Virus genome (UHGV): UHGV-0184477 | Origin: a virus | DNA length: 47,935 nt | Reading direction: 5' to 3' (one strand) | Shown here: positions 1 to 47,935 of the stretch, piece by piece | Layout of the letters: every line of letters starts with the position of its first letter | How positions within the stretch are numbered: position 1 is the stretch's first letter | Made by a program: the position numbers and the translations under genes | The notes under the pieces: model-generated | The model's database searches: none | Told to the model about the DNA's origin: nothing | Seen by the model: the letters and a program-made list of their open reading frames with translations, nothing else

Positions 1-13
1 TTGGGGGTTATCA

Positions 14-831
14 TGGCTGTCAGGTACGAAATAAACACAACTCCGGATGACGGAGAGATTTTGCTTAGCGAAACCATGTCAGCAGACTGGACTGCATTGC
101 AGGTGCAGATTGTGCCATTAAACTCTTCCGGCGGCTATGAGCCATTAACAAGCGGCTCTGTTTCCGTAATGGTATCGCCGTTTGCATCTGGTGATTTCTG
201 GATTGACGTCAACAACAATAATTATTATGGCGTGGCATTGCGACTGAAGGTGATCAAGTCACAGCTTCCTGCTGGCGTTGCATCCCTGAAAGTCCTGGTG
301 TGGCGAGCCGATACATCAGTGCCATCAAGTCAGGTTGTCGCGCAGTCCTACTCTGAGCTTGCCAACAAGCAAGGGAAGTTATTCACCGCATCGCGCCGCG
401 TGACCGATGTTGCTGGCGGGGCTAACCTTGACAGCATTTTTATTACCGGCTCAAAACAGGTCGTTTTTAATCAGCGCATCATTGGTTACACCGGCAAAGG
501 TGTCGTAGCGTCAATCTACCGTGGAGCCGTAGCCACTGGCGGCACCGCTGCGGAGATTAATAACCCAAATGATATCGCGCCGCATACTGCAACAGCGCAG
601 CTTCTTACTGGCTCTACGGTTACAAGTATCGGCCAGCTGACGGTGGCCGCGACGTATAGTGAAGGGAACGCATCAAACCAGGGGCAGGGTAATTCGCAGG
701 CAAAACTCGGTGAACAGGTCATCATGGCGCCTAATACCACCTATCTGTTGCGCATTACGTCACTGGATACTGCGGCACAAAATATCAATGCTTACGTTTC
801 GTGGTTTGAGGATGACGCTTATCTTCCGTGA
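14..831 (+). CDS. Hypothetical protein (272 aa), first gene after the capsid module, possibly virion-associated
   Basis: ATG at 14 preceded by a GGGGG Shine-Dalgarno sequence. The ORF continues across the window edge from a TTG at 1. Position between the capsid and connector genes. I recognise no motifs. Confidence 0.45.
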
Positions 832-860
832 TAAAAGAAAAGCCCCGAAAGGGGCTTTGT

Positions 861-1190
861 TTACTTATGGTCGCGAATTTGAATGAGATTATCAATCAGC
901 CGCTGGATTGCGGCGTTATCTTTAAATGTGATGTAAATTTCAGGATCATCAGTATCATTAATTTTATCGCCGGGAATGCCTCGATTTATGCTATTCGCAA
1001 AAGCTATTAACTTTTCACCATGGCAATAGCCAGCTGTAATGCCGACGTAACCATCGCCAAGATGGGCAACTTTTGAGCCATCATTCTGAGTAAAAACGCC
1101 ATTCTTTTTCATCACTAAATCCTCATCGGAATAACTGCTATTTTTTGTTCTTGATGTAATGTTGCTTTGCGATATACAGCATCTCATCAA
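861..1190 (-). CDS. Hypothetical protein (up to 109 aa; start uncertain)
   Basis: Minus-strand ORF in a co-oriented cluster downstream of the ParB-like gene. No recognisable motifs. Confidence 0.3.
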   Translation of the reverse strand: MMRCCISQSNITSRTKNSSYSDEDLVMKKNGVFTQNDGSKVAHLGDGYVGITAGYCHGEKLIAFANSINRGIPGDKINDTDDPEIYITFKDNAAIQRLIDNLIQIRDHK

Positions 1191-1338
1191 ATGATTTTCC
1201 GGTAACGCTTCGGCATTGTCGATAGTGTTGTAACGCAGCCTCTATAGCCGCGTTGTCGATGCCTGGCAGTTTTTCGCGCAGGTTTTTCTCTATGAATTGT
1301 TCGGGTTTCATTACCAACTCTCCACCACATTTGCGCAT
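1138..1338 (-). CDS. Hypothetical small protein (66 aa)
   Basis: Minus ORF tightly packed with its neighbours. Confidence 0.35.
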   Translation of the reverse strand: MRKCGGELVMKPEQFIEKNLREKLPGIDNAAIEAALQHYRQCRSVTGKSFDEMLYIAKQHYIKNKK

Positions 1339-1508
1339 TCATCATAAAATAAGAAATGCCTTGTTTTTTCTTCGTAACGCTTCATTTCAAATGCGATTAT
1401 GTCCTCCTGATAGTGAATTTTCTCCACCTGGCGAGCCACGCCGTCTCGCATTAGGATGTGATCGCCTTCTTTTATGTTTTTTGCAACAGTGCCAATTGTA
1501 ATCATCAC
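1311..1508 (-). CDS. Hypothetical small protein (65 aa)
   Basis: Minus ORF. Its start overlaps the ParB-like gene stop (ATGA-type coupling). Confidence 0.35.
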   Translation of the reverse strand: MMITIGTVAKNIKEGDHILMRDGVARQVEKIHYQEDIIAFEMKRYEEKTRHFLFYDECANVVESW

Positions 1509-2320
1509 AGCTTCTCCAGAATCGCCAGCACTTCATTCAGTTCAGCAGAGGGAAGGCGCAAAAATTCTTCTGTTTCCTGTGCCACGTGACCCTCAGCAAC
1601 AACCATGTGATCTGCTTCTTTCAGCAACTGAATCAGGCGGTCAATCGGCTTAACTTTTTTGGCCTTGAGCGTTTTCGCCGTCACCTTATCTTTGCCCTGC
1701 GCTTTCGCTTCCTCAACAGCAGCATCAATAACGTTAACGGCATCATCGCCATGCTCACGTGCGACTGCAACGGCGTTGGCATAGCTGATTTGGCCTGCAT
1801 TGATGCGTTGCTTGATAGCATCAGGCACATCACCAAGTGACAGATGCATCTGCACATCAGAAACTGAGCGGCCTACTTTTTTGGCGATTTCTTCATTCGT
1901 CCATCCGAACCCCTTCAGGCGCACATAAGCCTTTGCACGCTCAAGCGGGTCGAGTTGCTTACCCTGACTGGATGACACCATGAAGGCGATTTTATCCGCT
2001 TCATCGCCGGTGAAGTCTTTGCACTCAATGCGCACAATTGGTACGCCGCGCTCAATGGCGCGCAGTGCGCCAAGATAACGATGCTGGCCGTCAAGAATCT
2101 TGATTCTCTTTCCGTCAGCATCAGGAATAACAGTTAACGCCGGGATTGGTTGGCCTGATTCCCAGCACTGCGCGAAGTATTCAACGTGCTGCTCATCGGC
2201 TTCGCGGATGTTGTATCCCGGCTCAAGATAAAGCTGATCGACAGGAACCTGATAACCTTTGTTGACCACGATTCCGCCGCGAGTTTCTTTGTCTGAGTAA
2301 ATTTTTCCGAGAGATGTCAT
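1505..2320 (-). CDS. ParB-like nuclease-domain protein with C-terminal HTH (271 aa)
   Basis: N-terminal ILDGQHRYLGALRA segment matches the ParB/Srx (ParBc) arginine-containing box, followed by a ParB-type HTH (EEIAKKVGRSVSDVQMHLSL). Start refined to the ATG at 2320, which has a GAGGAAAAG Shine-Dalgarno sequence (MTSLGKIY...). Confidence 0.7.
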   Translation of the reverse strand: MTSLGKIYSDKETRGGIVVNKGYQVPVDQLYLEPGYNIREADEQHVEYFAQCWESGQPIPALTVIPDADGKRIKILDGQHRYLGALRAIERGVPIVRIECKDFTGDEADKIAFMVSSSQGKQLDPLERAKAYVRLKGFGWTNEEIAKKVGRSVSDVQMHLSLGDVPDAIKQRINAGQISYANAVAVAREHGDDAVNVIDAAVEEAKAQGKDKVTAKTLKAKKVKPIDRLIQLLKEADHMVVAEGHVAQETEEFLRLPSAELNEVLAILEKL

Positions 2321-2327
2321 CTTTTCC

Positions 2328-2444
2328 TCACTTTGATAAACAGATTGCACTGGCAATAGCGAATCCGATAACAATTAATGCCAGCTTGATTTTGAACTTG
2401 CCCCACGCCTTCAGGTCTTCTTTTCGGATTTCGTGGCGGATCAT
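2328..2444 (-). CDS. Small single-TM membrane protein (38 aa), not in the ORF track
   Basis: ATG at 2444 with a GGAG Shine-Dalgarno sequence 8 nt upstream. Translates to MIRHEIRKEDLKAWGKFKIKLALIVIGFAIASAICLSK and ends 8 nt before the ParB-like start. Confidence 0.35.
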   Translation of the reverse strand: MIRHEIRKEDLKAWGKFKIKLALIVIGFAIASAICLSK

Positions 2445-2722
2445 TGTGATTCTCCATTCTGAAAAATTCCACCAAACTCCTCAACAAGCTCATCAATGAC
2501 CTCATCAGCTTCCGCACTCATACCGGCAGCTGATAGCAAAATGTCAACGACCTCCTCATCTGGCACTTCAATTGCTGACATAAATTCAACGATGCATAAT
2601 TTAACAGCCTGATATTCTTGCTCATGGAGGCAGTTTGCAAGGCTGCATGAAACGGCGGCAATCAGTTTTGCCTTATCTTCTGCTTGGTTGTCTACATCAA
2701 ACATCTTCATCACCCCTAACAT
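2441..2722 (-). CDS. Acidic hypothetical protein (93 aa)
   Basis: Minus ORF. AGGGGTGA Shine-Dalgarno sequence near its start. Highly acidic C-terminus (DEVIDELVEEF). Confidence 0.45.
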   Translation of the reverse strand: MLGVMKMFDVDNQAEDKAKLIAAVSCSLANCLHEQEYQAVKLCIVEFMSAIEVPDEEVVDILLSAAGMSAEADEVIDELVEEFGGIFQNGESQ

Positions 2723-2743
2723 TTATTGTTGTTTCTACGTCAT

Positions 2744-2772
2744 CACTATAGCGACACCCTCAATCTACGTCA
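2744..2772 (-). promoter_or_regulatory. Leftward sigma70-like promoter TTGACG-17-TATAGT carrying the GTAGATT motif
   Basis: On the minus strand: TTGACG (2772-2767), a 17-nt spacer beginning TAGATTG, then TATAGT (2749-2744). A conserved 12-mer TTATGATAAAAT lies at 2777-2788. Confidence 0.55.
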
Positions 2773-2934
2773 ACACTTTATGATAAAATTAAACCAACAA
2801 CACTCAACCCGCGCTGTTCCGTCCTGAAAAACGTAAGGCGGCGAAATTGGATATAGCAATCGGCGTTATCGTCATGGCGCTTTCGCTGGTTCAGGTGTAC
2901 AGATGCTGGAAGTTCATCATTCGGAGAATAATTA

Positions 2935-3222
2935 ATGAGAGACGCGCTTCAGCACGCCGCAAACCAGATAATTAGTGGCACTGTCGGCCAGGTAATCGAC
3001 AAAGCCGGTTATACCTCCATCGGCACGGGTCTTGGCCTGAAGGTGGCAGAGCAGACGCCGGTCGCACAATCATACATTGCCTCAATGATCCCCCATTCGA
3101 TTACCGAGTGGGCAGCGGTAGCCTCTATACTTGGCGCGCTGTCACTGGTGGCAAAAAACCTTTTTGAGATGTGGTGGAAGATTCGGGAGAGCAAAAAGAA
3201 TGGCAGCACCGACAGCAAGTGA
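2935..3222 (+). CDS. Small membrane protein (95 aa)
   Basis: GGAGAATAATTA-ATG Shine-Dalgarno arrangement. Hydrophobic segment WAAVASILGALSLVA. Confidence 0.45.
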   Translation: MRDALQHAANQIISGTVGQVIDKAGYTSIGTGLGLKVAEQTPVAQSYIASMIPHSITEWAAVASILGALSLVAKNLFEMWWKIRESKKNGSTDSK

Positions 3223-3592
3223 ACTTGTCGCCGCCATGGCGTCAAGAGGCGTGACTATCACCACAGCAGACGCAACGGGAATCCTGTGTCTGGTGGCGAG
3301 CATCACAGAGTGTCTTGAGCTTAATTACCCTGAAGACACATGTAGGCAGGATGCAATTCTGCTATGGGCCTCAATCCTTATCGCCTCAAATACAGCCGGA
3401 AGATACATAACCAGCCACCGGGCGCCATCTGGTGCGTCGCAGTCATTTGGCTATGGCAGTAAGCCGTGGATGGCCCTTTACAATCAGATGAAGCTACTCG
3501 ATACGGCAGACTGCACAGGCGACCTTGTGGAAGAGCCTGATGGGGCAGCAAAGCCGTGGTTTCGTGTTGTCACCGGGAGTAAGTGCAGATGA
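3200..3592 (+). CDS. Putative head-tail connector / DNA-packaging adaptor (130 aa)
   Basis: Start refined to the ATG at 3200, which has a GGGAGAG Shine-Dalgarno sequence. Position and size fit a gp6-like connector. Weak call, not based on motifs. Confidence 0.35.
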   Translation: MAAPTASELVAAMASRGVTITTADATGILCLVASITECLELNYPEDTCRQDAILLWASILIASNTAGRYITSHRAPSGASQSFGYGSKPWMALYNQMKLLDTADCTGDLVEEPDGAAKPWFRVVTGSKCR

Positions 3593-3710
3593 AAACGTCA
3601 ACATTAACTGTAAATATCGCAATCCGTAAATGGTGCATGCCGCTGCTGGTTATTCTGGTATTGCTGCGCCTTCCTGTTCCGCGCTGGATTTATACTCTTG
3701 AGGCCGCACC

Positions 3711-4055
3711 ATGTCAGCGATAGCGAGATGGAGCTATACGCAGCCATGCACAATCTGGCGGCTTACTGGCAAGGATAAGTATGGCAAGCCAACATTCGCC
3801 GCGCCAGAGCCCATCATGTGTGATTATGGCTTCGATAAGAATCTGACCACCGGCACAGCTGGCAATGAGATTGCACAGAAAAACACATTCTGGACGGAAT
3901 ACCAGGATGCGTCTGTTGGCGACTTCATCATGCTTGGCACCATTACCAGTGCTGACCCGCTGGCCGCTGGAGCTGACCAGATTAGAAACGTCGTGAATTA
4001 CGGCAATACGCTAGACCGCAACGACCTGCCTGATTTTGCGCTGGTAACGGGGTAA
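3711..4055 (+). CDS. Putative head-closure / head-tail joining protein (114 aa)
   Basis: Size and position in the connector gene series. Loose resemblance to head-closure family proteins. Confidence 0.4.
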   Translation: MSAIARWSYTQPCTIWRLTGKDKYGKPTFAAPEPIMCDYGFDKNLTTGTAGNEIAQKNTFWTEYQDASVGDFIMLGTITSADPLAAGADQIRNVVNYGNTLDRNDLPDFALVTG

Positions 4056-4132
4056 TGCATGAGCAGAAGAGAGAGCCTTTTAAGATGCGCGCAGCTTAAT
4101 CTTGACTTAATGAGATTAGGCATTGAACCCAT

Positions 4133-4576
4133 TTGGCAACTGCACTACTGGATAAAATAATGGCCGCCAAAATGCGAGGTATCCAGCAGGCGATTAAGCG
4201 CACCCAGCAGATAGTCGGTGAGATTACTGGCGAGAAGGCGGTATCAGCAATAAAAGCCGCCAACTATATCATCAGGACTGAATCGGCTTCCATGACGCCA
4301 GTAGCTACATCGGTGCTGATAAACAGCCAGTATGATACTGTTGAGGTTAATGGCACTCGCATAACTGGCAAGATTGGGTATGCAGCTAATTATGCCCTGT
4401 ATGTCCACAATGCACCAGGTAAACTGCTGGGTACGAACACGCCACGCACAGGGAGACTCAAAGGAAAGGGTAACGTGTGGGATAAAAGCGGCGAGCCTAA
4501 ATTCCTTCTCAAGGCTGGCGAAAACACACGCGAGCTTGTCGATCAGGTAATTAAAAAAGAGATGACGCTAAAATGA
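4133..4576 (+). CDS. HK97 gp10-like neck/tail-component protein (147 aa)
   Basis: Position after the head-closure gene. Size and composition typical of the gp10 family. Confidence 0.45.
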   Translation: MATALLDKIMAAKMRGIQQAIKRTQQIVGEITGEKAVSAIKAANYIIRTESASMTPVATSVLINSQYDTVEVNGTRITGKIGYAANYALYVHNAPGKLLGTNTPRTGRLKGKGNVWDKSGEPKFLLKAGENTRELVDQVIKKEMTLK

Positions 4577-4956
4577 GAGATATGCTTGAGCTTGTTGACC
4601 AGTACCTTAGCGATGCCGGTCTTTATGATGGGTGGACTTCTCAGCTTGAGTTCTGGAACGATACCGAAGTTGGCACCGATCGGTTTATGGTGCTGCAATC
4701 CAATGGCGGTACGAACGTAAGCAAAGACCTCAGCAATGATTATTATTTTTCGCTCTACGTTGTCGGACAGCAGGGCCAGTACAACATCGAGGAGACAAAA
4801 GCAAAAGCGCTTGATGTCATCGCATACATCAAGGAGCATCCAGTTGATAGTTGTATTGGCATGATTCAGTTGCAGGCGCCGCTTGGTCGCCCTACGCTTA
4901 CGACAGAGAAAAGGCCTGTTTATGAGTTGTTGCTGAGGGTTGTTTTTGGTGAATAG
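4573..4956 (+). CDS. Putative tail terminator / tail-completion protein (127 aa)
   Basis: ATGA overlap with the previous gene. It is the last connector gene before the major tail gene. Confidence 0.4.
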   Translation: MRDMLELVDQYLSDAGLYDGWTSQLEFWNDTEVGTDRFMVLQSNGGTNVSKDLSNDYYFSLYVVGQQGQYNIEETKAKALDVIAYIKEHPVDSCIGMIQLQAPLGRPTLTTEKRPVYELLLRVVFGE

Positions 4957-4982
4957 AAAAGGCCGCTGATGAGCGGCTTTTA
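4957..4982. terminator. Bidirectional rho-independent terminator
   Basis: AAAAGGCCGCTGATGAGCGGCTTTT hairpin with flanking A/T runs, between converging genes. Confidence 0.7.
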
Positions 4983-5165
4983 GTAGTCATTACTACATAA
5001 TAAATAATCAATGGCATCGCCAAGATATTCGAATCGGGCATCATATCGCCCATTAGCATTTGCGACAACATACCACTTCCCGACCTTTGATATACCAGCA
5101 ATCCTGCTGTTATTTTTGTCAGCTATGCGCCAGTAATCATCGTGGATTTTTTGGATTTGTATCAT
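4980..5165 (-). CDS. Hypothetical antisense small protein (61 aa) within the connector/tail region
   Basis: Start refined to the ATG at 5165 (MIQIQKIHDDYWRIADK...), which has a GGTGAG Shine-Dalgarno sequence. The ORF ends at the bidirectional terminator. Confidence 0.35.
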   Translation of the reverse strand: MIQIQKIHDDYWRIADKNNSRIAGISKVGKWYVVANANGRYDARFEYLGDAIDYLLCSNDY

Positions 5166-5624
5166 TGCGCTCACCGAATATGGTTCCCGCGACAGGATTC
5201 GAATTATTGTTGTGGCCCTGGTGCCTCCAGGTTGCTGGTCGGTAAATCCAGCAGGCATACCCACAAAAGGAGCATATTTCTACCTTGCCACGTGCGCATA
5301 GCCGCATTACCACAACGGAAAGAGCACTCCAGGACTTACCACACGTACTTTTGCGCATAGGTCGTCACCAGTGCGGGCGTGTCCCCTGAAGCTACCTGAC
5401 AATGCTCTTACCTGTTGTGTGCCCATTATTAATCACACCGGGCCAGTGCGCCGAATTCATTGACAAGGAGTCGGAAGACCTTGCTGGTGTTTGGCCGTTA
5501 GGCTACTGCCAGATACATTTCTTCGTTTGCATTTATCTTTGTGGTCAGTTTCTAAAAACCCGCAAAGTCGCTTACGAAAACTATCTGCCATTTAATCTAC
5601 ACCACCAATAAAAACCTGTCAACA

Positions 5625-5667
5625 TGATATAATGCGATTGTTTAGCTAAACAGAGAGGATTCTAAAC
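5625..5667 (+). promoter_or_regulatory. Extended -10 promoter (TGATATAAT) and RBS for the major tail gene
   Basis: TGATATAAT at 5625-5633 is an exact extended -10. An AGAGAGGA Shine-Dalgarno sequence sits 8 nt before the ATG at 5668. It lies at the end of a ~400 bp apparently non-coding stretch. Confidence 0.5.
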
Positions 5668-6423
5668 ATGGCTATTTGTGCAAATGATAACGGCATCATC
5701 ACAGGTCGCCAGTCGCTCATCGAGCTGGCTGATGGCTGCTGGGATGCTGTGCCAGCAGAGGAAGACTGGAAGTTTTTTGCTCCCATGACCTCAAAAGGCG
5801 TCGACTTCAGCCCAAGCACCACTACCTCAGAGGCTGATGATGGCGATGGCTTTGTCGCAACGCTGGTCACTACCGCAGACCTCACCATTTCCGGTGATTT
5901 TGAAGTTCGCAAGGCTGACAAGGCTGATGAGTATGGCGTGCATAACCTCATCAAATACTTTGTAACCGAAGTAAAAGCTCGTCGCCAGCCGTCACTGTGG
6001 GTTCGCCAGACCACTGGTAATACCGTTGTCGTTGCTTACTGCAACATTACCGCACTGAGCTACGATGGCGGCACCAATGACATCATCACCGGCTCGGTTG
6101 AATTTAAGCCGTATGATGGCTCTACCGTTGACGTGTCGAGCATCGAAGATTTGACGCTGACCACTGATATCAGTGCAACCAAAAGCGTTGCTACTGGCGC
6201 CACTCTGACGCTCGGCCCGGTAGTTGCAGCTGGCGGTGTCGAGCCTTATACCTACCAATGGTATAAAGGCACTTCGCCGATCAGCAGTGCTACTACCGAC
6301 ACGTTCACCAAGGACGATGCTGCCGCAGGTGATGCTGGTACGTACTTCTGCCGCGTGATGGATTCGGCAACCAGTCCTGATTACGTTGACTCCACCAAGT
6401 GTGTTGTTACCGTCACGCAATAA
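5668..6423 (+). CDS. Major tail protein with C-terminal Ig-like (Big_2-type) domain (251 aa)
   Basis: The C-terminal ~80 aa (TLTLGPVVAAGGVEPYTYQWYKG...GTYFCRVMDSATS...VTVTQ) is a classic bacterial Ig-like domain, as in lambda gpV-type tail tube proteins. Strong promoter and RBS, and a position ahead of the chaperone and tape measure genes. Confidence 0.7.
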   Translation: MAICANDNGIITGRQSLIELADGCWDAVPAEEDWKFFAPMTSKGVDFSPSTTTSEADDGDGFVATLVTTADLTISGDFEVRKADKADEYGVHNLIKYFVTEVKARRQPSLWVRQTTGNTVVVAYCNITALSYDGGTNDIITGSVEFKPYDGSTVDVSSIEDLTLTTDISATKSVATGATLTLGPVVAAGGVEPYTYQWYKGTSPISSATTDTFTKDDAAAGDAGTYFCRVMDSATSPDYVDSTKCVVTVTQ

Positions 6424-6451
6424 AAAAACCCCCGAAAGGGGGTTTATTTTA
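6424..6451. terminator. Bidirectional rho-independent terminator
   Basis: AAAAAACCCCCGAAAGGGGGTTTATTTT. Confidence 0.85.
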
Positions 6452-6665
6452 ATGTCCAGCTAATATTATTGAGGAAGAAATCGCTACGAACTCTTTTTAC
6501 TAATCCTCGCTTTTCCATATCCTTTAATTTCCTCAGCACTGATGGCGTATCTATTCCTTTATACGTGTAAGAGAGCAGATTTCTAACGTAATATGTAGGT
6601 TCACCATTGCGCATTTTACCAAGGCACTTCAAAACATCATAATCCTGAATAAGCGCTATTCTCAT
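6444..6665 (-). CDS. Small putative winged-helix DNA-binding protein (73 aa)
   Basis: Segment DTPSVLRKLKDMEKRGLVKRV resembles a wHTH recognition helix and wing. Last gene of a four-gene antisense operon. Confidence 0.4.
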   Translation of the reverse strand: MRIALIQDYDVLKCLGKMRNGEPTYYVRNLLSYTYKGIDTPSVLRKLKDMEKRGLVKRVRSDFFLNNISWTLK

Positions 6666-6815
6666 GCTTTCCTCGTCTTGTTCTTAATGCCCCACAAAAT
6701 AAGATTAGCAATAAACTCAGAGCGCCTCAGGTGAATTGCTATCGCGTAGCTTATGTCGATGCGCTGTCCTGCATATGCAGATATCACATCTTCATCGTCT
6801 TTGTTAACTGGCATT
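6663..6815 (-). CDS. Small ORF (50 aa), not in the ORF track
   Basis: ATG at 6815 with a GGAG Shine-Dalgarno sequence 8 nt upstream. Its stop overlaps the next start (ATGA). Confidence 0.3.
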
Positions 6816-7151
6816 TTTGGACTCCTGCATTTTCAGGAAAACTATCATTGCAGCTCGGAGTGGGTTGTCATTAAAGTGATATGACTCATTGAGGTAAAAT
6901 GCTTCTGCTCCCCAACGGCCTCTACCATCATTTTCGCTCATTGCGTAAATGCTTATTTTATTTGCGGTGATTATCGTCCATGCATCTGCCGGGTTTTTAC
7001 ATGGGTTAAAAGCATGCCAATTCGCGCCGTCACCCCAATGCACAGCCATATCATTATATGGGAGTCTTGATATGCAGTCGTAGTCGACCACAATCTCTGC
7101 AACACGCAAATTAATCTCAAAATCACTCATCTTGCTGTAATCAGTGCTCAT
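6804..7151 (-). CDS. DUF2591-like phage protein (115 aa)
   Basis: LRVAEIV...HWGDG...W..P...AW.I pattern is reminiscent of DUF2591 phage proteins. ATGA coupling on both sides. Confidence 0.4.
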   Translation of the reverse strand: MSTDYSKMSDFEINLRVAEIVVDYDCISRLPYNDMAVHWGDGANWHAFNPCKNPADAWTIITANKISIYAMSENDGRGRWGAEAFYLNESYHFNDNPLRAAMIVFLKMQESKNAS

Positions 7152-7282
7152 CTCTTATCCTCCACCACTACGCCAATCTTCGCCAGCAACAAAATCGCCT
7201 TTACACGGGCCTCTTCATAGGTGTAACCCTGGTCAATGTAAAGGTCGATGTAAAATCTCAAATCAGCATCAGTCTCGTTCAT
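7148..7282 (-). CDS. Small ORF (44 aa), not in the ORF track
   Basis: ATG at 7282 (MNETDADLRFYIDLY...). Its TGA overlaps the ATG of the 115-aa gene. First gene of the antisense operon. Confidence 0.3.
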   Translation of the reverse strand: MNETDADLRFYIDLYIDQGYTYEEARVKAILLLAKIGVVVEDKR

Positions 7283-7295
7283 ATGTCAAACCCTC

Positions 7296-7351
7296 AATCA
7301 CCTTATGCTTTCAATCTACGTCAGTCTTGCGCCACCTGTCAATGGTATAAT
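7296..7351. promoter_or_regulatory. Divergent promoter region: leftward CTGACGTAGATTG motif and rightward extended -10 TGGTATAAT
   Basis: Motif copy at 7312-7324 and a second TACGTCA at 7352-7358. On the plus strand, TGGTATAAT at 7343-7351 lies upstream of the chaperone/tape-measure operon start at 7380. Confidence 0.5.
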
Positions 7352-7379
7352 TACGTCATTGTGAAAACAGGATTTAGAC

Positions 7380-8087
7380 ATGAGACAACGCACACCGCTA
7401 ACAGAAATAGGAGAGATGCGCATCTCCCTGGATGACAAGTCTTTTTTCTTCAAACCATCATTTGCGGCGATGAATGAGCTTGGCTCACCGAAAGAGATTG
7501 TCGAGCTGTACGCTACGCTTAATGGGTATGAATACGCTGCCATACTCGGCGCCATTCAGTCAATGCCGTATGGCGCGCAGATTCAGATTGCAAAAATCCT
7601 GTCACGTCCTGTTTATGGCAAGAAAGTGCTCAGCGCCGCCTGTCTCATCATGCAGTCTTGTTGCGATGATGATATCTCGGTGCTCATTGGATCATGGAAG
7701 CCGACTCCGCGCGGTGTTAAGTACGTCACCGGACGAATGCCAGTAAATGACATTATTATTATTGCTCGAAACCTGATGGATCATGGCATCATCGGCAAGT
7801 CTCCGCTCAAGGTTCCTCAGCGCTCGGAAAACCAAAAGCGCACAACCAGTGAGTTGAGAATGTCGGATTACATCATCTCTGCTCGCACTCATTTCGGAAT
7901 CACCCGCGAGGAAGCCGAAGACCTGACCATGACCGAGTATCAGCAGATGATAAAATCAAAATACCCGGAACCGGAAGGCATGACGCGCGAGCAGTATGAT
8001 GCGTCTTATGAGCGGGCTAAGCTGAATAAACAGAAAATGAAAGAGAAAGCCGCCAGAAAGGCCGCTAAAAGCAAAGGAGCAAAATAA
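7380..8087 (+). CDS. Putative tail assembly chaperone (235 aa; possible G/GT-type frameshift arrangement)
   Basis: Immediately upstream of the tape measure gene. A second overlapping frame (7474-7746) is present. The C-terminus is lysine-rich. Call is positional. Confidence 0.45.
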   Translation: MRQRTPLTEIGEMRISLDDKSFFFKPSFAAMNELGSPKEIVELYATLNGYEYAAILGAIQSMPYGAQIQIAKILSRPVYGKKVLSAACLIMQSCCDDDISVLIGSWKPTPRGVKYVTGRMPVNDIIIIARNLMDHGIIGKSPLKVPQRSENQKRTTSELRMSDYIISARTHFGITREEAEDLTMTEYQQMIKSKYPEPEGMTREQYDASYERAKLNKQKMKEKAARKAAKSKGAK

Positions 8088-11000
8088 TGGCAGAAACAGT
8101 TGGCGGCATTATCTATGAGGTTGGCATTGACACATCTCAGTTAGCAGCTGGTAGTCGTGAATTGCAGTCAATGCTAAATGGCCTTAGCGGGAACATGGGG
8201 CGACTTGAGGCCAGTGTAAACAGGACAGAGCGCTCTATTGGATCGATGGAACGAACAATGTCCAGCCTTTCTGGCGTTGCCAAGGGATTGTTCGCGGCGC
8301 TTTCTGTGCAACAGGTTGCGAGTTACGCCGATGCCTGGACTGAACTAAATAACAAGGTAGCTAACTCGGTTCGTACTGGAGAGACGCAGACCGAAGTTAT
8401 GCAGCGGATCTTTGATGTTTCACAAGCAACCCAGTCATCCCTTAACGGCACGGCGACTCTTTACGCCAGACTTGAGCGAGGAACCAGGGCGTACAACACC
8501 AGCGCGGAAGATTTAGTCCGCCTGACCACTATTATCAATCAGGGGTTTGCAGTATCCGGTGCAACAGCTCAGGAAGCTGAGAACGCAATCATTCAGCTAT
8601 CACAGGGTATCGCTTCCGGCGTTCTGCGCGGCGAGGAGTTTAACTCAGTGTCAGAGCAAGGCAGCCGCCTCATGGTAGCTCTGGCTGATTCGATGGGTGT
8701 TTCTATCGGTCAGTTGAGGGCTATGGCCGCTCAGGGGCAGCTAACAACAGACGTTGTAGTTAAGGGGCTTCTGTCACAAGGGGATGCCATCGGCAAAGAA
8801 TTTGCCAACACCACCGTCTCAATCGCCAAGGGATTGCAGGTAGCCGGCAACAACGTAACGAAGTTCTTTGGCGAAAACTCGACGGTTAAATCATTTGCAG
8901 CAGGGTTCCGAGACTCTGTCATCACAATAAGTGAGAACCTTGAGACGCTGAGCGGCGCCCTTATCATTGTAGCTGGCATAATGGGAAGTCGGTATGTTGG
9001 CGCGCTGGCAATGTCCACTGCCGCGAAAATATCAGATATAGCGGCATCAAGACAGCAATTAATAGCTGAGAATCAGCAGGCACAATCTGCACTCTTTGCC
9101 GCCAATGCCACCCAGAGAAAAGCTTTCGCTGATAAAGAGGCGGCACTATCATCTGTCGCACTTGCCCAGGCTGAATATAACGTAGCAAAAGGCAGTGCAG
9201 CCGAGGCGCTGGCTCTTGATGCTCTTATAGCTGCAAAGTCCAGAGCGAGCGCCGCATCATTGTCTTTGGCGCAAGCTGAAAACGCACAGGCCGCGGCATC
9301 AGCGAGAGCGGCATCTGCGGCCAGAGCAGCTTCGGTAGGGGTTGGCCTTGCCAGAGGGGCGCTTTCATTGATAGGCGGCCCAGCAGGAGCGGCGACGTTA
9401 GCGGCGGGGGCAATTTTCTACTTCTGGCAAAAAGCGCAGCAGGCCAGAGAAGAATCCATTCGCTTTGCTGATAGCTTGGATCAAGTTAACGAGTCAATGA
9501 AGGCGATGAATAACACCCAGCTAAGGGGGGTAATTGCCGACGCTAATAAGTCTATTCAGGCACAAGAGGAATATGTAAGGGATCTTGAAGACAGCATTGA
9601 TAAACTTAAAGGTGAGATTGATGACTATACCGCAAGAGGAAAGCTGTTCGGAACAACAATAGAGCAAGGAAACGGGTTACTAAAAATCGCATCAGATAAA
9701 ACTGATGAACTGAATCAAAAATCGCGCGACCTTGCGAACGCCAAGGAAAAACTAGCAAGAACTCAGGAAGCCGCATCTGAAGCACGCAGAACCCTTACAA
9801 ACAACATGCTCACGTCTATGGGTGTGCATGACAGCCTGATTGAGAAGGGATCAACGCTTGAAAGGGTGCAGGGCGCTGTAGCAAGAGCATTTGGCCTGAC
9901 TGCCGATGAGATAAACCGAGCAAATCAGGCAGGCCAAAACTTCAACCCAAAATCCTTGCAAGTGTCGCCCCCAACAGAAGAAGCTGACAAGATAATCCTC
10001 AATCTTGAGGAGCAAAACCAACTTTTAAAAATACAGGATGAAAGACAAAGGGCAGTAACAAAGGCGAGAATGGAGGCAGCTAAGGTAACTGATAACCCCA
10101 ATCAGATAGCCAGAGCTGCTGAGCTTGCAGGTCAGATATATGATTTAACTGAGGCTGAGAAAGCAAGAGAAAAAGCGCAAAATGATTCTCAATCAGCGGC
10201 CCAAAAAGCCGCCACAGAGCAGGAGAATATCGCCAACAAACTTGAGCAACTGCGGCAAGAATCATTGCTAACAGCAGATAGCACAAGAGAGCTAAGTCGA
10301 GAGCAAGCAATACTACAGGCACAACAATCATTAGGAAAAGGCGCCACAGAGGAGCAAATAAGGCTCGCTGGAGAGTACAAGGCTAAGGCATGGGATAATG
10401 CCAACGCCCTCAAGGCTCAGGCAGAGGCGGAGAAAAAAAGAGCCGAAGCTGTAAAAGGATTTGCTGCATTAAAATCGCAGACATCCCCAATGTTTGCCGT
10501 TGAAACAAATTATCAGAAAGATTTGGCAGCGCTAAATGCTTACGCAGTAGCTTACCCGCAAAAGATAGCGGAGGTTGAGCAGGCCAGAGCAGCCATTGAG
10601 GAACAATACCGCCAGCAGCGTCTTGATGCCATGTGGCAGGAGTGGAGCCAGCAGAATGCAGCCACCAAGGCTGCCGCCGCAGCTTTTGACGCGTTCGGCC
10701 AGACAGCAAGCAACGCCTTAACTGGCGTTCTGACTGGCTCAATGTCTGTAAGTGATGCCTTGCAGTCAATCGGCAGCACTGTGTTGAACGCTGTGATTAA
10801 CTCATTCGTTCAGATGGGTGTGGAGTGGCTTAAATCGGTGATTATGGGGCAGGCAGGGATGACGGCAGCATCTGCCGTAACCGCCGCTCAGGGAGCAGGA
10901 ATAGCAGCAGCTATGGCCCCGGCGGCAGCGATGACATCGCTTGCCACAGGCGGGGCCAACGCAATCCCAGCTCAGGCTGGAATTACCTCTACGGTTGGTG

Positions 11001-11368
11001 TAGCTAAAGCCCTGTCGGTTGCCGGGGCATTAAAGAATGGTGGTCCTGCGCAGGCTGGTGCAATGTATCAGGTCGGTGAGAATAACCTCCCTGAAATCTT
11101 CCAGGCCAGCACAGGTAAGCAGTATATGATTCCCGGAGATTCAGGTAAGGTTATCAGCAACAAAGACCTTACCGGCGGTGGCAGTGGTATCGTTATTTAT
11201 AATAATGTCACCAACACCAGCAGCGGGGCAACAACCTCATCAACCGCAAGAGATAATGGTGACGGGTCTGTTACAATTGAGACTATTGTGGCAGATATCG
11301 AGGCTGGCGGGCCGATATCAAACGCTATTACCAGTCACACCACTGCAACCAGAAGGGCAACAGAATAA
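8087..11368 (+). CDS. Tail length tape measure protein (1093 aa)
   Basis: Size. Ala/Gln-rich coiled-coil repeats (AQAENAQAAASARAASAARAAS). Hydrophobic Gly/Ala-rich segments. Strong AAAGGAG RBS. Position. Confidence 0.9.
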   Translation: MAETVGGIIYEVGIDTSQLAAGSRELQSMLNGLSGNMGRLEASVNRTERSIGSMERTMSSLSGVAKGLFAALSVQQVASYADAWTELNNKVANSVRTGETQTEVMQRIFDVSQATQSSLNGTATLYARLERGTRAYNTSAEDLVRLTTIINQGFAVSGATAQEAENAIIQLSQGIASGVLRGEEFNSVSEQGSRLMVALADSMGVSIGQLRAMAAQGQLTTDVVVKGLLSQGDAIGKEFANTTVSIAKGLQVAGNNVTKFFGENSTVKSFAAGFRDSVITISENLETLSGALIIVAGIMGSRYVGALAMSTAAKISDIAASRQQLIAENQQAQSALFAANATQRKAFADKEAALSSVALAQAEYNVAKGSAAEALALDALIAAKSRASAASLSLAQAENAQAAASARAASAARAASVGVGLARGALSLIGGPAGAATLAAGAIFYFWQKAQQAREESIRFADSLDQVNESMKAMNNTQLRGVIADANKSIQAQEEYVRDLEDSIDKLKGEIDDYTARGKLFGTTIEQGNGLLKIASDKTDELNQKSRDLANAKEKLARTQEAASEARRTLTNNMLTSMGVHDSLIEKGSTLERVQGAVARAFGLTADEINRANQAGQNFNPKSLQVSPPTEEADKIILNLEEQNQLLKIQDERQRAVTKARMEAAKVTDNPNQIARAAELAGQIYDLTEAEKAREKAQNDSQSAAQKAATEQENIANKLEQLRQESLLTADSTRELSREQAILQAQQSLGKGATEEQIRLAGEYKAKAWDNANALKAQAEAEKKRAEAVKGFAALKSQTSPMFAVETNYQKDLAALNAYAVAYPQKIAEVEQARAAIEEQYRQQRLDAMWQEWSQQNAATKAAAAAFDAFGQTASNALTGVLTGSMSVSDALQSIGSTVLNAVINSFVQMGVEWLKSVIMGQAGMTAASAVTAAQGAGIAAAMAPAAAMTSLATGGANAIPAQAGITSTVGVAKALSVAGALKNGGPAQAGAMYQVGENNLPEIFQASTGKQYMIPGDSGKVISNKDLTGGGSGIVIYNNVTNTSSGATTSSTARDNGDGSVTIETIVADIEAGGPISNAITSHTTATRRATE

Positions 11369-11838
11369 TGGCTATAGCTTACCCATCATGGCTACCGCTT
11401 GCGCAGCGTGCCAGCAAGAACATGACGACTCAAACCCCATTCCGCAGCGATCAGCCTGCGGTTGGGGCGCCGATTTTTCAAAAGCTAACGACCGACGTTG
11501 CGGTAACATGGAGCCTTACGTGGGTCTTTACGCTCAGGCAGGAACGGGCATTTATGCAGTGGTTGAGAAGCCCAAACTATCTCAACAAGTGCAATGAATG
11601 GTTCACGATGGATATCGATCTTGGCGGCAGCGGATTACAGAATCAGACTTTACACTTTACTGATTACCCCGTACAGACAAGCATCAATGGCGGCATCGTC
11701 ACATGGGCTGGAAATGTCATCTGTAAAACTCTCAATAACTCCATGGATGAATTTGATGATGTGCTTGTTGAGCTTGATGAGAGATGGTATTCATGGCTCG
11801 ATGAAGTTGTTAACAGGGATTTGCCGGAGTATCCATAA
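11368..11838 (+). CDS. Minor tail protein (156 aa)
   Basis: ATGG overlap with the tape measure stop. Position in a lambda M-L-K-I-J-like series. Confidence 0.5.
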
Positions 11839-12308
11839 TGCCAACATTGCGTGAATACCAGTCAAAAAGGCCAAGCTGGAAGCTGTATGACACAATAACC
11901 TTTTATCATTCTTCATTTGGTTACGTCCGGCTAGTTGGCAATGAGTTTTCTGATGTTGTGCTTGGTGGTCAAACTTACCAGCCAGTGCGTATGGATGTAA
12001 CCAGAAGCCAGCAATCAAACACGCCGGTAATCAACGCCACGTTGAAGTTTGCGCGACTGGCTAATGACTTCAAACAATATTTAAAGTTATGGTCAGGCTC
12101 TGGACGTATTGAGCCTATCACTGCGTTATACCAGCGCTTTGACGAGACTGACAAAAACACACCATTAAAACCATATACGCTTTATGTTAACGATGTGACG
12201 CTTGATCAGTCTGATGTAACTGTCTCCATCTCCATAAAAAACCCAATCAATGGCAACGTGGCAAAACTTTATGACATCACAGAATTCCCCGGACTGCGTA
12301 CCGTTTGA
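11838..12308 (+). CDS. Minor tail protein (156 aa)
   Basis: TAATG coupling. Position. Confidence 0.45.
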
Positions 12309-12321
12309 CGATTTTGAAAGG

Positions 12322-12729
12322 ATGATGCTTGGTAAGCCATACGTCGACAGATGCTGTCACGTTGACGCAGTAGACTGCTGGGGTCTGGTGGTGCTGTTCT
12401 ATCGTCTTTGTATGAATGTCAACGTTCATCACGATGATTCATATTCAAGTGGCGGCGATTTTGTCACTTGCTTCAATGGGGAAATTTCATTCTGGAAAGA
12501 CACCGATCATCCAAAAATTGGCGATGTGGTGGTTGCCTATCGCGGGAGTCATCCGGTACATGTCGCGCTATGGTGGGGTCGTGATAAAATACTGCATGCG
12601 CGAGAGAAAACGGCAGTCAAGACAGACCGCCTTAAAACACTCGAAAAATTATCAACAAAATTAAGGTTCCTGACTTATGCCGGTTATTCACATTCAGAAG
12701 ATGCCAGGAGTTCCAAAAGAGACGGGTAA
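12322..12729 (+). CDS. Tail-tip assembly protein, NlpC/P60 peptidase-like (gpK-like; ~135 aa)
   Basis: Cys...His pattern ([14 protein letters not shown] ... [10 protein letters not shown]) typical of NlpC/P60, as in lambda gpK. Start refined to the ATG at 12322, which has an AAAGGA Shine-Dalgarno sequence. Confidence 0.55.
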
Positions 12730-15157
12730 TGTTCCTGCTGGCACTAATCTGTGGAGATGGCTGGAGAATTCCGGCCTTCCATCTGACATCAGGATTGCGC
12801 TGAATGGCCGCATTTTTGGTCCTGATGATGAGTTGTCGATATCGTTAAAGCAAAACGATATTGTTAACATTTACTGTCAGCCTCGCGGCGCCATTGGCGA
12901 CCTTATCAGCACGATACTCAAGCCTGTAACAAAGGTTCTTTCTTTTCTGCTGCCAAAAGCATCAACACCATCAACCAGCACCGGAACTACGGTTGAATCA
13001 CCCAATAATAGCCTGAAATCGCAAACCAATATTGCGCGAAACGGAGAGGCAAGACCTGACAACTTCGGACAGATAAGAGCATTCCCTGACCTGATTCAGG
13101 AGTCACTTTTTGAATACATTGACGATCTGAAGTACGTCACTGAGTTCATGAACTTTGGCCTTGGGAAATACACCATTTCATCGGTTCGCTATGCAGAAAC
13201 AAACCTCGGGTCTCTACCAGGCGCCACTCATGTCATCTACAATCCAGGTGATGTGATCGGGCAAATCATTGAGCCTTACCAGTTCGACGGGCTTGATGGT
13301 CAGGAGGTTCCAGGGCTGAACGAGTCAGAGGACACCCCGATAGAGACAGCGACCACGACATCTGTTACCAGTGGCGATTATGCTGGCGGTCAGTTGTTAA
13401 TAGTCATACCAAAAAACACTGATTTCGATTACTTCATGGGACTGTCTTTACCGCACTCTGTGTCATTAACAATAAATATCACCTACAACTCCACATCCGG
13501 GCCAGTTACTGAAAATATTCAGCTTAGTGGCAACATCATTTCAGCTGAGGAAACTGAGACGGGAGTAATTCCTGATATTCAGTATTTCTATAATTTTACC
13601 TTCAATAACCTGACCGGTGCAAATCTTGGCAACCTGACCGGCGCAACCATCAACGACACTTATTTCCAGATTGTGGATAATGAGGCGCTCGTTGTTGGCC
13701 CATATGTTGGAGCCGTGGAATCGACGCAGGTATGGGTTCATGTTCAGTCTGAACTTGGGCCTACCAGTGGCACGGCAGATTATCTGATCAAAGTATGGGC
13801 GGTTGATGATAATGGGGATGCCATTCCAGGAACCGAGGAGCAGCTCGCAGACAGTATTGACAACCCATTTAATCAGACAACAAAAACCTATTATCGCACG
13901 TATAAATTAACTCCTGCTTATGGGCTGGCTAAGTATGCTATCAGCATTGAAAGGACAAACAACTCAAACTCTGGCAACCGCGTAACGTTGCAGGCGGCGC
14001 ACGCTATCAACATCCGCGAGAATGTGGTTTATCCTGATGACACCCTTGTTAAAGTGACGGTGAAGGCCACGCTTCAGCCAACATCAGTTACTGAGCGCAA
14101 ATATAATGCGCTGATTACCCGCTGGACTATCGGATATAACAGAACAACCGGGACAGTCGACTATACGTTAACGCCATCAAGAAGTTTTGCAGATTCAGTG
14201 CTGCATAACTGGCTTATTACTGCTGGTCAGCCTGAAAGCACCATTGACGTGGGAAGGCTCTATGAAATAGCTGATGCGCTGCCTGACGCACGTCTTGGGT
14301 ACTTCGATTACACATTTGACGATGAGGATAAATCGATCGGTGAGCGAATTCAGACTATCTGTGATGCAGCGCGTGTAACCGTATTTTGGGATGATGGTGT
14401 TTTATCTTTTTCAAGAGATGAGCAAAAATCAACCCCTGAAACTGTGTTTAATACCAGAAACACGCAGGCTGATGGCTATAAAATGTCTTATGACATGACT
14501 TTGCCGGGGTCATATGATGGCGTAAGCGTTCAGTACCGCGACCCAAACACCAACAAACAGGCTTACGTTTATTATAAAGTTGGCACTTCTGGTATAGAGC
14601 CTGGAGAACCAACTAAGCCGAAAAAATTCGACATGCTATACGTTCGAAATCTGTATCAGGCAACAGACAGAGCCATGCTTGAGTGCAATCGTCTGATGTA
14701 CTCACGCCGAGGGATGGAGATAAAGGCACTTGCTGATGGTGAGTGGGTGAACGTTGGCGATATGATTTCTGTTGTCGACATTTATGATTCTGTACAGCAG
14801 ACAGGCGTTATCCGATCAAGGTCTGGAAACGTATTTACCACCAGTGAACAGCTTACGGCGGGAAGTGGCCTATTTGTGGTTATCACTGGCGCCAATGGGA
14901 ATGTGTCAGAACGCCTGGCTTGCACCGTTACTGGATTGAATACATTCGAGTGCGCATTACCATCTGATTTCGAGTTAAACATTTTTGACGGTGTTAATGT
15001 TCAGTCGGAATCAAGATATGCCATCTCTACAGAGATTGAACTTGATTCAACGTTATGGACAGTTAGCCAGAAAACTCCAGGTGCAGATGGCACAGTGTCT
15101 CTTACAGTAACTGAGTACAATGACGCCATGTACGCCTACACCAACCCTGTTGCGTGA
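12677..15157 (+). CDS. Tail-tip/central fibre protein: N-terminal gpI-like domain fused to a J-like host-specificity protein (826 aa)
   Basis: The first ~100 aa ([37 protein letters not shown]) resemble lambda tail assembly protein I. The remainder is a large tip protein. It overlaps the K-like gene by 52 nt. Confidence 0.6.
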
Positions 15158-15195
15158 TACAATAGGGCAATTAATGATTATGGAGATTGCAGCTG

Positions 15196-17247
15196 ATGGC
15201 TACTACCCCAACTAATAAGCCAATCCCTTCTGAAGACCCGCGCGATCTGAAGTTTAACGCCGGAAAGGTTGATGAAGAGGTTAACGGAGGCGCTGATTAC
15301 TACACCGACAGATTCGGCGTGCAGAGACTGACAAATACTGGTAGAAATAACCAGTTTCAGGATGCGCAAACTCAAAGGGAGTCTGATTTTCAGCAATTTC
15401 TCTTAAACTCTGGTTATCAGTTTTTAGGAGATTATGAAAATGGGCCTTATACAATTGCCGCTCGCAATCAGATTATTCGTTATCAGAATGAGTTCTGGCG
15501 TTTAAATGCAGCTACTAATCCACCATATACAACAACTGGTGTTGATAACACCTCTTGGGCGGTAGACGTGACTCATCTTGTAAGCGTTGGCGATGCTAAT
15601 TTGAGGCAGGAACTTTCTTCTGAAAACGGTTCTGAATTAGTAGATTACAAGCATGGTAACTCAGGTACTTTAGCTTATTCGCTACATTCAAGATTGAGTA
15701 CGGTGTTGAATCTCTTTGATTTTATACCTGCGGCAAAACATGATGCTATTGTTAATTTCACCAGCACAGAAGACCTGTCATCTTACGTGCAGGCGGCGAT
15801 TGATTCAGCAAATACGATGGGTGGTGCAACCATACATTGCCCTGCTGGTCAATATTATTTAAATGTCAAAACAAAACCTAATGTTATATTGGTTGGTGCA
15901 AGGGGGACCTCCGTTCGACGTGCTATGCCGTGGGCTTTTTCAGTATCGGCTAACCCTGGGTCTACGAGATTCAGAAACTTTGCTAACGACTGGATTATAT
16001 CATCGGCAACCGCATCACAATCTGATGTTACTTCCCGTAGCTTTGGCATAATTGGTATAGATTTTGACGCGAAAGACGCCACCAATAGCACAGGCGGTGT
16101 TCGCCTTCGTGGACCTGAAATATGCGTTAAGTCTTGTAGTTTTTACGGTTTTCAGGACCAGGGGCTTGAAGCAAGCGGAAACATTGGACTTTTTGAAGAC
16201 ATCATTGCTAATGAATGTCTAAAAAACAGGGTGAGAACAGATTATGTTGGGACCATCGAGATATCTGGCGCATCAGACTGCCAGATTCACCGACTGGAAG
16301 GTAACGCACAGGTAAAAGGCCTTAATTCAATAACGAACGCTGCGCCGTATATCTGCGGTATAAAAATAGCAGGTAATAACCATTATGTCTCTGCACTAAT
16401 GGGCGAGATATCTGAAACAGGGATATATATTAGCGCTAGTTCAGTTCATCATAAAATGTGGGGATGCCGAGCGGATAACAACGTTGGCCCTGGATACCTC
16501 ATTAACGGCGTAATGATGGATACATGCCATTCATATAACAACTCACGCACTGGGGATGGATTATATTCAGGTTTTGAAGCGTTACCAGGGGCAACTCGCA
16601 TAATGGCTTCCAACTGCTTGGCGTGGACAGATAACGCACCGGTAGATGGTACAGGTCAGCAACGCTTACATAAATACGGATATGATTTTGCTGTTGTAGA
16701 CTATCTTTCATTAAGGTTAAAGCCATGGGTTGATCAATGCTTTTCATATGGGCATTCATTAGGATGGATAAACTCTCCGCCTACGTATGGGTTACAGTAC
16801 ACTCCAACAATAGGTAGATTATCTGTAACTAGTAACGCTACGACAACCCCTAACGTAGATGGGGTTAGTGTCATCGCTATAAATACTACATCATTAAGTC
16901 AAATAACCGGACTAGATGGGGGTATGATAGGCCAGCAGGTAGATATTTATCTAAACGCATCAGCTACTGTTACGCTTGTTAATAGCTCATCATTTTTAGT
17001 TAACAATCTGGCAGATCATGCTGATAAAACTATGAGGGTAGGTCAGGTATACAGATTCATTAAGACGGCAACAAATATCTGGCGAGAAGTTGGAGATGTT
17101 ATACGTGTTTTATCAGGGACAACCGCTGCCAGACCAAGTTCAACAGCGGTTATCGGTATGCAATATTTTGATACAACACTTAATAAGCCAATATGGCGGA
17201 ATGCGAATAACTCTGGATGGGTAGATGCTACTGGCACAGCTGTTTAA
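15196..17247 (+). CDS. Tailspike / tail fibre with right-handed beta-helix (pectate-lyase-like) domain, probable polysaccharide depolymerase (684 aa)
   Basis: Conserved N-terminal adaptor-like region. The central region has the periodic G/N/S-x-hydrophobic pattern of a parallel beta-helix (AAIDSANTMGGATIHCPAGQYYLN...). Followed by a strong terminator. Confidence 0.65.
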   Translation: MATTPTNKPIPSEDPRDLKFNAGKVDEEVNGGADYYTDRFGVQRLTNTGRNNQFQDAQTQRESDFQQFLLNSGYQFLGDYENGPYTIAARNQIIRYQNEFWRLNAATNPPYTTTGVDNTSWAVDVTHLVSVGDANLRQELSSENGSELVDYKHGNSGTLAYSLHSRLSTVLNLFDFIPAAKHDAIVNFTSTEDLSSYVQAAIDSANTMGGATIHCPAGQYYLNVKTKPNVILVGARGTSVRRAMPWAFSVSANPGSTRFRNFANDWIISSATASQSDVTSRSFGIIGIDFDAKDATNSTGGVRLRGPEICVKSCSFYGFQDQGLEASGNIGLFEDIIANECLKNRVRTDYVGTIEISGASDCQIHRLEGNAQVKGLNSITNAAPYICGIKIAGNNHYVSALMGEISETGIYISASSVHHKMWGCRADNNVGPGYLINGVMMDTCHSYNNSRTGDGLYSGFEALPGATRIMASNCLAWTDNAPVDGTGQQRLHKYGYDFAVVDYLSLRLKPWVDQCFSYGHSLGWINSPPTYGLQYTPTIGRLSVTSNATTTPNVDGVSVIAINTTSLSQITGLDGGMIGQQVDIYLNASATVTLVNSSSFLVNNLADHADKTMRVGQVYRFIKTATNIWREVGDVIRVLSGTTAARPSSTAVIGMQYFDTTLNKPIWRNANNSGWVDATGTAV

Positions 17248-17250
17248 TAT

Positions 17251-17270
17251 AAAGGGCCTTTCGGCCCTTT
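17251..17270. terminator. Bidirectional rho-independent terminator between late and early modules
   Basis: AAAGGGCCTTTCGGCCCTTT hairpin with flanking T/A runs. Confidence 0.85.
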
Positions 17271-17275
17271 CTTCA

Positions 17276-17773
17276 TTAAAATGGAATGTCATCGTCCATC
17301 GGAGGCTCGTTTTCCGGTGGTTTTGATGTGTTTGATGGCTGCTGGGGTTTACCCCATCCTGTTTGCTGATTGCTTCCTGACTGTTGCCGCTGCTGTGATT
17401 GTTGGTTTCCATTATCACTTGATTTACCACCAATCATTTGCATAACGCCGTTCATCGGCTGCAAGACAATTTCAGTAGTGTATTTTTCAACACCGCTTTG
17501 ATCTGTCCATTTTCGAGTGCGTAATTTACCCTCTATGTATACCTGAGAGCCTTTGCGCAGGTATTCGCCAGCCACCTCTGCCAGCTTTCCGAAGATAACA
17601 ACGCGATGCCATTCAGTTTGCTCTTTCTTTTCCCCTGTTGCTTTATCGTTCCACTGTTCTGATGTTGCAACAGAAAGGTTGGTAATAGCAGAGCCTGATG
17701 CTGAATATTTAACTTCAGGGTCATTACCAACTCGACCAAGGATTATGCACTTATTAATACCAATCGAAGACAT
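17276..17773 (-). CDS. ssb: Single-stranded DNA-binding protein
   Basis: OB-fold N-terminus ([12 protein letters not shown]...[35 protein letters not shown]), Gly/Gln-rich linker and acidic tail ending DDDIPF. Confidence 0.9.
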
Positions 17774-18291
17774 TACTTGAATCTCCCGTTTTTATCTCTT
17801 AATCTGCCATTATGATTCTCTGTGGCGTGTAATGATGCGTGCTCTGACTTCGTCATAAGCATTAGGTTACTTGGATGGTTGTTTGTTTTATCATGGTCTA
17901 TATGATGAACGCATTCATTGTGAAACAACCTCCTCCCAATAATGCCTTCCATAACTACGACATGCTCTCCCCTTCCTTTGTTTTCACCCATAGTTATCTC
18001 GACATAACCATTCGGTTTTACAGAGCGACCCTTGCCAACTCCTTTCTTTGATTTTGATATATTTTGCTTCCATTCTTCAGTAAACTCTCGTTTTTTACCC
18101 CTAAGTCCTGAGCCAAGCCTTCCCTCTGCGGCAGCAATTCTTATTGCATCTCCTCTGCTTCTCAATATTCCGGCTTTCTTAAATCTAAACCTCAATGTTG
18201 ACATGGCTATTCCTGTTTCATTGGAGATTTGAGGGATGCTCATGCCAGACAAATACATATCAAACTCATTCATATGCACCTCCTTGTGCAA
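17773..18291 (-). CDS. HNH homing endonuclease
   Basis: [32 protein letters not shown] motif. Confidence 0.8.
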
Positions 18292-18353
18292 TATAGTAAT
18301 TTACAACCATTAAGTCAACTTTTAATTACTTTATTTACGACGCGAGCCATTTA

Positions 18354-19019
18354 TTAAAATCCTTCAATTGGAGTTGGTTTATGTTCGGTTTTGGTTTCTT
18401 CCTGCGGTTCTGGCTGCTGAGGTTGAGGTTTGGCCAGTTTGGCCGGGTTAAAATCACTGCCGCCAGCAATGAATTTCGCTTTCATTTCCTGGTATGCGCC
18501 GACGATTACGCGAGTGGCGGCGTCATCACCACGAAATGATTTGTATTCTTCACCATAAATGGCAGTAAGCTCATCCATGTTTGCTGCTGAACGAATGAGA
18601 GAAGCTGCATCTTTAGGAGACTTGCGCGCCGCATTGCCATCGTCATCGGCCTGGGCAATACCAAACATCGAGGCGATAGAATAACGCCGAGCATACGTCA
18701 TTGCAGATCCATAACCCTGAGCATCTTTCTTGGCAACCGGCATTGGCATGACTGAAGACATGTATTCACCAGACTCATGCATAATTGTTGTTTCCAGCTT
18801 CAAAACATCAACCGTATCGCTCTCAATGGCGTTCTGGATGATGATAAGACCGTTGGCCTCAAGCGCTGGCCTGATGGCATTCAGGAATGACTCAAGGTTA
18901 GCATAGTTGCTTTTAAGGTGCGGGTTTTGCGCGTTCTTTTTAGCGCTGCTACTCATTACCTTGCGCGCCTCTACAAGAGCCTTAATCAGGTTTGCTTTCT
19001 GTTCTGAAAATTTCATCAC
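18354..19019 (-). CDS. erf: ERF-family single-strand annealing protein
   Basis: N-terminal KFSEQKANLIKALVEARKVM...NPHLKSNYANLESFLNAIRP pattern typical of Erf recombinases. It sits between the SSB and exonuclease genes. Confidence 0.7.
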   Translation of the reverse strand: MMKFSEQKANLIKALVEARKVMSSSAKKNAQNPHLKSNYANLESFLNAIRPALEANGLIIIQNAIESDTVDVLKLETTIMHESGEYMSSVMPMPVAKKDAQGYGSAMTYARRYSIASMFGIAQADDDGNAARKSPKDAASLIRSAANMDELTAIYGEEYKSFRGDDAATRVIVGAYQEMKAKFIAGGSDFNPAKLAKPQPQQPEPQEETKTEHKPTPIEGF

Positions 19020-19039
19020 TTCACCTCATTTAATATAAA

Positions 19040-19996
19040 TTACATGTTAAACTGCTTCTTGAACCATTCCGGCGTTTCCATTTCGATGACCGGATTACCC
19101 ATTGAGTAGCTAGGCCATGAGTTGGCCTTTTTGCACGCCTTATAGATTTCCATCGCGCTACGCAGCTGAATGCGACCAATGCGTAACTGCTCATCCGTCA
19201 GGCGAATCAACGCAGGGATGAATGGCGATTTCTTCTCCTGCACCAGAAGGTTTACCGAGCGAGGCGCATGCCCATAAGCCTCGACAAACATATCGTGCTG
19301 CATTGTCATCTTCATAAAGTACCCGAGCCGCGCTGCATGGCGGAAAAACTCATCAGGCTTGGCGCTAACCGCTGTTTTGTAGTCAATAATGTCGCCACCG
19401 CGAGTAAGGCAGTCAAAGCGTACTTTTGATGGCTCGCCAAGCAACTGACCGAGAATTGATACCTCAGAGTAAGCGCCAGAAAGCAGGCTGCTGTAATAGC
19501 TGTTTGCATGGATTACGGCGCGCATCTGCATGATGGCGTCATAATCATCGCCTTCCAGCATTGATTTACCAGTAGCGGCCTTCTCTGCTTCTTCACGGAT
19601 AACATCGTAAATCTGCACTGTCTCGCCAGTGGCCTGAATAATTTTAATCACTTCGGCTTTAGTCTTACCTGAAAGCCCTTTAATGCCGCGCTCTTTCGCC
19701 CATGAGTTCATGTCGGAAGCTGTCACCAGCACCGTGCGATTGCCATCTTTGTCTTTTGGGAAATCTTCGACAACTGGCATGCGGGCATATTCTGCTTCGA
19801 AACGCTCAGGCTCAAGCAGAGCGGTATGGCTACCAGTACCAAATATCAGAGCCTTTGACTGCTCATCTTCTTCGTCTTTGTAGCGCCATGCTGCCGGGCA
19901 GCGGTCGTAGATGTTCCACAGACCAGAGCCGTTGATGTGCTCGGTGTCAGCGTGGTACTGCTCGTTGCTGAGTTCGTTGTTTAGGTAGACTTTCAT
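19040..19996 (-). CDS. PD-(D/E)XK-type exonuclease (RecE/YqaJ-like partner of Erf)
   Basis: D...D/E.K signature near GGDIIDYKT. Position upstream of erf, as in T1-like recombination modules. Confidence 0.55.
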   Translation of the reverse strand: MKVYLNNELSNEQYHADTEHINGSGLWNIYDRCPAAWRYKDEEDEQSKALIFGTGSHTALLEPERFEAEYARMPVVEDFPKDKDGNRTVLVTASDMNSWAKERGIKGLSGKTKAEVIKIIQATGETVQIYDVIREEAEKAATGKSMLEGDDYDAIMQMRAVIHANSYYSSLLSGAYSEVSILGQLLGEPSKVRFDCLTRGGDIIDYKTAVSAKPDEFFRHAARLGYFMKMTMQHDMFVEAYGHAPRSVNLLVQEKKSPFIPALIRLTDEQLRIGRIQLRSAMEIYKACKKANSWPSYSMGNPVIEMETPEWFKKQFNM

Positions 19997-20244
19997 TTTC
20001 CTTCCTTGGCAATTCTGATTGCCACATCAATGCCTGATGTTTTGACAGGCCCGAAACATTTGCATGGCGGAGCAAAAGTTGTAAGTGTTGACGGATAAAA
20101 GCTCACACGTCGCACACCACCAAGGATAGTTATGTGCCTTGTGCCAGAATCAGTGTCACTGTTGTTTTCGTGTTCAAAAACTGAAAGCCCACTATCGACT
20201 ATTCTTTTAATTGCTTCTTCTACCTTCATTTTATCTTTTTTCAT
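19993..20244 (-). CDS. Hypothetical protein (83 aa)
   Basis: Start refined to MKKDK at 20244, which has a GAGGTG Shine-Dalgarno sequence 6 nt upstream. ATGA-type overlap with the exonuclease start. Confidence 0.4.
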   Translation of the reverse strand: MKKDKMKVEEAIKRIVDSGLSVFEHENNSDTDSGTRHITILGGVRRVSFYPSTLTTFAPPCKCFGPVKTSGIDVAIRIAKEGK

Positions 20245-20296
20245 TTCCATCACCTCACTTGTTATTGTCAAATGAATCTACATCAATCTACGTCTA
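20245..20296 (-). promoter_or_regulatory. Tandem GTAGATT motifs (TAGACGTAGATTGATGTAGATTC) between the VRR-NUC and downstream genes
   Basis: Two motif copies (plus 20274-20285 and 20284-20295) in a 38-nt intergenic gap. Possible internal promoter or operator. Confidence 0.35.
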
Positions 20297-20708
20297 AAGG
20301 CAAGCCAAAGTAGAAAAGAGTAGCTCTTTTTATCTCATCAAGACCATAAGCAATAGCGCCAAAATGCCCCTCTGCAATGGCGCACTCCAGAACCTCAATC
20401 TGCGATGGCGATACTTTTGATTTTGTCTTATCACGCCTCTTCAGCTCAATCAGGCCGCATTTATGATTAATGCCGTGAGTCAGTATCACATTGTCGCTTA
20501 CACCGATCCTGACGCCCATTTTGCGGCGTTTTTCGACGAATTGAGGGCCACTCTTTGTTCCTGTCTCGTTAGGAACATGAAACCACAGGGCATCAGGAAA
20601 ACGGTATTGCATCCACAGACCATAGGCCATCTGGTCAGTGCCTTCCAGCGGACATTCCCCGCGATAACCGCTATCAAATACCCATATTCCACTATCAAGC
20701 TGCTTCAA
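20283..20708 (-). CDS. VRR-NUC domain nuclease (141 aa)
   Basis: Conserved D...E.K core (GVSDNVILTHG...GLIELKRRDK) typical of VRR-NUC. Confidence 0.65.
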   Translation of the reverse strand: MKQLDSGIWVFDSGYRGECPLEGTDQMAYGLWMQYRFPDALWFHVPNETGTKSGPQFVEKRRKMGVRIGVSDNVILTHGINHKCGLIELKRRDKTKSKVSPSQIEVLECAIAEGHFGAIAYGLDEIKRATLFYFGLPLDVD

Positions 20709-22620
20709 TTTGTTCTCCTATGAAATCCTTGCGGTGGATGATATCGCGGCCTTTATCGTTAAAACGATGCGTGATGCGTTTAGGTGCGCGGATTAAACCG
20801 GCGTAATGCATGAAAGTCTTAGCATCATGGCAGTCCATCATTTTCTTCATCATTGATTTATCTTCCAGGTGAGGAAGAAGAGCCTTCATTTTAAACATGT
20901 CACGCAGGTGCTTTGGCTTGCCTCCAAACGGATAAAACACCTCATTTGCCCAACCGATTTTGCCATCAGCTTTTACCACTAGGTAACGATAAAGAACCCC
21001 CTCAGCGTCTTTGGTCAACTCGACTTTAAAATCTTGCACATCTGTCCATTCCTTATCGGTATAAGCGCGCTCATTAAGCGCCGCGTTAGGGTCGCGCAAA
21101 ACGTGATCGCATTGACGGCAATAACGAGCTGTTGGGTCGTTTTTCGTTCCGCAACCATCATCAAAAATACGGATGCCATGTTTATCAAAACCACACCGGA
21201 TGTAGCTGAAAAACTCTTCGCACCTGCCATCTGGAGATAATGCATCTTTACCAATGCAGCGTCGCGCATATGGGCTGTTCATGGTGGCGCATTTCGGGCA
21301 TGGAACTTGTTCACCACTGCGCTTTGAACGCTGCGCTTCAGCTTCTTCCAGGATCGGGTCTTCGTATAGCTGACCAAGCTCAAACATCGTTCCTGAGAAA
21401 TCAAGAACCAGATGGTCTTCTTTATGATACCCGGCATCAATTTGCTCTTTCTTCAGCAAGCGCATCCCGCGACCAAGCAACTGAACAAGAAGGGTGAGTG
21501 ACATTATTTTTCGTAATATGCAGCTCGTATCCCATAACGGTATATTTACGCCAGTGGTAAGGGCGGCTATCTGGAATGTGAATTTTTTGCGCCCGGTGTA
21601 TGCATCTTTTAGAGCCTTCCTTCTGGCTTTTGACCCCATATCTTCTGTAACTATTGAATAACTTCCTTCAGGCAAATATTTTGCCGCCTCCTGACAATGC
21701 TTCTTACCAGCACATGTAATTAGCACTCCGTTCCTGTTTTTAGTCAATTCCATAACCTTGAGCATGATTTTCTGCGTCAACGTACCTTGCTCAAGAATTT
21801 CTTTCTGCATCTGCTTGAGCTGCTCGGCGGTAAAGTCCTGAGTACCATCAACATCTGAACCATGAAAATCTGAAAGGTCATAATGCAGACTATCAACATC
21901 ATGAAGACCAAAAATTGTTGGCACAAGAAAACCGTTTTCAACCATGTACTTGGTGTCTATGTTGATAATCTCTTTCTTCCAGAAAGCGCCTTTTATTGAT
22001 GTAGTTCCGCGAAACGGCGAGCCTGTATAACCTATTATTCTCAACTCATGGCCGTGCTTATCTTTGCACCTTTTCATTAGCTCATTAATTATCACTGCAT
22101 ACTGCGTATCACCATCATTAACAACATCAATGTCATTAACCATATGATTTTCATCGATCAGCAGGAATCTTGGGTAAAAGTCAGAAAGCGCACCTTTTGC
22201 AATAACATTCCCTGACTCATCCTTTTTATCAAACAAAGCATTTACAACAGTACCCTCAGAACCACAGATTATTGGGTACGTAGAACTTTTCCTACCCAAC
22301 GAAGCACTGAATAGCGAGTTTCTAACACCAAGCGACCATAGCTCTTCCGCATCTTGCTCCACTATTTCGCCCTGTCTTGACAGAATCATCCCTGAATAGC
22401 CCATTTCCTGAAAACGCTTTGCTATCATGGCAATCATCAGTGACTTTCCGCTACCGACGCTTGCTGTTACATAGCTTGGACCAACATAATGGCGGATCAC
22501 ATCACCAGTTAACTTATATATCAACCACTGATATGGTCTTGGCTCGATATCACCAGTATCCAAGCAGGATTTCAGCAAGTTAATGTCAATCTCTGAAATC
22601 ATTTTGTCTATCTTATGCAT
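20695..22620 (-). CDS. SF2 DExH-box helicase with C-terminal Cys-rich zinc-finger region (641 aa)
   Basis: Walker A SVGSGKS, motif II DENH, motif VI QLLGRGMR. The C-terminus has several CxxC pairs. Confidence 0.8.
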   Translation of the reverse strand: MHKIDKMISEIDINLLKSCLDTGDIEPRPYQWLIYKLTGDVIRHYVGPSYVTASVGSGKSLMIAMIAKRFQEMGYSGMILSRQGEIVEQDAEELWSLGVRNSLFSASLGRKSSTYPIICGSEGTVVNALFDKKDESGNVIAKGALSDFYPRFLLIDENHMVNDIDVVNDGDTQYAVIINELMKRCKDKHGHELRIIGYTGSPFRGTTSIKGAFWKKEIINIDTKYMVENGFLVPTIFGLHDVDSLHYDLSDFHGSDVDGTQDFTAEQLKQMQKEILEQGTLTQKIMLKVMELTKNRNGVLITCAGKKHCQEAAKYLPEGSYSIVTEDMGSKARRKALKDAYTGRKKFTFQIAALTTGVNIPLWDTSCILRKIMSLTLLVQLLGRGMRLLKKEQIDAGYHKEDHLVLDFSGTMFELGQLYEDPILEEAEAQRSKRSGEQVPCPKCATMNSPYARRCIGKDALSPDGRCEEFFSYIRCGFDKHGIRIFDDGCGTKNDPTARYCRQCDHVLRDPNAALNERAYTDKEWTDVQDFKVELTKDAEGVLYRYLVVKADGKIGWANEVFYPFGGKPKHLRDMFKMKALLPHLEDKSMMKKMMDCHDAKTFMHYAGLIRAPKRITHRFNDKGRDIIHRKDFIGEQIEAA

Positions 22621-22623
22621 AAC

Positions 22624-23271
22624 TCACCCTAAATTAATAAACTCTTTATGGTTAGCAACCATGAATTCACGAATCGCCTTTTCTGCTGATTCTATGGTGT
22701 CAAACAAACCAAGATGAACCCTCTTCTTGTTTATTGATGTCTGCGCTCTCCATTTGTTGCACCTTTTATCGAAATGCACACCTTTTACACCAGATTTATT
22801 TGTTGATTTCTTTTTCATGTTGAACATGTTTTGTTGGTGACTAGAAATCCTAAGGTTGCAAATTCTATTGTCTGATTTGTCACCATTTATATGGTCTATT
22901 TCATACCCATCTATATCTTCTCCATAAACATAAATCCATGCCAGCCTGTGAGCTTTCCTTAGTTTTCCCAGTAGCGTGATGGTAATGTACCCTGCCTTAT
23001 TCTTATGCCCAACAATCCTGCCTTTACGCCAGAGTGTTCCATGTGTTTTTGCAGCTGTAAAAACGCCAGTCTCAGGGTTATATTCAAGATATTCCATTAT
23101 CTGTTTTTGAGTTATGAATTGGGTTTTTCTTCTGTCTGTGCTTGCGCAATCTGCACTTTCCTGAGCAACATTTTGCTTTTGCAGTTCCGATAAACTCATT
23201 TCCGCAAACCTCGCACTTCTTAACGGTGATAGCCATTTCTTATCCTCTATTGTAACGATTAATTGTTTCAT
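22624..23271 (-). CDS. HNH endonuclease with AP2 DNA-binding domain
   Basis: GYEIDHINGDKSDNRICNLRISSHQQN (HNH) followed by SGVKGVHFDKRCNKWRAQ (AP2-like). Confidence 0.75.
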   Translation of the reverse strand: MKQLIVTIEDKKWLSPLRSARFAEMSLSELQKQNVAQESADCASTDRRKTQFITQKQIMEYLEYNPETGVFTAAKTHGTLWRKGRIVGHKNKAGYITITLLGKLRKAHRLAWIYVYGEDIDGYEIDHINGDKSDNRICNLRISSHQQNMFNMKKKSTNKSGVKGVHFDKRCNKWRAQTSINKKRVHLGLFDTIESAEKAIREFMVANHKEFINLG

Positions 23272-23302
23272 TGCAAGTAACGATTGATTGTTTCATGTGA
23301 GT

Positions 23303-23333
23303 AAATTACAATGAATCTACATCATAGTCAACT
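23303..23333. promoter_or_regulatory. Divergent promoter region with GTAGATT motif (TTGACT-ATGATGTAGATTC)
   Basis: Motif at 23314-23333 between the HNH-AP2 gene (leftward) and the primase gene (rightward). Confidence 0.4.
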
Positions 23334-23343
23334 GGAAGAAATT

Positions 23344-24222
23344 ATGCGATACGACTGGAAGGACATAGAGCCTTTAATGGTAGGGAACTGGCAGGCTGCC
23401 ATTATGTCCATCGTCAACGTGCCGCGCTCTGCATTTTCAGCAAAGCATGGCCCGTGCCCGAGCTGTGGCGGTTCAGACAGATATCGCTTTGATGATAATC
23501 TCGATTACAAAGGCGACGGCGGCGCGTACTGCAATCAGTGTGGTGCAGGTAGCGGCCTGACATGGCTAATGAAGCTATCCGGCATGACCTTCCCGGAATC
23601 ACTGGAGGCGCTCGCCCAGTTCCTGAACATGACGCCGCGTGAGAAGCTGGAGGCTATCAGGAAAGAGATGCCGAAGGTTAACCATGCATCTGATTATCTG
23701 ACGCCGCAGGAAGTGAAGGCAATCATGGACAAGGCCGCAAGAGATACCATCACCGGAAAAACAGGTGAACTTGTGGCTATAGAGTTGGTCATGGCTGACA
23801 CCATGACACCGTGCAATGTGGCATTTCTGGCGCATGATGAAACCGTATCATTCAGGGCTGGATTTAGCGTCGAGTATTCGAGAGGAAAACTGACACGTGG
23901 CGCAGTGACACCAATCGGAGAGAAAACGGAATACACTTATCTGGTGGCGAATTATATCGACTCCTGGCGTGCACATCATCTTACTGGTGCTCATGTATGG
24001 TGCTGCTGGTCGCCGGAAAACATGTGGGAAGTGGTTCGCGCCGTCAGCGATGAGCAGCGGGCAAAAATGCGTTGCATCATCAACGTAGATTTCGATGAGA
24101 TTTGCTCCGCCGAGAATGCTGAACTGCCGATTCTGATTCCTGATGATGGTGAGTTAATTCGCTACTGCAAGGCGATCAGGAAGCGCATCTATACACCTGA
24201 CGACCTACTACAAAGCGCATAA
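23344..24222 (+). CDS. Putative DNA primase (N-terminal primase-helicase-type Zn ribbon; ~292 aa)
   Basis: CPSCGGSDRYRFDD...YCNQCGAGSG zinc ribbon, like the Zn-binding domain of T7/P4-type primases. Possible Toprim-like DxD (INVDFDEI). Start refined to the ATG at 23344, which has a GGAAG Shine-Dalgarno sequence. Confidence 0.5.
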   Translation: MRYDWKDIEPLMVGNWQAAIMSIVNVPRSAFSAKHGPCPSCGGSDRYRFDDNLDYKGDGGAYCNQCGAGSGLTWLMKLSGMTFPESLEALAQFLNMTPREKLEAIRKEMPKVNHASDYLTPQEVKAIMDKAARDTITGKTGELVAIELVMADTMTPCNVAFLAHDETVSFRAGFSVEYSRGKLTRGAVTPIGEKTEYTYLVANYIDSWRAHHLTGAHVWCCWSPENMWEVVRAVSDEQRAKMRCIINVDFDEICSAENAELPILIPDDGELIRYCKAIRKRIYTPDDLLQSA

Positions 24223-24225
24223 AAG

Positions 24226-24249
24226 AAACCCTCCAGCCGGAGGGTTTTT
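24226..24249. terminator. Bidirectional rho-independent terminator
   Basis: AAACCCTCCAGCCGGAGGGTTTTTG. Confidence 0.8.
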
Positions 24250-24250
24250 G

Positions 24251-24442
24251 TTATCTAATCATTAACTTGCTGATATCAACCTTGCCATGAATATGGCGAT
24301 GCCAAAATGTATCAATTTCATCTCCATCACATCTCAACCATTTTTTATACAGAGAACTCCAGAAAAACCATACACTCCATCCATGCGGGCGAAAATGATA
24401 AAGGTTGCCGTATTTCACGACATCTCCTGATATGGTAATCAT
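24251..24442 (-). CDS. Hypothetical Trp-rich small protein (63 aa)
   Basis: Minus ORF with an ATGA overlap to the upstream 551-aa gene. Confidence 0.35.
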   Translation of the reverse strand: MITISGDVVKYGNLYHFRPHGWSVWFFWSSLYKKWLRCDGDEIDTFWHRHIHGKVDISKLMIR

Positions 24443-26094
24443 TTTATGTTCCTCATAAACTTCATGCGCTTAACAGCGGAAGAAATTATGTTTCTGACAG
24501 AAGCATTCATCCTTAGACCATTCCATGACCCTTCACCCCTGAAAACTATTCTTGATCCGCCACTTATAGCTGATGCCTCAATGTCGATTGGTGAGTGCCT
24601 GTTTTCAGTGATTGAAACCAGAATCTCAGATATAAACCTTTCTGGCGTTACCTGTAGATGGTTTGAGTTTGCAGCCTTGATGATTGTCTCAATGCGCCCA
24701 CGGCAAAGCGCGCTTTTGAGCACAGAGGTATATGGCTTGGAAATAAATTTCTTCCCTTCCATAATCTTCTTCATCTTGGCGATGATGTTTTCCCATTCAT
24801 CCTCTTCAAGCCCACTAAAGGCAACGTCTCCTTCAACATAATCACGAAGAGATCTGAGGTGGTTTATTACAGTCATATAAGCCCACTCAAGGTGCTCCTC
24901 TCTCAGTACGGGCGTCATGCCATTCCGGCTTGAAAGGTCAGTAAAAGCACATATTGACGCAAGGTCTACTATCATCTGCCCGGCGCGCGGAACCACATCT
25001 CCAATAACGCCTTCGACATTACCAAGGCACTTTTCTAGATGGCAAACCAGTTCATAACGCTTGTCGTTTACTTTTTCGCTCTCAAACTCAACCCGTGTTA
25101 TAGAGCGCAAAATTCTATGCTTCCATTCGTTGACTATCTTGCGATTTACAGAGCCAGTGGGTTGGTCTTTTTTCAGAACCGGCATATCCTCATCATCTCC
25201 ATGTCCGAGGATAAATAAAGTCCTTCCCATGCCACCATCCTTTTGCCATGATCTGACAGCATCAAGACCCTGAACAGGGGTAACAGTGATAAGAGGAATG
25301 AACCTGGCATTTTCAATGCCGCCGTCTCGCGTGCAAAGCTCATGCTCAGACATCACCTTTTTTAAATTTCGTCCTATGCTGTGATCCATTTGCGATAATT
25401 TTTTATAATCAATCATGCCATCCTGAGCGCCGCCAACGCGCGGAACTATCCATCCCTCAGCCATAGCAACGCTCACTATGGTTTTTGGGTTCATCGCTTT
25501 TGCGAGATTCTCCTCAATATCTCTTATTATTGTCCTGGTTGGCACCCATCCGCCTTCATCAGAGAGGCCGCGATACCATGGTGCAGTTCCTCCAAGATAA
25601 GCACTCCTTGGGTCATTCCATGCATCAATGTGCTGCTTATCATCGTTTACCACATAAAGCAAGGAGCCGTCTCCCTCAATCATGCTGGTCTGTATTTGCT
25701 TTAATGATGTCGCAGTAGTTGTGCAGAGACGATCGCTTATCATGAGCGCGTCAGCGTATTGCTTTATAAAATTAACAGGAGCCTGCTTTCCAGCACCTGA
25801 GCGCGCAACAAGGAATATGCCAGTTGAGCATTTACTTCCTGTCGGGCCAATAATAAATCTACCGGCCATTATCTGAGCCAGTCCTAGCGCTCCGACAAGA
25901 CGGTATCTTTCCCCTTCATGGCGACGCTCAAAGTTTTTTTCTATCTCATCAATAAATTCACCAAGCGCCCCGGGAGGATTCTTGTATTTTTCGTGAAACT
26001 CAGCGATATCAGCTTCATCCAGAGGGTCAGTTGATGAGTCAGACTTATTCATTAAGTTCTTCATTGCAATAATGTCGTATGTATTCATCAGCAA
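24439..26094 (-). CDS. Putative replication protein (P-loop-like ATPase; helicase/initiator candidate; 551 aa)
   Basis: GIFLVARSGAGKQAP Walker-A-like segment. Position adjacent to the origin and primase genes. I do not recognise the exact family. Confidence 0.45.
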   Translation of the reverse strand: MLMNTYDIIAMKNLMNKSDSSTDPLDEADIAEFHEKYKNPPGALGEFIDEIEKNFERRHEGERYRLVGALGLAQIMAGRFIIGPTGSKCSTGIFLVARSGAGKQAPVNFIKQYADALMISDRLCTTTATSLKQIQTSMIEGDGSLLYVVNDDKQHIDAWNDPRSAYLGGTAPWYRGLSDEGGWVPTRTIIRDIEENLAKAMNPKTIVSVAMAEGWIVPRVGGAQDGMIDYKKLSQMDHSIGRNLKKVMSEHELCTRDGGIENARFIPLITVTPVQGLDAVRSWQKDGGMGRTLFILGHGDDEDMPVLKKDQPTGSVNRKIVNEWKHRILRSITRVEFESEKVNDKRYELVCHLEKCLGNVEGVIGDVVPRAGQMIVDLASICAFTDLSSRNGMTPVLREEHLEWAYMTVINHLRSLRDYVEGDVAFSGLEEDEWENIIAKMKKIMEGKKFISKPYTSVLKSALCRGRIETIIKAANSNHLQVTPERFISEILVSITENRHSPIDIEASAISGGSRIVFRGEGSWNGLRMNASVRNIISSAVKRMKFMRNIK

Positions 26095-26366
26095 ACTTTC
26101 CAGATGTACAGGAATTTACCCATCGGGCTGTTTTTGGTCTTGATGTTCATGTTGTGAGCGATGGCAATCTTTGCCGCATATGACCGGAACATGTTTCTGT
26201 TCATCCGCAGCTCTGGAGGAATATCTGCTACTCCGCACTCCTCCTTGTAACCACTGATAACTGCATCAGACATGTCGTTGTCGAAATGCACAGAAATAAC
26301 CTCACCACTATTCATTCTGGAAAGGTGGTCATACACAAACTTCATTTTCGAGCCTTCTGCGTGCAT
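26088..26366 (-). CDS. Hypothetical protein (92 aa) translationally coupled to the replication gene
   Basis: Start refined to the ATG at 26366, which has a GAGGAGGA Shine-Dalgarno sequence. Its 3' end overlaps the 551-aa gene start. Confidence 0.4.
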   Translation of the reverse strand: MHAEGSKMKFVYDHLSRMNSGEVISVHFDNDMSDAVISGYKEECGVADIPPELRMNRNMFRSYAAKIAIAHNMNIKTKNSPMGKFLYIWKVC

Positions 26367-26480
26367 TTTTCTATCCTCCTCATTTATACAAATTGTACTG
26401 AACAATCTGCACTTTGGCAAACGCTTTAACTCCATAACATGCGATAAGCGCAGAATTTAACGGTTGTTCACTTTTTACCC

Positions 26481-26747
26481 AGTTCCCAAGAGTTCCCAGC
26501 CATTTAGGAACTCGAAGGCCGCTTGTATCAAGGCTTGCAGAGGAGTTCCCGAGTTCCCGGGGAATTCCTCTAGTAAAAAAGTAATATATACCTTTAATAG
26601 AAGTGTTTGTTTTTATTAATAAAATAGTGAAATGCTATTTTTTGAAAATTGATTTCTAGCAAAAAAGATGGGAACTCGGGAACTCGTTGATATTGAAAGA
26701 AAAAAAGCGTGAACTGTGCCGGGAACTCCTGGGAACTCGGGGAACAC
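26481..26747. repeat. Putative origin of replication: two inverted iteron arrays flanking an AT-rich unwinding element
   Basis: Left arm: four copies of (A)GAGTTCCC at 26481, 26491, 26543 and 26551. AT-rich ~100 bp at 26571-26668. Right arm: GGGAACTC at 26670, 26678, 26721 and 26731, plus degenerate copies at 26709 and 26739. An EcoRI-site palindrome GGGGAATTCCTC is at 26559-26570. Confidence 0.65.
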
Positions 26748-26786
26748 TGTATTAACGTACAGGCGAAGTTTATTTTCATCACCTTA

Positions 26787-26815
26787 TTGACGTAGATTGC
26801 TATGCATTGTATAGT
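26787..26815 (+). promoter_or_regulatory. Rightward early promoter TTGACG-17-TATAGT carrying the TAGATTG motif
   Basis: TTGACG at 26787-26792, a 17-nt spacer starting TAGATTG, then TATAGT at 26810-26815. The first early ORF starts ~30 nt downstream. Confidence 0.6.
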
Positions 26816-26845
26816 TACCTCACCAACAACAACGAGGTGATGAAG

Positions 26846-27046
26846 ATGGAACAAAAACCAGCAGGCCGTGTGGTGTACAAGCGCACTCAACTGGAACCAG
26901 AAATGGGCGCAGTGAAAGCGCAAAACTTTATGACGGCGCAGGCAATGCACGCATACAGCAACGGTAAGCGCGTCTGTCGCGTTTTTAGTGGCGAGGGCAA
27001 GCAGAGGGTGCTTGAGCAGGTAATCGTGTCATCTGGTGGAAACTAA
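26846..27046 (+). CDS. Hypothetical early protein (66 aa)
   Basis: GAGGTG Shine-Dalgarno sequence 6 nt upstream of the ATG at 26846. Confidence 0.4.
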   Translation: MEQKPAGRVVYKRTQLEPEMGAVKAQNFMTAQAMHAYSNGKRVCRVFSGEGKQRVLEQVIVSSGGN

Positions 27047-27061
27047 ACCGGTTTAGCAACG

Positions 27062-27340
27062 ATGAATAAATTACTGGCAGTGGTTCTACTGGTTATCGCT
27101 AACGCAGCAAGCGCCGAGACTATATGGGTCACGAAGTATGCGCTGACCCGTGGTATTCAGAAGTACGAAAGCGCACAGTTGTTTGCCGATGGGCAGGTGG
27201 CTGTGGTTGGCGATGTTTACTTTAAACGTGGCGAATACTGGCTTGATGAGCGACAGGCAAAAGAGCATGCAGAGACTTTGCGGCAACGCCGTGTATCTGC
27301 ACTGATGCGTGAGCTTGAGCGCTTACAGGCAGTTAAGTGA
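27062..27340 (+). CDS. Secreted small protein with cleavable signal peptide (92 aa)
   Basis: MNKLLAVVLLVIANAASA-ETIW is a typical Sec signal with an AxA cleavage site. Confidence 0.5.
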   Translation: MNKLLAVVLLVIANAASAETIWVTKYALTRGIQKYESAQLFADGQVAVVGDVYFKRGEYWLDERQAKEHAETLRQRRVSALMRELERLQAVK

Positions 27341-27346
27341 GGGTTT

Positions 27347-27784
27347 ATGGATATCGAAATTAACGAAGTTCAGGAAATTATTAAAAACCTTGAGAGTGGC
27401 GGTGAACTCTCAATTAAAGAGGAAAAATACCTCAAGGTTGCAAAGCTGTGCGTGCAGCTGGCTGCGGAGAATGTGGCGCTGAAATTGGCAATACCTGAGC
27501 CGAGAAATGTTGAATTCGATAACGACAGCATGGATGACGTATCGCTGGCTGAAGATGTTGGATTTAACGACGCAATTGGTCAGATGAAAATCAACATTAG
27601 TAAAACCCCCGCCACCGATCGCATCGTAGCCGGCTTTAAGGCTGATGGGGTGGAGGAGTTCGTTCGTCGCCTGCAGCAGTGTGTCGATGAGGGTGATTTT
27701 GTAGGCGATGAAGTTGCCGTAATTGTTGGCGCTATCGACTGTGGCAAGGAATTTTGCGAGCAGCTGCGCGAGGGGGCCAAATGA
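27347..27784 (+). CDS. Acidic hypothetical early protein (145 aa)
   Basis: High Asp/Glu content throughout. Early position. Confidence 0.45.
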   Translation: MDIEINEVQEIIKNLESGGELSIKEEKYLKVAKLCVQLAAENVALKLAIPEPRNVEFDNDSMDDVSLAEDVGFNDAIGQMKINISKTPATDRIVAGFKADGVEEFVRRLQQCVDEGDFVGDEVAVIVGAIDCGKEFCEQLREGAK

Positions 27785-28053
27785 GCATCATTCAATATGC
27801 CGTCAATGGCGCCGGGATTAAATTTGCCGATTATTTGGACCCGCGAGAGGTAGACGAATCGACAGACGACTGGGAATACGAGCAGATGGTGCAGGATGCG
27901 GCTGAAGACTACTGGGATAACCATGATGGATGGGAGGACCACTGGCCGTTGAATATCGAGCTGTTCGTCGATGGTAAAAGTGTTGGCCTGTTTGAAGTTG
28001 TGATGGAAATGGAGCCGATATTCTCAGCAAGTAAACAGGAGCGTGCCGCATGA
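27781..28053 (+). CDS. Very acidic hypothetical early protein (91 aa), DNA-mimic candidate
   Basis: ATGA overlap. About 27% D/E with aromatic residues (DDWEYEQMVQDAAEDYWDNHDGWEDHW). Confidence 0.45.
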   Translation: MSIIQYAVNGAGIKFADYLDPREVDESTDDWEYEQMVQDAAEDYWDNHDGWEDHWPLNIELFVDGKSVGLFEVVMEMEPIFSASKQERAA

Positions 28054-28358
28054 GCAACGTAACTAAACCAACCAGCAATGGTAAATTTGATGGGGCAGTT
28101 GATTACCTTTGTTCTGATGAGGCTCGCTTTCTGGTTATGCGGGGCGACTATAGCGAAGCAGATATTATCCAGGCGTCTGTTAATCAGGATGTGATTGATG
28201 CTGAAGGCGCAGAGGATTTTGCTTCCAGCGCTCGCTATTACCAGTGCTGGTACAAAGTAAGTCCAATTGGTGGGCAGGAAGGTTATTCATGCTGGCATCA
28301 TCCTCGTGATACGCCTTGTCGCGGTGCGTATTTCGCATCTGTTCTGCAGTGGGATTAA
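28050..28358 (+). CDS. Hypothetical protein (102 aa)
   Basis: ATGA overlap with the previous gene. Confidence 0.4.
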   Translation: MSNVTKPTSNGKFDGAVDYLCSDEARFLVMRGDYSEADIIQASVNQDVIDAEGAEDFASSARYYQCWYKVSPIGGQEGYSCWHHPRDTPCRGAYFASVLQWD

Positions 28359-28580
28359 GGAGCTTGCAGCATGACCAACATCACCGAACTGGCGCAGAGC
28401 CTGAAAGCGGCAGCAGAGGGCGTTATTAAAAATTACGATTGTGAATGGTTCTAGACAGGTCGTCAGATTTGCACCGTTCACAAGTCAAAGATAAATCTTA
28501 TTAGTCTTGCTAACCCTGTCAACGTTCTCGCGCTGGTAGAGGAGCTGGAGAAGGCGCAGACCAAAGCAGATGTATACGAC

Positions 28581-28847
28581 ATGCTTCGGGATGACTACGG
28601 TTTGCGCGAAAAAGGTGTTGGTCTTGCAGACTTCGTTGACTGGCAGGCTAAGCGCATCGCAGAGCTGGAGTCCCGCACCGTCACCGTGAATCTGGCATCC
28701 CGCCGATTACCATCTGATTACGTTGATGGTGAATTCGGCAATGATGATTTGGCAGCAATACATAATGCGTGTCGGCTGGAATGCAAGGTCATTGTTGAAA
28801 AGCATTTGTCAGCACATGGGATTGTAGTCAAGTGGGAGGCTGAGTGA
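28581..28847 (+). CDS. Hypothetical protein (88 aa)
   Basis: ORF with an ATGA overlap to the downstream HNH gene. Confidence 0.35.
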   Translation: MLRDDYGLREKGVGLADFVDWQAKRIAELESRTVTVNLASRRLPSDYVDGEFGNDDLAAIHNACRLECKVIVEKHLSAHGIVVKWEAE

Positions 28848-29215
28848 TGGCACTGACCAAAAAACAGCGCGCAGAGCTGCGCATGAAGTTTGGCGGGCGC
28901 TGCGCTTACTGTGGCTGCGAGCTTAGCGACAAATGGCACGCTGACCACGTTCAGCCTGTTATCCGATTCGATGGGAAAATGCTTCATCAGGAGCGAGACG
29001 ACATCAACAACATGGTTCCTGCATGTCATCCGTGCAATCTGCACAAGCACTGCAATAGCTTGGAGGACTATCGCCGAATTATCGACGATGGGCGCAGAGA
29101 GTTCCTGGTGTCCGGGAAAGGAAAGGCGCTGGTTCGCATGGGGTTGGTTGAAATGAAATCTGACCCGGTAGTGTTCTGGTTCGAAAAGTATCAGGCAGAA
29201 GGAGCCAACCAATGA
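28844..29215 (+). CDS. HNH endonuclease (123 aa)
   Basis: CAYCGCEL...HADHVQP...PACHPCNLHKH HNH/Zn-finger motifs. Located upstream of the terminase genes, as is common. Confidence 0.8.
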   Translation: MMALTKKQRAELRMKFGGRCAYCGCELSDKWHADHVQPVIRFDGKMLHQERDDINNMVPACHPCNLHKHCNSLEDYRRIIDDGRREFLVSGKGKALVRMGLVEMKSDPVVFWFEKYQAEGANQ

Positions 29216-29643
29216 CCAGCAAATTTAGCATCGACAACAGAGAGCTGCTTCAGAGAATCAGTAGCGGCGAGGCTGTTGTGGGAATTGATTTTGGTAATCT
29301 AATCGTCAGGGAGCTGGCGGCATTCAGGCTGGCCGCAATGGACAGCGAGGCTAAAGAGCCCATTAGTTTTGACGAATGGTCACGCAAATGCGCTTTGCAA
29401 ATCACGCTTTGCTACCCTGATTTTCGAGAAAAGGCTCAGTACATCTGGGATTCAGCGCGCGAAACACAGCACGTAGCTCAGCCAGCGCCGGTAGTGCCGG
29501 AGGAAATTACAGCAGAACAAGCATATGAAATAGGTGATTACCACGGAGACCCTGTAGACGTGTTTGCGCGTGGGGCCAACTGGATGCGCCAGCATATCAT
29601 CAACTCCACATTAGCAGCCTCCCCACAGGAGGACAAACCATGA
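29212..29643 (+). CDS. Hypothetical protein (143 aa)
   Basis: ATGA coupling on both sides. Confidence 0.4.
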   Translation: MTSKFSIDNRELLQRISSGEAVVGIDFGNLIVRELAAFRLAAMDSEAKEPISFDEWSRKCALQITLCYPDFREKAQYIWDSARETQHVAQPAPVVPEEITAEQAYEIGDYHGDPVDVFARGANWMRQHIINSTLAASPQEDKP

Positions 29644-29732
29644 AGCCATACATCATCCGCAGGATTATTGCCGTATCACTGCTGGCATTCTGGATTGCTG
29701 TTGCGCTGACCGTCTGGTTTATCGTGAGGTGA
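29640..29732 (+). CDS. Small hydrophobic peptide (30 aa), not in the ORF track
   Basis: MKPYIIRRIIAVSLLAFWIAVALTVWFIVR. ATGA overlap with the upstream gene. Confidence 0.3.
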   Translation: MKPYIIRRIIAVSLLAFWIAVALTVWFIVR

Positions 29733-29735
29733 TTT

Positions 29736-29894
29736 ATGCTGTGGAGCGACATTCAGGCTGCATGCGAAGAGGCTGATTTTCTGTATGAGGAGACTGGTAA
29801 GCATCATGCTGTCATTCAGGTTGGCAGTATGATGCTGGTGATTGAGCATAACAGCATGCTTCGGCATATGTACTCAACGACGAGGTATCAGTGA
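29736..29894 (+). CDS. Small ORF (52 aa), not in the ORF track
   Basis: GTGAGGTGA Shine-Dalgarno sequence 4 nt before the ATG at 29736. Its stop overlaps the next start. Confidence 0.3.
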   Translation: MLWSDIQAACEEADFLYEETGKHHAVIQVGSMMLVIEHNSMLRHMYSTTRYQ

Positions 29895-30088
29895 TGCCGA
29901 AAAAATCAAAGCAGGAGGTGTGGAAATCCGCTCAGCTTGAGGGTGTCGACCACTTCATAGCGGCAATCGCCAAAGCCTTTCCTGATGCGATTGAGGTGGT
30001 TCACGTTCAAAGCAATAACTGTAATGTTTGGTGTTATGCGAAAACTGATGTACAATCATCTCATCAATCATCACCCACCACCCTTTAA
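29891..30088 (+). CDS. Hypothetical protein (65 aa)
   Basis: ATGA coupling. Followed by a terminator. Confidence 0.4.
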   Translation: MMPKKSKQEVWKSAQLEGVDHFIAAIAKAFPDAIEVVHVQSNNCNVWCYAKTDVQSSHQSSPTTL

Positions 30089-30111
30089 CCCGCTTCGGCG
30101 GGTTCTTTTTT
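30087..30111 (+). terminator. Rho-independent terminator ending the rightward early region
   Basis: AACCCGCTTCGGCGGGTT hairpin plus TCTTTTTT. A motif-like ATCTACGCCATG sequence follows at 30113. Confidence 0.7.
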
Positions 30112-30168
30112 ATCTACGCCATGTGGTAAGATATGTCCTATGTGAGTTACTCAAAGGACACATATAAA

Positions 30169-30612
30169 ATGGCAAATCCGAACCCTAAGCACAAATTTTC
30201 ATCCAGCAATCAGCCACCACCAAGAGGAAAAAGCTACAGAACAGTGCTTCTTGAAGCATTACGTGCTGCAAATACGCCGATGAATGAGATTGAATTCGTC
30301 ACGTACTACATCAACAAAGCGATGACATGCGAAGACGCTCAGGCTACCGGCATGCTACGTGAGATATTCCTGCGGCTAAACCCGATTCCAAAGCCTGTAG
30401 CACCACCTGTGGAATTTGATTTCCCTGCTGATGGCACGCCTGTTCAAAAAATGGATGCGATTATCAAGGGCGTCTCTACTGGCGTTGTGCCAGCAGACAT
30501 CGGAAAGATGATGGCAGACATTCTGAAGGCCGGGCTTGATATCGAAGAAGTCACCGAACTTGCTGCAAGGCTTGAGCGACTGGAGAAGTTACTGGAGCAG
30601 CAGAATGTTTAA
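30169..30612 (+). CDS. Putative terminase small subunit (147 aa)
   Basis: Immediately upstream of terL. Basic N-terminus and a coiled-coil C-terminus (LAARLERLEKLLEQQ). Start refined to MANPNPKHK. Confidence 0.45.
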   Translation: MANPNPKHKFSSSNQPPPRGKSYRTVLLEALRAANTPMNEIEFVTYYINKAMTCEDAQATGMLREIFLRLNPIPKPVAPPVEFDFPADGTPVQKMDAIIKGVSTGVVPADIGKMMADILKAGLDIEEVTELAARLERLEKLLEQQNV

Positions 30613-30760
30613 ACTATCAATGTCACTAATGGCCTGTGCCATGCTCATGTTTGCTATGGGTGATAAGTCAAACGAGATTGCATTTGCGATATGGGGCATC
30701 ATGTTCATGATGTCAGCAACAATAATTACTATTGTGGGAACATCCCGCCATGGCTCGTAA
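30605..30760 (+). CDS. Small two-TM membrane protein (51 aa) overlapping the terS/terL junction
   Basis: ATG inside the TerS stop region (ATGTTTAA). MFKLSMSLMACAMLMFAMG...IWGIMFMMSATIITIVG. Confidence 0.35.
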   Translation: MFKLSMSLMACAMLMFAMGDKSNEIAFAIWGIMFMMSATIITIVGTSRHGS

Positions 30761-32174
30761 GCGCCTCTCCGCACTGGCAATCGAAAAGCTGGAAGAAGCG
30801 GTTGGTAACTCCATAGGGAAGCCTGACTCTGCTGTTTTCGGTATTGTCGATAAGCTACTTGATGACGGTACGCCAAATGTTATCAAGCGACTTAAAATGA
30901 CTCAGGATGGCGTATCAGAGACAACTGAAGAGCCAACAATCCTCATTCCTGAACGTATGGAGCTTTTGCTTTATCCGCGCCGGTTTAAGGTCTTCTATGG
31001 CGGAAGGGGCAGCGGCAAAACGGCTAACGTCGTTTCCTATCTTATCGAAAAGGCAAGATTCAGAAATTGCAGGGTTGGCTGCTTCCGGGAAATTCAGAAC
31101 TCAATCAAGCAATCAAGCTACACAGAGCTCGTTGATGAAATTAACAGAAAGGGACATGCGCATGAATACAGGTGCGTAGATGGCGAGATAACACACTACG
31201 GCACGCGGTCAAAGTTCGTGTTCCGGGGCATGTGGCGCAACATCACGGCCATTAAAGGGATGGCTGGGCTTACCGATGTGTTCTGCGAGGAGTCGGAGAA
31301 CATTAGTCAGGTATCATGGGATACACTCATCCCTACAGTTCGCGCCTCTGGATCTGAAATTATTATTGTTTTTAACCCAAATCGGGAAACCGATCCCACG
31401 TGGACAAACTTTGTTGAGCCGTATGTGGATAAGATGGTTGATGGGATATATCAGGATGATGATATTGTCGTTGTGAACGTTAACTACATCCATAACCCCT
31501 GGTTTACCGAGGAACTTAAACAGCACATGAACCAGATGAAGGCTGTTGATTATGACCGCTATCTGTGGGTTTATGAGGGGTTATTTAACCGGCGTTCAGA
31601 TGAAGCTGTTCTTGGGGGTAAATGGCAGACTCTTGATTTTGAGCCGTCGCCAGATTGGGGCGGGCCTTACTATGGTATTGACTTTGGTTTCTCACAGGAT
31701 GCCACGGCAGCAACTGAATCTTATGTCGAGGATTTGGGCGGCGGAAGAAGAAACCTGTATATCTACCGCGACTTTGCAAAGGTTGGTCTTGAGATAACTG
31801 ATACGCCAGAGGCTATGCGACTGGCATTCCCGGGTTCAGAAAAATACAGATGGTATGGCGACTGCGCAAGGCCAGAAACAATAAGCCATATAAAGCGCTC
31901 AGGATTTGATATCCATCCGTGCGCAAAGTGGCCGGGCAGCATTGAGGACGGAATCACATGGCTCAGGGGTTGTGACAGGATTTTTGTTCACGAAAGATGT
32001 AAGACTGTCATTGAGGAGTTTACTCTTTACAGCTACAAAGTGGACAAGCTCACGGGAAATATACTTCCTGATATCATCGACAAGTACAACCACGCCACAG
32101 ATAGTTTGCGCTATGGCCTTGGCGATCACATTGTGCAGCGTGGTTCTGGATGGATTAGACGGAGCAGAAGATAA
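30750..32174 (+). CDS. Terminase large subunit (474 aa)
   Basis: Walker A FYGGRGSGKT, an ATPase core and a C-terminal RNaseH-like nuclease region. Start refined to the ATG at 30750, because the track start is a TTG. Confidence 0.9.
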   Translation: MARKRLSALAIEKLEEAVGNSIGKPDSAVFGIVDKLLDDGTPNVIKRLKMTQDGVSETTEEPTILIPERMELLLYPRRFKVFYGGRGSGKTANVVSYLIEKARFRNCRVGCFREIQNSIKQSSYTELVDEINRKGHAHEYRCVDGEITHYGTRSKFVFRGMWRNITAIKGMAGLTDVFCEESENISQVSWDTLIPTVRASGSEIIIVFNPNRETDPTWTNFVEPYVDKMVDGIYQDDDIVVVNVNYIHNPWFTEELKQHMNQMKAVDYDRYLWVYEGLFNRRSDEAVLGGKWQTLDFEPSPDWGGPYYGIDFGFSQDATAATESYVEDLGGGRRNLYIYRDFAKVGLEITDTPEAMRLAFPGSEKYRWYGDCARPETISHIKRSGFDIHPCAKWPGSIEDGITWLRGCDRIFVHERCKTVIEEFTLYSYKVDKLTGNILPDIIDKYNHATDSLRYGLGDHIVQRGSGWIRRSRR

Positions 32175-32202
32175 GAAGTCTCCCTCATGAGAGGGAGTTT
32201 TA
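32175..32202. terminator. Bidirectional rho-independent terminator
   Basis: GAAGTCTCCCTCATGAGAGGGAGTTTTAT. Confidence 0.75.
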
Positions 32203-32394
32203 TCAGTGTGGTACTGAGTGTTCAGGTAATTGAGGTATTGGCATTTGACCTACTGGTGTTTTTTCACACCTGACACACTGGTAGCACCAGTAAGGCTGCC
32301 CATCACGAAAACGATACCAGTCTTTTGTCTCTCCGCATCTTGTGCATGTGTAAAATCTACTTTTGTTGTCAGAAAAAACCATTTTACGTCCCAT
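32203..32394 (-). CDS. Small Zn-ribbon protein (63 aa), antisense to the late genes
   Basis: CTRCGE...CYQCVRCE four-Cys pattern. AAGGGA Shine-Dalgarno sequence. It has its own leftward promoter. Confidence 0.5.
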   Translation of the reverse strand: MGRKMVFSDNKSRFYTCTRCGETKDWYRFRDGQPYWCYQCVRCEKTPVGQMPIPQLPEHSVPH

Positions 32395-32439
32395 ATCCCT
32401 TTCCTTATAGCCGCATTACCTCTCCGCCTCAATAACCAC

Positions 32440-32468
32440 AATCTACATCAACCACGAATCCACGTCAA
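32440..32468 (-). promoter_or_regulatory. Leftward promoter TTGACG-17-TAGATT, plus an upstream second motif copy
   Basis: Minus strand: TTGACG (32468-32463), a 17-nt spacer, then TAGATT (32445-32440). A plus-strand TATAAT lies at 32473-32478. Confidence 0.45.
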
Positions 32469-32481
32469 CATTTATAATAAA

Positions 32482-32772
32482 TTATTTATAAAGCCAGCAA
32501 TGAATCCCTGCATTGCGCATGGCGGCATAAATCACATCATCAGACACGACCGCCATTGCCACCCTGTCAGCGTCAATCTGCTGGTGCGAAGCCATGATGT
32601 CATCATAGAAAACATCGTTAGCATGCAGCCACTCATACGCATGCTTCGCCCTCATAATCAGCACATCATGCCCGGCAGAGTAGAGTGACTTAGCCAGCGC
32701 AACGTTACCAGCAATAGCATTTCCTTCCGCATCACACAGCACACCATCAAGCTCGAAAATGACACATTTCAT
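32482..32772 (-). CDS. Mini HAD-motif protein (96 aa)
   Basis: MKCVIFELDGVL resembles HAD motif I with Glu in the nucleophile position. VVSDDV resembles motif IV. Too short for a full HAD fold. Confidence 0.4.
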   Translation of the reverse strand: MKCVIFELDGVLCDAEGNAIAGNVALAKSLYSAGHDVLIMRAKHAYEWLHANDVFYDDIMASHQQIDADRVAMAVVSDDVIYAAMRNAGIHCWLYK

Positions 32773-32798
32773 AAGATTTCTCCGAGAGGTTTCATTTT

Positions 32799-32839
32799 AA
32801 TCTACGCCATGCTAGAATCTACGTCAAGGCGCATTGACA
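32799..32839. promoter_or_regulatory. Divergent promoter region: leftward TTGACG-17-TAGATT and rightward TTGACA
   Basis: Minus strand: TTGACG (32827-32822), a 17-nt spacer starting TAGATTC, then TAGATT (32804-32799). A second motif ATCTACGCCATG lies at 32801-32812. Plus-strand TTGACA at 32834-32839. Confidence 0.45.
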
Positions 32840-32860
32840 TAACTACATCACAGGGGCACC

Positions 32861-33157
32861 ATGAAGGCATACTCATCTTTTTCGTGGGAGCAGAAGGAAA
32901 AAATATACTCACTCGCAAGAGCTGGTGTTTCTGATGAGGCGCTGTGCGAAAGGTACGATGTTGATGAGGCCATTCTGCTGCGCATGTATGATGAGGTGCT
33001 GTGTGAGTTACAGCGACGCCGGGGATACAGTGGGCTGAAGACGATTAATGATTTCTTTCGGAATGTTGAGATAAATAGCGGTGAAGGTGATGATAAAGAA
33101 AAAGCTGCAAATGAAGATGCGCAAAGCTGCAATGGAGAAGTACACGAAAAAAATTGA
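32861..33157 (+). CDS. Hypothetical protein with possible HTH (98 aa)
   Basis: IYSLARAGVSDEALCERYDVDEAIL is an HTH-like segment. Acidic C-terminus. Confidence 0.4.
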   Translation: MKAYSSFSWEQKEKIYSLARAGVSDEALCERYDVDEAILLRMYDEVLCELQRRRGYSGLKTINDFFRNVEINSGEGDDKEKAANEDAQSCNGEVHEKN

Positions 33158-33497
33158 TATTAGCTTTATTGATGGCGTCGGCATGTACAATCACGCCTGC
33201 CATCTGAATGCAGTGAATCGCGCAAGGGTAGGAAACAGCGCCGCCGTTGTCGAGGTTGTTATGATTAATGATGACTCAGTGACAGCGCATTACATCAACA
33301 TGCAGGCAGATGGTAAATTTGTTGATTACACACTTGGATGGCACTGGTCTGGAGCTGACTACCGGTTTGTGAGATACGTTCCTTTCACTGAATGGAGTGA
33401 TATAACCAGTTCGCTTGAGCGTCTCAAGGCAGAACTTTGCAAGCCAGTCAGCAAATGGATGCGCGCCTTTATGTTAACTAATAACGAAATGTGTTGA
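33090..33497 (+). CDS. Hypothetical protein (~135 aa; start uncertain)
   Basis: ORF in a different frame that overlaps the previous gene. Several candidate ATGs between 33090 and 33132. Confidence 0.35.
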   Translation: MIKKKLQMKMRKAAMEKYTKKIDISFIDGVGMYNHACHLNAVNRARVGNSAAVVEVVMINDDSVTAHYINMQADGKFVDYTLGWHWSGADYRFVRYVPFTEWSDITSSLERLKAELCKPVSKWMRAFMLTNNEMC

Positions 33498-33505
33498 GGT
33501 GATTT

Positions 33506-33685
33506 ATGATTATTGAAGGTCATACAAAATTAGATGTGTGCAATCTAATAATTAATGGGAGACTGTCAGATGAGCATGATTTGATGTTGTGTCAATTCCA
33601 CGATACTGTAATCATCGACAAACATCAGGCCGCGCAGCTTATCGAAGTCCTGCAACGCTGGGTTGATGGCGAGGAGATTGAGTGA
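33506..33685 (+). CDS. Small protein (59 aa), not in the ORF track
   Basis: GAGGTGA Shine-Dalgarno sequence 4 nt before the ATG. MIIEGHTKLDVCNLIINGRLSDEHDLMLCQFHD.... Its stop overlaps the next start. Confidence 0.35.
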   Translation: MIIEGHTKLDVCNLIINGRLSDEHDLMLCQFHDTVIIDKHQAAQLIEVLQRWVDGEEIE

Positions 33686-33981
33686 TGAGCGAATACCTCT
33701 GGTGGTGCGGGCTGGTTGCCAATATCGCTGTGGCGATGTTTGCCCTGCTTGTTGTTGGGGTGTGGTTTATTTTTCCGGCAGTAGAAGCTATAAGCATGGT
33801 TAGATACTACAAGGCAATCGCCAGGGAATATCCTGATGTTAAGCTGAAAGGATTTTTTCGCATGTTTGCTGGCTGCTATGAGCCTTTCGGCCGCAGCTTC
33901 GAAAGTATGAGATGTGCTTATGGCTATTGGGATGGCGTTGGAAAGTGGCGCGTTTATAATAACGAGGATAGCGACAAATGA
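33685..33981 (+). CDS. Membrane protein (98 aa)
   Basis: N-terminal TM segment WWCGLVANIAVAMFALLVVGVWFIF. Confidence 0.45.
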   Translation: MSEYLWWCGLVANIAVAMFALLVVGVWFIFPAVEAISMVRYYKAIAREYPDVKLKGFFRMFAGCYEPFGRSFESMRCAYGYWDGVGKWRVYNNEDSDK

Positions 33982-34175
33982 GCATTTACTTTTATCATGG
34001 ACACATTGAGGAACCAGCATCTGGGCGTAATGTTGGCAACTTCTGCGGAACTGTAACTGCCTCTGATGCCATAAGGGGATTTGATGCTGCTTACGACAAG
34101 CAAGTTCAATACATTAACTCAAAAGGCGGAAGAGGATATTCTGTTATTTTTGATAAATTCGAAAAGGTGGAGTGA
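33978..34175 (+). CDS. Hypothetical protein (65 aa)
   Basis: ATGA coupling with the previous gene. Confidence 0.4.
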   Translation: MSIYFYHGHIEEPASGRNVGNFCGTVTASDAIRGFDAAYDKQVQYINSKGGRGYSVIFDKFEKVE

Positions 34176-34396
34176 TGAAAGCTGTCAAAACAATCCTGTT
34201 CTGCATCATCAATCCGCACCTGATTGTGATGCTGGTATTCGCTGCCATGCTTCTTGGCGCAAGAAAGTCGCTTTATTACCTTTCCGACAAGCTGGATGAT
34301 GCTGCGCGTTACATTCAGAATGTTGACTATAAACTCGGTGCGAAGTCATACCCCGCATGGTTCAGATCGCTTGTTGATGATGGGGTGAAGAAATGA
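34175..34396 (+). CDS. Membrane protein (73 aa)
   Basis: AAAAGGTGGAG Shine-Dalgarno sequence. TM segment ILFCIINPHLIVMLVFAAMLLGA. Confidence 0.45.
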   Translation: MKAVKTILFCIINPHLIVMLVFAAMLLGARKSLYYLSDKLDDAARYIQNVDYKLGAKSYPAWFRSLVDDGVKK

Positions 34397-34593
34397 AAAG
34401 ATTCCTTTTAGCGTGGGCCTTACTATTCTCGGTATTAATGGCGTGCCTTGCACTGGCCTTCCAGGTTGCATGGTTCATCAAGTGGCAACCACCAATGCTG
34501 AGCGATATCATGAATATCGGCGTGCTGCGCATTGCGTTGTTTATGTTGGTTGCGTCTATGGTTGGCGCATTGTTTCTTAGCAGGGTTGATTGA
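34393..34593 (+). CDS. Two-TM membrane protein, possible lipoprotein (66 aa)
   Basis: LLAWALLFSVLMAC-LALAF has a lipobox-like LMAC. A second TM segment is at IALFMLVASMVGALFL. Confidence 0.4.
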   Translation: MKRFLLAWALLFSVLMACLALAFQVAWFIKWQPPMLSDIMNIGVLRIALFMLVASMVGALFLSRVD

Positions 34594-34599
34594 GTGTGG

Positions 34600-34785
34600 A
34601 TGATGTCGTATTTCTTCCTGATATTCGTAATCACAAGCAATACTTCCAATATGCAGGTGGTGCCAATGCAAAGCATGGAGCAGTGCAGGGCGGCCGTTAC
34701 GGCGATGAAAATCGCTGAGGAAAAGCGGACGTGGCATGATGTAAGTCCAGATGTTGACAGTTTACAATGCGTTGAGGTGAAGTGA
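34600..34785 (+). CDS. Small protein with N-terminal hydrophobic/signal-like segment (61 aa)
   Basis: MMSYFFLIFVITSNTSNMQVVPMQS. Confidence 0.4.
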   Translation: MMSYFFLIFVITSNTSNMQVVPMQSMEQCRAAVTAMKIAEEKRTWHDVSPDVDSLQCVEVK

Positions 34786-34946
34786 TGCAACTATTCTGGT
34801 CTTTCTGGGTGCCATTTAATTTTCTCTTCTGGTGGTTCGCCGCCCTAAAGGTGAATAACCCTGGGTGGAGGCACGTAGTAGCGGGAACTGTTTTTGCATT
34901 TGTCACGGGGATGGTTCCGTTCCTGATATATCAGGCGATAAAATAA
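34785..34946 (+). CDS. Two-TM membrane protein (53 aa), not in the ORF track
   Basis: TGATG overlap with the previous gene. [21 protein letters not shown]...[18 protein letters not shown]. Confidence 0.4.
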
Positions 34947-34960
34947 CACCCACACCATGC

Positions 34961-34991
34961 TATAATCCCATCCATGCGATGGGATTTTTTT
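34961..34991 (+). promoter_or_regulatory. TATAAT box plus strong hairpin/T-run immediately upstream of the portal gene (terminator or attenuator)
   Basis: TATAAT at 34961-34966. Hairpin AATCCCATCCATGCGATGGGATT followed by TTTTTT (34964-34991). The portal ATG is at 35003. Confidence 0.45.
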
Positions 34992-35002
34992 ATGGTGACG
35001 AA

Positions 35003-36445
35003 ATGTCAAAGTTAGAGGCGGTAAACGCCTATATTCAGCAGCGAGTGGCGAACAATAACAGACTCATCGAGCGGCAGCGCCGGGAGTTTGGCGGTGTAAA
35101 CATAGACCAAAAGCACACCCGACTATATGTCGAATGCGGCTACCCTGAAGAAATCACCGCTGAGATGTTCCGCTATGCTTATGAGCGCTATGCACCGGCA
35201 ACAGCTGGCGTCAATCGCGTGCTTGATAAGTGCTGGCAGACTCCGCCGCAAATCCTCGAAGAAGGCGCCGATGATAAGGCTAGCACCCCATGGGAGGAGG
35301 CCGCCAATAAGCTGTTTAAGCGCGCCGCGCCATTCATCAAGGATGCTGACCGCCGCAACCTCATCAACCGCTATTCCGGCCTCATCCTGCAAATCCGTGA
35401 TGGGAAGCAATGGAATGAGCCTGTAGACACCACGAAAACAAGACGCATCAAGGATGCTGCCATTGTCCGTTACATTCCCGTATGGGAAGAACAGCTTCGT
35501 GTTAGTGAGTGGGAGAATGACGAAGCCAGCGAGGACTATGGTCAGCCGAAGATGTACGAATATCAGGAGTCGGTAGTCGGCGCCTGCAACAGCGACGGAA
35601 AACCAACGCGCTCCCTGAGCATTCATCCAGATCGCATTATCGTATTTGCCGAGGGCGCGATGGATGGCTCCATTTACTCCGGCGTCCCGCTCCTGCGTGC
35701 CGGGTACAACCACCTCATCGACATGGCGAAAGTCACCGGCTCAAGCGCCGAGGGCTTTCTGAAAAATGCCAGTCGGCAGCTCAACGTTAATTATAATAAA
35801 GACAGCGTTTCCGCTCAGTCTCTGGCGCAGCAAATGGGTGTGCCGCTGGAAGAGCTGGCGGATGTGCTCAATGAGGATGTGGCGCGCCTGAACGAGGCGA
35901 TTGACGCTGCAATGTTCACGATGGGCGCTGATGTCAAAGTTCTCTCAGTGACGCCAGCGGACCCAAGCCCCACCTGGACTATTGCAGCCAATCAGTTTGC
36001 AGCATCCATCAAAAAGCCATTCACCATCCTGTTTGGTCAGCAAACTGGCCGCCTTGCATCCGATGAAGATAAAACCGACGACGCCATGAGCGCCAAGCAG
36101 CGCCGTGAGGACTGGCTGGACTACATCATCTCGGTATTCATCGACCGGATGATTTCCTTTGGCATTCTGGATAAGGCGCCAGAGAGCGGCTATTACTGCA
36201 AATGGGATGACCTGCTTGCACCTTCCGAGCTGAACAAGGCCGAGCTGCTGGTTAAACTTGCCACCGCAAATAAATCTGTATTCGATGCAGGCCAGATGGC
36301 CCTGATGACCGCTGATGAGATGCGCGGCATTGTTGGTATGGAACCTCTGGAAGAGCAGCTCCCTGACGGATTGCAGGAGGGTCAGCAGCAAGACCAGACA
36401 GACGACCAGCAGCAGGACCAGAGCGATGCGCCTCCTCAAAATTAA
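35003..36445 (+). CDS. Portal protein (480 aa)
   Basis: Size, position after terL, and an acidic Gln/Asp-rich C-terminal tail. Start refined to [10 protein letters not shown], which has a GGTGA Shine-Dalgarno sequence, because the track ORF begins upstream at a non-ATG codon. Confidence 0.8.
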
Positions 36446-37370
36446 TGCCCGGCTTCCGCAGCCAAAATTAAGCATGAGCCTGACAGACCCACTCGGCGCA
36501 GTGGGTCGCGTCAATAAGATGGTGCGCGATCTTGATGCCAGATATGTGACGCTAAAATCGCAGGTTTCCGAGCTGTTCCGCACCATTCCTGTGGCAACCG
36601 GCAATGCTGAGGCTGGAAATTATTATTATGATTTCTCTGCCTACCGCGCATCGACATTCTTTGATGAACTTCAGCGCATTCTTGATAATCAGCTGCTGGA
36701 GGGTGACGATTTCACGCACGGAAGATTGTGGGCATCATCCTATGTCAGCGACGCCATGTACGCCGGTACGCAGAAGGCTAACTCAGACCTGAGCGACCTG
36801 TCGTCGGCATACAAAGACAGCAGGCCGCTTGCTGAAATACTGTACTCTCAGCCGTATCTCGACCGACTTCAGCTTGCGTACACGCGCACGTATAACGATT
36901 GGGGTGGTCTTTCAGATTACACTCGGCAACAGGTGGCGGAAGTCATCACTGCTGGTATTGCAAATGGCGATGCCCCTGGAGTAGTTGAGCAAAGCATCGT
37001 TAACCGCATGGACGTATCAAGAAGCTATGCACGGTCAATCGCTCAAACTGAAATCACTAACACCCTGCGCGAAGCTAACAGGCGTGAAGTGAAAGAGGCG
37101 CAGATCACGCTGGGCATGGATACCATCATGCTCTGGCAGTCGGCGTTGATGAAGACCACCCGCGTTACTCATGCCGCTCGCCATGGTAAATATTATACCC
37201 CGGAAGAGATTGATGAGTTTTACAGCGAAGGGGCAAACCGCCGCAACTGTCACTGCGCACAGACTCCAGCGCTGGTGATGGATGGCAAGCCTGTGATGCT
37301 TGAGAAGACCCAGGAAAGGCTCGATAAGCAGCGAGAAGCATGGCAGGATACACACAAGAAAGCCGCCTGA
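36426..37370 (+). CDS. Head morphogenesis protein (Mu gpF / SPP1 gp7-like; 314 aa)
   Basis: Conserved minor-head region ([17 protein letters not shown]...[18 protein letters not shown]). Overlaps the portal stop. Confidence 0.7.
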
Positions 37371-37380
37371 TGGCGGCTTC
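37359..37380. terminator. Bidirectional hairpin terminator between the head-morphogenesis gene and the antisense operon
   Basis: AAGCCGCC-TGAT-GGCGGCTT, with a T-rich tract on the minus strand. Confidence 0.6.
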
Positions 37381-37382
37381 TG

Positions 37383-37505
37383 TTAACGCTTTTTAATGAA
37401 CCCGCCGCAACCGCACTTTGGGCACATCGTATATCGAATGCCTGGCTTTTCAATCCTGTCTCGGTTGTGATGTTCGTGCTTGCATGCCACGCAGATGATA
37501 ATCAT
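37383..37505 (-). CDS. Zn-ribbon micro-protein (40 aa), not in the ORF track
   Basis: MIIICVACKHEHHNRDRIEKPGIRYTMCPKCGCGGFIKKR. TAATG overlap with the upstream 302-aa gene. Confidence 0.4.
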   Translation of the reverse strand: MIIICVACKHEHHNRDRIEKPGIRYTMCPKCGCGGFIKKR

Positions 37506-38413
37506 TAATCCTCCAGCTTCATGCCCGGCACTTTTCCAGCAGCAATGAGGTCGTAAATTTCCTCAGCGGCAGTCTGACACCATCCTGTTAACATAATTGC
37601 TTTCACCGCCTCATCGCGTCTCTTGTCCGCCTCTGAGCGGATGGGACGGAAAACTTGCTTTTCAGATGGTGTTATTCCGTAATAAGTCTCTCCAGACGGT
37701 TTAATTACAACCTTATCGCCATCCATCCCAATAACTACTACAGCCCCCCAAGATGTATCGTTACTGATAAACTCACACTCACACCCAACCGGAGGCAATC
37801 CTTCGCCGTTCCAAACCGGCGCAGCATCCTGGCCGATGCACTCATTCAGGTCGGCTTCGTCATCCGCTTTGACCTGCTCTGCTTCCTGCGGCTGGTGCAG
37901 GCGGTAGGCGATGATGTCGTATTCCGCGCCAAGTTTACTCCATCTGACAGCGAAAGCTGTATCAATGCTTCCAGAAGAGTCAGGCTCGCCAGCTTTAATA
38001 TGGCGGTTAACATCGCCACAAAGATACTTCACATCAACCAGCGTGCCGCACGGCACAGGGCATTCGCCACCAGGCCAATCAATCCAGTCATAACCAGGGC
38101 CGTCATAGTTACCACATTTACTACAAAGATAACCAGATTGCGTTCTTCCCTCGCTTGGAATCCACTTATGATCGCAGCGCTTACTGGCAGCCAGCGCGGC
38201 TTCGTACTGTTCGCGGGTGACCGCATTTGTGTAACTGTGTGGGTGTTTATATTTGTTCCATGCGTCGGATGCCATAGGTAAAGAAAACCCACGCGGCGCG
38301 AATCGACCATCAAAGAACGTTCGTCCGGATGCATGTGTAGAGATTTCGCAAACACCCTCCGGCCAGCCACCGCGCTTCGGCAGTTCTTCAACCAAAATAT
38401 CAATCAGCTTCAT
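37505..38413 (-). CDS. Cys-rich hypothetical protein (302 aa), antisense to the late genes
   Basis: Long minus ORF with several Cys clusters (KRCDHKW...CSKCGNYDG...CPVPCG...CGD; GCECEF). No recognisable catalytic motif. Coupled to flanking micro-ORFs. Confidence 0.55.
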   Translation of the reverse strand: MKLIDILVEELPKRGGWPEGVCEISTHASGRTFFDGRFAPRGFSLPMASDAWNKYKHPHSYTNAVTREQYEAALAASKRCDHKWIPSEGRTQSGYLCSKCGNYDGPGYDWIDWPGGECPVPCGTLVDVKYLCGDVNRHIKAGEPDSSGSIDTAFAVRWSKLGAEYDIIAYRLHQPQEAEQVKADDEADLNECIGQDAAPVWNGEGLPPVGCECEFISNDTSWGAVVVIGMDGDKVVIKPSGETYYGITPSEKQVFRPIRSEADKRRDEAVKAIMLTGWCQTAAEEIYDLIAAGKVPGMKLED

Positions 38414-38541
38414 TTCTTCTCTCCGTTATAAATGCTTTTCAGTTCACCCATCACATTCAGCCATGCTGCATGCTCATCCATGCCGCGCATCACCAGCTTA
38501 ACGTAGCGATTGCGGGCCTTAAACATCAGAAGCGGGCACAT
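38410..38541 (-). CDS. Micro-ORF (43 aa), not in the ORF track
   Basis: TAATG overlap with the secreted-protein gene stop and ATGA overlap with the 302-aa gene start. MCPLLMFKARNRYVKLVMRGMDEHAAWLNVMGELKSIYNGEKK. Confidence 0.3.
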   Translation of the reverse strand: MCPLLMFKARNRYVKLVMRGMDEHAAWLNVMGELKSIYNGEKK

Positions 38542-38831
38542 TATTTGTTACCGAAGGTTGAGATGCAGGCATCGCGCGCAATAACAAACATTTCTTTCGG
38601 CGTTTTGTTTGTCATCTGGTATGCGGTCTCAACGGTTGTTTTGTTGATTTCGTTGGCCTCTGCGCTCGCCTTGCTGCTAACCGATACCTCCAGCGCGATC
38701 CGCTTCGGTATGCCTGCGTCACGCGCTTCTGCTGCTGTCTGGCCGAGTTTACCGACTGCATCGCAAAGTTCACCAGCTGATGCGCCAAATGAAGCCATTG
38801 CGAATGCCGCCACTACGATAAATTTTTTCAT
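38541..38831 (-). CDS. Secreted/periplasmic small protein (96 aa)
   Basis: MKKFIVVAAFAMASFGASA-GE signal peptide with an AxA site and no lipobox. First gene of the antisense operon. Confidence 0.55.
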   Translation of the reverse strand: MKKFIVVAAFAMASFGASAGELCDAVGKLGQTAAEARDAGIPKRIALEVSVSSKASAEANEINKTTVETAYQMTNKTPKEMFVIARDACISTFGNK

Positions 38832-38859
38832 CTTGAATCCCCTATGTTTGTGTAACTAC

Positions 38860-38905
38860 ATCATCGCTTACGATTCAATCTACGTCAATAGGATTATGAT
38901 AAAAT
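38860..38905. promoter_or_regulatory. Divergent promoter region: leftward TTGACG-17-GATGAT and a rightward conserved TTATGATAAAAT element ahead of the endolysin gene
   Basis: Motif CAATCTACGTCAA at 38876-38888. TTATGATAAAAT at 38894-38905 is identical to the 12-mer at 2777-2788. Confidence 0.5.
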
Positions 38906-38929
38906 AATCTGCATCACCGGAGGTAACAA

Positions 38930-39367
38930 ATGAAACTATCAACGCGCGGAAAGAATTTAATTAAATCTCATGAAGGGCTGGTGCTTGCAGTCTACCCCGA
39001 CCCGGCAACCGGAGGCGCCCCGTACACCGCTGGATACGGCCATACCGGAAGCGACGTTAAGCCGGGAATGAAGGTCACGCAGGCAATGGCTGACGCATGG
39101 TTTGATAAAGACGTAGCGAAATTTGAAAGCGGCGTCTCTTCACTCATCACATCCCCGACAACTCAGGGCCAGTTTGATGCAATGGTGTCACTGGCCTATA
39201 ACATCGGGCTTGGTAACTTTGGCAAATCAACTCTGCTGAAAAAGCATAACGCCCGCTGCTACACCTGCGCCGCCGACCAGTTCCGGGTGTGGAATCGTGC
39301 TAATGGCAAGGTCATGAACGGACTCACTAAGCGCCGCGCTGCCGAACGTGAGGTATACATGTCATGA
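38930..39367 (+). CDS. Endolysin, GH24 (T4/lambda-type) lysozyme
   Basis: KSHEGLVLAVYPDPATGGAPYTAGYGHT contains the catalytic Glu/Asp/Thr triad spacing of T4 lysozyme. AGGTAACAA Shine-Dalgarno sequence. Confidence 0.85.
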   Translation: MKLSTRGKNLIKSHEGLVLAVYPDPATGGAPYTAGYGHTGSDVKPGMKVTQAMADAWFDKDVAKFESGVSSLITSPTTQGQFDAMVSLAYNIGLGNFGKSTLLKKHNARCYTCAADQFRVWNRANGKVMNGLTKRRAAEREVYMS

Positions 39368-39597
39368 AGCACCTAAGCAACTGGCTTATCGGCATTTGGG
39401 CATCATTCTGTTCGCTGATTCAGCTCTGGCCTGACGCTATGGTTCATGTGTGGGCTTTCATGCCTGAAGACCTCAAATCTGCCATTCCTCCGATTGCGGT
39501 AAAGGCGATCAGCTACAGCATCCTTCTTGCCTCGCTGTTTGGAAAAATGCACGACATGAAGAAAGAGATTAAGGCGCTGAAAAATGACCAGAATTAA
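39364..39597 (+). CDS. Holin-like two-TM membrane protein (77 aa)
   Basis: ATGA coupling to the endolysin gene. Two hydrophobic helices and a charged C-terminus. Confidence 0.5.
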   Translation: MKHLSNWLIGIWASFCSLIQLWPDAMVHVWAFMPEDLKSAIPPIAVKAISYSILLASLFGKMHDMKKEIKALKNDQN

Positions 39598-39964
39598 GTT
39601 AATTCTAATCGCCATAGGCGTCGCGGTAATCATTGCTGCATCTGGTTATGGCGCTGGATACATGAAGGGATGGTATGCGCACAGCGAAAAAGTTAATCGT
39701 GACGCAGAAAAGCGCAGGCAGGAGGTGCAAAGCAAGCAGGCTAAGTCCACGGAGCAATCTCAGCAGGTGCGCGTTGTGACTGAAACCAAATACAAAACCA
39801 TTTACCGCGACGTGGTGAAATATGTCTCCGACCCGAATCGTAATGTGTGTGTTTTTGATGACAACTATCAGCGGTTGCGCCAACAATCACTCGACGCCGA
39901 CGCCTCCGTCAGCAGAGATGCTAGGTCAGGTGTGCGAATTATCGAAAGTGGCGCCAAAAAATAG
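39584..39964 (+). CDS. i-spanin (Rz-like; 126 aa)
   Basis: N-terminal TM anchor (LILIAIGVAVIIAASGYG) with a coiled-coil periplasmic domain. Overlaps the holin-like gene end. Confidence 0.65.
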   Translation: MTRIKLILIAIGVAVIIAASGYGAGYMKGWYAHSEKVNRDAEKRRQEVQSKQAKSTEQSQQVRVVTETKYKTIYRDVVKYVSDPNRNVCVFDDNYQRLRQQSLDADASVSRDARSGVRIIESGAKK

Positions 39965-40067
39965 CGACGAAAGTATCGTTATGGAGAACCAGAACACGGA
40001 GTGCGCCACAAAAAGAAAGATGACGATTTACGACTGGCAGGATTGGTATCGCGATAACTTCCAATAA
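39843..40067 (+). CDS. o-spanin lipoprotein (Rz1-like) in the +1 frame overlapping the i-spanin 3' end
   Basis: MCVFLMTTISGC has a lipobox (ISGC). Pro-rich mature region (TPTPPSAE). Confidence 0.55.
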   Translation: MCVFLMTTISGCANNHSTPTPPSAEMLGQVCELSKVAPKNSDESIVMENQNTECATKRKMTIYDWQDWYRDNFQ

Positions 40068-40093
40068 AAAAGCCCCGTAAGGGGCTTTGTTTT
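40066..40093. terminator. Bidirectional rho-independent terminator
   Basis: AAAAAAGCCCCGTAAGGGGCTTTGTTTT. Confidence 0.85.
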
Positions 40094-40113
40094 AGAAAAT
40101 GCCAAGGTCAATC

Positions 40114-40329
40114 TCACGCATAAAGCGCCTCCATTTTGTACCCAAACATGGTCGCATTCTGATGCTCAACACTACCAGCAAATGCCAGATAACGGCGACC
40201 ACGATTGCTGGTGATGATGTAGGCTGCTGGTTCTCCAAGCCTCGGGACATGATAATCGCGCCGGGCAGGTTCGTGTAACTCCACCATGTCGATTTCAATG
40301 CGTGGCACGGGGTCTTGTATTGGCATCAC
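40114..40329 (-). CDS. Hypothetical protein (71 aa)
   Basis: Minus ORF, coupled (ATGA) to the upstream gene. Confidence 0.4.
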   Translation of the reverse strand: MMPIQDPVPRIEIDMVELHEPARRDYHVPRLGEPAAYIITSNRGRRYLAFAGSVEHQNATMFGYKMEALYA

Positions 40330-40799
40330 TTCACCTCCCCATTCAGTTCATTAACAATTAATGTTGCATAGCCAGCGATGTCTTTCCAGCTATCGTCGTA
40401 TGTCGGGTCGCCATTCAGGATGCGACCAATTTTATGCTGAATCATGTCGAGCGCTTCCTTCTGGCTCGCCGTCAGGTTATTCCAGCCCTCCGCGTCATGC
40501 ATAACTCGTTTCAGAGATCGCATGATTTCTGCGCCGTCTTTGAATTTGCCATAACGGCTGCCGCGCTCGGTGATGAGGGCTTCTGTTGAGATGATGCGCC
40601 AATTCAAGTCATCATCAGTTACTGGCTCACGATGGGCGATAACAATATCGCCAGCCTTTTCGATATCCTTATCTCGCCCTGCATAATCCGCGCTGAGGTA
40701 GTGGATTTTGCCACTGGTTGCTGACTTCACAGCAAGAACGGCATCTTCATGACCATTAAAATAATCAGCACTTCCTTTCAGGTATTTGTATTTCATCAC
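40326..40799 (-). CDS. Hypothetical protein (157 aa)
   Basis: Well-formed ORF. Family not recognised. Confidence 0.5.
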   Translation of the reverse strand: MMKYKYLKGSADYFNGHEDAVLAVKSATSGKIHYLSADYAGRDKDIEKAGDIVIAHREPVTDDDLNWRIISTEALITERGSRYGKFKDGAEIMRSLKRVMHDAEGWNNLTASQKEALDMIQHKIGRILNGDPTYDDSWKDIAGYATLIVNELNGEVK

Positions 40800-40996
40800 T
40801 CCACCCTCAACGTAACTTTGTTTTTCTCATCCACGCTGAAGTGCTCACGCACAAACGCATACATTTCTTCAGCACTCCATTCACGCATTGCTACATAGCA
40901 GTGCGCGTAATATCTGACATCTCGCAGGCTTAACGGCTGGCGCTTAGCGATAATATCAGTCAGTACTTCCAGTGGTTCTTTGCGTTGTCTCGCCAT
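40796..40996 (-). CDS. Hypothetical protein (66 aa)
   Basis: GGAGAG Shine-Dalgarno sequence. First gene of a leftward three-gene operon. Confidence 0.45.
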   Translation of the reverse strand: MARQRKEPLEVLTDIIAKRQPLSLRDVRYYAHCYVAMREWSAEEMYAFVREHFSVDEKNKVTLRVE

Positions 40997-41019
40997 TGTC
41001 GCTCTCCTGTGAAATCATC

Positions 41020-41068
41020 TTGACTAATCTACGTCAATTAGTCAATACTAGGTGTTGTAGATTATAAC
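41020..41068. promoter_or_regulatory. Palindromic operator-like site TTGACTAAT-CTACGTCA-ATTAGTCAA within a divergent promoter region
   Basis: Perfect 9-bp inverted-repeat arms (41020-41028 and 41037-41045) flank the CTACGTCA core. A TATAAC -10-like box at 41063-41068 lies ahead of the HNH-AP2 gene. Confidence 0.5.
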
Positions 41069-41091
41069 ATCTTAATGCGAGTGATGTGGAT

Positions 41092-41607
41092 ATGAACTTT
41101 ATTGACTTGTTTGTTTACGAAAACGGCAAGCTTTACTGGAAGGTTAAGCCGTCAAACAACGTAAAGGCTGGCGCAAGGATTGGGTGCCTGGAGCCAACGA
41201 CAGGTTATCGAAAGGTAAAAGTAAAATACACCCAGACATATGAGCACAGGATTGTTTGGGAGCTATTTAACGGACCAATACCGGAAGACATGGAAATTGA
41301 TCACATCAACCACATCAGAGATGACAACCGAATAGAGAATCTCAGGCTTGTTAACAGGAGAGAAAACACGAGAAACAGTTCAATCAGGAGCGACAACACC
41401 AGTGGTGTTGTTGGTGTTTGTTTTGATAAAAAGCGCGGCAAGTGGTACGCGCAAATAGTCTTAAACGGAACAAGGCTGCACTTAGGTCGCTTTTCAGAAA
41501 AGAGCGAAGCAATAAAGGCCAGACTTGAAGCTGAAATGAAATATGGTTTCCATGAAAACCATGGAATCAATAGGCCAAAAAGAATGATAAAAGGTGGTGT
41601 GGAATGA
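41092..41607 (+). CDS. HNH endonuclease with AP2 domain (172 aa)
   Basis: EIDHINHIRDDNRIENLRLVNRREN (HNH) followed by SGVVGVCFDKKRGKWYAQ (AP2). Confidence 0.75.
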   Translation: MNFIDLFVYENGKLYWKVKPSNNVKAGARIGCLEPTTGYRKVKVKYTQTYEHRIVWELFNGPIPEDMEIDHINHIRDDNRIENLRLVNRRENTRNSSIRSDNTSGVVGVCFDKKRGKWYAQIVLNGTRLHLGRFSEKSEAIKARLEAEMKYGFHENHGINRPKRMIKGGVE

Positions 41608-41819
41608 AGAAGTGGCAGGAGGTGACAGAGATTCATAAGCGCGATTGCCGGGAGACTCTGCAAATGCTTAATGTGCCAGAGTCAATCATTAAATCTATCG
41701 AGCAGCGTATTGACTTAGCTGCTATGGAGGCCGCCCATGAAGCCGAGGAAGCGCAAATGTTGTCATGGATGGACAGAACTCTACCGGGCGTTTTACATCG
41801 TGGTAAAAGTACCGATTGA
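41604..41819 (+). CDS. Hypothetical protein (71 aa)
   Basis: ATGA coupling with the previous gene. Confidence 0.4.
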   Translation: MKKWQEVTEIHKRDCRETLQMLNVPESIIKSIEQRIDLAAMEAAHEAEEAQMLSWMDRTLPGVLHRGKSTD

Positions 41820-41902
41820 AGATGATGACGGGTATCTGCACAACCATAGTCAGGTGCTCAAATATTATGGCGTTCACTATAAGGTGCTGATGGAGAGAAA
41901 AA

Positions 41903-42094
41903 ATGACTACTGATCAGGTGTACGAAAAAGAATTGCTGAACAAGCTGGAAGAACTTGACCGCACTCGCGCATGGGTTGAAAGCGAATTGCGCGAGGTTCG
42001 CAACCGCATGAAACGGCAGGTTAACCGCGAAATTATTGAGTGGCGCGAAGGGCGCCCGCATTTCAGCAATATTGGTGAATGGGTGGCGAAATGA
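41903..42094 (+). CDS. Hypothetical coiled-coil protein (63 aa)
   Basis: GGAGAGAAAAA-ATG RBS arrangement. Confidence 0.45.
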   Translation: MTTDQVYEKELLNKLEELDRTRAWVESELREVRNRMKRQVNREIIEWREGRPHFSNIGEWVAK

Positions 42095-42330
42095 AACCAA
42101 TGATGAATGATGATGGGCTGCTGGAGTGTCCGTTTTGCAACAGCAATCCATATGAGGATAGAGATAAGGCTGATGGCGGTTATGTTGTGGCATGTGAGCA
42201 GTGTGGATGTAGCACCGATCACTGGTTGAAACAGGAAACCGCAATCATGAAATGGAACACCCGCAACGGCCACCTCTATACCGCTGACGACTACAAACAG
42301 GATGCAATGGAGCGCGCAAATGGACTTTAA
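42091..42330 (+). CDS. Lar-family restriction-alleviation-like Zn-finger protein (79 aa)
   Basis: LLECPFCNSNP...CEQCGC. The CPFC motif and size match Lar-like proteins. ATGA coupling. Confidence 0.55.
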   Translation: MKPMMNDDGLLECPFCNSNPYEDRDKADGGYVVACEQCGCSTDHWLKQETAIMKWNTRNGHLYTADDYKQDAMERANGL

Positions 42331-42790
42331 AACGCAAATACTCACCGTGATAGAGCGCTGCGGCGGCGCAACCAATGCCATGATACGCAAGCAGACTGGC
42401 ATGACAAACCGTGCCAGCGTTACCGGCTATCTGATTGAGCTGGAGGGTATGGGATTTATTATTAAAGAGGAAAGCGTCAGCCATGGCAGGCGCTGCTTTA
42501 AGTATTTCCTCAATCCCGATAATACCGCGCTTGACCTGGCAATTCAGAGTTATCTTGAGGCGAATCCGGGACGCAAGAGCAAGCAGATAGCAGAAGCTGT
42601 CGGCGTAAACTACACCATCCTCAAGGCACGCATGCGCTATCTGGCAAGCATTGGTCAGGTTGACCGTGAAATGCTTCCCGGCGGAGCGTGGAAATATTAC
42701 TGGCAGGAGATCATCCCGTTTGGCATGAGCCGTGACAGGATGATGTTTGAAAAGCTGCTTGCCGGGGCGCGTCAGTCATGTGGGCGGTAA
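42320..42790 (+). CDS. Putative DNA-binding protein with two winged-helix-like repeats (156 aa)
   Basis: Two segments each resembling a wHTH (ILTVIERCGGATNAMIRKQTGMTNRASVTGYLIELEGMGFI and KQIAEAVGVNYTILKARMRYLASIGQV). Confidence 0.45.
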   Translation: MDFKTQILTVIERCGGATNAMIRKQTGMTNRASVTGYLIELEGMGFIIKEESVSHGRRCFKYFLNPDNTALDLAIQSYLEANPGRKSKQIAEAVGVNYTILKARMRYLASIGQVDREMLPGGAWKYYWQEIIPFGMSRDRMMFEKLLAGARQSCGR

Positions 42791-43053
42791 AGCATAAATC
42801 AGGAACCGTGCTGTTTGTCACTAACTGTGAGCGCACGGCCAATAATCGCAGAGAGATGGGGTGGATAGTGGAACAAAGAAAATGCAGAGTAACAATTGAG
42901 TGGCTCAACGGAAAGAAAAGCACCTTCTTCGCTGATGGATGCGCGGAGATGGATAACAGCATCATGCTTTCAGTTAATGGTACTGATTTGCATATTCCAT
43001 GGCAAAACATGGTTGATGGCGAGATTAAGTATTTTGATGAGGGCGAGAAATGA
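42778..43053 (+). CDS. Hypothetical protein (91 aa)
   Basis: Overlaps the previous gene end. Confidence 0.4.
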   Translation: MWAVKHKSGTVLFVTNCERTANNRREMGWIVEQRKCRVTIEWLNGKKSTFFADGCAEMDNSIMLSVNGTDLHIPWQNMVDGEIKYFDEGEK

Positions 43054-43322
43054 CAAGTAGAGAGCAGTTTGAAAAATGGGTTGGTGATAGCGTAAATTCT
43101 GATGTGCACAGGGGTATTATGCTTAGCCGCCATGAGAATGGAAATTATAGCCACCTTGCGACAAGACACAAATGGGATGCTTGGCAAGCATCGCGCGCGG
43201 CAATTGAGATTGAACTGCCAGAACCATGCTCCCCTGGTGATTTCTGTGTAGACATTCCGGCACAAGCTCATCATGAGGTTGTCGAGGCAATAGAATTGGC
43301 TGGATTAAAGGTGAAAGTATGA
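43050..43322 (+). CDS. Hypothetical protein (90 aa)
   Basis: ATGA coupling. Confidence 0.4.
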   Translation: MTSREQFEKWVGDSVNSDVHRGIMLSRHENGNYSHLATRHKWDAWQASRAAIEIELPEPCSPGDFCVDIPAQAHHEVVEAIELAGLKVKV

Positions 43323-43663
43323 AACTACAACTTAACGAAATCATGGAAGCAACAATCAGCGAACTGGATGACATTGATATGACGCTTGCCTTTGAGATTG
43401 AGGCCATTGAGCTTCAGCTTGCTGGCAATCAGAATGCAAATAAGGTATGGAGAGAGAAGGCTATGAAGGCAAAAGGGCATATGCAGCGCACCCGCGCGCT
43501 GGTTCGCACTCGCCTTGATAAGCTCTACTACGGCGAAGAAAGAATGTTGCATGGCGCCATTCTGGCTGAAATCCGCAAAACGATGCCCATTGGGAAATTC
43601 ATGGATGTAGTAAACCGCGCAAAAATTAACTGCGGAATGCTAAATAAGAATAGTCCTCAATAA
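43319..43663 (+). CDS. Hypothetical protein (114 aa)
   Basis: ATGA coupling. Acidic N-terminus and basic C-terminus. Confidence 0.4.
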   Translation: MKLQLNEIMEATISELDDIDMTLAFEIEAIELQLAGNQNANKVWREKAMKAKGHMQRTRALVRTRLDKLYYGEERMLHGAILAEIRKTMPIGKFMDVVNRAKINCGMLNKNSPQ

Positions 43664-43845
43664 ATCTTCATCCGTGGCTGTTACCTTGCATTCAGGAGGT
43701 AGCAGCCATGCCAATCATACTGATATCATTCTTTGCTACTCTTTTCGCTTTTACCGCATCTCCGCTTTACCTTCTTGCGTCCGTTTCGTGGTGTATATTC
43801 ATGGTGTGTTATAATCCGGGCATAAAGTAAGCGCGGAGAAAGATC

Positions 43846-45246
43846 ATGATTGTCAAAATTGGCGACAAATGGGTCGTTAAATCTAAGGATGGCTCGCACC
43901 AGTTTGGCGAGTACGACACCGAAGAGGCGGCGAAAAAGCGCCTTGCTGAGGTGGAGGCATTCAAGCACATGAATAATAAATTACAGGTTAACATCCTGTA
44001 CACCATCAACTCAGCCAGCAACATCAGTGAAAAAATCATTGATGGCGACCCGCATTATGTCATCAAGAATGTTGTGCCGGTTGTGGATGACATTGTCATG
44101 AATGGCGGCCTGTATCCTGGCGATGAGATTAAAAAGTCATTCCATGGGCTTGACGGGAAACCAGCGCCATATGACCACCCGAAGATTGATGGCAAATATG
44201 TGTCAGCCAACATGACACGGGCCGCAAATCAGTTCAGCGTTGGTGCATGGATTGAGAACTCATCTCATGACGGCAGCAAGGCGCTGGTAGACCTTTACAT
44301 CAATAAAGTGGTAGCCGAGCGCTCTGATAAAGGCAGGGAGTTACTATCGCGTATTGATGGCCTCAAAATTAACAGCGCCGATGCTGAACCTGTTCAGGTG
44401 TCTACCGGTCTGTTACTCAACCGCGAGCAGGCATCAGGAACCTCTAAGGGTAAAAAATATTCCTGGATTGCCCGAAATATGGAGTGGGACCACCTCGCCA
44501 TTCTTCCTCCAGGGGTCCCAGGGGCTGGAACACCAGAAGATGGTGTTGGCATTTTTGCCACCAATGGCGAAGACATTGAGCGCGTCGTGGTTAACCTTGA
44601 GGAATCGGCTATTCCAGACGAAAGTGCAAACAAAATCAAATGGTGGCAGCGCGCCATCAATCGCCTGACTGGCAATCAACTGTCATTCACCGATATTACC
44701 GAGCAGCTCCGCAATATCATCAAGGCCGAGATGCCAGCCGACTCGTGGCCTTATATCGTCGCCGTTTATGATAATTACTTCGGCGTTGAGATTGACGGCA
44801 CCATTTATATGCAGTCCTACATCGTCCGTGAGGATATGGTAGAATTAGTCGGTGAACGGGTTAAGGCTGTTTATAAGACAGAGCTTGAACCGGTAAAAAC
44901 AACTCAAGGGGAAATCTCAATGACGAACGAGGAATTACAGGCGGTACTCGCTGAAGCCCTCAAACCGGTTCAGGAATCGTTGACCGCAGTCAACCAGAAA
45001 CTGGCCGATGTGGAGGCGCAAAACAAAACCCTACGCGACCAGCTGCAAGCCAATGCTGCGCAAGAAGAGACCGCAATGCGCGCCGCCATTATGGCTGAGT
45101 TGAAGTTGCCGGAATCTGCTGTTAATGCGCTGACTGGCGAAGCACTGCGTGAAACCTATGCACTCACCAGTAAAGCGGCTCCGATTTCCGGCGGGTTCCA
45201 GCCGAACCGCGCCGAAGAAGATTTTGATATGGAGGCACCTGAATAA
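43846..45246 (+). CDS. Prohead protease / scaffolding fusion protein (466 aa)
   Basis: Position directly before the decoration and capsid genes. C-terminal coiled-coil ([39 protein letters not shown]) typical of scaffold domains. The N-terminal ~300 aa are globular. Confidence 0.55.
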
Positions 45247-45719
45247 TGGCTACTATCCGTTATGGCACCATCATCGGCGGCCCGGCCCGCAAAAATGACC
45301 CGCAGATTCGTGAAGGCATCATGAAGGCAGCGTTGAAGCCGGGCGCACTGGTTGACTTCGATACTGCCGATGACAAAATCATCGCACACGCTACCGCTGG
45401 TGGTCAGGGTTTCCCTTATGTGCTCCAGCATAACTACCTCGGTGGTGGTGATGTATCTGAAGATGTTCCCGCTGGCGCTACTGGCATGGCTGTGCAGTGT
45501 GAATTTGGCGTCACCTATCACGCACTGGTTGCTAAATCTTCCGAACTGAAGAAAGGCACTCCGCTGGCAAGTGATGGCACTGGTGCGCTGAAAGTTGCCG
45601 CTAATAAGGAAAATATCCTGTTCTATTCCGATGAAACTTATACCGTTGCCTCTGATGGCGCTGAGCTGGTTGCAGTTCGTCGCGCTGGCAATGCTTCCAT
45701 GCCTGCTGGAGAACTGTAA
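45246..45719 (+). CDS. Head decoration protein (157 aa)
   Basis: ATGG overlap. Size and Gly/Ala-rich beta composition typical of capsid decoration proteins upstream of the major capsid gene. Confidence 0.5.
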
Positions 45720-46807
45720 TGGAAAAGATTATTTTTACCAAAGATTTGGTAGCCAACTCCGCAGTAGTGGCTGACCAGTGGAAACATCTGACCATCGACC
45801 GTAAGGTGTTCTGCAACGCAGAAGCTGAACTGGCGAAAACATACGGCGTGAACGCCACCGCACTGGTAACGAAAGACTACTGGCGCGAAGTGGATGACGT
45901 GACCACCCGTGTATTCCGCAACGAGTCCGGCATGGACATGATGGCCGACCTGATGACGCTGGCGACCAACATCAACATCGGCAAGACCGTGGCAATTAGC
46001 CGCATGGCCTCCGATGCTGGTAAGGTTGTGCGCACCATCTCCGGGCAGGAGCCTGAAGACCTGGATAAAACCCGCTATTCCTACAGCGGCGATGTAATCC
46101 CGATCTTCAAAACAGGTTATGGCCGCGAGTGGCGCGAGCTGCTGGGTATGCAGTCTGAAGGGTTCGACCCGCTGATTGATGACCAGGAAAGCACCACCTT
46201 CAACCTGCGCGCAGACATGGCGGATTATCTGCTGGTCGGCGATGCAAGCCTGAACGTAAACGGTGTTTATACTGCTTACGGCATCACCAACCACCCGAAC
46301 ACCGTGCAGCTTAACCTGAGTGCCTCCGGTGCTGGAGCGCTGAACATCGACCTGCAAACTGCAACCCCTGATGAAATCGTTAAGTTCTTCAACCAGGATT
46401 TCCAGGCTGTTCTGGATGCGCAGAACGTGTTCGAGCCGGTTACTCTGTGGGTTTCTCCGTCTGTGCGCCGTTCCTTCAGCCGTCCGTACTCCAACGCGGC
46501 AGGCTTCAAAGGCGGCACCATTGAGGATTATATCCTCGCATTCGGCAAAACAGGCAACGTTGGCCGCATCGCGTCTATCGGCACCAACTTCAAACTGACC
46601 GGGAACCATTTCGTCGGCTATGTGAAGAATGCGCTGTATATTCGCCCTCGCGTCGCTCAGCCGGTATCTACCTATGCAGAGCCGCGTACCACGCCTCACG
46701 CTAACTTTAACTTCCTGACCTGGGCTGCTATGGGCTTGCAAATTAAAAAGGATTTTGCGGGTCGAAGCAAGGTATTCAACGCATATGGAACACAAACCGC
46801 ATTGTAA
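45719..46807 (+). CDS. Major capsid protein (HK97 fold; 362 aa)
   Basis: Size, position, and a conserved C-terminal region (NALYIRPRVAQPVSTYAEP...) typical of HK97-like capsid proteins. Confidence 0.85.
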   Translation: MEKIIFTKDLVANSAVVADQWKHLTIDRKVFCNAEAELAKTYGVNATALVTKDYWREVDDVTTRVFRNESGMDMMADLMTLATNINIGKTVAISRMASDAGKVVRTISGQEPEDLDKTRYSYSGDVIPIFKTGYGREWRELLGMQSEGFDPLIDDQESTTFNLRADMADYLLVGDASLNVNGVYTAYGITNHPNTVQLNLSASGAGALNIDLQTATPDEIVKFFNQDFQAVLDAQNVFEPVTLWVSPSVRRSFSRPYSNAAGFKGGTIEDYILAFGKTGNVGRIASIGTNFKLTGNHFVGYVKNALYIRPRVAQPVSTYAEPRTTPHANFNFLTWAAMGLQIKKDFAGRSKVFNAYGTQTAL

Positions 46808-46809
46808 TT

Positions 46810-46842
46810 GATAAAGGGGGCGTTAGCCCCCTTCTTTATATC
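46810..46842. terminator. Bidirectional rho-independent terminator after the capsid gene
   Basis: AAAGGGGGCGTTAGCCCCCTTCTTTAT. Confidence 0.8.
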
Positions 46843-47620
46843 TTATCTCGCCATATACCATCCACTGAAGCATATAGCACCACTCCCATTCTGTAATATC
46901 ATCCCTTAGCCATCGACTGTTCTTTTTGAAGTTGTACTCGGCTGGCTCAGCTTTAAGGTTATGCAAGCAGTTAACTAGCTCTGGATACACAAGCCCATTC
47001 TTAACAAACCAGTTCACAGGAAGAATATGGTCAATATGCCAGGAGCTTCTATCATCAAAGCTCATCCATGGTTCCATAGTTGATTCTATATGGTTAATGA
47101 ATTCATCTTTTGAGTACCCAAGCACTTCATCCACTCTTGAATCAGAAAGAACAGTGCCGATCTTGATATCCATTCTTTCCAGTGACTTCCTGAGGAATAA
47201 ATGATGTGGGTTATCTATCATCCATTGCCTTACGTTTTGCAGTGCCTTTTTGTTGCCATTTTTTGAGTAATACCATTTACGATAAATTTTTCTTTTCTTC
47301 TCCAGGAACACCTCTCGCCTAGAAGGGTCAGACTTTACGCGGCTTATGTAGGCTTTGTCTTTTTCTGATTTCTTTTTCCTGTTCTCAGGTATGGAGTAAT
47401 ATTTATCATATGATTTTTTCCGGCTAATGCGCTCCCTTTCCTGACCCTCACTTGTTGCGCGCTTGGCTCTGGTGAACTCATACAAGCAGTCCTTGCATCT
47501 TCCTCCACCAGCAGTAAAAAAGGTGACACAACCACATTTTGCGCATGGTATTTCAGTGCAGACAAACTGCTTTAATCCCTGCTCTCTGGCTTTAATTGCC
47601 AGTTCTTTTCTTGTAGTCAT
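46823..47620 (-). CDS. HNH endonuclease with Zn-finger (265 aa)
   Basis: WHIDHILPVNWF (HNH) and CAKCGC...C..C. Start refined to MTTRKEL at 47620, which has an AAGGA Shine-Dalgarno sequence. The track ORF extends further at non-ATG codons. Confidence 0.7.
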   Translation of the reverse strand: MTTRKELAIKAREQGLKQFVCTEIPCAKCGCVTFFTAGGGRCKDCLYEFTRAKRATSEGQERERISRKKSYDKYYSIPENRKKKSEKDKAYISRVKSDPSRREVFLEKKRKIYRKWYYSKNGNKKALQNVRQWMIDNPHHLFLRKSLERMDIKIGTVLSDSRVDEVLGYSKDEFINHIESTMEPWMSFDDRSSWHIDHILPVNWFVKNGLVYPELVNCLHNLKAEPAEYNFKKNSRWLRDDITEWEWCYMLQWMVYGEIRYKEGG

Positions 47621-47654
47621 GGTGTAATCCTTGCTGATTTGGTTTTGCCATCTT

Positions 47655-47690
47655 AGCACATCTACATTTGATGTGTTATAATTAATCAAC
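47655..47690 (+). promoter_or_regulatory. Extended -10 promoter TGTTATAAT with an upstream ATCTACAT motif
   Basis: GCACATCTACATTTGATGTGTTATAAT lies upstream of the 64-aa gene at 47712. Confidence 0.4.
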
Positions 47691-47711
47691 ATCAAAATAG
47701 AGGTATTTATC

Positions 47712-47906
47712 ATGGCTAAATATGAAGTAATCGCCAGCGGAATCTTCGTCAAGGATAAAGACGGTCGCCTGCGTGAGCTTGCTATTGGCGATATGATTGA
47801 CGAATCAAGCCCGCACATTGAGTCAAAACTTCGCCCGGTTAGTGAGAAAATTCTGGAAGTTGCAACTCCGCAAGAATCGCAGCCAAAGGCAAAGAAAACC
47901 AAGTAA
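47712..47906 (+). CDS. Hypothetical protein (64 aa)
   Basis: AGAGGT Shine-Dalgarno sequence. Followed by a terminator. Confidence 0.45.
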   Translation: MAKYEVIASGIFVKDKDGRLRELAIGDMIDESSPHIESKLRPVSEKILEVATPQESQPKAKKTK

Positions 47907-47935
47907 AATAAACCCGCAAACAAGCGGGTTTTTTA
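47907..47935 (+). terminator. Rho-independent terminator
   Basis: AAACCCGCAAACAAGCGGGTTTTTTA. Confidence 0.8.

Follow-up and report, generated by a model that had tools for sequence, protein, structure and literature searches.

A self-contained leftward accessory operon carrying a ParB-like protein in Roufvirus-like Klebsiella phages

The described systems closest to the protein treated here are ParB/Spo0J and Noc, together with KorB of plasmid RK2, a CTP-dependent ParB-family clamp and transcriptional repressor that works outside a simple parAB pair. The dimers of ParB and KorB bind palindromes (parS sites and KorB OB). Activation of DNA thymidine dioxygenases requires phage ParB-like proteins; these partners of the 5mYOX clade E, which are without a DNA-binding domain, set a precedent, backed by experiment, for a ParB fold that acts with a DNA-modification enzyme (bioRxiv 10.1101/2025.08.14.668559). 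The ParB fold is also associated with N6_N4 DNA methyltransferases as fusions in phages, prophages and plasmids, and it is in phages that such ParB-methyltransferase fusions show enrichment; the ligands of orphan ParB folds are CTP, ATP or GTP, and according to the survey NTP specificity is not predictable from sequence or AlphaFold 3 (PMC12704722). In GmrSD, NTPase function lies with the ParB-like domain and nuclease function with a distinct HNH domain (PMC12373910). For the ParB-like genes of lambdoid early-right operons, the function is given as unknown (PMC12315714).

We have analysed the virus genome UHGV-0184477 (47,935 nucleotides; hereafter the window), in which a leftward operon of six tightly packed genes runs on the minus strand of this Klebsiella phage from a promoter at 2773 to a terminator at 839. 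A six-gene leftward cluster with its own promoter had been proposed in the initial annotation, and all of its elements were found on the minus strand. It is well supported that the cluster is one self-contained leftward accessory operon with its own promoter, and also that it is read by host RNA polymerase. Its position in the structural region had been called unusual, and this view was abandoned: the cassette holds the same slot in 168 phage records, and four further leftward cassettes with the same TTGACGTAGATT promoter type are present in the genome. A deposited phage is 99.5% identical to the window at the cassette. Judged from such sequence records, Roufvirus-like Klebsiella phages typically have this cassette, which was already represented among sequenced genomes and is not an oddity.

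The sigma-70-type promoter obtained by a consensus scan (2745..2773, minus strand; score 10/12) consists of a -35 element TTGACG at 2773-2768, a 17-nt spacer and a -10 element TATAGT at 2750-2745; the promoter described earlier thus exists, with its coordinates one base away from 2744-2772. A single promoter match of this kind is no better than chance (3 seen and 3.9 expected in the region). All Klebsiella-group relatives have the promoter, always at the same position, and Salmonella-type relatives share its architecture. The -35 element belongs to the conserved 12-mer TTGACGTAGATT, and the motif family TGACGTAG has 7 genomic copies versus 0.76 expected, always at promoter positions. The second TGACGTAG copy of the cassette (2735..2742, minus strand), which is 30 nt downstream of the first, just past the -10 element and approximately at the transcription start, is kept in Salmonella-type loci and in almost every Klebsiella-group locus, and may serve as an operator or as a conserved sequence at the beginning of the transcript. 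It is followed by a conserved 5'-UTR with the ribosome-binding site, GAAACAACAATAAATGTTAGGGGTGATGAAG (2705..2734, minus strand), which is unchanged whichever first gene comes next and extends in related loci to the first ATG. This 5'-UTR is the source of the artefactual 'MLEVM.M' prefixes on ORF calls of the first gene. At the other end, the operon is closed by the bidirectional intrinsic terminator AAAGCCCCGAAAGGGGCTTT (839..858, both strands), which is shared with the convergent upstream late gene, is conserved in all groups and has two related copies elsewhere in the window.

The variable first gene (2441..2704, minus strand) encodes an acidic protein with a pI of 4.05 and a net charge of -17 over 87 aa. 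An acidic protein had been expected at the head of the operon and is present there; its length is 87 aa and not the 93 aa originally assigned, since database homologues are 83-89 aa long in 14 of 15 cases (exactly 87 aa in 11) and the extra residues of the longer call come from the conserved 5'-UTR. The protein belongs to phrog_14587 (E 5e-34) and is predicted to form a compact four-helix bundle (AF2 pLDDT 84.6). It shares with Ocr, ArdA and Arn a small size, a very acidic composition, a first position in its operon and, by PHROG, the name "anti-restriction", but it differs from the solved anti-restriction proteins in both sequence and structure. Sequence searches of the PDB gave no match at E<=10, Foldseek searches of the PDB gave a best E of 0.37 and no likeness to Ocr, ArdA, Arn or KlcA, the viral structure library BFVD returned only its own uncharacterised family, and PADLOC gave no match. 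The "anti-restriction" name appears in PHROG-derived annotations (phrog_14587) only and, as far as these comparisons go, is an unverified database name. The gene heads the operon in a minority of relatives and is absent from most close relatives. A homologue in coliphage HK446 sits between N and cIII, the interval occupied by ral in lambda.

The second gene (2328..2444, minus strand) encodes a peptide of 38 aa; a GGAG precedes its ATG by 7 nt, and its start shares the four nucleotides ATGA with the stop of the acidic gene. The peptide has a basic, charged N-terminus and one C-terminal transmembrane helix (hydropathy peak 2.59, residues 21-37). The ORF proposed earlier as a single-TM peptide is a genuine gene, because no Klebsiella-group locus (34+) has a broken copy and because a divergent allele, MIRHEIRKEDQKGWLKFKIQLAVIVISVAVISFYCLSK, has many substitutions and yet retains the length, the charge of the N-terminus and the helix of hydrophobic residues. 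In RCIP0071 and RefSeq relatives the same ORF already bears a hypothetical-protein annotation. The 48 phage records in which the peptide is found all belong to the Klebsiella/Roufvirus-like group, and it gave no match in Pfam, NCBIfam, PADLOC or PHROGs. Its pairing with the ParB-like gene had been called unusual, a view that found no support; the pairing is limited to the Klebsiella lineage, and Salmonella-type relatives with an 81% identical ParB-like protein are without the peptide.

The ParB-like protein (271 aa; 1505..2320, minus strand) consists of a ParB/Srx N-domain, an HTH_ParB/KorB domain and a small C-terminal beta-beta-alpha domain, which is the full ParB/KorB/Noc architecture. The ParB/Srx fold with an HTH, already suspected in the initial annotation, is borne out by profile searches and predicted structure, which agree. 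Pfam HTH_ParB (PF17762; 43.4 bits, cutoff 22.6) and KorB (PF08535; 27.8 bits, cutoff 22.3) both scored above their cutoffs, the protein was assigned to phrog_1033 (E 1e-87), and phmmer aligned residues 41-193 with Spo0J 1vz0 (E 6e-12). With the AF2 model (pLDDT 84.9), Foldseek retrieved ParB 6t1f, Noc 7nfu and KorB 8qa9 at E of about 4e-9, and sulfiredoxin 6ky4 at E 2e-3. ParB/Spo0J and Noc thus give the best sequence and structure matches (1vz0; 6t1f and 7nfu, TM up to 0.77 relative to the target) and have the same domain order; the phage protein differs from them in its hydrolysis motif, which is not conserved, no ParA, ParA-binding motif or parS candidate was found for it, and the scores of the Noc model and of TIGR00180 (ParB/RepB/Spo0J partition; 45.8 bits, cutoff 58.45) are far under the cutoffs. 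KorB of RK2 has likewise a ParB/Srx N-domain followed by an HTH and is a top-tier structural match (8qa8 and 8qa9), although its sequence similarity is weak (E 1e-4) and its carrier is a plasmid and not a virulent phage. The label "nuclease-domain" given earlier to this protein finds no counterpart in Pfam ParBc (PF02195), which gave no match with the whole protein at E<=0.01 or with the isolated N-domain at E<=10. The DGQHR/DndB-type model TIGR03187 scored 17.4 bits (cutoff 58.85), and the motif region alone matches.

In the alignment with Spo0J/ParB, the box II sequence DGQHRYLG falls on GERRYRA (canonical GERRxRA), of which the second arginine (R81) alone is kept, and the box III sequence SSSQG falls on ENLQR; the canonical arginine patch and ENLQR also distinguish KorB from the phage protein. 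D77, G78, H80, R81, N37, R39 and S117-S118-Q119-G120 do not vary among 28 homologues with identities down to 42%, and 127 of the 150 subfamily representatives have DGxHR or DGxxR, while GERR, ENxQR and the ParA-binding motif were found in none of them. The subfamily comprises 292 clusters at E<=1e-30 from Enterobacterales phages and prophages, and a literature search found no functional study of the subfamily or of the cassette. The ParB-like genes of lambdoid early-right operons belong to the same subfamily (37-52% identity, with the same DGxHR/SSSQG motifs) and lie between cII and O/P in Enterobacterales prophages. These distant homologues in temperate relatives have the lambdoid order cI-cII-ParB-O-P, and at one distant homologue locus a PAPS-reductase-like gene is located two genes downstream of the ParB-like gene. 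In contrast, the gene of the window is no longer near replication genes: it has moved, in a virulent phage, to a late-region cassette with a promoter and terminator of its own.

About 140 related loci were compared overall. A survey table covered 84 loci, of which the 36 with both anchor genes gave ordered architectures. For the +1 slot, which is translationally coupled to the ParB-like gene, a census used 67 close relatives. Occupant counts for the slots are approximate, because greedy ORF tiling gave artefacts (alternative-frame ORFs C20 and C40, ORFs C13 past the terminator, and a merged 458-aa ORF where RefSeq has a methyltransferase and an endonuclease VII). The fixed backbone is made up of the promoter with the 5'-UTR and ribosome-binding site, the ParB-like gene, a 57-aa gene and, in the Klebsiella group alone, the 38-aa peptide. 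Around it lie three slots in which small genes are swapped with exact breakpoints at start codons: the conserved UTR ends at the first ATG, and the start of each +1 gene lies on the ParB stop codon. The 57-aa basic protein (p57; 1138..1311, minus strand) belongs to phrog_4439 (E 1e-15), its one match in Pfam, NCBIfam, PADLOC and PHROGs, and tblastn matches were obtained in 74 of the 84 tabulated loci. From these sequence comparisons, the view that the operon acts as a gene-exchange hotspot is well supported.

In the window, the +1 slot holds a 64-aa protein (p64; 1311..1505, minus strand), whose ATG shares one base with the TGA of the ParB-like gene, and the same one-nucleotide stop/start overlap joins p64 to p57. 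Most +1 genes in relatives encode, like p64, small proteins without recognisable DNA-enzyme identity, and DNA methyltransferases occupy the slot in about 15 of the 67 relatives. The cargo found in relatives directly downstream of the ParB-like gene includes C5-methyltransferase (PF00145), N6_N4-methyltransferase (PF01555) and endonuclease VII (PF02945), and a protein named RusA-like by PHROG occurs in the same cassette. The variable last gene of the operon (83 aa; 861..1112, minus strand) is present in a minority of relatives; neither its product nor p64 has a family match in Pfam, NCBIfam, PADLOC or PHROGs. A ParB-methyltransferase fusion had been suggested as a check at this locus. As in such fusions, relatives combine an N6_N4 or C5 methyltransferase with the ParB-like protein, but the enzyme gene follows directly and is translationally coupled, never fused, and an HTH and a C-terminal domain stand in place of an enzyme domain; the fusion reading was dropped, since the two genes are separate in all relatives examined. 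No methyltransferase was found elsewhere in the window by tblastn with the enzymes of relatives. The ParB-like gene is kept with or without a neighbouring methyltransferase, and any adaptor role would therefore not be methyltransferase-specific.

Among the alternative explanations, we consider it unlikely that the ParB-like protein is a KorB-like global regulator, which would bind TGACGTAG(ATT) at six promoters and the extra copy at its own transcript start, and would repress or schedule the accessory cassettes, its own among them. The Pfam KorB score, the place of KorB among the top structural matches and the excess of TGACGTAG at promoters are consistent with this, and a short motif repeated at several phage promoters invites the analogy; moreover, the double TGACGTAG (over the -35 element and 30 nt downstream) is kept in Klebsiella and Salmonella-type groups whatever the first gene, and every copy in related loci is on the ParB strand. 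However, the motif is not palindromic, and it includes the -35 hexamer, so that its conservation may reflect a duplicated promoter family. The group with 66-68% identity keeps a near-identical recognition region, GRSVSDVQMHLSL, yet is without the 11-mer and has TTGACTnnATCTAC promoters instead (0 copies of the 11-mer in 164 kb of <79%-identity loci). For this reason, the proposal that TGACGTAGATT is the ParB operator now ranks only as a rival explanation. Neither a palindromic operator nor a KorA-like partner was found for the phage protein, profile searches detected no small HTH partner in the cassette, and another regulator could be responsible, as one relative encodes a MarR-family protein. 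A role as an anti-defence effector, in which the ParB-like protein would coat or mark phage DNA against restriction or SMC-type defences or titrate a host factor, with the acidic protein as its DNA-mimic anti-restriction partner, appears improbable. The hypervariable operon shared with methyltransferases, endonuclease VII and acidic proteins, the strongly negative charge and PHROG name of the acidic protein and the location of its HK446 homologue point in this direction; against it stand the lack of any PADLOC or anti-defence family match, the structural dissimilarity to Ocr, ArdA, Arn and KlcA, the confinement of the name to PHROG-derived annotations, the rarity of the acidic gene among close relatives, and the ParB subfamily of temperate relatives, which is located in the replication module and not in anti-defence islands.

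That the N-domain itself cuts DNA (host DNA, or in recombination or processing), as reported for some ParB/Srx-fold proteins, seems very improbable. DGxHR is typical of the non-canonical ParB/Srx branch including DUF262/GmrSD_N (weak match, E 0.011) and the DGQHR/DndB type (weak match), and endonuclease VII and the RusA-like protein occur in the same cassette of relatives, but Pfam ParBc gave no match, the closest structures are the DNA-binding clamps ParB, Noc and KorB, the 271-aa model has no separate nuclease domain, and in GmrSD nuclease activity is assigned to HNH and not to the ParB-like domain (PMC12373910). Segregation of a plasmid-like or pseudolysogenic phage genome is hardly credible, even though public annotations read "ParB-like partition protein" and the domain order is that of full ParB. 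No ParA, integrase or repressor was found among the 96 annotated genes of the relative Tbat1_6, the ParA-binding motif [LFI]G[KR]G[LFI] is absent here and in 150/150 subfamily representatives, TIGR00180 scored below its cutoff, relatives are reported to be virulent (PMC9901506), and the search for parS candidates (genome-wide perfect palindromes, direct repeats, lineage-shared palindromic k-mers and imperfect cassette palindromes) returned terminators only; a parS site of divergent or non-palindromic type could have escaped it. The partition reading was dropped for want of ParA and of the ParA-binding motif, and because the phage is virulent. Of the roles suggested in the initial annotation, an anti-defence or DNA-protection context is plausible in view of the methyltransferases and endonuclease VII of relatives, and a partition-like role found no support.

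The best explanation overall, to which we give about even chances, is that the operon is an exchange hotspot in which the ParB-like protein serves as a KorB/Noc-type DNA-bound adaptor for neighbouring DNA functions. The protein would be a KorB/Noc-type DNA-binding protein, probably dimeric, with the HTH contacting DNA. Its N-domain, with the P-motif R81 and the box-I R39, may bind a nucleotide triphosphate and undergo a conformational change, as motif retention suggests; with SSSQG in place of ENLQR, it would be without the canonical hydrolysis residues. From the promoter type, its action on DNA is expected early in infection, most likely as a platform or adaptor for DNA-level functions encoded alongside. 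In virulent relatives, its clients would be a methyltransferase or endonuclease VII; in temperate ones, they would be replication O/P or the PAPS-reductase-like enzyme. The variable genes including the acidic protein may be host-takeover or anti-restriction cargo. The ParB-like activators of the 5mYOX clade E offer a parallel in being phage-encoded, ParA-less ParB folds beside a DNA-modifying enzyme, but the protein studied here has a strong HTH, no dioxygenase is present and the adjacent enzyme is optional.

A more speculative version, which we regard as a long shot, is a constant "docking platform": an NTP-locked clamp, perhaps at the duplicated TGACGTAG, would recruit or activate the coupled +1 enzyme (C5/N6 methyltransferase, endonuclease VII or a small protein), a swap of the +1 gene would re-arm the phage against host defences without re-evolving DNA targeting, and the 38-aa peptide would tether or time the complex at the entry site. 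If true, the adaptor idea would extend ParB-fold activation of phage DNA-modifying enzymes to an HTH-bearing subfamily with hundreds of members, and would explain why methyltransferases are so often beside, or fused to, ParB folds. The cassette is a clean natural case of start-codon-precise exchange behind a fixed promoter and UTR, which is useful for phage engineering, and the variable slots can be used for mining anti-defence candidates.

An Rfam scan of positions 1-8000 gave no match inside the cassette, and a tmRNA-like RNA gene, widespread and unannotated, is located at about 5587-5400.

The window is the genome of a Klebsiella siphophage (47.9 kb, complete or near-complete), and its positions 700-3300 match 168 phage records, with 99.5% identity to Klebsiella phage RCIP0071. 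Relatives include MK54, BUCT541, ZCKP8, the VLCpiS13 phages and the Roufvirus members pYD38-A and pIS4-A, and relatives of this phage have been described as virulent (PMC9901506). The locus studied here, an accessory operon conserved in Roufvirus-like phages and already present in deposited genomes, encodes an orphan ParB-fold protein that bears an HTH; the initial annotation holds as an observation, and its interpretation is supported in part. All elements of the six-gene leftward cluster described in the initial annotation were found on the minus strand: a promoter (TTGACG-17-TATAGT, 2773..2745), ORFs for an acidic protein (2441-2704), a 38-aa single-TM peptide (2328-2444), the ParB-like protein (1505-2320) and the small proteins p64 (1311-1505), p57 (1138-1311) and p83 (861-1112). 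A bidirectional terminator closes the cassette at 839-858. Spacing between the six ORFs is almost nil, with an ATGA overlap at the start of the peptide gene and stop/start overlaps of one nucleotide at the ParB/p64 and p64/p57 junctions. Since the consensus scan gave 3 promoter-type matches in the region against 3.9 expected, a single match is not above chance; the promoter is taken as real because of its conservation and not its scan score, its distance to the divergent membrane-protein gene being fixed in every Klebsiella-group relative. Early expression of the cassette is predicted.

The claim that the 271-aa product of 1505-2320 has a ParB/Srx fold with an HTH is upheld by profile, sequence and model matches. 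In Pfam, HTH_ParB (43.4 bits) and KorB (27.8 bits) exceeded their cutoffs, and in PHROGs the protein belongs to phrog_1033, "ParB-like partition protein" (E 1e-87). A phmmer search against PDB sequences found Thermus Spo0J (6e-12), Caulobacter and Myxococcus ParB, Noc and KorB. The AlphaFold2 model, built with 28 homologues (pLDDT 84.9), matches Caulobacter ParB-parS, Noc and KorB at E of about 4e-9 and sulfiredoxin more weakly, and the modeled architecture is of the full N-domain/HTH/C-domain type. The domain search proposed as a check, Pfam ParBc PF02195, gave no match to the protein or, at E<=10, to the isolated N-domain.

The motifs of this protein are divergent. In HMMER alignments DGQHRYLG stands in place of GERRYRA and SSSQG in place of ENLQR, and the residues of both motifs, together with N37 and R39, are invariant in homologues down to 42% identity. 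Among 150 subfamily representatives, DGxHR or DGxxR was present in 127, and GERR, ENxQR and the ParA-binding motif were present in none. We take the retained arginines to be the nucleotide-binding positions of known ParB CTPases, and the lost E and N to be the hydrolysis positions; judged by these residues, the protein may bind NTP without canonical hydrolysis. According to a 2025 survey of the ParB fold, nucleotide specificity is not predictable from sequence (PMC12704722).

A partition-like role, which the initial annotation had mentioned, was rejected: no ParA, integrase or repressor is encoded by the fully annotated relative Tbat1_6, no ParA-binding motif was found in the ParB-like protein, four different searches detected no parS-like palindrome, and the TIGR00180 score is below cutoff. 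The protein is not obviously a nuclease, and its weak matches to GmrSD_N and the DGQHR domain only place the motif in a non-canonical branch of the fold.

The cassette was compared among 80 viral-contig loci and four annotated phage loci, using two flanking structural genes as boundaries. The order is promoter and UTR, slot A, the 38-aa peptide, the ParB-like gene, slot B, p57, a 192-aa protein, slot C and the terminator, where the slots are positions at which genes are exchanged as modules. Irrespective of the next gene, the Klebsiella and Salmonella-type groups share the promoter, a further TGACGTAG copy, the 5'-UTR and the RBS, which places the exchange at the start codon. The usual occupant of slot A is a phrog_1273 protein. 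In every case the start of the slot B gene overlaps the stop codon of the ParB-like gene, and depending on the locus this gene is p64, a C5-methyltransferase (PF00145; BUCT541 has such an enzyme), an N6_N4-methyltransferase (PF01555; VLCpiS13f has one), a methyltransferase-like gene with endonuclease VII, or one of many small genes of unknown kind; a methyltransferase occupies the slot in approximately 15 of 67 loci. The 192-aa protein, a backbone component, is absent from the window and present in 50 related loci (e.g., as gp74 of Tbat1_6, at 2916-3494 of L001). It has been labeled "RusA-like Holliday junction resolvase" (phrog_3007) or "DNA polymerase III beta subunit"; in Pfam it matched only the central domain of the beta-clamp, and that weakly (E 0.0015), whereas RusA was not matched at all, and on these searches the RusA label looks unreliable.

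The 38-aa ORF, called "hypothetical protein" in annotated relatives, is a real gene. It is confirmed with its GGAG Shine-Dalgarno sequence 7 nt upstream, every Klebsiella-group locus has it intact, and in one divergent allele many substitutions all preserve the length, basic N-terminus and hydrophobic helix (peak hydropathy 2.59). The peptide is present in 48 phage records, every one from the Klebsiella group, and is absent from the Salmonella-type group, where the ParB-like protein is 81% identical; the pairing of the two, which had been considered unusual, is lineage-specific. In one relative (L029, IMGVR_UViG_3300045988_072291), a second, highly divergent ParB-like paralogue of 214 aa (MHDFISQQSGEVKYREPFF...) is inserted just upstream of the resident ParB-like gene (6001-6813), after the gene for the 38-aa peptide.

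In a profile search covering 1.84 billion representatives, the wider family comprised 292 clusters at E<=1e-30 and 2,792 at E<=1e-10. Members of the subfamily with DGxHR/SSSQG (37-52% identity) are common in lambdoid prophages on Enterobacterales chromosomes (L086-L145), in the order cI-type repressor (S24 + HTH_3), CII, ParB-like protein, replication O (PF04492) and replication P (PF06992). ParB-like genes of function unknown have also been noted in early-right operons in a recent analysis of lambdoid phages (PMC12315714). The gene directly downstream encodes a ParE-like toxin-domain protein in six loci (among L086-L145 and L074-L084); in other viral contigs it encodes a 656-676-aa protein, read from its motifs as a putative helicase, and in the viral contig L082 a PAPS-reductase-like enzyme (PF01507) is found two genes downstream.

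The ParB-like gene is recurrently placed before DNA enzymes, and in the favoured reading the protein would bind DNA in an NTP-gated manner and serve as a platform or adaptor. The adaptor idea draws on experimental precedent, namely phage thymidine dioxygenases that need ParB-like proteins for activity (bioRxiv 10.1101/2025.08.14.668559) and the ParB-methyltransferase fusions that are enriched in phages (PMC12704722). Against it count the coupled genes, most of them, like p64 of the window, uncharacterised, and the retention of the ParB-like gene where no methyltransferase is present. A KorB-like regulator acting at the promoter motif is an attractive alternative, since this motif is repeated in the genome: TGACGTAG occurs seven times against 0.76 expected, and six copies extend to the 12-mer TTGACGTAGATT, an extended -35 element (-35 positions 26787(+), 2765(-), 7316(-), 32819(-), 38880(-) and 41029(-)), the additional copy in the motif count being at 2735(-). 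The motif is, however, non-palindromic, and it does not track with the recognition helix, which the 66-68% group of related phages retains. Both the Klebsiella and the Salmonella-type group conserve the motif, but it is absent from more distant ParB-bearing phages.

Of the TTGACGTAGATT copies, five stand at the head of small leftward accessory cassettes and the sixth precedes a long rightward operon of small genes, so that the position of the present cassette, previously regarded as unusual, is ordinary for this genome, in which rightward late operons are broken by leftward accessory cassettes that share a promoter class. Several leftward cassettes end at terminators related to that at 839; three closely related bidirectional ones (AAAGCCCCGAAAGGGGCTTT and variants), at 839-858, 6426-6445 and 40069-40088, bound leftward cassettes, so that entire promoter-terminator modules may have been duplicated or exchanged. 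The copy at 41029 is flanked by an inverted repeat (TTGACTAAT/ATTAGTCAA).

The acidic protein (pI 4.05, net charge -17) is 87 aa long and not 93 aa as initially annotated, because its database homologues are 83-89 aa in 14 of 15 cases (exactly 87 in 11) and the longer ORF runs through the conserved 5'-UTR. This start-site artefact is systematic in this phage group: first-ATG ORF callers over-extend the first cassette gene via the 5'-UTR (2705-2722 in the window, and related loci), adding "MLGVMK" or "MLEVM.M" prefixes. The model is a confident four-helix bundle with no match to solved structures in PDB by sequence or fold, and in a viral structure library it matches solely its own uncharacterised family. 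The acidic phrog_14587 protein is found in 117 phage records, mostly of Salmonella phages, and among the surveyed loci its presence in slot A is limited to the window, RCIP0071, VLCpiS13f and some phages of the Salmonella type. The name "anti-restriction" is confined to PHROG-derived annotations. A 39%-identical homologue, gp36 of Escherichia phage HK446 (3501-3749 of L146), is encoded in the early-left operon of this lambdoid phage, with N and cIII as its neighbours, a location that fits immediate-early expression; in lambda this slot carries ral, which is probably the source of the name.

Outside the cassette, a putative gene for a structured, tmRNA-like RNA was recognized at ~5400-5622 (-); it has a sigma-70-type promoter of its own, a strong promoter-like site (TTGACA-17-TAGATT, 5622-5594) upstream of the core (~5587-5400). 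The core matches 782 phage records in four very different groups (Ackermannviridae, Schitoviridae, Ounavirinae and the window's group), where it is unannotated and usually situated within tRNA clusters, and a literature search found no description of it. After an invariant AUAAAU come a 10-codon frame without a start codon (tag frame ~5531-5499) and then UAA; 31 filtered copies gave 12 distinct tags, all AN[DE]xxxL[AM][AV]A, with variation at wobble positions. The window's tag is ANEEMYLAVA and that of enterobacterial tmRNA is ANDENYALAA, a resemblance seen at the level of the tag pattern. Compensatory changes were found by RNAalifold in 13 of 28 consensus pairs; Rfam gave only a sub-threshold match to tmRNA_permuted (24.9 vs 47 bits) and ARAGORN detected no tRNA-like domain in the element. 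ARAGORN also found no intact tRNA in the window, and relatives carry tRNA-Met/Arg/Ser in the slot where the window has TTCGAATCCTGTCGCGGGAACCA (~5181-5203, minus strand), the 3' remnant of a tRNA gene. This remnant aligns with the edge of the tRNA-Met gene found there in BUCT541, indicating that recombination joined sequences within a tRNA gene.

Follow-up and report, generated by a model that had tools for sequence, protein, structure and literature searches.

In lambdoid phages, morons are small genes that carry a promoter and a terminator of their own, lie within a conserved morphogenesis operon and have spread horizontally; the product of one of them, HK97 gp15, is a small protein of the inner membrane and prevents the entry of DNA. 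In virulent phages such as the T4-like ones, hypervariable regions are fixed sites between conserved modules where small genes of fast turnover gather, many of them encoding membrane proteins. Several small phage exclusion proteins are known as well, for example Imm and Sp of T4, the Sie proteins of P22, and the Cor and Llp lipoproteins of T1/phi80/T5-like phages.

[quoted passage not shown] The host of the phage is Klebsiella, and the window, namely the whole stretch of DNA analysed, has 47,935 nucleotides. Judging from sequence comparison, we think it likely that the terL-portal stretch is a gene-swapping hotspot normal for the lineage, that is, a moron-like hypervariable accessory slot with real small genes. 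Its features are as follows, with the letters used below for the genes.

30605-30760, plus strand: L, 51-aa hydrophobic protein between a terS-like gene and terL (open reading frame; hydrophobic segment 25-43)
30750-32174, plus strand: terL, which borders the island on the left (match to PHROG families of the terminase large subunit, E = 6e-54)
32180-32197, both strands: predicted bidirectional hairpin terminator between the terL stop and the end of A (scan and folding)
32203-32394, minus strand: A, 63-aa NinD-family zinc-ribbon protein, variable leftward cassette (Pfam PF17466 NinD; phrog_8091)
32440-32468, minus strand: putative promoter for the leftward, variable cassette, TTGACGTGGATTC-N4-TTGATGTAGATT, -35 TTGACG, -10 TAGATT (consensus match)
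32482-32772, minus strand: B, core protein of 96 aa whose sequence is HAD-like but degenerate, FELDGVL ... SDDVIYAAMRNAG (phrog_415, E = 9e-13)
32799-32827, minus strand: putative B promoter, TTGACGTAGATTC-N4-CATGGCGTAGATT, which overlaps the rightward one (consensus match)
32805-32818, plus strand: candidate promoter of the C-K operon, extended -10-like, CGCCATGCTAGAAT (consensus match)
32861-33157, plus strand: C, 98-aa core protein (phrog_13301, E = 4e-40)
33111-33497, plus strand: D, soluble protein of about 126-128 aa, start at 33111 or 33117, overlapping the end of C (phrog_6596, E = 7e-40)
33506-33685, plus strand: E, core protein of 59 aa, variable at the N-terminus and with the conserved C-terminal motif IIDKHQAAQLIEVLQRWVDGEEIE (alignment)
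33685-33981, plus strand: F, 98-aa protein with one N-terminal predicted transmembrane helix (hydropathy; phrog_2531)
33978-34175, plus strand: G, 65-aa soluble protein (phrog_26739)
34175-34396, plus strand: H, 73-aa protein with one N-terminal predicted transmembrane helix (hydropathy)
34393-34593, plus strand: I, 66-aa protein with two predicted transmembrane helices (hydropathy)
34600-34785, plus strand: J, protein of 61 aa that has two conserved Cys and, at the N-terminus, a short hydrophobic run (phrog_26819, E = 4e-42)
34785-34946, plus strand: K, 53-aa hydrophobic protein (hydropathy)
34953-34993, plus strand: putative insulator between island and portal, in which a -10-like element CACCATGCTATAAT (34953-34966) overlaps the 5' arm of a hairpin (34964-34986) followed by a T-run
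35003-36445, plus strand: portal gene, which borders the island on the right (phrog_146 portal protein, E = 3e-98)

Occurrence of the island in related phages

Thirteen relatives were studied in detail, one an E. coli Skatevirus and the others Roufvirus-like Klebsiella phages, and all 13 have an island of the same architecture between terL and portal. Since the hotspot occurs in all relatives, the stretch is an ordinary feature of the lineage and not a one-off insertion. The initial annotation had read it differently, as a 2.7 kb insert that splits an otherwise contiguous terL-portal junction in this phage and brings in envelope proteins that would exclude superinfecting phages, mask receptors or regulate the holin. 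We consider this quite improbable. It would agree with the terminators that bound the region, with its own predicted promoters, and with its membrane-protein content, as four of the five transmembrane families seen are present here, more than in the island of any of the 13 relatives. However, every relative carries at this site an island with conserved backbone genes and regulatory DNA, terL directly adjoins portal in none of the 13, the membrane genes occur singly and in varied combinations in other genomes, and the lysis genes lie 4 kb off.

The gene content of the slot is mosaic. The 112 island proteins of the 14 genomes fall into 31 protein families, and the presence/absence matrix separates a core of B, C and E from the remaining genes, which are sporadic. 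The backbone kept across relatives consists of these three genes together with the promoter regions and terminators, and within the Roufvirus-like group neither the island as a whole nor B, C and E show any presence/absence variation. On the other hand, A, D and every gene from F to K are cassettes that some relatives have and others lack at the same position. The gene content at the junction, from which both insertion and accessory status had been expected to emerge, thus bears out the accessory status of the cassettes and speaks against insertion. In other relatives the slot holds an HNH endonuclease, a DNA methyltransferase, an HslV-like peptidase or an antitoxin-like HTH protein. Blocks of similarity begin and end at gene boundaries (32483, 33094, 33608-33690, 34170-34390, 34393-34605, 34584-34787 and 34954), and similarity to all relatives restarts at 34947-34956. 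In the database comparison, parts of the island are common to 122 phage records; parts of the island of phage Bas81 are common to 226, only 3 of which cover at least 80% of it. Extensive mosaicism has been described in this phage group, with homologues of C and B listed as conserved genes (PMC11769527).

The slot as such may be dispensable for growth. For Skatevirus seszw, a genome-reduction study reported that 'genes 3-10' were lost spontaneously (PMC9825161); these may or may not be genes of the island. The terL-portal region is not simply optional, because the conserved B, C and E may have a needed function.

Coding evidence

All open reading frames named in the initial annotation were found in place, and its description of small, tightly coupled genes, several of them encoding membrane proteins, is supported. 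Direct reading of the sequence gives TGATG overlaps at E/F, G/H and J/K and ATGA overlaps at F/G and H/I, and most starts are preceded by strong Shine-Dalgarno sequences of the GAGGTGA type. Four rightward frames of the island, C, D, E and G, had been omitted there (coordinates as listed above).

The genes of the slot are under purifying selection: pN/pS against close relatives is 0.03-0.27 for every frame with a homologue (values uncorrected, pairs not independent). From pN/pS well below 1, the frames of the island are judged to be real genes. It is scarcely credible, then, that they are annotation noise in a non-coding spacer or in a region read in another frame. The frames are indeed very short (51-98 aa), and long antisense frames exist at 33625-34020 and 34362-34790, one of which is annotated in phage F14. 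Yet the low pN/pS holds in the proposed frame of every gene, the starts are coupled and have strong Shine-Dalgarno sequences, most of the frames belong to PHROG families, and homologues occur in distant phage groups, while the antisense frames cannot be conserved because the underlying cassettes differ between genomes. The earlier statement that none of the proteins matches a family needs correction, as A belongs to Pfam NinD and nine of the ten island proteins scanned match PHROG families. Among these nine, the family of B is labelled polynucleotide kinase and the other eight are of unknown function.

Transcription signals

On the minus strand, TTGACG-17-TAGATT occurs exactly at 32440-32468 and 32799-32827, and three sites are found with at most one mismatch against 0.18 expected. 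The two leftward promoters proposed earlier are hence present as sequences; they are not private, as they belong to a promoter family that is spread over the whole genome, with 12 sites against 2.1 expected for the motif family and 14 against 0.77 for its core GAYGTAGWT. In phage GP-1 this family is conserved at the syntenic positions, among them those upstream of the helicase and VRR-NUC genes, and in this window a predicted promoter of this type also lies upstream of an anti-restriction gene (2441-2722). Because the family also precedes anti-restriction and replication genes, the leftward promoters are probably of early type, and we infer that they are active and that the leftward genes are early ones. 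The predicted promoter of B is nearly invariant in five relatives, while the segment 32424-32482 is kept only in relatives with an extra leftward gene between B and terL, whatever the family of that gene.

On the plus strand, the pattern CRCCATG-N(1-4)-TAnnAT has three sites against 0.14 expected, at 30117, 32805 and 34953, each heading a rightward unit. A general sigma-70 scan of the region gave no enrichment (9 sites, 11.1 expected), which counts against the favoured reading.

Hairpins are found at both ends. The left one (32180-32197) folds with -13.5 and -13.2 kcal/mol (z = -3.3 and -3.7) and its T-tail is good on the plus strand and weak on the minus strand. The strong hairpin and T-run that had been noted before the portal gene is confirmed, with -17 kcal/mol and z = -3.6, and at the equivalent place in phage GP-1 the authors annotated a 'host promoter' overlapping a terminator. 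By its predicted promoters and terminators the island is, as had been proposed, set apart transcriptionally.

From these signals an arrangement may be proposed for the hypervariable slot, which Roufvirus/Skatevirus-like siphoviruses of enterobacteria keep between terL and portal. It would consist of two transcription units placed back to back, with terminators at both ends shielding them from the packaging and head genes. In the leftward unit, a phage-wide TTGACGTAGATT-type promoter would drive the conserved B, and a second copy would drive any cassette gene between B and terL, here that of the NinD-type zinc-ribbon protein. In the rightward unit, the overlapping CGCCATGCTAGAAT promoter would drive the translationally coupled string of small genes, where the conserved C stands first, the conserved E inside, and interchangeable cassettes between and after them; in this genome four of the cassettes encode predicted membrane proteins (F, H, I and K), and J is a marginal case. 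Related phages may exchange the cassettes by recombination, with gene boundaries and short conserved linkers as end-points.

The leftward genes

The proposal of a zinc-ribbon protein at 32203-32394 holds well. Residues 16-58 of A align with positions 3-45 of the 57 in the Pfam NinD profile (E = 4e-17), and its Cys pattern is C17xxC20...C37xxC40xxC43. A resembles NinD of the lambda nin region in its score (62.5 bits against a curated gathering threshold of 35) and its zinc-ribbon pattern of four to five Cys, but it adjoins packaging genes and does not lie in a delayed-early region of the nin type. Of the 13 relatives fetched, only SCNJ1-C carries it, at 97% identity and without annotation.

All 12 Roufvirus-like relatives fetched have B, at 93-98% identity, and Bas81 lacks it; the pN/pS of B is 0.03-0.13. 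It has just 7 matches among 1.84 billion representatives, and none in Pfam or NCBIfam (E <= 0.1) or among PDB sequences (E <= 1). B had been described as a HAD-motif protein, and it does resemble HAD phosphatases and the T4 polynucleotide kinase phosphatase domain by a remote profile similarity (phrog_415), by hhhF-x-L-D-G-V-L at the N-terminus and an SDD...AG pattern at the C-terminus, and by a compatible alternation of strands and helices in a low-confidence AF2 prediction, the model as a whole having a mean pLDDT of 47.8, too low for a fold search. It differs from them in its length of only 96 aa, in having no cap domain, and in a Glu for the nucleophile Asp: at HAD motif I, DxDx(T/V), it reads F-E-L-D-G-V, with E at the nucleophile position in all close homologues, and its only distant relatives, P0022 and P0023, have S or A there. 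The HAD description is thus not supported, for want of the nucleophile. The RefSeq and GenBank labels of B as a HAD phosphatase or polynucleotide kinase are likewise unsupported, because the catalytic Asp is missing; no curated HAD or polynucleotide kinase model and no solved structure matches B, the only profile match being phrog_415.

The rightward genes

C is found in all 14 genomes, its first 78 residues being conserved in all relatives including the Skatevirus. A homologue is named 'InsA C-terminal domain protein' and counted as a core gene (PMC11769527); against Pfam HTH_Tnp_1, C reaches only E = 0.13, and it is possibly an HTH protein. D occurs in 49 phage records, including N4-like podoviruses, with pN/pS of 0.04-0.17. 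In E, the last approximately 75 nt (33608-33690) are 90-97% identical even where the remaining gene diverges. The family of G is present in 10 of the 14 genomes, with pN/pS of 0.10-0.12 against close relatives.

The initial annotation counted six membrane or signal-like proteins. When a hydrophobic segment is defined as a 19-residue Kyte-Doolittle window of at least 1.6, clear hydrophobic helices are found in five of them, F, H, I, K and L; J is marginal because its N-terminal hydrophobic run has only 11-12 residues with a hydropathy maximum of 1.18. F was found in 141 phage records, with Dhillonvirus, Kagunavirus and large myoviruses among them; its juxtamembrane and C-terminal regions are conserved, with the invariant WF..P.VEA.S..R and FGR...W.G.G.W.V, and the AF2 model predicts the helix alone confidently. 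H was found in 26 records, all matches being at 80-95% identity, with pN/pS of 0.15-0.26. J occurs in 33 records, among them 35-39 kb Klebsiella phages with prophage-style names and a Pantoea phage. K, found in 32 records, mostly Skatevirus-cluster phages of E. coli, Salmonella and Shigella, combines one segment above the threshold with a Trp/Phe-rich N-terminal segment and probably has two helices; it matches no PHROG family. L has one segment above the threshold and a second hydrophobic stretch, occurs in 25 phage records, and differs from its homologue in XY3 by 4 synonymous and 0 non-synonymous changes. Its position is a separate small variable slot, where VLCpiS13e and Bas81 have an HNH endonuclease instead.

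I was found in 29 records, of Klebsiella phages only, and has no match to PHROG families. The lipobox-like LMAC noted in it earlier is not conserved, as several homologues have YMIC (the -1 Ala becoming Ile) and phage F14 has YMIF (the Cys becoming Phe). I was accordingly rejected as a bacterial lipoprotein: the lipobox [LVI][ASTVI][GAS]C varies and the hydrophobic run extends well beyond the Cys.

Possible roles of the membrane proteins

No function-assigning match of the membrane proteins was found in PHROG, Pfam, NCBIfam or PADLOC. Of the roles suggested earlier, the proteins may serve in superinfection exclusion, receptor masking or membrane remodelling, whereas a role in holin regulation is unlikely because a cassette of endolysin, holin and Rz-like spanin lies elsewhere, at 38930-39964. 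The island proteins were also rejected as holin, antiholin or spanin themselves; none of them matches a PHROG lysis family and they do not adjoin the endolysin.

The rightward proteins might instead form one multi-subunit membrane complex, the coupling reflecting stoichiometric co-assembly. The ATGA/TGATG overlaps along the operon and its several membrane-protein products fit this, but the distributions of F, H, I, J and K across genomes differ and are largely uncorrelated, F, I, J and K are found in different phage groups and hosts, and overlaps also couple unrelated cassettes in other genomes, and we hold such a complex to be very unlikely. It is somewhat unlikely, in our estimation, that the membrane proteins and other cassettes are anti-defence or host-takeover factors directed at membrane-associated immunity or envelope stress pathways rather than at phage exclusion. 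Here the DNA methyltransferase and the antitoxin-like HTH protein in the slot of relatives are suggestive, as are the promoter type that the leftward genes share with the anti-restriction gene at 2441-2722 and the quick cassette turnover expected in an arms race; against it, no protein matches a known family of such function in PHROG, Pfam, NCBIfam or PADLOC, the PADLOC defence-system models giving no match at E <= 0.1 for ten island proteins. For the accessory slot that we favour, we infer that each of the small inner-membrane proteins works on its own, either on the host envelope or against defences of the host or competing phages, and that none belongs to the virion or the lysis machinery.

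Comparison with known systems

The membrane proteins of the island are like T4 Imm and Sp, P22 Sie, Cor and Llp in being small, phage-encoded and, by prediction, located in the membrane. No sequence relationship to these proteins was detected, nor any sequence similarity to HK97 gp15, and the only lipobox-like motif of the island, that in I, is not conserved.

The slot as a whole resembles the morons of lambdoid phages, such as the HK97 gp15 element, in that small genes with their own predicted promoters and terminators lie amid morphogenesis genes and spread horizontally. The downstream terminators would be the T-run hairpins at 32180-32197 and 34964-34993 (z = -3.3 to -3.7), and the promoters are consensus-level matches that are suitably placed, conserved in relatives, and members of enriched motif families. 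However, the slot itself, with its backbone genes and fixed regulatory DNA, is conserved throughout the lineage, and as many as 11 genes are arranged in it as two divergent units. Moreover, expression from a prophage, as for morons, does not apply, because no lysogeny functions are recognisable in the annotated relative. With the hyperplastic or hypervariable regions of T4-like phages, the slot shares a fixed position, small genes of fast turnover and membrane proteins; it belongs to another phage group, is far smaller in scale, and differs in having the conserved linker genes B, C and E, which may guide recombination.

Relatives of the phage and flanks of the island

The window has matches of about 90-94% nucleotide identity in Klebsiella siphoviruses akin to Aeromonas phage pIS4-A, the type phage of the genus Roufvirus. 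A paper of 2025 stresses the mosaicism of these phages and places them in a putative subfamily, "Roufvirinae", whose sister is the Skatevirus cluster (PMC11769527); in the BASEL paper the Skatevirus tree was rooted on Roufvirus (PMC11990801). In the 30.0-37.5 kb stretch, which contains the island at 32203-34946, at most 76% is covered by any single record.

Genes in and around the island (window positions)
30133-30612, rightward, terS-like ORF
30605-30760, rightward, L, 51-aa ORF before terL
30750-32174, rightward, terL
32203-32394, leftward, A
32482-32772, leftward, B
32861-33157, rightward, C
33111/33117-33497, rightward, D
33506-33685, rightward, E
33685-33981, rightward, F
33978-34175, rightward, G
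34175-34396, rightward, H
34393-34593, rightward, I
34600-34785, rightward, J
34785-34946, rightward, K
35003-36445, rightward, portal

Both flanks, terL and portal, have strong PHROG matches. The terL gene has 1425 nt in the window and 2520 nt in pIS4-A (1210-3729 of sequence L003), and in F14 (1-1926 of sequence L006) it is annotated as two pieces with a 696-nt leftward gene between them; these forms suggest an intein or homing-endonuclease insertion in the terL of some relatives. Upstream, the terS-like ORF probably starts at its second Met (30169), because its PHROG match and annotated homologues begin there and a candidate promoter has its -10 end at 30132; according to the KlebP_265 paper, no small terminase subunit is identifiable in this group. 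The portal gene of GP-1 (1882-3336 of sequence L005) is annotated with an 'anti-CBASS Acb1 phosphodiesterase domain', and in PQ465216.1 an 'anti-CBASS protein Acb1 family protein', without the portal label, is annotated under the portal match; both labels look like annotation transfer.

A conserved slot with exchanged cassettes

The initial annotation had taken the island for an insert into a contiguous terL-portal pair. This view has to be given up, since an island with the same layout is located at this site in every relative examined (13 genomes, namely Roufvirus-like Klebsiella phages and Skatevirus Bas81). The shared layout consists of terL, zero to four leftward genes, a divergent control region, five to nine small rightward genes, a terminator and the portal gene, and the leftward genes always include the 291-nt gene B, except in Bas81, which has other leftward genes. 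Thus the comparison of gene content at the terL-portal junction, which had been expected to reveal both insertion and accessory status, bears out the accessory status of the cassettes and not the insertion. In fact, the presence/absence matrix gives a core of B, C and E, with A, D, F, G, H, I, J and K each present in a different subset of genomes, and the 112 island proteins from 14 genomes fall into 31 families. Five of these families are membrane proteins, four of which are carried by the window. Elsewhere the slot holds an HNH endonuclease, a DNA methyltransferase, an HslV-like peptidase, an antitoxin-like HTH protein or a predicted transporter. Of 122 phage records with parts of the island, none covers 80% of it; for the island of Bas81, an E. 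coli Skatevirus, parts are common to 226 records and 80% is covered by only three.

The blocks of nucleotide similarity are bounded at gene boundaries (32483, 33094, 34170-34390, 34393-34605 and 34584-34787), and in all relatives the similarity resumes at 34947-34956. Moreover, a linker of about 75 nt at the 3' end of E (33608-33690) keeps 90-97% identity also in genomes with an otherwise diverged E. Judged from these alignments, the pattern of block boundaries and linker is that of cassette exchange by recombination at the boundaries. For E itself, the match in pIS4-A (4365-4562 of sequence L003) comprises only the C-terminal third (39% coverage) and is interrupted by a stop codon, and in KlebP_265 it is limited to the conserved C-terminal part (46% coverage).

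We therefore regard the stretch, with high confidence, as an insulated slot for accessory genes, bidirectional and conserved in the lineage, in which cassette exchange renews the content. We hold with moderate confidence that laboratory growth does not require the variable cassettes and that the leftward genes are early. In the related Salmonella phage seszw, a Skatevirus, 65% of the genes are removable and a block of "genes 3-10" was lost spontaneously (PMC9825161); by the gene order of Bas81, in which terL is gene 3 and portal gene 12, this block may overlap the position of the island.

Coding evidence for the small genes

Every ORF named by the initial annotation is present, and four further rightward ORFs, C, D, E and G, had been omitted. 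The start/stop overlaps can likewise be read in the sequence, as TGATG at E/F, G/H and J/K and as ATGA at F/G and H/I, and long Shine-Dalgarno sequences precede most starts. Against homologues in the 13 relatives, synonymous differences far exceed non-synonymous ones for every ORF; with close relatives pN/pS is 0.03-0.27, these ratios being uncorrected and the comparisons phylogenetically overlapping, with a uniform direction. For example, B has 13-24 synonymous and 2-7 non-synonymous changes, and I has 19-24 synonymous and 13-18 non-synonymous changes at about one-third as many synonymous sites. By this coding signature, the island ORFs are taken to be real genes. Long antisense ORFs cannot be conserved genes, as the cassettes they lie across vary from genome to genome. 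Several homologues are intact in deposited records and unannotated there: those of A and K in SCNJ1-C (about 1500-1807 and 3472-3689 of sequence L004), and that of I in F14 (about 3760-3960 of sequence L006), where a 627-nt antisense ORF is annotated instead. Searches for Rfam families gave no match and no tRNA genes were found.

Leftward and core proteins

A is a zinc ribbon of the NinD family, with a score above the Pfam threshold. The assignment of B deserves more attention, as it is called "polynucleotide kinase" in RefSeq and "phosphatase" in two GenBank records, and had been described as a HAD-motif protein. A remote match to phrog_415 is the sole support for these names; no Pfam, NCBIfam or PDB sequence match was found. 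The family is tiny, with 7 matches in an exhaustive HMMER search of 1.84 billion representatives, so that a deep alignment is impossible, and a structure prediction from an 8-sequence alignment reached a mean pLDDT of 47.8, too low for use in a fold search. At the position of the HAD nucleophile B has Glu, with Ser or Ala in its only distant relatives; the motif is thus there without its catalytic residue. For these reasons, namely the remote phrog_415 match, the tiny family and the replaced catalytic Asp, together with the lack of any curated-family or PDB match, we do not assign B to the HAD phosphatases; its fold may be a degenerate version of theirs that serves another role.

All 14 genomes, Skatevirus included, have a conserved C (32861-33094), a protein that has been called an InsA C-terminal-domain protein (PMC11769527). 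Its HTH match in Pfam is weak (E = 0.13), and against PDB sequences chance matches to ribosomal proteins alone were obtained. Three direct repeats of GTAG(A/T)T immediately adjoin the gene. C is a possible small HTH protein and might itself recognise the promoter motif described below. N4-like podoviruses that infect Klebsiella, Salmonella, Erwinia and E. coli encode homologues of D (33111-33497) with 35-41% identity.

Predicted promoters and terminators

The two TTGACG-17-TAGATT sites reported upstream of A and B are exact. They are not private to these genes, as had been supposed, for both belong to a genome-wide motif family. With at most 2 mismatches, TTGACGTRGATTC has 12 sites in the window where 2.1 are expected, and the core GAYGTAGWT has 14 where 0.77 are expected, a number reached by no shuffle.

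Sites of GAYGTAGWT (longer form TTGACGTAGATTG) in the window
2763, 7314, 20276, 20286, 23315, 26789, 32441, 32817, 32841, 38854, 38878, 41027 (and 21998, 31482)

Nearly all of them are intergenic, just upstream of gene clusters, and the promoter layout of the family has TTGACG as -35 with TATAGT or TAGATT 17 nt downstream; the two island promoters have, as their TAGATT "-10", a further and degenerate copy of the motif. The motif is kept at syntenic sites in GP-1, including those upstream of the helicase and VRR-NUC genes, and in the window a TTGACGTAGATTG promoter is directly followed by a 93-aa anti-restriction gene (2441-2722, minus strand; PHROG family match, E = 5e-34). Because the motif precedes such genes, we infer that its sites would be early promoters and A and B early genes. 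The segment with the promoter of A (32424-32482) is conserved only in relatives that have some gene, of any family, between B and terL, and therefore behaves as a fixed promoter before a swappable gene. A variant form of the motif occurs in the control region of Bas81. A literature search on the TTGACGTAGATT motif gave no paper with this sequence in a phage context; the motif could serve early-gene prediction across this phage group.

For the rightward operon C-K, the best candidate promoter is an extended -10-like element, CGCCATGCTAGAAT, at 32805-32818, overlapping the promoter of B. A general sigma-70 scan gave no enrichment in the island region. The pattern CRCCATG-N(1-4)-TAnnAT has three sites in the window where 0.14 are expected, and each marks precisely the head of one of three consecutive rightward units.

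Sites of CRCCATG-N(1-4)-TAnnAT in the window
30117-30132, plus strand, head of the terS-like gene and terL unit
32805-32818, plus strand, head of the C-K unit
34953-34966, plus strand, head of the portal unit

The first directly follows the terminator of the upstream unit (30087-30104). The third overlaps the 5' arm of the hairpin that terminates the upstream unit, so that in a transcript from there the hairpin would be incomplete; at this spot in GP-1, its authors annotate a promoter that overlaps a terminator. This hairpin before portal (34964-34986), already noticed in the initial annotation, is confirmed at -17 kcal/mol (z = -3.6), and a second, bidirectional one lies between the terL stop and the end of A (32180-32197). 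TTGACA at 32834-32839 was discarded as a rightward -35, having no fitting -10 before the ATG at 32861. The whole promoter and terminator anatomy is a prediction.

Membrane proteins and their possible function

By 19-residue Kyte-Doolittle windows, five of the six proposed small membrane proteins stand: F and H have one hydrophobic helix each, I has two, and in K and L one segment above the threshold is accompanied by another hydrophobic stretch. In J, hydrophobicity is confined to a short run at the N terminus. The LMAC of I is not conserved among its homologues, which removes the proposed lipobox, and on this ground the lipoprotein reading of I is rejected.

The F family has members in 141 phage records, spread over several unrelated groups that include siphoviruses and large myoviruses, and it has an invariant juxtamembrane motif; its structure prediction (13 sequences, mean pLDDT 63.3) is confident for the transmembrane helix only and too poor for a fold search. 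H, I, J, K and L have narrower distributions, each different from the others. We reject a single complex of the island membrane proteins, as their distributions across genomes are uncorrelated. The lysis cassette, with endolysin, holin and Rz-like spanin, is located at 38930-39964, so the island proteins are not canonical lysis genes, and by gene location a role as lysis regulators is rejected as unlikely. No functional annotation was found for C to L in PHROG, Pfam, NCBIfam, PADLOC or phage-record searches; for the island proteins PADLOC gave no match, and NCBIfam nothing above its curated cut-offs, with one chance-level match of I (E = 0.014).

With low confidence, we suggest that each membrane protein works on its own at the inner membrane, where it would either exclude other phages or counter host defences. 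A further reading, which we consider rather improbable, is that the slot would serve organised exchange instead of collecting genes passively: C, which adjoins a cluster of GAYGTAGWT repeats, would read the phage-wide GTAGAT motif and time the early genes, and F, H, I and K, perhaps also J, would be independent effectors that, by an as yet undescribed mechanism, block the DNA entry of competing phages or disarm a membrane-bound host defence, F being the best candidate for a general function.

Significance and comparison with known systems

For Klebsiella phages considered as therapy candidates, the results amount to corrections of annotation: the terL-portal island is a lineage-wide plasticity hotspot and not a foreign insertion, the "polynucleotide kinase" and "phosphatase" labels of B rest on a motif without its catalytic residue, and several real small genes are absent from deposited records. 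They also provide a compact, well-delimited set of candidates for host interaction, including four small membrane proteins together in one genome. The island is an expected kind of phage accessory region, of more practical than conceptual value. Among known systems it comes nearest to the morons of lambdoid phages and, in a wider sense, to the hyperplastic regions of virulent phages; it differs in its conserved scaffold of three genes with fixed regulatory DNA and in the lytic lifestyle of the phage.

Follow-up and report, generated by a model that had tools for sequence, protein, structure and literature searches.

Organization of the antisense operon

The stretch of DNA analysed here (UHGV-0184477, 47,935 nt at full length, hereafter the window) comes from a Webervirus-type (Drexlerviridae) Klebsiella phage that appears to be virulent. 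Between its portal/MuF genes and its lysis genes, and in opposite orientation to both, lie four minus-strand ORFs, A96 (38541-38831, 96 aa), B43 (38410-38541, 43 aa), C302 (37505-38413, 302 aa) and D40 (37383-37505, 40 aa), which are joined in this order by TAATG, ATGA and TAATG junctions, exactly as the initial annotation had described them. That annotation had also named selection signatures as a check for non-coding DNA. Pooled dN/dS values of 0.31 (A96), 0.15 (B43), 0.43 (C302, whose synonymous sites are saturated) and 0.12 (D40), each estimated from 8-30 distinct alleles of related loci, rule out spurious ORFs, and judged by these substitution patterns all four are real genes evolving as coding sequence. 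In addition, dN/dS lies below 1 for all genes of the operon, an observation that weighs against the explanation favoured below.

A promoter scan recovered the promoter that had been proposed for the operon at 38860-38888 on the minus strand; it is of sigma-70 type, with the -35 hexamer TTGACG (38888-38883), a 17-nt spacer and the -10 hexamer GATGAT (38865-38860). Across 31 related loci neither the hexamers nor the length of the spacer vary, although the gene downstream falls to about 50% amino acid identity. The promoter is one of a class that recurs throughout the phage and shares the extended motif TTGACGTAGATTG, of which the window holds seven copies against 0.49 expected, most of them at the starts of transcription units. 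The assignment as an early-type promoter is plausible, as the motif is also found ahead of the large minus-strand ORFs clustered near 20.2 kb and of a group of small genes at 27 kb. Back to back with it, and aimed at the endolysin gene, lies a candidate extended -10 promoter, TTATGATAAAAT (TGnTAAAAT; 38894-38905, plus strand), which is conserved in relatives and present in two exact copies in the window, each 5 nt from an opposite-strand TTGACGTAGATTG site and upstream of a plus-strand ORF, as would fit a promoter function. These two opposed promoter-like elements lie in a conserved 98-bp region that separates the operon from the endolysin gene.

At the other end, a terminator scan identified an intrinsic hairpin on the minus strand at 37359-37380, GAAGCCGCC-ATCA-GGCGGCTTT followed by CTTGTGTG, which closes the operon and overlaps the final codons of the convergent MuF-like gene. 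The hairpin is kept in nearly all relatives, whatever gene fills the last slot of the operon, and one locus (L020) carries a different hairpin and T-run at the same place. Of the bidirectional terminator proposed previously, the minus-strand hairpin was thus confirmed and found to be conserved, but bidirectionality is only partly supported, as the scan detected no adequate T-run for the plus strand at this hairpin.

Promoter and terminator frame the operon in about 30 related Webervirus loci. A96, B43 and a gene of the C302 family (C family) were found in every Webervirus locus examined, and the whole unit was never absent from the genomes of this genus that were examined. The earlier view of a unit transcribed against the surrounding late genes holds, as the locus is a discrete unit opposing portal/MuF and lysis genes with a conserved promoter and terminator of its own. 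Homing endonuclease genes are inserted at its edges in some relatives, and overall the combination of hypervariable content with a conserved frame is what one expects of an accessory region of the conflict type. An Rfam scan of the region returned no match, and a literature search found no Webervirus transcriptome and no functional study of the locus.

A secreted four-helix protein and a conserved basic protein

In A96 (38541-38831, minus strand) the signal peptide takes up residues 1-19; the mature part, about 77 aa long, forms a four-helix domain in which two cysteines, C23 and C89, are conserved. Read from the sequence and the alignment, the signal peptide MKKFIVVAAFAMASFGASA/GE combines a basic n-region and a hydrophobic core with an AXA site for cleavage, lacks a lipobox and is conserved in all 38 aligned homologues. 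In the structure model (pLDDT 81.9) four helices are predicted and the signal-peptide residues are unstructured. The Sec-signal periplasmic protein suggested by the initial annotation is thereby borne out, and the standard n-h-c layout indicates export of A96 to the periplasm via a Sec-type signal peptide. Its relatives form only 68 clusters at 90% identity, nearly all of 96 aa (two are shorter), with long contigs of 42-51 kb, and identity to the A96 of the window falls between 48% and 64% for the majority of loci and reaches 82-92% for the others. A96 is a genus-restricted, fast-evolving secreted four-helix protein that belongs to PHROG 2315, a family of unknown function. An assignment to YmgD (PF16456) was rejected at 14.9 bits against a Pfam gathering cut-off of 27, and a PDB search with a profile of the 38 homologues gave only weak matches to unrelated proteins (E at least 0.012).

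B43 (38410-38541, minus strand) is a basic protein of 43 aa and the one conserved gene of the operon, with 86-100% amino acid identity in nearly all Webervirus-type loci, one partial match (L018), and a pS of 0.18 alongside its low dN/dS. Searches of Pfam, PHROGs, NCBIfam and PADLOC gave no match to this protein.

C302 is assembled from reassorting cassettes

C302 (37505-38413, minus strand) is a cytoplasmic multi-domain protein in which conserved junctions alternate with five variable cassettes. We found 4004 homologues, and the proteins of this family measure 250-340 aa. A first predicted small beta-barrel (residues 109-175; 37889-38089, minus strand) has conserved edge strands, GWIDWxGGECPV ... 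DIIAYRL, around a hypervariable core of 24 types, and has stand-alone homologues in Pantoea, Pseudomonas, Bosea and others. A second predicted small beta-barrel (residues 196-260; 37634-37828, minus strand) is likewise bounded by conserved segments, WNGEGLPPVGCECE ... FRPIR, around a hypervariable core of 19 types, and is followed by two C-terminal helices at residues 261-291. The AF2 model contains two 5-stranded barrels and a disordered acidic linker at a low pTM, which is typical of beads on a string. On this model C302 is a cytoplasmic protein in which small, Tudor/SH3-like beta-barrels are lined up in a string and a single Zn knuckle is optional; the fold match of the barrels is generic, as dozens of unrelated Tudor/SH3 proteins score equally.

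The Zn-knuckle insertion (residues 78-108; 38090-38182, minus strand) carries C80, H82, C97 and C100, with a beta hairpin predicted at 84-86 and 95-97, and these residues would be expected to bind a metal. Among 118 homologues it occurs in 34, with a close variant in four more, and a 3-residue linker alone stands in its place in 75. The multiple cysteine clusters previously attributed to C302 were overstated, since a single Cys/His group resembles a metal site and lies in an insertion that most homologues lack.

The five cassettes occur as 28, 5, 24, 19 and 21 discrete types, four of them thus with 19-28 types each. Correlations between cassettes are 0.0-0.08, the 118 proteins contain 109 combinations, and nucleotide identity is 72-90% in the junctions and about 41% in the cassettes, which at the sequence level demonstrates that the cassettes reassort freely between conserved junctions. 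Neutral recombination between ancient lineages could likewise produce such discrete alleles and free reassortment, with no need for diversifying selection. C302 does not look like the target of a diversity-generating retroelement: a search for direct and inverted repeats of 30 nt or more found none that overlaps 37505-38413, and the variants are discrete alleles, not point-mutated copies.

The last slot and the independence of the genes

D40 (37383-37505, minus strand) is a 40-aa zinc-ribbon peptide and one of several occupants of the last slot. The CxxC...CxxC ribbon noted previously is substantiated by 10 homologues, among which C5, C8 and C31 never vary and C28 hardly does, giving two putative knuckles at conserved spacing (C5-x2-C8 and C28-x2-C31); Pfam zinc-ribbon models all remained below threshold on D40, without pointing to a specific family. 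Only eight clusters of homologues were recovered, because peptides so small are rarely called as genes. D40 is present in 14 of 32 loci, where it is about 100% identical across Webervirus, and missing or replaced in the other 18, in which the slot holds one of three unrelated 63-64-aa membrane proteins, a 45-aa membrane protein, a 99-aa protein or nothing; four of these alternative genes encode single- or double-pass membrane peptides. Outside Webervirus, a D40-type gene follows a C-family gene in four of five loci with at least 63% identity, and this recurrence in unrelated phages hints at some functional tie between the two.

Identity among alleles ranges from 36% to 70% for C302 and goes down to about 50% for A96, with portal and MuF staying near 96%. 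Across 32 loci we detected no co-variation among the A96 allele, the C-terminal cassette of C302 and the last-slot gene. Overlapping stop and start codons are ordinary phage gene packing, and the junctions of this operon fall within it, so that the stoichiometric co-expression of an envelope component with Zn-binding proteins, which the initial annotation had derived from them, does not follow. Nor did its conserved four-gene unit withstand the comparison, given the patchy distribution of D40, the independent alleles and the C-family genes that occur elsewhere without A96 and B43. The genes of the operon behave as separately swappable accessory genes, not as one machine.

C-family genes outside the genus

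C-family genes without A96 and B43 were found in further genera of the Drexlerviridae, in one temperate myovirus and, beside xis/int, in prophages of Enterobacterales, which argues against a dependence of C302 on its operon neighbours. In the temperate phage Bas97 their place is between the tail genes and the genes for ParB and integrase. Five of the Enterobacterales prophages have them upstream of xis/int at a distance of no more than about 1.5 kb, a position occupied by early accessory genes in lambdoid phages (PMC8614690), and the prophage gene is sometimes accompanied by a D40-type Zn ribbon a few genes upstream of xis-int. One prophage operon with a C-family gene (L111) also encodes a TraR/DksA-type zinc finger, and small Cys4 proteins lie immediately upstream of the C-family gene in L110 and L113; these two proteins did not reach the Pfam TraR model. 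A search of E. coli genomes with the prophage C-D pair gave short partial matches only.

Relation to known families and systems

Scans of all four operon proteins against Pfam, NCBIfam and PADLOC gave nothing above threshold, the PADLOC models of anti-phage defence no match at E up to 1, and PHROGs only families of unknown function, in agreement with the lack of recognisable families stated previously for this operon. Pfam returned no family for C302 at E up to 1, and none at E up to 0.01 when 50 C-family members were scanned singly. A PDB search with the C302 sequence likewise gave nothing, and a profile of 50 C-family proteins found no chain at E up to 10. Homology of C302 to a routine structural or replication protein, which would have spoken against the module first proposed, was looked for in Pfam, NCBIfam, PDB and fold searches, with nothing specific found.

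The operon resembles phage morons and other accessory transcription units in having its own sigma-70-type promoter and intrinsic terminator separate from the flanking operons, in its antisense position between the core modules portal/MuF and lysis, and in a content that varies among close relatives. Classic morons, however, are prophage-expressed genes, whereas this operon sits in a phage that appears virulent, and its frame including B43 is fixed genus-wide with only the inserts varying. Polyvalent conflict proteins and mosaic tail-fibre genes shuffle domains at conserved junctions, and C302 is similarly one frame of interchangeable modules with recombination in conserved linkers; unlike in those systems, its modules are alleles of one predicted small barrel fold rather than distinct enzymatic domains, and nothing so far marks C302 as part of the virion or as binding a receptor.

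The prophage C-family genes, a few genes upstream of xis-int, recall the lambdoid exo-xis/ea region (Ea22, Ea8.5, Orf73/TraR), in which the earliest-expressed accessory genes include small zinc-binding proteins (PMC8614690, PMC9239242, PMC10834534), but the unit in the window belongs to an apparently virulent phage and C302 has no similarity to any solved chain. An identity with Ea22/Ead proteins was rejected, as the structure of the Ea22 C-terminal domain has been solved (PMC10834534) and the profile of 50 C-family proteins matches no PDB chain; the 'Ead protein' annotation in phage ZK22 belongs to a neighbouring gene, not to the C302 homologue. In Tunavirus and related Drexlerviridae, a stand-alone SH3 protein (DUF7244) adjoins the lysis cassette (PMC13164509), and this small beta-barrel protein shares with C302 an unknown function, the place beside lysis genes and the phage family, as well as the kind of fold predicted for the C302 barrels. 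It is, however, a single-domain protein encoded at the opposite flank of the cassette, where the exonuclease and holin genes are its neighbours, and neither C302 nor 49 of its homologues match the Pfam model of DUF7244.

Interpretation and alternative explanations

The explanation we favour, at a probability of roughly 55%, is an accessory operon under a promoter for the host polymerase, whose genes interact with the host independently of one another and are exchanged within a fixed frame. The unit is a self-contained accessory transcription unit, presumably read by host RNA polymerase from the sigma-70-type promoter and ended by the hairpin, in which promoter, B43 and terminator form the fixed frame and the other genes are swapped independently through recombination with a large phage allele pool. 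Each barrel of C302 may act as a binding module, making the protein a putative multi-specific binder or inhibitor of variable host or competing-phage proteins in counter-defence or host takeover. A96 would act at the envelope, probably in superinfection exclusion or envelope protection, the last slot accepts any small gene at hand, be it a Zn ribbon or a small membrane protein, and the gene products would work separately and not as one complex. We infer the role in counter-defence or superinfection exclusion from location, promoter type and mode of evolution. A more far-reaching and rather unlikely proposal is that C302 and its roughly 4000 relatives are phage-borne combinatorial binders, with each barrel tuned to a different protein of host immunity or of a rival phage and with junction recombination creating new combinations of specificities; such a protein would be the recombination-based counterpart of antigenic-variation cassettes, used for counter-defence.

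The constant neighbourhood of the lysis genes raises the alternative of an accessory lysis-control module, in which A96 is a periplasmic holin or endolysin regulator with an antiholin-like role, the last-slot membrane proteins tune holin timing and the operon is wired to the lysis cassette via the shared divergent promoter region. Every Webervirus locus has the unit back to back with the endolysin gene across the 98-bp region with its two promoter elements, the size and layout of A96 fit a secreted small helical protein, and for other Drexlerviridae an SH3 small beta-barrel protein has recently been proposed to assist lysis (PMC13164509). C302, however, lacks any match to the DUF7244 of that protein, a long distance separates C-family genes from the lysis genes in Bas97 and prophages, other Drexlerviridae genera retain this type of lysis cassette but have no A96 in the slot, the A96 allele type does not follow the endolysin type, and the 77-aa holin would offer little periplasmic surface for an RI-like antiholin. 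We therefore regard this module as unlikely, with a lysis-related role still conceivable because the unit always adjoins the lysis genes and the last-slot alternatives are small membrane proteins.

It is quite improbable that C302 instead targets host transcription or DNA transactions, with Tudor-like barrels binding RNA polymerase or a nucleic-acid enzyme for host takeover rather than counter-defence. The Tudor-like domain of UvrD binds RNA polymerase, and the TraR/DksA-type zinc finger in L111 and the Cys4 proteins in L110 and L113 point in the same direction, since phage TraR homologues, including lambda Orf73, reprogram host transcription (PMC9239242). Yet the generic fold match singles out no such partner, the two directly upstream proteins fall below the TraR model, and the 19-28 discrete variants of each domain would stay unaccounted for if the target were a conserved one like RNA polymerase. 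The machine envisaged initially, with an envelope subunit and cytoplasmic Zn-binding subunits held at fixed ratios by translational coupling, draws on the overlaps at all three junctions, on the presence of A96, B43 and a C-family gene in every Webervirus locus and on the recurrence of D40 behind C-family genes outside the genus. We nevertheless consider it highly improbable, as D40 is dispensed with in more than half of the loci, many phages carry C-family genes without A96 and B43, the alleles do not co-vary, the Zn knuckle is optional, and direct contact between an exported A96 and C302 or D40, which carry no export signal, would be unlikely.

Significance for Webervirus phages and the C family

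Webervirus phages are widely isolated as candidates for the therapy of Klebsiella pneumoniae, and the operon is present in every genome of the genus examined. New here is the five-cassette architecture of C302, apparently rebuilt from shuffled domain variants across related phages, and about 20 discrete core versions, reshuffled in almost every isolate, are the signature expected of an arms-race protein. If C302 sets which defence systems or rival phages an isolate overcomes, it would be a host-range determinant ignored by current annotation, and its variants would then constitute a ready-made natural library for finding binding partners. The C family is very large, absent from Pfam and spread across many phage types and prophages; a function found for C302 would, owing to this size and spread, annotate thousands of genes.

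A fixed frame carrying exchangeable genes

The four minus-strand ORFs lie exactly where the initial annotation had placed them, namely A96 (38541-38831, a predicted secreted protein), B43 (38410-38541, basic), C302 (37505-38413, multi-barrel) and D40 (37383-37505, a Zn ribbon), and the TAATG, ATGA and TAATG junctions between them are present as described. By eye, good Shine-Dalgarno sequences precede C302 (GGAGAG) and D40 (GGAGG); A96 has AGGGGA, and B43 has none and starts within the A96 stop codon. Pooled dN/dS over distinct alleles of related loci was 0.31 (A96), 0.15 (B43), 0.43 (C302, with synonymous sites saturated) and 0.12 (D40), so that the protein-type evolution of all four bears out their proposed status as genes; no Rfam family matched in the region.

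At the DNA level, the nearest relatives of the region are Webervirus-type Klebsiella siphophages and Flyfo siphovirus Tbat1_6, with only 36-84% of the 1.65-kb region alignable. Across 80 loci encoding C302 relatives (viral contigs) and GenBank records, A96, B43 and a C-family gene (C302 and its homologues) occupy the slot in all Webervirus-type loci, where portal and MuF show ~96% identity. Within these loci, identity is 86-100% for B43 in nearly every case, 48-64% for A96 in most and 82-92% in the remainder, and 36-70% for the C302 relatives. D40 was found in 14 of 32 loci; in the others, the last slot is either empty or occupied by a gene for a soluble protein of 99 aa, a membrane protein of 45 aa or any of three unrelated membrane proteins of 63-64 aa. 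D40 is found alongside four allele types of A96 and at least six types of C-terminal cassette (variable segment) in C302, and each of the four main kinds of last-slot gene can accompany one and the same C-terminal cassette; the genes therefore show independent assortment. Farther out in the Drexlerviridae, A96 and B43 are missing, and the slot contains a shorter C-family protein (180-210 aa) and other small genes, one of them from the family labelled 'Ead protein' in phage ZK22. Co-occurrence of the four genes across the family, the suggested check, thus holds for three of them in Webervirus-type loci, but not for D40, nor for A96 and B43 in the more distant genomes.

The promoter claimed upstream of A96 was found at 38888-38860(-) as TTGACG-17-GATGAT, and its hexamers and spacing are invariant across 31 related loci, although the downstream gene falls to ~50% identity. 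The hairpin at 37380-37359(-) is kept irrespective of the preceding gene, with a different hairpin and T-run in its place in one locus (L020); proposed as a bidirectional terminator, it satisfies the terminator scan on the minus-strand side only. Promoter, B43 and terminator form a fixed frame, whereas the inserts diverge fast and are exchanged independently. Some relatives have homing-endonuclease genes bordering the unit: a 242-aa HNH-type gene on the opposite strand between the endolysin and A96 genes (L019 and L025, slot coordinates 62-790; degenerate in L010) and a 299-aa endonuclease-like gene between the C-family gene and MuF (L021). Local gene conversion caused by these endonucleases may contribute to the mosaicism.

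The extended promoter motif TTGACGTAGATTG has seven copies in the window against 0.49 expected, with sites at 2758-2773(-), 7309-7324(-), 20271-20296(-), 26787-26802(+), 32812-32827(-) and 38873-38888(-), and in four of the copies a good -10 is spaced 17 nt away (TATAGT in two, TAGATT and GATGAT in one each). Copies precede two solitary antisense ORFs, 2441-2722 (93 aa) and 32482-32772 (96 aa), neither with a Pfam family, as well as a plus-strand small-gene cluster at 27 kb and, near 20.2 kb, a group of large minus-strand ORFs. Because it precedes several transcription units, the motif defines a promoter class of the phage, several copies of which would drive solitary antisense ORFs inside plus-strand gene blocks. 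The designation of this class as early is plausible; our literature search found no expression study bearing on promoter timing. Downstream of the weaker copy at 7309 is a NinX-like ORF (6804-7151). Five nucleotides from the operon -35, on the opposite strand, the extended -10-like element TTATGATAAAAT (38894-38905(+)) resembles a promoter directed at the endolysin gene. Its only other exact copy in the window, 2778-2789(+), is likewise 5 nt from an opposite-strand TTGACGTAGATTG, and the pair, recurring at 2758-2789, thus constitutes a repeated divergent-promoter module of ~31 bp.

Cassette shuffling in C302 and the exported protein A96

C302 has 4004 homologues at E ≤1e-3 in a large protein collection, and the best 120 of these have neither names nor Pfam domains, in agreement with its description as an unrecognised family. 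In the alignment, conserved segments (MKLIDILVEELPKRGGWP; TREQYEAALAA; GWIDWxGGECPV..VDV; DIIAYRLHQP...DLNECIGQDAAPVWNGEGLPPVGCECE; FRPIRSEA.RKRDEA; IYDAIAAGKIPGVKLED) alternate with unalignable stretches. In the AlphaFold model (pLDDT 75.5, pTM 0.35), two beta-barrels are separated by a disordered acidic linker; an N-terminal helix and a small beta unit, a further helix and a Cys/His knuckle insertion come, in this order, before the first barrel, and two helices follow the second. When 118 full-length homologues were split at conserved junctions, grouping each of the five variable segments at 60% identity gave 28, 5, 24, 19 and 21 types, in 109 distinct combinations. Identity in one segment had no predictive value for another (r = -0.01 to 0.08), many quartets of types occurred in all four combinations, and nucleotide identity was 72-90% at junctions and ~41% in cassettes; no template-like repeat of C302 was found elsewhere in the genome. 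Variants of one cassette share the key residues of the fold by eye, e.g., [KR]-[YW]-R-x-G ... W in barrel 1, and are therefore old alleles of one domain rather than unrelated inserts. As an optional module, the Zn knuckle is carried by about one third of the 118 homologues.

A96 carries a predicted standard Sec signal without a lipobox, and its mature domain is confidently modelled as four helices (pLDDT >90 over most). Its homologues form only 68 sequence clusters, nearly all of 96 aa (two shorter), and the long contigs that carry them measure 42-51 kb; C89 is invariant and C23 nearly so, and the alleles are mosaics of N- and C-terminal halves. Fold and profile searches gave no informative match for A96, the weak match to YmgD being below threshold.

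Relatives in temperate phages and the genomic flanks

In the temperate phage Bas97, a C302 homologue lies between tail genes and ParB/integrase, and in Enterobacter, Erwinia, Yokenella, Intestinirhabdus and another Enterobacterales genome a C-family gene lies at most ~1.5 kb upstream of excisionase/integrase. Two lambdoid-type viral contigs show the order C-family gene, D40-type Zn ribbon, xis, int. In lambdoid phages, this position belongs to the exo-xis accessory genes, the first to be expressed, whose products include zinc-binding proteins and Orf73, a homologue of TraR (PMC8614690, PMC9239242). Four of five D40 homologues outside the genus (at least 63% identity) directly follow a C-family gene, hinting at a link between the two. 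In one prophage operon (L111), a TraR/DksA zinc finger of 74 aa is encoded further upstream of the C-family gene. In two other prophages (L110, 3795-4004(+); L113, 3765-4004(+)), the start of the C-family gene is overlapped by the gene for a small Cys4 zinc-finger protein (69 and 79 aa, respectively); unlike the 74-aa protein, both miss the threshold of the Pfam TraR/DksA model. Stand-alone small proteins are also encoded in prophage operons with a C-family gene (L111, 2738-3001(+); L045, 2482-2682(+)), one of 87 aa with the C302-type W-x-G-x-x-LPPVG barrel motif, the other SH3-like, of 66 aa, with a weak YccV-like match; C302 barrels thus also circulate as single-domain genes.

The unit is flanked by the portal (Phage_portal_3) and Mu F-like head morphogenesis (ending at 37370) genes on one side and, on the other, by the lysis cassette, whose genes encode a GH24-type lysozyme (38930-39367), a candidate holin of 77 aa and an Rz-like spanin. 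The Rz-like gene is overlapped, in a different reading frame, by an ORF (39822-40067(+)) that starts with MSPTRIVMCVFLMTTISGC, a lipobox-type signal; this ORF therefore encodes a probable Rz1-like outer-membrane spanin, partly within Rz. Three sites, 833-862, 6420-6449 and 40063-40092, carry a 30-nt GC hairpin bordered by runs of A and T (AAAAGCCCCGAAAGGGGCTTT), one copy directly after the spanin genes; all three are likely bidirectional terminators. Just past the lysis cassette lies a second antisense block (40326-40799(-) and downstream) whose products include a DUF6378 protein, and the lysis genes are thus embedded in accessory DNA on both sides. In Tbat1_6, the counterpart comprises four minus-strand genes followed by plus-strand small genes, including one for a Lar-like restriction-alleviation protein.

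A proposed unit of separate host-interaction genes

Accessory units broadly of this type are well documented, as is mosaicism below the gene level in tail fibres and other phage genes; the free reassortment of cassettes within a 900-bp gene is unusual in degree. We found no earlier description of the locus or of the C302 family in the literature. Among possible readings, the four-part complex envisaged in the initial annotation is the poorest fit to the data, given that the genes assort independently and D40 occurs in only 14/32 loci. Alternatively, the unit might have a lysis-accessory role, or C302 might be aimed at transcription. The unit encodes a cytoplasmic multi-barrel protein arising from cassette shuffling, an exported helical protein and the product of a swappable small gene, and we favour the reading that these are separate host-interaction genes. 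C302 would then be a multi-specific binder serving counter-defence or takeover, whereas A96 would work at the envelope, in exclusion or protection.
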